Assembly: GCA_031360525.1 (NCBI GenBank)
Contig: JANMBS010000313.1
Span: forward strand, 1 to 24,895
DNA length: 24,895 bases
Direction: 5' to 3'
Source: Thermomicrobiales bacterium
GTDB taxonomy: Bacteria > Chloroflexota > Limnocylindria > Limnocylindrales > CSP1-4
Under the pieces are notes generated by a model. The model worked only from the letters and a program-made list of their open reading frames with translations. It had not been told where the DNA came from and did not search any database. Both the position numbers and the translations under genes were made by a program. This document shows, one piece after another, positions 1 to 24,895 of the stretch. Position 1 is the first letter of the stretch, and every line of letters begins with the position of its first letter.

Positions 1-2
1 CC

Positions 3-230
3 GCGCGCGACCGGTTCGCCGCCCAGGACGACGTGGCGTCGGCGACGATCCTGTCCGACGGGACGATCGAGCTCGGCTTCCGGGGGGACGACGCGGCGTC
101 GGCGCGGCTCCTGGCCGATGCCGTGTCTGCGGGTCTGCCGATCGCCAGCTTCGCCCGCGCAGCGAGCGACCTGGAGGAACTCTTCCTCCAGGTCACGGCC
201 GGCGACCTCGAGCCGGTCGCGGCGGCCTGA
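3..230 (+). CDS. ABC transporter ATP-binding protein, C-terminal fragment (5'-truncated by window edge)
   Basis: Frame is open from position 3. It ends in ...ASDLEELFLQVT..., the typical 'LEE.FL..T' tail of ABC-2/DrrA-type ATPases. Stop at 228-230 lies 3 nt before an ABC-2 permease. Walker motifs are outside the window. Confidence 0.8.
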   Translation, partial: ARDRFAAQDDVASATILSDGTIELGFRGDDAASARLLADAVSAGLPIASFARAASDLEELFLQVTAGDLEPVAAA

Positions 231-233
231 GCG

Positions 234-1568
234 ATGCCGATGCGCGACTCCCCGACCAATGCGTTCGAGACGCCCGATGTGAGCGCCACTCTCGAAGACC
301 TCGGGGACGAGTCGGGGACGATCGAGGGGATCGCCGCCCGACCGTTGCCCGACGACGCTTCAACGGCCCCTGCCATGGCGACCCAGCGGCGACGCCGGTC
401 TCCATTGGGGATCTTCCGGCGCACTGCGGGCGGGGTCGGGGCGGTCGGGGTCAAGGAGCTCCGCGGCCGGATGCGCGGGCGGCGCGCGTTCGTGATCCTG
501 AGTCTCTATCTCGTGCTCCTGGCGGGCTTTGCATGGATGGTCGAGCTCATCATGGAGCGAACATATTCGACGGGCTTCGGCGGCAGCGCCACGTTCGCGA
601 CGGCCGCGATCGGACAGGGCATCTTCGTCTCGATCCTGATGCTCGAGACGCTGCTCGTCGCGTTCCTTGCCCCGATGGCGACCGCCGGCTCGATCAGTCT
701 GGAGCGGGAGAAGCAGACCCTCGAGATGCTGGCAGCCACGCCGATCACCTCAGCCGCCATCGTGATCGGCAAACTTCTGAGCGCGCTGATCTACGTGTGG
801 CTCCTGATCGCCGCCTCGATCCCGCTGACCGCGGTCGTCTTCGTCTTTGGTGGCGTCGCCCCCGAGGACCTCCTGCACGGCTACCTCGTCCTCATCGTCA
901 CCGCGCTCGGACTCGGGGCGTTCGGGTTGCTGTGCTCTAGCCTGGTCAAGCGGACCCAGGCAGCGTCGGCGATCACGATCTTCGGCGTGCTCGCCTTGAG
1001 CATCGGCTCGCTGTTCGTCATCGTGTTCTGGCAGGCCCTGGCAGGCGCTGACGAGGGCCGCGGGACAGGCCCGATCAAGGGCTCGCCGCCGGCGCCGCTC
1101 ATGTTCCTCAACCCGTTCCTGGCCCAGGCCGACGTGGCTCCGACCGACGCCCTGTGCGCCGCAAACACCTCCCTCCGGTATTACTGCCGGTTCAAGGAGA
1201 CGTTCCTGCTTGACCAGAACGGGATCATCTTCGTCAACGGCTCGGGCACGAATCCCCCGATCCAGATCGACAACGTCGGCGTCCCGGTCCCGGTCGGGAT
1301 CGATCAAGCGCCCGTCGCCCTCGACCCGGACCAGCTCAAGCAACTCCAGATCAACGCAGGAGGCGGCGGTGTGGCCGGCAGGGACTTTGCGATCGCGAAG
1401 GGCGCACCAGTCCCGTTCGAGGTCGCCGACGCCGGGATCTGGCAGAAGTCCGTCGGCGCGTGGCTGGTGTTGTCGATCGTGTTTCTCCTGCTCTCCGTCC
1501 AGTTCGTGTCACCGACCCGTCGCTGGCGGCTGCGCCGCGGTGCCCGGCGCGGCCAGGGTGTCGCCTGA
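234..1568 (+). CDS. ABC-2 type transporter permease
   Basis: Multiple hydrophobic helices. 'KELRGRMRGRRAF' N-terminal motif and 'GSISLEREKQTLEMLAATP...IVIGKL' ABC-2 permease signature. Large loop before the last TM. TGATG overlap with the next gene at 1566-1570. Confidence 0.9.
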   Translation: MPMRDSPTNAFETPDVSATLEDLGDESGTIEGIAARPLPDDASTAPAMATQRRRRSPLGIFRRTAGGVGAVGVKELRGRMRGRRAFVILSLYLVLLAGFAWMVELIMERTYSTGFGGSATFATAAIGQGIFVSILMLETLLVAFLAPMATAGSISLEREKQTLEMLAATPITSAAIVIGKLLSALIYVWLLIAASIPLTAVVFVFGGVAPEDLLHGYLVLIVTALGLGAFGLLCSSLVKRTQAASAITIFGVLALSIGSLFVIVFWQALAGADEGRGTGPIKGSPPAPLMFLNPFLAQADVAPTDALCAANTSLRYYCRFKETFLLDQNGIIFVNGSGTNPPIQIDNVGVPVPVGIDQAPVALDPDQLKQLQINAGGGGVAGRDFAIAKGAPVPFEVADAGIWQKSVGAWLVLSIVFLLLSVQFVSPTRRWRLRRGARRGQGVA

Positions 1569-3463
1569 TGCGCCTGCTGTCCTCGCTTCGTCGCCGGCCG
1601 GCAGGGTCGTCACCAGCGCCTATGTTCGTCCCGCCGGATCCGCTAATGATGCTCGCGGGGCCGTTCGATCCGGAACTGGTCCGGCTGCGCAGCACCCTGC
1701 TCCCTTACCGCCGCCGCCTGTGGGTCCGCCGGCTGGTCCGGCGAGGGTGGGTCGCGCTTGCCGCGATCGCTGTCGCGGAACTCGCTTTGTGGACCGTCGC
1801 CCGCGTCGTTCCGCTCGAGCGAGCAGCGATGATCGGCGCGGCCCTCCCGCTGGCCGGCGTGCTTGGCTGGCTGATCGCCGGGGTGCGGGCGCGGCCCCGG
1901 ATCGGCGAGACTGCGCTTGCCATCGACGCGGAGGGGGCGCTCGGTGACCGCGTCTCGAGTGCCCTCGAGCTGGCGGTCGCGTTCCCGGATTCGGCAGGCC
2001 CGATCGTCGAAGCCGGGGACGGCGGCCAGTCGGAGCCCCTCGGCGAGGCGGCCGAGACCGACCGCTTTGTCCGCCGCCAGCGCCACGATGCGGTCCGCTC
2101 GATCGGCACCGCACCTGCCGGACTGTTCAGACCCCGCCTCTCACGCCAGCCTGCGACGGTCGCGCTGCTGGCGGCACTGCTCCTCGTCCCTGTGACCCTG
2201 TTGCCGAACCCACAGGACGCGGTGATCGCGCAGCAACAGCAGGTCCGCGAGGCGGCCGACCGCCAGGCCGAACGGCTGGATCGTGTCGCCGACGACCTCG
2301 CTGACAAGGGCCAGGACGCCAACGATCCCAGGACCAGGCTCGCGCAGAAACTGCGGGACCTGGCGCGTCAGCTGCGCGAGCACCCCGATGACCTCGACGC
2401 CAACCTCGCCCGCCTCGGAGCGATCGAGACCGATGTCCGGGCCCAGGTCGATCCGGCCAACGAGCAGCGTGCCGCGTCGCTGACGTCGCTGAGTCGGGCG
2501 CTCTCGAGTGCAGCGACGGGCAAACCCGACGAGAATCGCAACGGCGATCCGAAGAAGACGCGCGACGACCTCAAGCAGCTCGGTGACGAGCTCGACGGGC
2601 TGACGCCTGAACAACAGCGCGAGCTCGCGCGACAGCTTGCCGCGCTCGAGTCGACCGCCTCGCAGGCCGACGGAGCGGCGGGGACCGCGTTGAGCGAAGC
2701 CGCCCAGAGCCTGGCTCAGGGTGACACGGCGGGGGCGCGCACCGCGCTCGATCGACTGGGGCAGGCGCTGACGGGTGCCGACCGGCGCGTCACCGCAACG
2801 CGTGACCTGTCGGGAGCGGCATCTCGTCTCCAGGATGCGCGCCGCGACCTCGCCGATGCGGGCCGCCGGACGGCGGGTCAGGGTCAGCCAGGTCAGGGTC
2901 AGCTGGGTCAGGGTCAGGCCCAGCGCAGCCCCGGGACCGGTCAGGGACAGGGTCAGGGCCAAGGCAGCCCGAACCCGAGCGGAGCCGGCCAGGGTCAAGG
3001 TCAGGGTCAAGGCCAAGGCCAAGGTCAAGGCCAAGGCCAAGGCCAAGGTCAAGGCCAAGGCCAGGGTCAAGGTCAGGGTCAAGGTCAGGGCGCCATCGGT
3101 GGCGGCGGCTCGAACGCCCGCACGCTCGGCAATGGGATGGGCGGCAACGGCCGGCCGGCCGGACCGACGAACCCGAACCGACCTGCGGAGCTCGGCGCGG
3201 ACCTGTCGTCGGTCTTCGCGCCCTTCGATCGCCTGGGCAAGCCCGGAGACCCTTCGTACGTTGCCGGAACGGGCGGCGATGGTCAGACCCAGCAGGGCAG
3301 CCAGAACGGGCAGGGCTCCAACAACGGAACGCTGACCCCATACCAGCAGGTCTTCACCGATTTCGAGAAGTACGCGCAGACCTCGCTCGATCGCGGCTAC
3401 ATCCCGCTCTCGGTCAAGGACTACGTCAGGGACTACTTCAGCTCACTCGATCCATCCAACTGA
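1568..3463 (+). CDS. Membrane-anchored coiled-coil protein with Gly/Gln low-complexity region (DUF4175-like architecture)
   Basis: ATG at 1568 overlaps the permease stop; the ORF-track start at 1460 lies inside the permease. Three hydrophobic segments, 'IDAEGALGDRVSSALE' motif, long Ala/Leu/Gln/Glu helical region, GQ tract and C-terminal 'IPLSVKDYVRDYFSSL'. The family name is by resemblance only. Confidence 0.8.
   Translation: MRLLSSLRRRPAGSSPAPMFVPPDPLMMLAGPFDPELVRLRSTLLPYRRRLWVRRLVRRGWVALAAIAVAELALWTVARVVPLERAAMIGAALPLAGVLGWLIAGVRARPRIGETALAIDAEGALGDRVSSALELAVAFPDSAGPIVEAGDGGQSEPLGEAAETDRFVRRQRHDAVRSIGTAPAGLFRPRLSRQPATVALLAALLLVPVTLLPNPQDAVIAQQQQVREAADRQAERLDRVADDLADKGQDANDPRTRLAQKLRDLARQLREHPDDLDANLARLGAIETDVRAQVDPANEQRAASLTSLSRALSSAATGKPDENRNGDPKKTRDDLKQLGDELDGLTPEQQRELARQLAALESTASQADGAAGTALSEAAQSLAQGDTAGARTALDRLGQALTGADRRVTATRDLSGAASRLQDARRDLADAGRRTAGQGQPGQGQLGQGQAQRSPGTGQGQGQGQGSPNPSGAGQGQGQGQGQGQGQGQGQGQGQGQGQGQGQGQGQGAIGGGGSNARTLGNGMGGNGRPAGPTNPNRPAELGADLSSVFAPFDRLGKPGDPSYVAGTGGDGQTQQGSQNGQGSNNGTLTPYQQVFTDFEKYAQTSLDRGYIPLSVKDYVRDYFSSLDPSN
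2987..3088 (+). repeat. Coding tandem repeat (GGYCAR)17 encoding (Gly-Gln)17
   Basis: 17 consecutive hexamers counted directly. The 24-bp block ggccagggtcaaggtcagggtcaa occurs at 2987-3010 and again at 3059-3082. Degenerate GQ/GQP units extend upstream to about 2880. Confidence 0.97.
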
Positions 3464-3468
3464 CCGCC

Positions 3469-3473
3469 GGAGG
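3469..3473 (+). promoter_or_regulatory. Shine-Dalgarno for moxR
   Basis: GGAGG followed by 4 nt and then ATG at 3478. Confidence 0.75.
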
Positions 3474-3477
3474 CAAC

Positions 3478-4491
3478 ATGACCGCGTCCAGCGCGCCCGA
3501 AGGGGTTCCCCGCCTCGCCCCCGAGGCATTCGCCGAACGTGCCCAGGCGATCGAACGAGAGGTCGGCCGCGTCATCGTCGGCCAGGCGGCACTCGTTCGC
3601 CAGACGCTGACCGGACTGCTGGCGAACAGCCATGTCCTGCTCGAGGGAGTTCCCGGCCTCGGCAAGACGATGCTGGTCCGCACGATCGCGGACGTCATCG
3701 ATTGCAACTTCAATCGGATCCAGTTCACGCCGGACCTGATGCCTGCCGACATCACCGGCACGAACATCCTCATCGAGGAGGGCGGCCAGCGCGTCTTCCG
3801 CTTCCAGCCCGGACCGATCTTCGCCAACCTGGTGCTCGCCGACGAGATCAACCGGGCGACCCCCAAGACGCAGTCGTCGCTTCTGGAAGCGATGCAGGAA
3901 CACCAGGTGACCGTCGCCCGCCAGCGATACCCGCTCGATGCGCCGTTCTTCGTGCACGCGACCCAGAACCCGCTCGAGATGGAGGGGACCTATCCCCTCC
4001 CCGAGGCCCAACTCGACCGCTTCCTGTTCAAGGTCATGGTCCCGTTCCCTTCCGAGGCCGACCTCGTCTCGATCATGGAGCGGACGACGGGCACCGAGAC
4101 CGTGACCGCGGCGAAGGTCTGCACGGCGGCCGAGATCGTCGAGATGCAGCGCCTCGCCCGCGCCGTCCCGATCGCGCCGCACGTCACGGCCTATGCGGTC
4201 AGCGTCCTGGCCGCGACCCATCCCGACCAGCCGCGGGCCCCGGGGCTCGTCCAGGACTACGTGCGCTACGGCGGCTCGCCGCGTGGCGCCCAGGCACTCG
4301 TCACGGGCGGCAAGATCTACGCGTTGCTCGACGGCCGCTTCAACGTCTCGATCGACGACATCCGGGCGGTTGCCCTGCCGTCGCTCCGCCACCGGATCAT
4401 CCTCAACTTCGAGGGCGAGGCGGAGGGCATCACCACCGAGGCCGTCATCCGGGCCGTCCTCGACGCGGTCGTCGCCCCGGCCGTCGAGTAG
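3478..4491 (+). CDS. moxR: MoxR-family AAA+ ATPase (MoxR proper type)
   Basis: Walker A GVPGLGKT, RIQFTPDLMPADITG, Walker B region LADEINRATPKTQSSLLEAMQE, ATQNPLEMEGTYPLPEAQLDRF, and C-terminal lid SPRG...LRHRI. Confidence 0.97.
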   Translation: MTASSAPEGVPRLAPEAFAERAQAIEREVGRVIVGQAALVRQTLTGLLANSHVLLEGVPGLGKTMLVRTIADVIDCNFNRIQFTPDLMPADITGTNILIEEGGQRVFRFQPGPIFANLVLADEINRATPKTQSSLLEAMQEHQVTVARQRYPLDAPFFVHATQNPLEMEGTYPLPEAQLDRFLFKVMVPFPSEADLVSIMERTTGTETVTAAKVCTAAEIVEMQRLARAVPIAPHVTAYAVSVLAATHPDQPRAPGLVQDYVRYGGSPRGAQALVTGGKIYALLDGRFNVSIDDIRAVALPSLRHRIILNFEGEAEGITTEAVIRAVLDAVVAPAVE

Positions 4492-4519
4492 GGCCGCGGC
4501 GACCGCGGCGACCCGAGCG

Positions 4520-5497
4520 ATGGACGGCTCCCCCACGCGCCCCAGCGCCACGGCCGCGGACCGGCCGGTCGAACGGCCGGCCGTCGGCGCCCGCCAGGCG
4601 TTCCTGCCGAGCGAGGTCGACCCGACCGTCTTCGACGAGTCCTTCCTGCGCCAGCTCGAGCGTCTGCTTCTGTTGATGCGCTCGCCCGTGCGTGGCGGGC
4701 TCAAGGGCGGCCGCCGGAGCGTCAAGCGCGGCCAATCGGTCGAATTCGCCGATTATCGGGACTACTCCCTGGGCGACGACCTGCGCCAGCTCGACTGGAA
4801 CGTCTACGCCCGCCTCGAGCGGCTCTTCGTCAAGCTCTTCGTCGAGGAAGAGGACGTCACGATCACGCTACTCATCGATGCTTCGGCGTCGATGGCGACC
4901 GGCCACCCGGCCAAGCTGTTGTTCGCCAAGCGGGCGGCGGCGGCCCTCGGCTACATCGGGCTCGCCAGCGAGGACAGGGTCGCGGTCAGTGCGCTGACCG
5001 GCCGAGTCGCCCGGCGACGGGCGGCGATGCGCGGCTCAGGACGCATCTTCCGGCTGCTGGCCGATCTCTCGTCGATCGAGTCGGCCGACGGCCCGACCGA
5101 CATCGTGGCCGCTGCCCGGCACGCTGGCGCACAGCTCCACGGGCGTGGCGTGGTGGTGCTCATCTCCGACCTGCTCGACCCGGCCGCCGACAAGGTCATT
5201 CGCGAGCTCGCGGCGACCGGCTCCGAGCTGGTCATTCTCCACGTCCTGTCCCCGGAGGAGGTCGACCCCCAGCTCGAAGGCGACCTCCGGCTTGTCGATA
5301 TCGAGACCGGCGACGGCATGGACGTCACCGTCGACCTGGCCACGATCGACGCCTACAAGGCTCGACTGGCGGCCTGGAAGGCGGGCTTCGCCGACCTCGC
5401 GGCAAAGCGACGGGCTAGCTACGTGGACCTCTCGTCGGACGCGAACCTGGCCGACCTGATGTTCGCCGAGCTGCGTCGCCGGCGCGTGCTGGGGTAG
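4520..5497 (+). CDS. DUF58 domain protein (MoxR partner, VWA-like)
   Basis: 'GQSVEFADYRDYSLGDDLRQLDWNVYAR...VKLF.EE' DUF58 signature, followed by DASASM (MIDAS-like) and ISD. ATG at 4520 was chosen because the longer ORF-track start overlaps moxR. Confidence 0.93.
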   Translation: MDGSPTRPSATAADRPVERPAVGARQAFLPSEVDPTVFDESFLRQLERLLLLMRSPVRGGLKGGRRSVKRGQSVEFADYRDYSLGDDLRQLDWNVYARLERLFVKLFVEEEDVTITLLIDASASMATGHPAKLLFAKRAAAALGYIGLASEDRVAVSALTGRVARRRAAMRGSGRIFRLLADLSSIESADGPTDIVAAARHAGAQLHGRGVVVLISDLLDPAADKVIRELAATGSELVILHVLSPEEVDPQLEGDLRLVDIETGDGMDVTVDLATIDAYKARLAAWKAGFADLAAKRRASYVDLSSDANLADLMFAELRRRRVLG

Positions 5498-5500
5498 CCG

Positions 5501-7624
5501 GTGCCGTTCACGACCCCGCTCGCGTTGCTCGGGCTGCTGTTCATCCCGGCGGTCGTGGCGATGTACCTGCTCAAACTCCGACGCGACGAGACGATCGTGC
5601 CGTCCACGTTGCTGTGGACCCGCCTGGTCGCCGACGTGGAGGCCAACGCGCCGTGGCAGAGACTGCGCCGCAGCCTGCTTCTGCTCCTCCAGTTGCTTCT
5701 CGTCGTCATCCTCGCCCTGCTCGCGGCTCGGCCGTTCCTTGAGCGCCCGGCGGGTCTCGCCCGCGACGTCGTGCTGGTCATCGATACCTCGGCGAGCATG
5801 GCCGCGACGGACGTCGCACCCAACCGTCTCGAGGCGGCCAAGACGGCAGCGATCGCGGCCTTGCGCGACCTGCCGACGGGCGGGAAAGTCAGTGTCATCG
5901 CCGCCGACCGGAGCGCCCGGATCGTGGTCAACGAGACGACCGACCTGGGCCGGGTCCGCCAAGCGCTCGATGGCATCGAGACGACGAGCGCCCGTGGCGA
6001 CCTCGGCGACGCGCTCGAGCTCGCCGGGAAGCTGGCCGCCCGATCCGGTGATGCCCAGATCCTCGTCGCGACCGACGGCGCGCTCGCGACACCTGCCACG
6101 ACCACGGTCCCGGCCAGGATCACGGTGCTGTCGGTCGGCCGCGAACGCAAGAACCAGGCGATCGTCGCAATGGCGGTTCGGACGGCGCCGTCGGCGGTCA
6201 CGCGCTCCGTCTTCGTCAGCATCGCGAACCTCGACCTGGAACGGGCCGGGCGGCGGCTCGAGGTGTGGGGCGACGGGGCACTGATCGAGGTGCGCGACCT
6301 GCTGTTGGACCCACAGGCTCGCTCTGACGTCGTCATCGACGACGTGCCGCGTGACGTCGGGACGCTCGAGATCAGGCTCGTCGGCCCCGATCCCACCGTG
6401 ACGGCCGCGCCCGACCAGCTGGCCGTCGACGACCGGGCGTGGGCTGTCGTCCCGCGCGATCGCACGCGACTGATCCTCGTGGTGGGGCCCGGCGACCCAT
6501 ACCTCGAGACGGCCCTCAGCTACCTCCCGAATGTCGAGCTGTTCGGGGTCGCCGCCGCGGAGTACGGACCCGCCAGCGAGCGCACGGACGGCCGCCCGTG
6601 GGACCTGGTGATCTTCGAGGGCTCGCTCCCGACGACGCTCCCCCGGGCGCCGATCCTCGCCATCGCACCGAGCGCGACCAGTCCGCTCGGCGAGGTGACC
6701 GGCACGTTGACGAACCCGGGGATCGGGTCGCTGGACCCCGATGAACCGATCCTGCGCTATGTCGACCTGTCGACGACCCACATCGCGTCGGCCTCACGCT
6801 TCGTCCTCCCCGACTGGGCACGAATGGTGGTCCCCGGGCCTCAGGGTGCTCCCCTGCTCTACGCCGGGTCGCGAGCCGGCCTGCCGACCGCTGTCCTGGC
6901 CTTCGAGCCGCGGCGCTCCGACTTGCCGCTCCAGGTCGCCTTCCCGATCCTGCTCGCGAACCTGACTGGCGAACTACTGGGCGGATCCGCGGCCCCGACG
7001 GAGGCGGTCCAGCCGGGGACGCCGGTGAGCCTGTCGATCCCGTCCGGCGCGACCGGTCTGGCGGTGACCAAGCCCGATGGAACCGTCGTCGAGCTGGTGC
7101 CCGGGACTGCACTCGCCGCCGGCATGACGTTTTCGGGGACGGAGCTGCCGGGGATCTACGTCGTGACGCCGCACCTGGCGCCGGCGTCGTCGGCGGCACC
7201 GTCCGGTAGCGGGTCCGGGCCGACGGCACGCCCGACGCCGACCACCACGGCCAGTCCGCGCGCGTCCGCCGCGGGTGGCTCGGCCGCGCCATCTGCGGCC
7301 CCGGTCGACCCGAACGCCCCGGTGCGCTTCGCCGTCGACCTCTTCGACGTCAACGAATCGACGATCGCTCCCGGCTCAGCGGCCGCCATCGAGGCACTTG
7401 GCCTCGGTCCGGGCGAGTCCGCGTCCCCCGGACCCGGCACCGGCCCGGGTGCGCCGGCCATGACCCGGCCGACCGCCCGTGACGAACTGTGGGTACCGAT
7501 CGTGCTCCTTGTGCTCATCGCGCTGTGCGTCGAGTGGGCCGTGTACCACCGCGACACGCTGACCCGCCTGCGGCGTGGCCTCGGCGCCAGGTTCGAACGA
7601 GATGCCCCGGATGGGAGTGCCTGA
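5501..7624 (+). CDS. BatA N-terminal + VWA domain membrane protein
   Basis: N-terminus 'PLALLGLLFIPAVVAMYLLKLRR...VPSTLLW' is BatA-type. MIDAS DTSAS at 5783 with ATDG. Ig-like beta region, Pro/Ser/Ala linker and C-terminal TM 'ELWVPIVLLVLIALCVEW'. GTG start 3 nt after the DUF58 stop. Confidence 0.9.
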   Translation: MPFTTPLALLGLLFIPAVVAMYLLKLRRDETIVPSTLLWTRLVADVEANAPWQRLRRSLLLLLQLLLVVILALLAARPFLERPAGLARDVVLVIDTSASMAATDVAPNRLEAAKTAAIAALRDLPTGGKVSVIAADRSARIVVNETTDLGRVRQALDGIETTSARGDLGDALELAGKLAARSGDAQILVATDGALATPATTTVPARITVLSVGRERKNQAIVAMAVRTAPSAVTRSVFVSIANLDLERAGRRLEVWGDGALIEVRDLLLDPQARSDVVIDDVPRDVGTLEIRLVGPDPTVTAAPDQLAVDDRAWAVVPRDRTRLILVVGPGDPYLETALSYLPNVELFGVAAAEYGPASERTDGRPWDLVIFEGSLPTTLPRAPILAIAPSATSPLGEVTGTLTNPGIGSLDPDEPILRYVDLSTTHIASASRFVLPDWARMVVPGPQGAPLLYAGSRAGLPTAVLAFEPRRSDLPLQVAFPILLANLTGELLGGSAAPTEAVQPGTPVSLSIPSGATGLAVTKPDGTVVELVPGTALAAGMTFSGTELPGIYVVTPHLAPASSAAPSGSGSGPTARPTPTTTASPRASAAGGSAAPSAAPVDPNAPVRFAVDLFDVNESTIAPGSAAAIEALGLGPGESASPGPGTGPGAPAMTRPTARDELWVPIVLLVLIALCVEWAVYHRDTLTRLRRGLGARFERDAPDGSA

Positions 7625-10620
7625 TGGGCATCTCGTTCGACGCCCCGCTCGCCCTGCTCCTGCTCATCCCGGCGCTTCTGCTGACGATCGGGCTGCACCT
7701 CGGGGCACGGCGCCGGATGGGCTCGGGGCGACGGCGGGCTGCGCTCATCGTTCGGTCGCTGCTGCTGGCGGCGCTCGTCTTCGCACTCGCCGGCTTCCAG
7801 CTGGTCCTGCCGGTCGACCGGCTGGCCACCGTCTTCGTCGTCGACCTCTCCGATTCGGTCGGCAACGCGGGACGGGAGGACGCCCTCGCCTTCCTGCGCG
7901 ACACCCTCAAGGAACGGCCCGATGGCGACGTCGCCGGGATCGTCGCGTTCGGCAAGGGCGCGCTGGTCGAGCGGTTGCCGTCCGAACTGACAGAGATCGA
8001 CCGGCTGGCTTCGGCCCCGATCCGCTCGGCGACCGATATCGGCGCGGCACTCCGCCTTGCGGCGGCACTCTTCCCGGACGACGCGCAGAAGCGGATCGTG
8101 CTGCTCTCCGACGGCAACGACACGACCGGCGACGGCCAGACCGAGGCGGCCCTTGCGGCCTCGCGGGGCGTCCGCATCGAGACGCGACGGATCGGGCTGG
8201 GCGACGTCGACGAGGTCCTCATCGAGCGACTGACGACACCCTCGACCGCACGGCTCGGCGAGACGGTGCCGGTCGTCGTCGAGGTGCGCTCGACGGTCGC
8301 CCAGACCGCGACGATCCGCCTCTTCGCCAACGGGACGCTTGTCCAGACGAAGCCGGTCGAGCTGGTCGCCGGCTTGAACACCATCTCGTTCTCGGACGTC
8401 AAGCCGGTCGAAGCCGGGTTCGTGCGCTTCCGCGCGGTCGTCGAGGCAGCGCTCGACACCTTCAGCGAGAACGACCGGGCCGACTCCAACACGATCGTCA
8501 AGGGCGAGCCGCGGACGCTTGTGCTGGCCGGTGACGATTCGGTGGCCATCGAGCTTGTCGCGGCCCTGCGTGAACAGCGCCAACAGGTCGACACGATCGT
8601 GCCCGAGGCGCTCCCGACCGACCTCGGCAGCCTGGCTGGCTATGACAGCGTGGTGCTGGTCGACGTGTCGCGGCTCCGCTTGAACGATCGACAGCTCGCT
8701 GCGCTCCAGGTCTACGTCCGCGATCTCGGGAAGGGCCTGGTCATGATCGGCGGACCGAAGAGCTATGGCGCCGGCGGTTACCAGAAGACGCCGCTCGAGG
8801 AGAGCCTGCCGGTCGACATGGGTGTGCGCAACCGCGAGAAGCAGCCCGATATCGCGCTGGTCGTCGTCATCGACCAGTCGGGCTCCATGGCCGCTTGCCA
8901 CTGCAACTCGTTCAACGGCGGGATGGGCGGCGGTTCCGGGATCGGCGGCGTCCAGAAGGTGGACATCGGAAAGGAGGCGATCCTGCGGGCCGCCGCGGCT
9001 CTGACCGATCGCGACGAACTCGGTGTCGTCGGCTTCAACGAGGCCGCACACTGGGTCGTCCGCACCCAACCGCTCGGCGGGATCGGCGACCTCCAGGCGC
9101 AGATCGCCGGGATCCGTGCGGACGGGCAGACGAACATCTTCGCCGGCCTCGACCAGGCGGTGACCTCGCTCGAGGGGGCGACCGCGACACGCCGCCACAT
9201 CATCCTGCTGACTGACGGATGGTCGACCTCGGGCCAGTACGACGCGATCATCGCCAAGATGAAGGCAGACGGCATCACGCTCTCGACGGTCGGCGCGGGC
9301 GGTGGCGCCAACCCGTTCCTCGAGCAGCTCGCCAAGCAGGGTGGCGGCCGGTTCTACGCGGCGACCAACCCGAACAGCATCCCTGACATCTTCCTCAAGG
9401 AGACCCAGCAGGTCTCCGGCCAGCAGATCGTCGAGGAGACGTTCTTCCCGATCCAGACGTCGTCGTCGCCGATCCTGCGCGGGCTGGACGCCGGACTGCC
9501 GCAGCTGCGCGGCTACAACGGGACGACGATCAAGGCGGCCGCCCAGAGCGTGCTCGTGACGGCTCGCGACGATCCGCTCCTCGCGTCGTGGCAGTACGGG
9601 CTGGGGCGCTCCGTGGCTTGGACGTCGGACTCGACCGGGCGCTGGGCGAAGGACTGGGTCGGCTGGAGTGGCTTCAACCGATTCTTCAACCAGATGGTCG
9701 GCTGGACCTTCCCGGGCGAGGAGACAGGTGGCATCGAGGCGACCTTCGAGGCGACCGGCGGCAAGACCACCCTGCACGTCCAGAGCGTCGACGCCGACGG
9801 ATCGCCTCGGGACTTCTACGCCACGAGCGCGAGCATCGTCGGACCCGATCTCGAGCCGGCGACCGTCAGCCTGGTCCAGGTCGCCCCGGGCGTGTACGAA
9901 GCGCCGCTTGGCGAGATCGAGCCGGGCGCCTATGCCGTCCGCGTGACCCAGACTCTCCCGGGGTCGTCGCCACTCGGAAGGACGGTCGGACTTGTCGCAC
10001 AGACCGCGGCCGAGTACCGCCAGCTGGGAGCCAACGAACCATTCCTCGCGTCGTTGCGGGCCGCGACCGGCGGGACGGTCATCGCTACTGCCTTGGATCC
10101 GTGGCGGCACGATCTGACCGCCACCGACCGGTTCACCGACTTGTGGCCTCTGCTGCTCGTCCTGGCGCTGCTGCTGTGGCCGCTTGATATCGCGCTGCGC
10201 CGGATGTCGCTCGGCCGGCGTGAGCTGGTGGCTGCCCGCGGCTGGGTCGGCGGGATCGGGCGTCGGCGCCGGGCTGCAGGCCCGCGGACGGCCACCGCCG
10301 AAGGCTTGCTCGCGGCGAGCGGCCGTGTCCGGACGAGCGACGCCCGTGCGGCGATGAGGACTGCCCCCGTCGCGGTGCCGGCGGTGCCTGAGTCACAGCC
10401 GAGCCCCGAGCCTGCCGCGTCGAAACGCCCGGATGCCCCGGCGGCCGCTTCGGCCCCGGCGGTCTCGGCGACTCCGGCCCCCACCACCCCTGTCCCGAAG
10501 TCGCCGATGCCGCGCACTCCCGCCGCGAGACCTGCCCCGGCCACTGCACCTCCGCCGACCGAGGCAGTCGACACGATGTCCCGCCTGCGCGACGCGAAAC
10601 GCCGCGCCCGAGACCGCTAG
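7624..10620 (+). CDS. Large membrane protein with two VWA domains, an Ig-like domain and a GATase1-like (DUF1355-type) domain
   Basis: ATG overlaps the previous stop (TGATG 7622-7626). N-terminal double TM. VWA1 DLSDS/ATDIG/LSDG. 'YDSVVLVDV...GLVMIGGPKSYGAGGY..TPLEESLPV' GATase-like segment. VWA2 DQSGS/QTNI/LTDG. 'WQYGLGRSVAWTSD', a TM 'LWPLLLVLALLLWPLDIALRR' and a Pro/Ala tail. Confidence 0.9.
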   Translation: MGISFDAPLALLLLIPALLLTIGLHLGARRRMGSGRRRAALIVRSLLLAALVFALAGFQLVLPVDRLATVFVVDLSDSVGNAGREDALAFLRDTLKERPDGDVAGIVAFGKGALVERLPSELTEIDRLASAPIRSATDIGAALRLAAALFPDDAQKRIVLLSDGNDTTGDGQTEAALAASRGVRIETRRIGLGDVDEVLIERLTTPSTARLGETVPVVVEVRSTVAQTATIRLFANGTLVQTKPVELVAGLNTISFSDVKPVEAGFVRFRAVVEAALDTFSENDRADSNTIVKGEPRTLVLAGDDSVAIELVAALREQRQQVDTIVPEALPTDLGSLAGYDSVVLVDVSRLRLNDRQLAALQVYVRDLGKGLVMIGGPKSYGAGGYQKTPLEESLPVDMGVRNREKQPDIALVVVIDQSGSMAACHCNSFNGGMGGGSGIGGVQKVDIGKEAILRAAAALTDRDELGVVGFNEAAHWVVRTQPLGGIGDLQAQIAGIRADGQTNIFAGLDQAVTSLEGATATRRHIILLTDGWSTSGQYDAIIAKMKADGITLSTVGAGGGANPFLEQLAKQGGGRFYAATNPNSIPDIFLKETQQVSGQQIVEETFFPIQTSSSPILRGLDAGLPQLRGYNGTTIKAAAQSVLVTARDDPLLASWQYGLGRSVAWTSDSTGRWAKDWVGWSGFNRFFNQMVGWTFPGEETGGIEATFEATGGKTTLHVQSVDADGSPRDFYATSASIVGPDLEPATVSLVQVAPGVYEAPLGEIEPGAYAVRVTQTLPGSSPLGRTVGLVAQTAAEYRQLGANEPFLASLRAATGGTVIATALDPWRHDLTATDRFTDLWPLLLVLALLLWPLDIALRRMSLGRRELVAARGWVGGIGRRRRAAGPRTATAEGLLAASGRVRTSDARAAMRTAPVAVPAVPESQPSPEPAASKRPDAPAAASAPAVSATPAPTTPVPKSPMPRTPAARPAPATAPPPTEAVDTMSRLRDAKRRARDR

Positions 10621-10643
10621 GGTCTCGATCAGGGGCCCTCGTG

Positions 10644-10672
10644 TCCTGGCCGTCGGTCCGGGCGTGCCAGGA
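10644..10672 (+). terminator. GC-rich hairpin after the ABC/MoxR/VWA operon (possible terminator, no U-tract)
   Basis: TCCTGGC (10644-10650) pairs with GCCAGGA (10666-10672), extendable by CGTC/GGCG with one G-U. It starts 23 nt after the stop at 10620. Confidence 0.45.
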
Positions 10673-10727
10673 TCGACATCGACTGAAGTCGCCCGCCCTG
10701 CCGACGGCACCTGAACGTCGCCGGTGG

Positions 10728-10733
10728 TAGCCT
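10728..10733 (+). promoter_or_regulatory. Extended -10 (TGn-TAGCCT), probable leaderless promoter
   Basis: tgg-TAGCCT followed by 8 nt and ATG 10742; no SD present. Confidence 0.55.
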
Positions 10734-10741
10734 CCGGCTCG

Positions 10742-11206
10742 ATGTTTCGGATCCGGCCACTGGCACTCTGCTTCGTCGTGTTCGTCGCGCTCGCCGTGGC
10801 CGCCTGCCGCTTCGTCGAGACGACGCCGCCGGCGCCGACACCGGCCGATTTCCCGGATACGGCGATCCAACTCGCCCAGCGTGGGATCGCGCTCGATCAT
10901 GTCGTCTCAGGCGACGCCGGCTGCGATGACAAGGTCCTGGCGCCGACCGCGATCGCCTTCGACGCATCGGGGCTCGACCAGCCGAACAAGGTGCGCGTCT
11001 ACCTGTACGTCTTCCGGAACAGGGAGTCGTTCGAACGCCTGCGGGCGAGCGTCGACGCCTGCGCGCGGAGCTTCGTGACCGATCCCGCGGCATACGAGTC
11101 GATCGAGCAATCGCCATACGTGATGGTCGGCCAGGGTCCGTGGGGAAGGCAGTTCGAGGCGGCCCTCCGGGCCGGGCTGGAGATCGCGGCCGGGACCGGC
11201 GACTGA
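10742..11206 (+). CDS. Putative lipoprotein of unknown function
   Basis: MFRIR positive n-region, hydrophobic h-region and lipobox LAVAA-C22. Pro/Thr linker followed by a globular domain with two further Cys. Confidence 0.75.
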   Translation: MFRIRPLALCFVVFVALAVAACRFVETTPPAPTPADFPDTAIQLAQRGIALDHVVSGDAGCDDKVLAPTAIAFDASGLDQPNKVRVYLYVFRNRESFERLRASVDACARSFVTDPAAYESIEQSPYVMVGQGPWGRQFEAALRAGLEIAAGTGD

Positions 11207-11283
11207 CGGCCGTTCCGACAGACTGCGTTTCCGACCGCCCGCGCTGTGGACGCCGCCAAGACCGGCACCCCGGCCTGACCGCC

Positions 11284-12450
11284 CTAGACGACGCGCAGCT
11301 CCAGGACATGGCGGGCGATCACGAGTCGCTGGATCTGGCTCGTCCCCTCGCCGATCTCAGTCAGCTTAGCGTCGCGCAGGTAGCGCTCGACCGGATATTC
11401 GGTGACGTAGCCGTAGCCGCCGTGGATCTGGATGGCGTTGTTGGTGACCCGTGAGCTCACCTCGGACGCGAACAGCTTGGCCTGGGCCGCGACCAGCGCG
11501 AAATCACGGCCCTGATCCTTGAGCCAGGCTGATCGCCAGACGAGGCCGCGCGCTGCCTCGATCTCTGTCGCCATGTCGGCGACCATGAACGCGACGCCCT
11601 GGAACGTGCCGATCGGTCGGCCGAACTGCTCGCGCGTCTGGGCGTACGGGATCGAGGCATCGAGCGCGCCCTGGGCGATCCCGACTGCCAGCGCGCCGAT
11701 CGAGATCCGGCCGCCGTCGAGGATGCGCAGGAACGTCTTGAAGCCGCTCCCCTGCTCGCCCAGCATGTTCGCCGCGGGGACGCGGGCCCCATCGAAGATC
11801 AGTTCGCCCGTCGCCGACGCGTGCAGCCCCATCTTGTCCTCGAGCCGGCCGACCGAGAAACCGGGCGTATCGGCCGGGACGATGAAGGCGCTGATCTCGG
11901 CCGCCCCGTCGTCGCGCGTCCCGGTCCGCGCGGTGATCACGTAAGTGCCTGCCTGACCGGCGTTCGTGATGAAGCGCTTGCCGCCATCGAGCACCCACGA
12001 CACGCCATCGGGGCCGTCCTCGCGGCGCGCCGTCGTCCTCGTGCCACCCGAATCGCTGCCGGCCCCGGGCTCGGTCAGCCCGTACGCGCCGAGGACCTCG
12101 CCACGGGCCATCGGCACCAGGTAGCGCTGCTGCTGGTCCTTGGATCCGGCCAGATGGAGTGGCCCGCAGCCGAGGCTCGTGTGCGCCGCGACGATCAGCC
12201 CGAGCGAGCCCCACACCCGGCCGATCTCCTCGATGGCGATGGCATAGGCGAGCGTGTCGAGGCCTGCCCCACCCTCGTCCTCGGGGATCGGGATGCCGAG
12301 CCAGCCGAGCTCGCCGATGCGGCGCACGATCTCGGACGGGAAGCGGCGCTCGCGTTCGTGCACATCGATGACGGGCGCGACTTCGGTCAGCATGAAGTCG
12401 CGGATCGTCTCGCGGAGCAGCGTGTGCTCCGGGGAGAGGTCGAGGTCCAT
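11284..12450 (-). CDS. Acyl-CoA dehydrogenase (short/branched-chain type)
   Basis: 'GAYGLTEPGAGSD', 'GGKRFITNAG', 'KMGLHAS', 'AIQIHGGYGY' and 'DAKLTEIGEGTSQIQR' with the catalytic Glu in the SCAD/MCAD position. Start MDLDLSPEH at 12450. Confidence 0.95.
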   Translation of the reverse strand: MDLDLSPEHTLLRETIRDFMLTEVAPVIDVHERERRFPSEIVRRIGELGWLGIPIPEDEGGAGLDTLAYAIAIEEIGRVWGSLGLIVAAHTSLGCGPLHLAGSKDQQQRYLVPMARGEVLGAYGLTEPGAGSDSGGTRTTARREDGPDGVSWVLDGGKRFITNAGQAGTYVITARTGTRDDGAAEISAFIVPADTPGFSVGRLEDKMGLHASATGELIFDGARVPAANMLGEQGSGFKTFLRILDGGRISIGALAVGIAQGALDASIPYAQTREQFGRPIGTFQGVAFMVADMATEIEAARGLVWRSAWLKDQGRDFALVAAQAKLFASEVSSRVTNNAIQIHGGYGYVTEYPVERYLRDAKLTEIGEGTSQIQRLVIARHVLELRVV

Positions 12451-12457
12451 GGCCCCG

Positions 12458-12463
12458 AGCGTA
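12458..12463 (-). promoter_or_regulatory. Extended -10 (TGn-TACGCT), probable leaderless promoter of the acyl-CoA dehydrogenase
   Basis: The minus strand reads tgg-TACGCT-cggggcc-ATG (7-nt spacer). It overlaps a plus-strand TACCAT at 12462-12467. Confidence 0.6.
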
Positions 12464-12494
12464 CCATCGGACTGCACGTCTCGGACGCCGGTGC

Positions 12495-12500
12495 TAGCCT
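12495..12500 (+). promoter_or_regulatory. Extended -10 (TGn-TAGCCT), probable leaderless promoter of the regulator
   Basis: tgc-TAGCCT-gaccgg-ATG (6-nt spacer); no SD. Confidence 0.55.
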
Positions 12501-12506
12501 GACCGG

Positions 12507-13232
12507 ATGAGGGAGCCCACGTCGTTGCCTGCCGTCCGCGAGGCCGCCAACCACCACTTCGCTGCTGGCCCTGGCCAGACCGCCGCCAAAGGTCCATCGA
12601 GCCTGCGGCGCGACCTCCTGCTCCGCCTTCGACTCGACGGACCCAGTTCCCCGGACCAGCTCGCCGGGCGGATCGGCGCCAGCCGAACGGGCGTCCTCCA
12701 ACAGCTTCGAGCGCTCGAGGCCGCGCACCTCGTCAGCCGACAGACGGTCCGTCACGGCGTCGGCCGGCCGCGCCATCTGTACGACGTCACCACCGATGCC
12801 CAGGACCTGTTCCCGTCCAATTACGACGGTCTGGCGGCAGGCCTTCTGGCCGCCATCGAGGCAGTTGGTGGGGACGATCTGCTTGACCAGGTCTTCACGG
12901 CGCGGCGGCGCCAGCTCGGTGACAGGGTCCGCGAACAGATGGCTGAACGGATCGCCCCCGAAGCGCCGCTCCTCGAGCGCGTTCGCGAACTGTCGGTCAT
13001 CCAGGCCGATCAGGGCTACCTGGCCGACGCCACGATCAGTCCCGACGGCACGATCCGACTGAGTGAGCACAACTGCGCCATCTATCACATCGCGGCGGGC
13101 TCGCCCGCGGCATGCCAGGCGGAGCTCGAGCTGTTCACCGAGATCCTCGGGGCGGAGGTCGTCCGCGAACAGCACATCGCCTCAGGCGATCGCAGCTGCT
13201 CCTACCGGATCGCGGAGCGCCGCACCGACTGA
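12507..13232 (+). CDS. Winged-HTH transcriptional regulator, SufR/COG2345-like, with three Cys
   Basis: N-terminal wHTH 'LAGRIGASRTGVLQQLRALEAAHLV...GVGRPRHLY' and 'FPSNY'. C-terminal C-X12-C-X27-C (codons at 13074, 13113, 13197) in 'EHNCAI...CQAE...GDRSCSY'. Confidence 0.85.
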   Translation: MREPTSLPAVREAANHHFAAGPGQTAAKGPSSLRRDLLLRLRLDGPSSPDQLAGRIGASRTGVLQQLRALEAAHLVSRQTVRHGVGRPRHLYDVTTDAQDLFPSNYDGLAAGLLAAIEAVGGDDLLDQVFTARRRQLGDRVREQMAERIAPEAPLLERVRELSVIQADQGYLADATISPDGTIRLSEHNCAIYHIAAGSPAACQAELELFTEILGAEVVREQHIASGDRSCSYRIAERRTD

Positions 13233-13271
13233 CCGGACCCGAGTCGGGCGGCCAGCCGGCGGGCGAGCCGT

Positions 13272-13799
13272 CTAGGCTTCGGTCGCGGTCTGGGCCGCGC
13301 GCTGGCCCAGCGAGACCAGGCTCGCCTCGATATCCTCGTCGGCCTCGCGGTACCAGGCGGCGAGCTCGCGGTTGATGATCAGCGTCGGCGCGTCCATGAC
13401 CTCCAGGACGCCGCCGACCACGTATGCGATCGTTGCGTCGGTCAACGGGACCATCGGGTCACGCTCGGCGAAGGTGCGCAGCGTCGTGTCGCCGAGCGGA
13501 CCGTGATAGCGGCCGAGCACGACATAGGGTCCGACCTGCACCTGGAGGCGCCGCCGGTCGGTGGCGATGCGCAGGGCACGGCGGCCTCGGGGCCCACGAC
13601 CGACCACAGCGCACAACTCGGCCCGGTCGATGGTGAAGGTGGGGGCTGTCACGCGCTGTCCATCGAGCCCGTCGAGGACGACGTCCTCCAAGGGGACGAC
13701 CTGGACCGCGTTCAGTTGATCGGTGAGCCGCTTCGCCGCCAGGGCGAACCGACCGGTGATGATGCAATCTCCGGCAAAGCCGGTGAATTCGATGTCCAC
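13272..13799 (-). CDS. Hypothetical protein with two tandem beta-rich repeats (DUF6812-like by resemblance)
   Basis: GTG start with coding-like codon usage. The halves 'IITGRF...RLTDQLN..VVPLEDV...IDRAEL' and 'VVLGRYH...MVPLTDA...INRELA' resemble each other. Confidence 0.75.
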   Translation of the reverse strand: MDIEFTGFAGDCIITGRFALAAKRLTDQLNAVQVVPLEDVVLDGLDGQRVTAPTFTIDRAELCAVVGRGPRGRRALRIATDRRRLQVQVGPYVVLGRYHGPLGDTTLRTFAERDPMVPLTDATIAYVVGGVLEVMDAPTLIINRELAAWYREADEDIEASLVSLGQRAAQTATEA

Positions 13800-13816
13800 G
13801 CCGCTATCGTCGACCG

Positions 13817-13990
13817 GCGCAGATCGGCGGGCCAGAGCCCGAATGTCAGGCGTCTCCCGGGACCAGGCGCGTGGCGCGGGTGGCAGGGCGCACCGTCCGC
13901 CCCTGTGAGAGGTGCGCTCGGGTGAAGTCCGGAGAGGTCGAGAGTGGTGTCAGTCGTCACCACCCTGACCCGCGGGGCATGACCGGCGAC
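13817..13990 (+). ncRNA. Candidate structured non-coding RNA (6S-like rod architecture; unconfirmed)
   Basis: 191-bp gap with a plus-strand TATCGT -10 at 13805-13810 and several nested helices (13845-13850/13964-13969, 13886-13894/13911-13919, 13944-13949/13958-13963). No family could be recognised with certainty, and the boundaries are estimates. Confidence 0.3.
13936..13970 (-). terminator. Hairpin downstream of the deaminase gene (possible terminator)
   Basis: On minus, GGTCAGGGTGGTG pairs with CACCACTCTCGACC (one G-U, one bulge), about 20 nt after the stop at 13991. No U-tract. Confidence 0.4.
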
Positions 13991-15046
13991 TCATGCTTCC
14001 TCACGTTCTACCGCAACCCTCGAGGCGGGTTGCAGCCTGGGTGGCGGGACGTCGCTGACGTTCGGGACAAAGGAGGCGGCCAATGAGGTCGCGGCCGCGA
14101 TCTCCTGATCGGCGACGGACAGGATCCCGAGCCGCCCGAGTTGAGCCAGTTCGTCGCGGATGTAGGTCTTGAGCATCTCCGGGCCGTCGGTGTTGATCGT
14201 GAACCGGACCTCGTTGCGCCGGAAGGTGTCGAAGATCCAGCGGAACTCGTCCCAGCCCGACACGACGCGGGTGTTCAGGTTGGAGGTCGGACAGATCTCG
14301 AGGACGATGCCGCGGTCGCGGATCATCGCCATCGCCCGGGGGTCGTAGGCGGCCTTGACGCCATGGCCGAGCCGGTCCGGCTCGAGGAGCTCGACGACCC
14401 GGGCGACCTCGTCGACCGGCCCGGACTCGCCGGTGTGGACGGTCAGGCCGAGCCCGAACTGGCGCGCCCGCCGGAAGAGTCGCCGGTAGTCGGCCACGCG
14501 GAACGTGGCCGATTCCGGGCCGGCGATATCGATGCCCACGACGCCCCGGTCACGCCAGCCGATGGCCTTGTCGACGATGATCTCGTTGAGCTCGAACGGG
14601 AAGGCTCGGTCGAGGCAGAAGATGAGCCCGGGCTTGACCGGGTATTCCAGGCCGGCCTTATCCATCCCGCGCACGGCCGCCGCGATGATGTGGTCGAGGT
14701 CCTGTTCGCCGCCGCGGTTTCGCTTCATCGGGTTGAAGCGCAACTCCATGGTCGTGACGTTGTTCTTGCGATACGCGCCACCGACGACCTCGTAGACGGC
14801 GCGCTCGACCGCCAGCGGGCTGCTCTGGATCAGTTCGGTCCAATGGAAGAGCTGGAGATACCCGTCGAACGATCGGTTCCGCCGCGGCGAGACCGTGATC
14901 ATGTCGCGGAATTCCCAGTAGTCCTTGGTCGGGAGCTTGATGCCCTGGGAATGGGCGATCCCCCACATGATCGCCGGGGTCACGGCGCCGCCCAGGTGAC
15001 AATGCAACTCCGCGAGAGCGACCTTGCGGGAGAGCGGGCGCGGCAT
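13991..15046 (-). CDS. Adenosine deaminase-family metallohydrolase (atypical active site)
   Basis: ELHCHLGG (HxH), 'ELRFNP', 'GIDIAGPE', 'TVHTGE', 'DRLGHG', 'LEICPTSN' and 'INTDGP'. Confidence 0.92.
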   Translation of the reverse strand: MPRPLSRKVALAELHCHLGGAVTPAIMWGIAHSQGIKLPTKDYWEFRDMITVSPRRNRSFDGYLQLFHWTELIQSSPLAVERAVYEVVGGAYRKNNVTTMELRFNPMKRNRGGEQDLDHIIAAAVRGMDKAGLEYPVKPGLIFCLDRAFPFELNEIIVDKAIGWRDRGVVGIDIAGPESATFRVADYRRLFRRARQFGLGLTVHTGESGPVDEVARVVELLEPDRLGHGVKAAYDPRAMAMIRDRGIVLEICPTSNLNTRVVSGWDEFRWIFDTFRRNEVRFTINTDGPEMLKTYIRDELAQLGRLGILSVADQEIAAATSLAASFVPNVSDVPPPRLQPASRVAVEREEA

Positions 15047-15052
15047 GACCGC

Positions 15053-15058
15053 AGCATA
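15053..15058 (-). promoter_or_regulatory. -10 TATGCT, probable leaderless promoter of the deaminase
   Basis: The minus strand reads TATGCT-gcggtc-ATG (6-nt spacer); no SD. Confidence 0.6.
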
Positions 15059-15115
15059 ACGGAGGCCGAAGCCGGGTCGAGCAACGCGCAGGCGTGGGTC
15101 GGCGGCGAGCCTCGT

Positions 15116-16336
15116 TCAGCGGGAGAGCCCAGTGCCTCCCGGCCCTGGCCGCAGTTCAACGTGCCACGTCTCAGCGTGCAGCCCGGCCGGGTCTGTCCAC
15201 CGAACGGTGATGGCATAGACCCCCGGCGGCCAGGGCCCGCCGGCCCGCGCCGCGAAGGCGACCCAGGGCGTGCGACCCTGTGTCTCCGAGATCCCACCGA
15301 GAACCGGCGCGGCGAAAAAACGCGGGTCCGGCGCGATCCGGCGCACGATCGCGAGCCGGACCCCGGCGTGATTCGTGAGCATGACCCCGATTCCCGTGGC
15401 CCGGGGCAGGTACGCGGTCGCGACGGCGGTTCGGCCGAGTCCGCCGGCAGCAGCGACGACCGTCCGCCACGCCTCCTCGCCGGACAGCAGCGCGTTCGGC
15501 TGGGCTCCGAGCGGCACGCCGATGCCATCGACCGTTGCGAACGGTCCGGCACGCACGCCCGACGGGTCACTGGACTCGGGCCCGACGAGATCGGCTTGCG
15601 CCGTCGGCGGCCAGTCATCGGGGTCGGGAACGAAGCCGAATCGACCAGGGATCTGGACGGCGATCGAATAGAGCTGGTCGGTGGCCAGCAGGTCGACTCG
15701 ATAGTGGCCGGCGGCCCACGACAGCGAACCCCCGGCCGGATCCGACCTGACGAAGGTGAACGAGCCAGCGCGGTCTACGGGATCGAGGGGACGGCCGTCG
15801 ATCCATTCTGTCTCGTCATTCGAGTGCAGGCGCCAGATCCGCATGTCCAGCGGCTCGATGCCGGACGGGAACGTGATGCCGAGCGCGACGATGGCCTGGT
15901 CGTCGCGCGCCACGCGAGCGATCTCGACGGTCGAGGAGTTCGGCGTCGTCCTCGACCAGCGCTCCACGAAGCGCGGCGATGCGGGGGTCCCGACGATCGG
16001 CCTTCGGGCGACCAGGATCGCCCGGACGCCCCAGGCGTCGTGGGACTGTATGACCGGCGCGACCTCGTCCCAGGTCGGTGCCGGGACGCCGACCGAGATG
16101 GGCGTCCGAACCCTCCGGGCGGTCGGGGCGGCCGTCGCCGTCACGCTCGGCGCTTTCGAGGGCTGCGTGACAGCGACCGCGACCGATGGCGCCGGAAGGT
16201 CCGGCGACGCACTGAGCGACCACGGCTTGACGACGGAAACCGCCAGACCCACGACGACGATCAGGATCAGGGCTCGCACCGGATCGATCCGCCGCGGACG
16301 CGGACCGACCTTGACCGGGTCGAAGTCGACGCTCAC
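15116..16336 (-). CDS. Hypothetical membrane-anchored exported protein with two related beta-sandwich-like domains
   Basis: Single N-terminal hydrophobic segment 'ALILIVVVGLAVSVVKPW', Pro/Ser/Thr/Ala linker, and repeated motifs WAAGHYRVDL and WPPGVYAITV. Confidence 0.7.
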   Translation of the reverse strand: MSVDFDPVKVGPRPRRIDPVRALILIVVVGLAVSVVKPWSLSASPDLPAPSVAVAVTQPSKAPSVTATAAPTARRVRTPISVGVPAPTWDEVAPVIQSHDAWGVRAILVARRPIVGTPASPRFVERWSRTTPNSSTVEIARVARDDQAIVALGITFPSGIEPLDMRIWRLHSNDETEWIDGRPLDPVDRAGSFTFVRSDPAGGSLSWAAGHYRVDLLATDQLYSIAVQIPGRFGFVPDPDDWPPTAQADLVGPESSDPSGVRAGPFATVDGIGVPLGAQPNALLSGEEAWRTVVAAAGGLGRTAVATAYLPRATGIGVMLTNHAGVRLAIVRRIAPDPRFFAAPVLGGISETQGRTPWVAFAARAGGPWPPGVYAITVRWTDPAGLHAETWHVELRPGPGGTGLSR

Positions 16337-16375
16337 CGGTCCATCGTGCCCTGGCCTCCGGGGATGGCTTCGAGG

Positions 16376-17434
16376 TCAGCCCGCGAGCGGGACGACCCGG
16401 CCATCGGCGTCGATCGTCGCCTGGCGACGAAGGCGCTTGAGCTCGGCGCCCGGGACCTGGTCGCGGGCGTGGTAGCTCGAACGGACGAGGGGCGCCGATT
16501 CGACATGCTTGAAGCCGAGCGCGAGTGCCGCCGTCTTCATCTCGGCGAACTCATCGGGATGGTAGTAGCGCTCGAGCGGGAGGTGCTGGAGCGAGGGGCG
16601 GAGGTATTGGCCGATCGTGAGGATGTCGCAGTCGACCTCGCGGAGCGCCTCGAACGCCTCGGTCAATTCCTCTCGCGTCTCGCCAAGGCCGACCATCAGC
16701 GAACTCTTCGTGTGGACCGGGTAGCCGATCTCGCGGGCCATCGACTTCGCGTGGTCCAGGACGCCGAGGCTGCGTTCCCAGCGGGCGCGCTTGCGGACCG
16801 GCTTCTGGAGGCGTCGGACCGTCTCGAGGTTGTGGTTGAGGATGTCGGGCCGGGCCTCCATCACGGTTCGCAGCGGCTCGTCCGTGCCGTTGAAGTCGGG
16901 GATCAGGACCTCGATGCCCATCCCGGGCGAGGTCTGGCGCATCCTGCGGATCGTCTCGGCAAAGACGCTCGCGCCACCGTCCGGTAGGTCGTCGCGGGCG
17001 ACGCTGGTGACGACCACATGCTCGAGACCGAGACCTCCGATCGCCTCGGCGACCCGGCGCGGCTCGTCATCATCGAACCATGTCGGCTTGCCGGTCTTGA
17101 CCGCGCAGAACCCGCACGCCCGGGTGCAGGTGTCGCCCAGGATCATGATCGTGGCGGTCCGCTGGTCCCAGCACTCCCCGATGTTGGGGCAGTGGGCCTC
17201 CTCGCAGACCGTGTTGAGCGAAAGGCCGCGGAGCAGCCCCTTGAGTTCGTGGTAGTTGTCGCCGGACGGCAACCGTGAGCGGATCCAGTCGGGGTGGCGG
17301 CGGAGCGCGGTGGAGCCGTCCGCTGCCGGCTCGCCCGCGAGGCCGCCACCGAGCGCGATCGTCGGCATCTCTGGGCGGTGGACGCCGGTATGACCGCCGT
17401 CGTCGGGGCTGAACATCTGGAGCTCGCGAGCCAT
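16376..17434 (-). CDS. lipA: Lipoyl synthase
   Basis: CEEAHCPNIGEC (CX4CX5C auxiliary cluster), CTRACGFC (radical SAM CX3CX2C), 'NHNLETV', 'TKSSLMVGLGE', 'LTIGQYLRP' and 'VRSSYHA'. Confidence 0.98.
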   Translation of the reverse strand: MARELQMFSPDDGGHTGVHRPEMPTIALGGGLAGEPAADGSTALRRHPDWIRSRLPSGDNYHELKGLLRGLSLNTVCEEAHCPNIGECWDQRTATIMILGDTCTRACGFCAVKTGKPTWFDDDEPRRVAEAIGGLGLEHVVVTSVARDDLPDGGASVFAETIRRMRQTSPGMGIEVLIPDFNGTDEPLRTVMEARPDILNHNLETVRRLQKPVRKRARWERSLGVLDHAKSMAREIGYPVHTKSSLMVGLGETREELTEAFEALREVDCDILTIGQYLRPSLQHLPLERYYHPDEFAEMKTAALALGFKHVESAPLVRSSYHARDQVPGAELKRLRRQATIDADGRVVPLAG

Positions 17435-17440
17435 GATGGG

Positions 17441-17446
17441 AGTGTA
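17441..17446 (-). promoter_or_regulatory. -10 TACACT, probable leaderless promoter of lipA
   Basis: The minus strand reads TACACT-cccatc-ATG (6-nt spacer) inside a 35-nt intergenic gap; no SD. Confidence 0.6.
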
Positions 17447-17469
17447 CGACGTGCCGCCCGGCGGAGCGG

Positions 17470-18453
17470 TCAGCCCCCCTCGAACGCGTCGCGCAGGCCG
17501 ACCTCGAGGCTGCGCGGCGCGAACCCTAGTTCGGCGACGGCCTTGGCGTTCGACCCCCAGTAGGTGTCGCCGTCCGAGGCGCTGACGATCTCGCGCAGGT
17601 TCGGGCCCACGCCGAACATGCCGCCGCCGTTGGGCGCAAGCCGGGAGCCCAGGCGCAGGACCGCGTTCGGGATCGACAGCCGGGGAGGCTTGCGACCGGC
17701 CAGCCTGGCGGCGATGCGCATCGCTTCGCCGAGTCTGATGTTCGATCCCGTCAGGATGTACGCCTCGCCGAGCCGTCCGCGATCGAGTGCGGCCACGATG
17801 CCCGCGGCGATGTCGTCAACGTGGGTCGGCGAGATGCCGGTGCTGGCGAACGCGATGAACCCGGCCGTGCCGTCGTACGCAGCTTTCAACTGGGCGCCGA
17901 CGCCGGAATGGTCATCGGCGCCGTAGACGGTCCCGGGTTGGACGATGACGATCGGAGCCCCGGCCTCGATCCGCGCCTCCGTCGCGACATGGGCGAGATA
18001 CTTCGTCTCGTCGTAGTAGCTGAGGAAGCCCTCGGCGAGGTCGCGGCGGTAGGTCTCATCGGGGATCCGACCGTGGGTGTCGCCGAATACGTTGACGGTC
18101 GAGATGTCGACGATCCGTGGCACACCTCCCGCGACGGCGGCATCGAGGACACGCTGCGTGGCGCCCACGTTGGCCTCGTACATCGCAGGGCGCTCGGACG
18201 CCGGGATGCCGACCTCATAGACACCGGCGATGTGGATGACACCGGCAGCGCCGGTCATGACCGCTCGCAACTCGGCTTCCGAGCCGAGGTCGCCCGCCAC
18301 GACCCGCGTGCCGTGTTGGCGCAGCGTCTCGGCGGCTCCCCCGGCAGGCTCGCGAACGATCGCGACGACCTCGTCTCCTCGGGCGCGCAGAATCCGTGCG
18401 ACGCGGGATCCGATGAATCCCGTGGCGCCGGTGACGACGATCGGTGCGCCCAT
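17470..18453 (-). CDS. NAD-dependent epimerase/dehydratase (extended SDR; HpnA/3-beta-HSD-like)
   Basis: VTGATGFIGS (GxxGxxG), HIAG, NVGAT, YDETK (YxxxK), QPGTVYG and HVDD. Confidence 0.92.
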   Translation of the reverse strand: MGAPIVVTGATGFIGSRVARILRARGDEVVAIVREPAGGAAETLRQHGTRVVAGDLGSEAELRAVMTGAAGVIHIAGVYEVGIPASERPAMYEANVGATQRVLDAAVAGGVPRIVDISTVNVFGDTHGRIPDETYRRDLAEGFLSYYDETKYLAHVATEARIEAGAPIVIVQPGTVYGADDHSGVGAQLKAAYDGTAGFIAFASTGISPTHVDDIAAGIVAALDRGRLGEAYILTGSNIRLGEAMRIAARLAGRKPPRLSIPNAVLRLGSRLAPNGGGMFGVGPNLREIVSASDGDTYWGSNAKAVAELGFAPRSLEVGLRDAFEGG

Positions 18454-18475
18454 GATCGCAGTTCCCGGGCCTGGA

Positions 18476-20023
18476 TCAGAAGACAGGAGTGTCCGGTCCG
18501 ACCGCCTCGAGCCAGGTCTTGATGGTCCGCAGGAAGGCGGCCGCCTGGGCGCCGTCGTTCGCCCGATGATCGATGGCGAGGACCATGTTCATCACCGGGC
18601 GGATGGCGATGACGTCGCCGTCGGGGGTGTCGAGCACCACGGCGCGCTTGGTGATCGCCTCCATGGTCAGGATCGCGACCTCCGGGACGTTGATGATCGG
18701 CATCGTCAGGTTGGAGCCGAACCAGCCGGTGTTGTCGATGGTGAAGGTGCTCCCGCCGTAGTCCTCGAGGCGGAGCTTGCCCGCCCTTGCGCGTCCGGCG
18801 ACCTCCGCGATCGCATGGTTCAGACCGCTGATCGAGAGCTGGTCGACGTCGCGGACGACCGGGACGAGCAGCCCGTCGTCGACCGCTACGGCGACGCCCA
18901 TGTGGATCCGTCGCTTGGCCAGGAGCCCGTTCTCGGTCCAATGGGCGTTGAACGCCGGGTAGTGGCGGAGCGCATCGACGGCCGCCTTGATCACGAAGGG
19001 AACGTAGCTGAGCGAGACACCCTCGCGAGACTGGTAATCGCGCTTGGAGTTCTCGCGGGCACGCACGAGGTTGGTCGCGTCGACCTCCATATGGACGTAC
19101 GCGTGCGGCACGGCCAGCGCTCGAGTCATCTGGGCCGCGATCCCCTTGCGCATCTGGGTCATCGGCAGGAGGACTTCGTCGGTGCCTTCGGGAAACTCGA
19201 TCGGTGCGCCGACGGGTCCCCGCAGCGCTGCTGGGGGCTGTCTGGTCGGCGCAGGGGCGGGCGCGGAGCCGTTGGTGCCGGATGCCGGGACACCGCTCGG
19301 GGCACCGGATGGCGCGGGAGCCGCGGCGCCAGTGCGGATCGCCTCTACGACCTTGAGGACGTCCTCGCGGGTGATCCGGCCACCACCGCCGGTGCCCACG
19401 ATCTGGGCCGCCGCCAGTTCGTGCTCGCGGAGAAGGCGTCGGACTGCCGGGGTCATGCGGGCATCGGGGTCCGCGCTGGCCGGCGGTGCCGCAACGGCCG
19501 CGGCCATCTCGGCCGGTCCGCGCTCGTCGGAACCGGCGGGGCCGGCGAGGCCGGCGGCAGGAGCCGAGACGGCGGGACCGGCGGCAGGAGCCGAGACGGC
19601 GGCCGCGCCCTGCGCCGGCGCCGGAGCGGGGGCCGGGGGAGGAACTGCCGATACGGCCGCTTCGGCGGCCGGCGCCTCATCGGGGGCCGCGGCGGCCGCG
19701 ATGAGAGCGGCAGACGCATCCGTGGCGATCGGGGACGCCGACGCGTCGGCGCCCGCGCCCGCGCCGTCGGCGCCCGCGCCCGCGTCATCGGCTGTCTCGA
19801 TGATCGCGATCTCGGCATTGTTGGGGACGACGGCCCCCTCCTCGGCAAGGATCTCGCGCAGGATCCCCTCGAACGGGGACGGGACCTCGGCATTGACCTT
19901 GTCCGTGACGACCTCGACCAGTGGTTCGTATTTAGCGACGTGATCGCCCGGCTGCTTGAGCCACTTTCCGATCGTCCCCTCGGCCACGCTCTCGCCGAGC
20001 TGGGGCATCGTCACCTTGGCCAC
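18476..20023 (-). CDS. bkdB: Branched-chain 2-oxoacid dehydrogenase E2 (dihydrolipoamide acyltransferase)
   Basis: GTG at 20023 with SD AAGGAG (20030-20035); the ORF-track start at 20131 is rejected. Lipoyl domain 'MPQLGESV...TDKVNAEVPSP', E3-binding domain 'TPAVRRL...GTGGGGRITREDV' and catalytic DHRxxDG. Very similar in style to Bacillus BkdB. Confidence 0.93.
   Translation of the reverse strand: MAKVTMPQLGESVAEGTIGKWLKQPGDHVAKYEPLVEVVTDKVNAEVPSPFEGILREILAEEGAVVPNNAEIAIIETADDAGAGADGAGAGADASASPIATDASAALIAAAAAPDEAPAAEAAVSAVPPPAPAPAPAQGAAAVSAPAAGPAVSAPAAGLAGPAGSDERGPAEMAAAVAAPPASADPDARMTPAVRRLLREHELAAAQIVGTGGGGRITREDVLKVVEAIRTGAAAPAPSGAPSGVPASGTNGSAPAPAPTRQPPAALRGPVGAPIEFPEGTDEVLLPMTQMRKGIAAQMTRALAVPHAYVHMEVDATNLVRARENSKRDYQSREGVSLSYVPFVIKAAVDALRHYPAFNAHWTENGLLAKRRIHMGVAVAVDDGLLVPVVRDVDQLSISGLNHAIAEVAGRARAGKLRLEDYGGSTFTIDNTGWFGSNLTMPIINVPEVAILTMEAITKRAVVLDTPDGDVIAIRPVMNMVLAIDHRANDGAQAAAFLRTIKTWLEAVGPDTPVF
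19551..19602 (-). repeat. Direct repeat, 25 bp x2 (period 27), in the E2 linker
   Basis: ccggcggcaggagccgagacggcgg at 19551-19575 and 19578-19602 (plus-strand reading); encodes AVSAPAAG twice. Confidence 0.9.
19745..19784 (-). repeat. Direct repeat, 19 bp x2 (period 21), in the E2 linker
   Basis: gtcggcgcccgcgcccgcg at 19745-19763 and 19766-19784; encodes AGAGAD twice. Confidence 0.9.
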
Positions 20024-20209
20024 GTGTCGCTCCTTCGCGGTCGGCCGCCGATGCGGCCTGTTCACTGCTCCCGCGTAGTGTCCCCCATCCGGCTGTCCTT
20101 GGTCGAGCCTGCACAGTTTGGGCGCGCACACCTGTGCCAGATATGAGCCCCACTCGTGCTTTGCGAACGCGGCATATCCCTCAGGACATTCCTCGCCAGC
20201 GGACGAGGC

Positions 20210-21193
20210 CTAGTACGCGGCGAGCACCCTGATGCCCTCGGCGATCTTCTCGGGGTTGACCATGAACCAGTCCTCGAGGACGTGGTTGTAGGGCACGCCC
20301 GGGACCTCGGGACCGGCGATGCGGGTCACCGGGCCGTCGAGGTAGTCGAATGCCTCCTCGGCGACGATCGCCGCGACTTCCGCGCCATACCCGCCGAACT
20401 TGTTGTCCTCGTAGACGATCATGCACTTGCCCGTCTTTCGGACCGAGTCCAACAGCGTCTCGCGGTCGAGCGGCCGGAGCGTGCGCAGGTCCACGACCTC
20501 GGCGCTGATCCCGTCCTCGGCGACCCGGTCGGCCGCCTCGAGCGCGTAGTGGGCCATCAACCCGTAGGCGACGACCGTCACCTGCGAGCCAGGGTGGGTG
20601 ACCTTGGCCTTGCCCAGCGGGACCGTGTAGTCGGTGTCGGGGACATCGCCGCGGACCGAGCGGTACATCTTCTTGTGCTCGAAGAAGAGGACCGGGTCGT
20701 CGTCGCGGATCGACGAGCGGAGCAGGCCGCGGGCGTCGTACGGGGTCGACGGCACGACCACTTTGAGCCCTGGCACGTGGGTGAAGAACGCCTCGACCGA
20801 CTGCGAGTGATAGAGCGCGCCGTGAACACCGCCGCCGTAGGGAGCACGGATCGTCATCGGCACTCCGTAGCCGTCGTTCGAGCGATAGCGCATCCGTGCC
20901 GCTTCGGACACGATCTGGTTGAAAGCCGGGAAGATGAAATCGGCGAACTGGATCTCCGCGACCGGGCGCAGGCCGTTGACGGCGGCGCCGATCGAGGCGC
21001 CGACGATCATCGATTCGGTCAACGGGGTGTCGATCACACGGTCGTCGCCGAATTCCGCCCACAGGCCATCGGTGGCAAGGAAGACGCCGCCCTTCTTGCC
21101 GACGTCCTCGCCGAGCACGATCACCGACTCGTCGCGGCGCATCTCGTCGGCGAGTGTCTCGCGGATGGCCTCGATGAACGTGATCGGCGGCAT
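20210..21193 (-). CDS. bkdAB: Branched-chain 2-oxoacid dehydrogenase E1 beta subunit
   Basis: 'GEDVGKKGGVF', 'DTPLTES', 'AEIQFADFIFPAFNQI.SEAA..RYRSN' and 'RAPYGGGVHGALYHSQS', matching Bacillus-type BkdAB. Confidence 0.93.
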   Translation of the reverse strand: MPPITFIEAIRETLADEMRRDESVIVLGEDVGKKGGVFLATDGLWAEFGDDRVIDTPLTESMIVGASIGAAVNGLRPVAEIQFADFIFPAFNQIVSEAARMRYRSNDGYGVPMTIRAPYGGGVHGALYHSQSVEAFFTHVPGLKVVVPSTPYDARGLLRSSIRDDDPVLFFEHKKMYRSVRGDVPDTDYTVPLGKAKVTHPGSQVTVVAYGLMAHYALEAADRVAEDGISAEVVDLRTLRPLDRETLLDSVRKTGKCMIVYEDNKFGGYGAEVAAIVAEEAFDYLDGPVTRIAGPEVPGVPYNHVLEDWFMVNPEKIAEGIRVLAAY

Positions 21194-22239
21194 CAGCGAG
21201 CGCTCTCGGCGCTCTCGGCGTCCTCGCCGCTCTCGGCGTAGACGTAGCGCATCGCGGTCGCCGGATCGGGGTCGGGCTGCGACTCGCCGTACTCGGTCGC
21301 GTCATCGACGGCGGTGACGATCTCGGCCGTCAGCCGCGCCTCGATCTCGTCGGTCAGGACGCCGGCATCCCGGAGCTGCTGGCGGAAACGCGGAAGGGCG
21401 TCCTGCTCGCGCCCCGACTCGAGGTCCTCCTCGGTCCGATACTTGGTCTGCTGGTCGTCCGATGAGTGGCCGGTCAGCCGGGTCACCTTGGCCTCGATCA
21501 AGGTCGGGCCGTCGCCCGCGCGGGCCCGGGCGACGGCGTCCCGGGCGGCGGCGTAGCACGCCAGCACATCCGATCCGTCCACGACGACGCCGGGGATCCC
21601 GTATCCGGCCGCTCGGGAGGCCACGTCGGCGACCGAGACTTGCATCGCAGCCGGCACGCTGATCGCGTATCCGTTGTTCTCGACCACGAAGACGAACGGG
21701 AGCTTGTGGATCGCGGCGAAATTCAGGCCCTCGTGGACGTCGCCCTGGTTCGACGAGCCCTCGCCCATGCTGGTCATCGCCACCTGCCCGGTCTTGCGGA
21801 TCTTTGCCGCCAGTGCGATGCCGACCGCGTGCAGCAGTTGAGTGGCGACGGGCGACGAAACCGACACGATGTTGTGCTCGTGTGACCCGTAGTGGCCAGG
21901 CATCTGGCGACCGCCCGACGACGGATCCGAGGCCGTGGCGTACTGCGCGGTCATGATGTCGCGGGCGCTCATGCCGAACGTCAGGCAGGTCGCGATCGAG
22001 CGGTAGAACGGGGCGATCCAGTCATGGCCCTTCTGGAATGCCCAGGCGATCCCGACCTGGGCGCCCTCGTGGCCCTGGCCGCTGATCACGAACGGGATCC
22101 GGCCGGCCCGATTGAGCACCCACATCCGCTCGTCGACGGCCCGGGCCAGCGCGACCAGCCGGTACATCTCGATGAGATCCGCGTCGGACAGGCCGAGGCT
22201 TGCGCCGAGGTGCGAGTCGTTGCCGCTCGTGACTGTCAT
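21193..22239 (-). CDS. bkdAA: Branched-chain 2-oxoacid dehydrogenase E1 alpha subunit
   Basis: 'PFVISGQGHEGAQVG', 'SSPVATQ', ThDP motif GEGSSNQG...ENN and 'RLTGHSSDD'. TGATG overlap with E1 beta. Confidence 0.93.
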   Translation of the reverse strand: MTVTSGNDSHLGASLGLSDADLIEMYRLVALARAVDERMWVLNRAGRIPFVISGQGHEGAQVGIAWAFQKGHDWIAPFYRSIATCLTFGMSARDIMTAQYATASDPSSGGRQMPGHYGSHEHNIVSVSSPVATQLLHAVGIALAAKIRKTGQVAMTSMGEGSSNQGDVHEGLNFAAIHKLPFVFVVENNGYAISVPAAMQVSVADVASRAAGYGIPGVVVDGSDVLACYAAARDAVARARAGDGPTLIEAKVTRLTGHSSDDQQTKYRTEEDLESGREQDALPRFRQQLRDAGVLTDEIEARLTAEIVTAVDDATEYGESQPDPDPATAMRYVYAESGEDAESAESAR

Positions 22240-22248
22240 CGCTGCGGG

Positions 22249-22305
22249 TCAGGGCCTCCTGGGTGTGGCCGGGCTCCTGGTGGCCGGCTGCTGCCCGGCC
22301 GTCAC
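22249..22305 (-). other. Possible mini-ORF (GTG, 18 codons) between lpd and E1 alpha
   Basis: GTG 4 nt after the lpd stop, reading VTAGQQPATRSPATPRRP-stop. It is in frame with the E1 alpha ATG, which follows 9 nt later. Confidence 0.2.
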
Positions 22306-22309
22306 TGCC

Positions 22310-23752
22310 TTAGAAGTTGAGCGATCGGCCGTCGACGGCCAAGGCCGCCTCGCCGAGAACCTCCGACAGCGTCGGGTGAGCGTGGGTCGCGCCGCCGATC
22401 TCCCACGGCGTCGCCTCGAGATCGAAGCCGAGGGACGCCTCGGCGATCAGGTCGGTCGCGTGCGGGCCGATGATGTGGACGCCGAGCGTGTCGTTCGTCT
22501 CGGCGTCGGCGATGACCTTGGCGAAGCCCTCGTACTCCCCGCCGATGAGCGCCTTCGCGATCGCCTGGAAGGGGACCTTGCCGATCTTGATCTTGTGGCC
22601 CTTCTCGGTCGCCTGTGCCTCGGTCAGGCCGATCGACGCGATCTCCGGCCGGCAGTAGGTCGCCCGCGGCTGGGCCGTGTAGTCCATCTCGTGGACGTCG
22701 GCGTCGCCGGCGATCGTGTGGGCGGCGATGATCCCTTCGTGGGCCGCCGTGTGGGCGAGCCACAACCCGCCGATCACGTCGCCGATCGCGTAGACATGGG
22801 GTTCCTTCGTGCGCATCTTGCCGTTGACCTTGATGACGCCGCGGTCGGTCTCGACCTTGGTCGATTCGAGGCCGATGTTCTCGATGTTTGCCGCGCGGCC
22901 GGTGGCGACGAGCATCATCTCGGCGCGCAGCTCGGTGGGCTCTGCGCCCTCCGGCCCGACCATGAGGCAGATGCCGTTCTCGTCGGTGGTCACCGACTTC
23001 GCGTCGAAGCGGGCGTTGGTCATGACCGTGATGCCGCGCTTGGTGAAGCTGCGCTCGAGCAGCTTGCTGACCTCCGCGTCCTCGAGCGGGACGATACCGG
23101 GCAGGTACTCGAGTAGGGTCACCTTGACCCCGACATCAGCGAACAAACTGGCGAACTCGACCCCGACCGCCCCGGCCCCGACGATCACGATGTCCTTCGG
23201 CAGGGTGTCCATCTTGAGCACGTCGTCGCTGGTCACGATGTGCTTCCCGTCGGGCTCCAGTCCGGGTAGCGACTTGACCCGCGAGCCGGTGGCGATGATG
23301 ACGTCGGTCGCGTTCAGGACGCGGTCGCCGCCCTTACCGGGAGTTCCGTCCTCGCCGGGCTGGCTGACCTTGACCTTGCCCGGACCGTCGAGCTGCCCGC
23401 GGCCGGCGACCCATGTGACCTTGTTCTTGTCGATCAGCGTCTTCAGGCCGGTCCACAGGCGCTTGACCACGGCATCGCGACGAGCGGCCATCGCCGCGTA
23501 GTCGACGACCGGATCGCCCTCGAGCACGACGCCGTACTCCTTGGCGTGGCGGACGCGTTCGGTGAAGGCCGCCGATTCGAGCAAGGCCTTGGTCGGGATG
23601 CATCCGCGATGGAGGCATGTCCCGCCGATCTTGTCCTCGTCGACGAGCGCGACCTTGAGGCCGAGCTGGGCGGCCCGGAAGGCCGCCGCGTAGCCGCCCG
23701 TGCCCGCGCCGAGCACGACGAGGTCGAAGTCGTTGGAAGAGCCGACGGCCAT
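22310..23752 (-). CDS. lpdA: Dihydrolipoamide dehydrogenase (E3)
   Basis: FAD GAGTGG, redox disulfide GGTCLHRGCIPTK, NAD GAGAVGVEF, 'AIGD' and C-terminal HAHPTLSE. Confidence 0.97.
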   Translation of the reverse strand: MAVGSSNDFDLVVLGAGTGGYAAAFRAAQLGLKVALVDEDKIGGTCLHRGCIPTKALLESAAFTERVRHAKEYGVVLEGDPVVDYAAMAARRDAVVKRLWTGLKTLIDKNKVTWVAGRGQLDGPGKVKVSQPGEDGTPGKGGDRVLNATDVIIATGSRVKSLPGLEPDGKHIVTSDDVLKMDTLPKDIVIVGAGAVGVEFASLFADVGVKVTLLEYLPGIVPLEDAEVSKLLERSFTKRGITVMTNARFDAKSVTTDENGICLMVGPEGAEPTELRAEMMLVATGRAANIENIGLESTKVETDRGVIKVNGKMRTKEPHVYAIGDVIGGLWLAHTAAHEGIIAAHTIAGDADVHEMDYTAQPRATYCRPEIASIGLTEAQATEKGHKIKIGKVPFQAIAKALIGGEYEGFAKVIADAETNDTLGVHIIGPHATDLIAEASLGFDLEATPWEIGGATHAHPTLSEVLGEAALAVDGRSLNF

Positions 23753-23755
23753 GGG

Positions 23756-23815
23756 TCAGGGTGCCTCGGAGCGCCTCGAGGCCGGCGACGAACGTCGGCT
23801 GGGCAGATGGGTCAT
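23756..23815 (-). other. Possible leaderless upstream mini-ORF (19 aa) of the bkd operon
   Basis: TACCAT -10, 8 nt, then ATG 23815 reading MTHLPSRRSSPASRRSEAP-TGA, followed by CCC and the lpd ATG in frame. Confidence 0.3.
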
Positions 23816-23823
23816 CGAGGTCG

Positions 23824-23829
23824 ATGGTA
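23824..23829 (-). promoter_or_regulatory. -10 TACCAT for the lpd-bkd operon
   Basis: TANNNT hexamer on minus in the divergent lpd/plsY gap, about 70 nt upstream of the lpd ATG. Confidence 0.45.
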
Positions 23830-23967
23830 CGCGCGCTGTCCGGACTCCCGCAACCGACCCGACCGGGCCACCGGGCCCGCCGGGGCCGCCGTGGGCCGCT
23901 CCCGTCCAGCGCGGGACTGACTTGGGCCGCCTCGGTCCCGGCCCCCCGGTCCCGGCCAGCCCCGATG

Positions 23968-23973
23968 TAGACT
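23968..23973 (+). promoter_or_regulatory. -10 TAGACT for plsY (leadered; GGAG SD before ATG)
   Basis: TANNNT hexamer about 50 nt upstream of ATG 24026. GGAG lies 7 nt before the ATG. The leader contains a GACTG-CACG-CAGTC hairpin. Confidence 0.45.
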
Positions 23974-24025
23974 CCGGCCATCGGGACCCGACTGCACGCA
24001 GTCCCGATCTCGATGGAGCGAACCG

Positions 24026-24676
24026 ATGGACCCCGCCCTCGCGGTCCGGACCGTGGGCCTGATGCTCATCGCCTACCTCGCCGGATCGATCCCGGTCGGC
24101 GTGCTGGTCGCGCGTCGCGCGGGCGGGACGGACCCACGCACCATCGGGTCGGGCCGGACCGGCGGGACCAACGCATTGCGGGCGCTCGGCCCACGATGGG
24201 CGGCCGTGGTCGTGGCCGGCGACCTGGCGAAGGGCGCGTTGCCCGTGCTGCTCGCCCGCTGGGTGACCGGCGGCGATCCACTTGTCGAGGTCCTGTGCGG
24301 GGCTGCCGCGGTTGCCGGGGCGATCTGGTCGGTCTTCGCCGGGTTCCGCAGCGGACGTGGGGTCGGGACCGGTGTCGGGACGATGTTGGTCATCCAGCCG
24401 ATCGCCGTCCTGCTCGCTGCACCGGTGTTCATCGGCGTGATCTTGCTGACGCGTTACGTGTCGCTCGGGTCGCTGCTCGGATCCGCGGCGATGCTCCCGG
24501 CGATGTTGCTGGTCCTCCTGGTCGTGCCTGAGACGCCGCTCCCCTACGTCATCTACTCAGCGGTCGGTGCCGCCCTGATCTGGATGGCCCACGCCGACAA
24601 CATCGACCGGCTGCTCCACGGCACGGAGCGCAAGTTCGATCTCGGCTTGCTGGCAGGCAAGCGCCCCAGCGGCTGA
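24026..24676 (+). CDS. plsY: Glycerol-3-phosphate acyltransferase PlsY
   Basis: 'AYLAGSIPVG', motif 1 GSGRTGGTNALR, 'DLAKG', motif 2 FRSGRGVGT, 'RYVSLGS' and motif 3 'HADNIDRLLHGTERK'; multi-TM. Confidence 0.95.
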   Translation: MDPALAVRTVGLMLIAYLAGSIPVGVLVARRAGGTDPRTIGSGRTGGTNALRALGPRWAAVVVAGDLAKGALPVLLARWVTGGDPLVEVLCGAAAVAGAIWSVFAGFRSGRGVGTGVGTMLVIQPIAVLLAAPVFIGVILLTRYVSLGSLLGSAAMLPAMLLVLLVVPETPLPYVIYSAVGAALIWMAHADNIDRLLHGTERKFDLGLLAGKRPSG

Positions 24677-24894
24677 GCCTGCCTCTCGGGCCAGCGTCGA
24701 ACCACGGGCCACCCACCCGTCGACTGCCAGGCGACGAAGGGGCCGAGCGAAAGCGGACCGCGGGCCTTAGCGGCTCCGACCCACATTTCGTCGTCTGTGA
24801 GGCGACGATCGCCCTCCCCGGAGAATCGAACGACCCAGGCCGGCTGACGACCTGGGTCGGGGATCGACGCTGGTTCGGCGGGCCGTGAGTCGGC
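24553..24894 (-). CDS. Possible 3' end of a convergent hypothetical gene (5'-truncated by window edge)
   Basis: The frame is open to the window edge and reads like protein (...PAWVVRFSGEGDRRLTDDEMWVGAAKARGPLSLGPFVAWQSTGGWPVVRRWP...). It would overlap plsY by 124 nt, which argues against it. Confidence 0.25.
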   Translation of the reverse strand, partial: ADSRPAEPASIPDPGRQPAWVVRFSGEGDRRLTDDEMWVGAAKARGPLSLGPFVAWQSTGGWPVVRRWPERQAQPLGRLPASKPRSNLRSVPWSSRSMLSAWAIQIRAAPTAE

Positions 24895-24895
24895 C

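Follow-up and report, generated by a model that had tools for sequence, protein, structure and literature searches.

The window is the whole of one contig, 24,895 nucleotides long, from a freshwater-sediment Limnocylindria MAG. It holds seven same-strand genes, as the preliminary description had reported, and ORFs, translations and junction sequences agree with its coordinates, its gaps and its two TGATG couplings. The genes, and a microsatellite that lies within one of them, are as follows.

3..230, + strand: ABC-2-type ATPase (DrrA/GldA-like), C-terminal 75 residues, truncated by the contig end (translation; weak DrrA1-3_C match)
234..1568, + strand: ABC-2 permease, 444 aa (PF12679; AF2 model)
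1568..3463, + strand: membrane protein ("coiled-coil"/stalk), 631 aa, DUF4175-like architecture (alignment, topology, AF2)
2987..3091, + strand: coding microsatellite, hexanucleotide GGNCAR, encoding (Gly-Gln)n in the disordered tract of the stalk (Tandem Repeats Finder: period 6, 15.8 copies)
3478..4491, + strand: MoxR-type AAA+ ATPase, 337 aa (AAA_3 2.4e-63; AAA_lid_2 8.4e-17)
4520..5497, + strand: DUF58 protein, 325 aa, VWA-like fold (PF01882 2.5e-34; DASAS at nt 4877)
5501..7624, + strand: BatA-type membrane protein, 707 aa, BatA_N+VWA (BatA 1.3e-11; VWA_2 1e-18)
7624..10620, + strand: VWA+VWA+GATase1_like membrane protein, 998 aa (VWA_2, VWA and, in two stretches, GATase1_like)

The gaps between the genes are, in order, 3, -1, 14, 28, 3 and -1 nt. 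TGATG is found at both -1 nt junctions, permease/stalk and 707-aa/998-aa VWA genes, and GGAGG precedes the moxR ATG in the 14-nt gap. Matches to ABC2_membrane_2, AAA_3, DUF58, BatA, VWA_2, VWA and GATase1_like pass the curated Pfam cut-offs. A motif search finds DxSxS (MIDAS) motifs starting at nt 4877, 5783, 7843 and 8872, exactly where four had been placed before.

Because the contig ends where the window ends, the ABC ATPase is cut and a gene further upstream is out of view. In Pfam, the fragment gives only a sub-threshold DrrA_C match. Its identity as an ABC ATPase comes from relatives and from a full-length variant copy: contig C329, from the same bin, ends in sequence with 88% identity to nucleotides 1-187 of the window and carries a full-length variant ATPase matching ABC_tran (8e-29) and TIGR01188 drrA (3.9e-76). 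Of the two ATPases first described, MoxR stands on its own AAA_3 match; the ABC ATPase stands through the full-length copy and the relatives, and not on the fragment. The size of the unit has to be revised. Judged by sequence comparison, the seven genes are in all probability the last seven of an eight-gene operon, in which a gene for a DUF4350/GldG-like accessory protein comes first, just outside the window and upstream of the ABC ATPase.

Of 38 accessory proteins, 18 match DUF4350 and 21 match DUF7408. We take the accessory to be a large membrane protein of this DUF4350/DUF7408 (GldG-like) kind, the link to GldG being made through the published HHpred comparison of DUF4350. Its ectodomain is homologous to the Ig and GATase1-like part of the 998-aa VWA protein (hhalign 96.7%, E 3.8e-10; also jackhmmer). 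The best named NCBIfam matches of the ATPase and the permease are GldA and GldF, both below cut-off: GldA (TIGR03522) scores 210.5 bits on the C329 variant ATPase (3.7e-62; cut-off 402.6) and GldF (TIGR03518) scores 28.7 bits on the permease (cut-off 288.5). With scores so far under the equivalog cut-offs, orthology to GldA and GldF was rejected.

The permease matches PF12679 at 51.3 bits (cut-off 27.2). Its predicted topology has an N-terminal cytosolic extension, a basic cytosolic tail and a 136-residue extracytoplasmic loop (residues 266-401) ahead of the last TM helix. The best PDB match of its AF2 model (pTM 0.75) is NosY of NosDFY (E 1.5e-4, TM by target 0.6-0.68). ABCG, Wzm and KpsM chains are matched as well, and the ABCG exporters score nearly as high as NosY. 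An ABC-2 membrane family above cut-off and an ABC-2 fold place the permease among the type V transporters. NosY is the closest solved fold (NosDFY(L), the ABC machinery for copper/sulfur delivery to nitrous oxide reductase; PDB 7o0y and 7qba), and the likeness, at 19% identity, is one of fold only. Unlike NosDFY(L), the operon has no NosD-like beta-helix protein, NosL or NosZ, and its accessory, unlike NosD, is DUF4350/GATase1-like and itself membrane-embedded. Membership in NosDFY was rejected, as the likeness is confined to the NosY fold and the accessory is DUF4350/DUF7408-like.

The next product was first labelled a coiled-coil protein, and we refer to it as the stalk protein. The model shows instead three TM helices, an ectodomain of several helices, a disordered tract and, at the C-terminus, a two-helix domain. 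The predicted topology starts with an N-in TM hairpin (62-80 / 88-106); residues 107-194 would form a conserved loop in the cytosol, and a third TM helix (195-213) has an LPNP motif right after it. A helical ectodomain (215-433) and a disordered Gly/Gln tract of ~150 residues (439-589) are predicted outside the membrane, and in the AF2 model the protein ends in a conserved two-helix domain (592-626). In the alignment, the length of the Gly/Gln tract differs widely among homologues.

No Pfam family matches the stalk protein. Pfam DUF4175 (PF13779/TIGR02302) comes no closer than E 0.17 (10.3 bits, cut-off 27.3, residues 39-214), and its model finds no match in sets of 20, 34 and 9 homologues or in the genome itself. 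Nine AFDB-cluster matches to the stalk model are named DUF4175 (E 2e-12 to 1e-6, nearly the whole model covered), and the highest-ranking cluster in the Atlas bears the name 'DUF4175 (fragment)' (score 0.94). The stalk resembles DUF4175/TIGR02302 in its N-terminal TM helices, long external helical region and Gly/Gln-rich low-complexity tract, but differs in never being significant against the Pfam DUF4175 model.

MoxR carries AAA_3 (PF07726; 212.3 bits, cut-off 27) and AAA_lid_2 (61.1, cut-off 22.7). Its Walker A (GVPGLGKT) and Walker B (LVLADEINR) motifs are both intact in the translation, and its closest solved chain is 2r44 (E 2e-75). The DUF58 gene (PF01882; 118.8 bits, cut-off 23.4) lies directly 3' of moxR across the 28-nt gap, and the MIDAS Asp/Ser/Ser of its product is invariant across 44 sequences. 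Neither protein has a TM segment, and a cytosolic location is predicted for both. A MoxR-vWA-beta-propeller conflict system, or another defence identity, was rejected: the locus encodes neither a beta-propeller nor an effector domain, the bpMoxR match of MoxR is secondary (4.5e-10, against 2.4e-63 for AAA_3), and a PADLOC search with anti-phage defence models gives nothing beyond one marginal match.

The 707-aa protein matches BatA (PF07584; 45.1 bits, cut-off 25.9) and VWA_2. Its predicted layout runs from a double-TM anchor at the N-terminus through a VWA domain outside the membrane (DTSAS, nt 5783), an Ig-like region and one more ectodomain to a C-terminal TM helix with a short cytosolic tail. 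Its BatA/BatB-type combination of double-TM anchor and VWA is shared by the 998-aa protein; hhalign of the two VWA families (96.4% over residues 2-329) points to a shared N-terminal architecture. In the 998-aa protein, the anchor and VWA1 (DLSDS, nt 7843) are followed by an Ig-like domain and by a GATase1_like domain interrupted by a second VWA (DQSGS, nt 8872). The GATase1-like part matches PDB 3rht, a (GATase1)-like protein, at E 2.8e-6. The protein is predicted to close with a beta-rich domain, a last TM helix and, in the cytosol, a Pro/Ala-rich tail of 140 residues that bears a conserved basic RLRDAKRR-type motif.

Hydropathy and the positive-inside rule thus put MoxR and DUF58 in the cytosol, and the three non-DUF58 VWA domains, the GATase1-like domain and the helical domains outside. 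This agrees with Borrelia BB0173, whose VWA domain is periplasmic by experiment (PMC5700661). With the membrane in between, MoxR cannot touch the VWA domains directly, and the earlier suggestion that it remodels or loads them is not supported as it stands. Its companion, that VWA or stalk proteins loaded by MoxR are then exported or positioned by the ABC module, is very improbable. Gene adjacency is what favors it. Against it, the stalk and VWA proteins are TM-anchored themselves and would use the general insertion pathway, MoxR and DUF58 are on one side of the membrane and the VWA domains on the other, and the permease is most like NosY, the partner of a periplasmic protein. Of the type V transporters with solved structures among the matches, some act on small molecules, lipids or polymers and others power a periplasmic partner; a protein exporter is not among them.

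The part of the operon from moxR onward resembles the Bat/Cmd MoxR operons, in which a MoxR AAA_3 protein is followed by DUF58 and by BatA-anchored extracytoplasmic VWA/MIDAS membrane proteins. The Bat/Cmd-type set includes B. fragilis batI, Borrelia bb0170-bb0176, Leptospira bat and Rhizobium leguminosarum cmdA-D (RL3499-RL3502). These operons are linked to the envelope; as relayed in PMC5700661, mutants of Rhizobium cmdA-D have envelope and morphology defects. Unlike them, the present operon is without BatC (TPR), BatD and BatE (SH3), families that are missing from the Pfam matches of the seven products and of the upstream accessory. To the Bat/Cmd plan it adds a gene for a DUF4175-like stalk ahead of moxR, a GATase1-like domain into which a second VWA is inserted and, as part of one operon, an ABC-2 module of three genes. 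A literature search found no published account of the full cassette, and the operon appears to be an unpublished combination, built on a Bat/Cmd-type MoxR-VWA plan with an ABC-2 module added.

A Bat-type role in aerotolerance or oxidative stress, with the VWA proteins and MoxR adapting or protecting the envelope against oxygen and the ABC module exporting a reductant or protectant, would fit the BatA N-terminal domain and the VWA proteins beside MoxR and DUF58, as in B. fragilis batI. Expression of Borrelia bb0170-bb0176 also shifts with oxygen (PMC5700661). We nonetheless hold this role to be improbable, given the missing BatC, BatD and BatE domains and an operon with no redox-related gene. 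The aerotolerance role is itself mechanistically unexplained, and a study of Leptospira biflexa bat mutants reportedly found no part for the genes in oxidative stress.

A second parallel comes from archaea. DUF4350 (arCOG01314) is GldG-like by HHpred and is found in archaeal operons with MoxR and vWA, a neighborhood predicted to form a secretion or membrane-remodelling complex (Makarova, Galperin, Koonin 2015, PMC5898192). The present operon likewise has an anchored protein with an extracellular DUF4350 domain (flavodoxin/GATase1-like, putatively GldG-like) along with MoxR and vWA. The archaeal operons lack an ABC transporter and have S-layer-like Ig proteins in its place. Here the DUF4350-like gene directly precedes those for the ABC ATPase and the permease, and BatA-type VWA proteins are encoded.

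The preliminary description had staked a single system on the ABC and stalk genes staying linked to the moxR, DUF58 and VWA genes across genomes. A gene-neighborhood survey found this linkage kept. The order permease-stalk-moxR-DUF58-VWA1-VWA2, with the ABC ATPase directly upstream, is present in all 80 close loci with enough flank, 77 of which also have the accessory gene, and, among 40 loci sampled across diverse families of Chloroflexota, in 27. Full order extends to Anaerolineae, where the stalk is ~30% identical. Median intergenic gaps over ~100 loci, to be read as upper bounds, are -7, -16, 8, 44, 16.5, 6 and -1 nt. The junction that bridges the two halves, permease to stalk, is a TGATG overlap in the window and spans <=100 nt in 90 of 98 loci, and junctions between modules are as tight as those within them.

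The modules, A for accessory, ATPase and permease and B for the stalk, MoxR, DUF58 and VWA proteins, are separable. In Chloroflexia-like genomes, accessory-ABC-permease forms a stand-alone operon far from stalk-moxR-DUF58-VWA, and some other lineages lack the three-gene ABC module. The 301 sampled genomes divide into 95 with stalk and accessory, 13 with the stalk only, 8 with the accessory only and 185 with neither, so that 95 of the 116 having either marker family have both, counts that are inflated by shared ancestry and by single deletions removing a fused operon. Losses are concerted within families, even within one genus. Since about two-thirds of the sampled Chloroflexota have neither family, the system is dispensable, and it is likely an accessory trait rather than an essential one.

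These data bear on whether the two modules are independent neighbors, an ABC-2 exporter of lipid or polymer, with its accessory protein, beside a Bat/Cmd-like operon, joined by an ancestral fusion and kept together by inertia without coupling. The stand-alone operon and the genomes with one module only are what independence would predict, and MoxR-DUF58-VWA operons work without ABC genes in Bacteroides, spirochaetes and Rhizobium (PMC5700661). We still consider independence unlikely, though it deserves some weight. Gene order and tight or overlapping junctions survive down to ~25-30% identity across many families, most genomes with either module have both, the ectodomain of the accessory has a paralogue within the MoxR module, and archaeal DUF4350 proteins are themselves MoxR/vWA partners (PMC5898192).

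Module A on its own recalls the gliding-associated transporter GldA-GldF-GldG of Bacteroidota, which likewise joins an ATPase and a permease of the ABC-2 type to a large accessory; here the accessory's ectodomain is putatively GldG-like. MIDAS VWA domains are classical adhesion modules, and a GldAFG-like transporter might support MIDAS VWA adhesins for attachment, aggregation or filament gliding. The GldA and GldF matches and the DUF4350/GldG-like accessory lend this idea what we regard as a slim chance. Both matches fall far from their equivalog cut-offs, the VWA proteins are held in the cytoplasmic membrane at both ends and so have limited reach, the modules lie apart in Chloroflexia-like families and, unlike GldAFG, module A has MoxR/VWA genes attached, with no other gld or spr genes in the locus.

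We therefore favor, at somewhat better than even confidence, an eight-gene operon that builds one cell-envelope system from two modules and two ATPases, with surface or envelope assembly, maintenance or remodelling its likely role. Modules A and B may form one membrane complex. Module A would supply a type-V (ABC-2) ATPase-permease pair and the large DUF4350/GldG-like accessory, in the accessory-ATPase-permease order of the nos genes. Module B would supply a Bat/Cmd-type set of stalk, MoxR, DUF58 and two doubly anchored VWA proteins. MoxR and DUF58 would work at the cytoplasmic face, on the stalk's conserved loop and on those stretches of the VWA proteins, loops and tails, that lie in the cytosol, and would thereby assemble or switch an external array. 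The NosFY ABC-2 pair moves an extracytoplasmic partner, NosD, and is not known to pump solute; the ABC pair here might likewise spend ATP on moving the GATase1-like accessory ectodomain. As that ectodomain is paralogous to the one in the large VWA protein, the two may dock. The external MIDAS sites could bind a wall or surface ligand, or one another.

Few bacterial gene clusters without a known mechanism are as widespread as the MoxR-DUF58-VWA operons, and GldAFG-type ABC-2 transporters with GldG-like partners are likewise unexplained. The Chloroflexota operon puts MoxR-VWA and ABC-2 in one predicted transcription unit, with a DUF4350-like protein independently tied to each, and is therefore a natural experiment on their common ground. 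It offers contact hypotheses in the stalk cytosolic loop, the basic tail of the large VWA protein and the paralogous GATase1-like ectodomains. The system occurs in about one-third of the sampled Chloroflexota, a phylum that is dominant in soils and sediments and about whose envelope little has been learned.

A bolder version of the favored reading, to which we give a small probability, is a trans-membrane machine of a new kind with two ATPases. MoxR-DUF58 and the NosFY-like pair would act on one shared set of doubly anchored proteins with MIDAS/VWA and GATase1-like ectodomains and switch an external adhesive or scaffold array on and off, a bacterial analogue of integrin inside-out activation. 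In such a machine, the points of action for MoxR-DUF58 would be cytosolic loops and the large VWA protein's conserved basic tail, and the ABC pair would act by way of docking between the paralogous GATase1-like ectodomains.

The best-supported reading of this locus is that eight genes encode a single envelope system that draws on two energy sources. Seven of them lie in the window and are listed here, followed by two downstream genes:

3-230, + strand: ABC ATPase, C-terminal fragment of 75 residues (open reading frame (ORF) and translation; below the Pfam curated cut-off)
234-1568, + strand: ABC-2 permease (ORF and translation; Pfam above the curated cut-off)
1568-3463, + strand: stalk, a membrane/helical protein of 631 aa (ORF and translation)
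3478-4491, + strand: MoxR (ORF and translation; Pfam above the curated cut-off)
4520-5497, + strand: DUF58 protein (ORF and translation; Pfam above the curated cut-off)
5501-7624, + strand: VWA1, a BatA_N and VWA protein of 707 aa (Pfam above the curated cut-off)
7624-10620, + strand: VWA2, the large VWA protein of 998 aa, with two VWA domains and a GATase1_like domain (Pfam above the curated cut-off)
11284-12597, − strand: acyl-CoA dehydrogenase, the next large gene downstream of the operon
12507-13232, + strand: small winged-helix regulator, downstream of the operon

The ORF listing, translation, and junction sequences bear out the seven co-directional genes of the preliminary description. 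The gaps it gave (3, −1, 14, 28, 3, and −1 nt) are correct, and both −1 gaps are TGATG overlaps. Its four MIDAS-like motifs are likewise in place, with DxSxS starts at nt 4877, 5783, 7843, and 8872. The operon ends at 10620, and the next large gene is on the opposite strand. A scan of 1-11500 found no sigma-70-like promoter and terminator-like sites at chance level, and is uninformative because the genome is 70% GC. The flanking genes on the acyl-CoA dehydrogenase and winged-helix regulator side differ among lineages and give no hint on function. A 154-aa ORF without a Pfam family (10742-11206, + strand) starts about 120 nt 3′ of the operon. In 48 of 80 close loci the gene right after VWA2 is a homologue of this ORF, which could be a loosely attached ninth gene or an unrelated conserved neighbour.

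The eighth gene lies off the window, which is one whole contig (C108, 24,895 bp) of a metagenome-assembled genome of 598 contigs that is 78.8% complete. The names of its nearest homologues assign it to class Limnocylindria of the Chloroflexota. The sequencing runs listed as containing the window sequence are all DNA runs, mostly from freshwater-sediment and sediment metagenomes, with no RNA run among them. On two further contigs of the bin, C198 (locus L139) and C329 (locus L138), the locus occurs again in diverged form. C198 encodes stalk, MoxR, and DUF58; compared with the window proteins, identity is 59% and 86% for its stalk segments and about 90% for its MoxR and DUF58. The end of C329 matches window nt 1-187, the end of the ATPase gene, at 88% nucleotide identity. 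The contig breaks of this second copy coincide with the window start, suggesting either that different strains or species were binned together or that the cassette has a paralogue. C329 encodes a complete DrrA/GldA-like ABC ATPase. The gene just upstream of it, in the same orientation, is for an 838-aa membrane protein, P0275, which itself matches no Pfam family. An iterative profile of P0275 places a gene of its family next to the ABC ATPase gene, on the upstream side, in 77 of the 80 close loci; all diverse loci with the ABC genes also have it. Among 38 members of this accessory family, 21 match DUF7408 and 18 match DUF4350. Since the gene is so consistently upstream of the ATPase, the unit is one of eight genes, in the order accessory, ATPase, permease, stalk, MoxR, DUF58, VWA1, VWA2.

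This order is conserved. The close loci come from species-representative genomes and were mapped by tblastn and phmmer (stalk identity 46–83%); the order is unchanged in every one of the 80 with enough flank. Independent gene calls and Pfam labels show the whole order kept on an Anaerolineae contig whose stalk is only about 30% identical. Across about 100 loci the intergenic gap medians, which are upper bounds, are −7, −16, 8, 44, 16.5, 6, and −1 nt, and the junction bridging the ABC and MoxR modules is as tight as those within them. One locus (L101, genome G235) runs from accessory through ATPase, permease, stalk, and moxR to DUF58, with VWA1 and VWA2 absent within 9 kb downstream. An apparent permease–stalk fusion protein (P0100) was rejected as an assembly or gene-calling artefact because frame breaks abound on its contig, L097.

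The main rival reading is that the ABC and MoxR modules are independent neighbours, and lineages with unlinked modules keep it alive. We fetched 40 diverse loci from as many Chloroflexota families as possible. The ABC module adjoins the MoxR module in 27 (4 of these cut by contig or fetch ends) and is not adjacent in 12; one locus is too short to judge. Chloroflexia-like genomes carry stalk, moxR, DUF58, and VWA alone, with an accessory–ATPase–permease operon elsewhere on the chromosome. Nine loci from large Chloroflexia-like genomes (L098, L099, L102, L103, L140-L144) come with two to three DUF4350-like accessory paralogues per genome, at least one of them in such a stand-alone operon.

Profiles of the stalk and accessory families were searched against 301 Chloroflexota genomes, each at least 85% complete. 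The stalk family is present in 108 and the accessory family in 103; both occur in 95 genomes, the stalk only in 13, the accessory only in 8, and neither in 185, counts that are not phylogenetically independent. Stalk matches are weak (E above 1e-20) in 11 of the 13 stalk-only genomes. Four weak-match loci that were fetched (L116-L118, L136) encode very diverged stalks that still keep the N-terminal domain, and the one stalk among them that was fully read also keeps the C-terminal YV..YF motif. Presence is patchy even inside one genus, and the system is therefore an accessory one.

The proteins themselves suggest further ties between the modules. Residues 104-264 of the accessory ectodomain align with VWA2 residues 236-398 (hhalign, 96.7% probability, E 3.8e-10), that is, with the Ig domain and the first half of the GATase1-like region. 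Makarova et al. (PMC5898192) likened DUF4350 to GldG and placed it at the centre of archaeal operons that also carry MoxR and vWA genes, whose products they predicted to form a secretion or membrane-remodelling complex. The Chloroflexota operon thus unites two known contexts of the DUF4350-type fold, one with an ABC-2 partner and one with a MoxR/vWA partner. A second tie may lie in the cytosolic tail of VWA2. Where the genome contains the ABC module, this tail spans 65–165 residues and in most loci terminates in an RL(L/R)xAKRR-like motif. Six loci have a short tail (0–55 residues) without the motif, and the accessory family is absent from 5 of these 6 genomes. The pattern is qualitative only, as the regex test of tail motif against ABC presence is too crude to count, and it is only a lead because the six loci may be one clade. 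The basic RLRDAKRR-type motif is conserved across classes and is possibly a docking peptide. In the window the tail (10201-10620) is Pro/Ala-rich and disordered, and ends in a motif of this type.

Topology was predicted from hydropathy and the positive-inside rule. MoxR and DUF58 have no transmembrane (TM) segments by these measures. VWA1 and VWA2 are predicted to be N-out. In each, two TM helices joined by a basic cytosolic loop precede a large ectodomain (586 and 775 residues, respectively), and a C-terminal TM helix leads into a cytosolic tail. In line with this topology, the VWA domain of Borrelia BB0173 was shown experimentally to be periplasmic (PMC5700661). The Cys-His-Cys of VWA2 (8884-8892) follows the DxSGSM motif of the second MIDAS, where a 36-sequence alignment of the VWA2 family has no consensus; the insert is thus not apparently a conserved family feature. 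The permease has no match in a sequence search of the PDB, and its model (pTM 0.75) is closest in fold to NosY of NosDFY, then to ABCG transporters. The earlier proposal that MoxR loads VWA subunits for ABC export misfits both the predicted topology and this ABC-2 fold class.

The analysis establishes which genes are present, their order and close spacing, the conservation of the locus, and the predicted topology and domain homologies of the proteins; every contact between the operon proteins, like the cellular role, is inferred. In a single envelope system, cytosolic loops and tails would be the targets of MoxR/DUF58. A NosFY-like ABC pair would drive movement of the GATase1-like accessory outside the membrane, and the working surface would consist of the MIDAS-bearing VWA ectodomains. 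The MoxR half is a Bat/Cmd-type operon that lacks BatC, BatD, and BatE. The best named matches of the ABC half make it GldAFG-like, but they fall far below the equivalog cut-offs. The literature searched held no description of the ABC and MoxR–VWA combination, nor of the stalk family beside MoxR. A defence-system reading was rejected, as PADLOC returned nothing beyond one marginal match.

The stalk is predicted to be N-in. Its TM hairpin is followed by a cytosolic loop of 88 residues, in which the best-conserved motif of the family lies, and then by a third TM helix; the remaining 418 residues are outside. A complex prediction of this cytosolic loop with Mg-bound DUF58 scored 0.00, with the partner fold uncertain, and speaks neither for nor against a contact. 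The AF2 model of the stalk (mean pLDDT 74; >90 over most of residues 35-433) is all-helical to residue 433, followed by a disordered Gly/Gln tract (439-589) and two terminal helices. Foldseek against the PDB gave no match at E ≤ 0.001. Nine AFDB-cluster matches are named DUF4175; Pfam DUF4175 was never significant on the stalk or the scanned homologues. An exhaustive profile search with the N-terminal domain gave 13,400 cluster representatives at E ≤ 0.001, which marks a very large family; all of the 150 matches listed are close relatives. At 2987-3091, a GGNCAR hexanucleotide microsatellite of 15.8 copies codes for the (Gly-Gln)n run of the stalk, and the length of the Gly/Gln tract varies widely among homologues.
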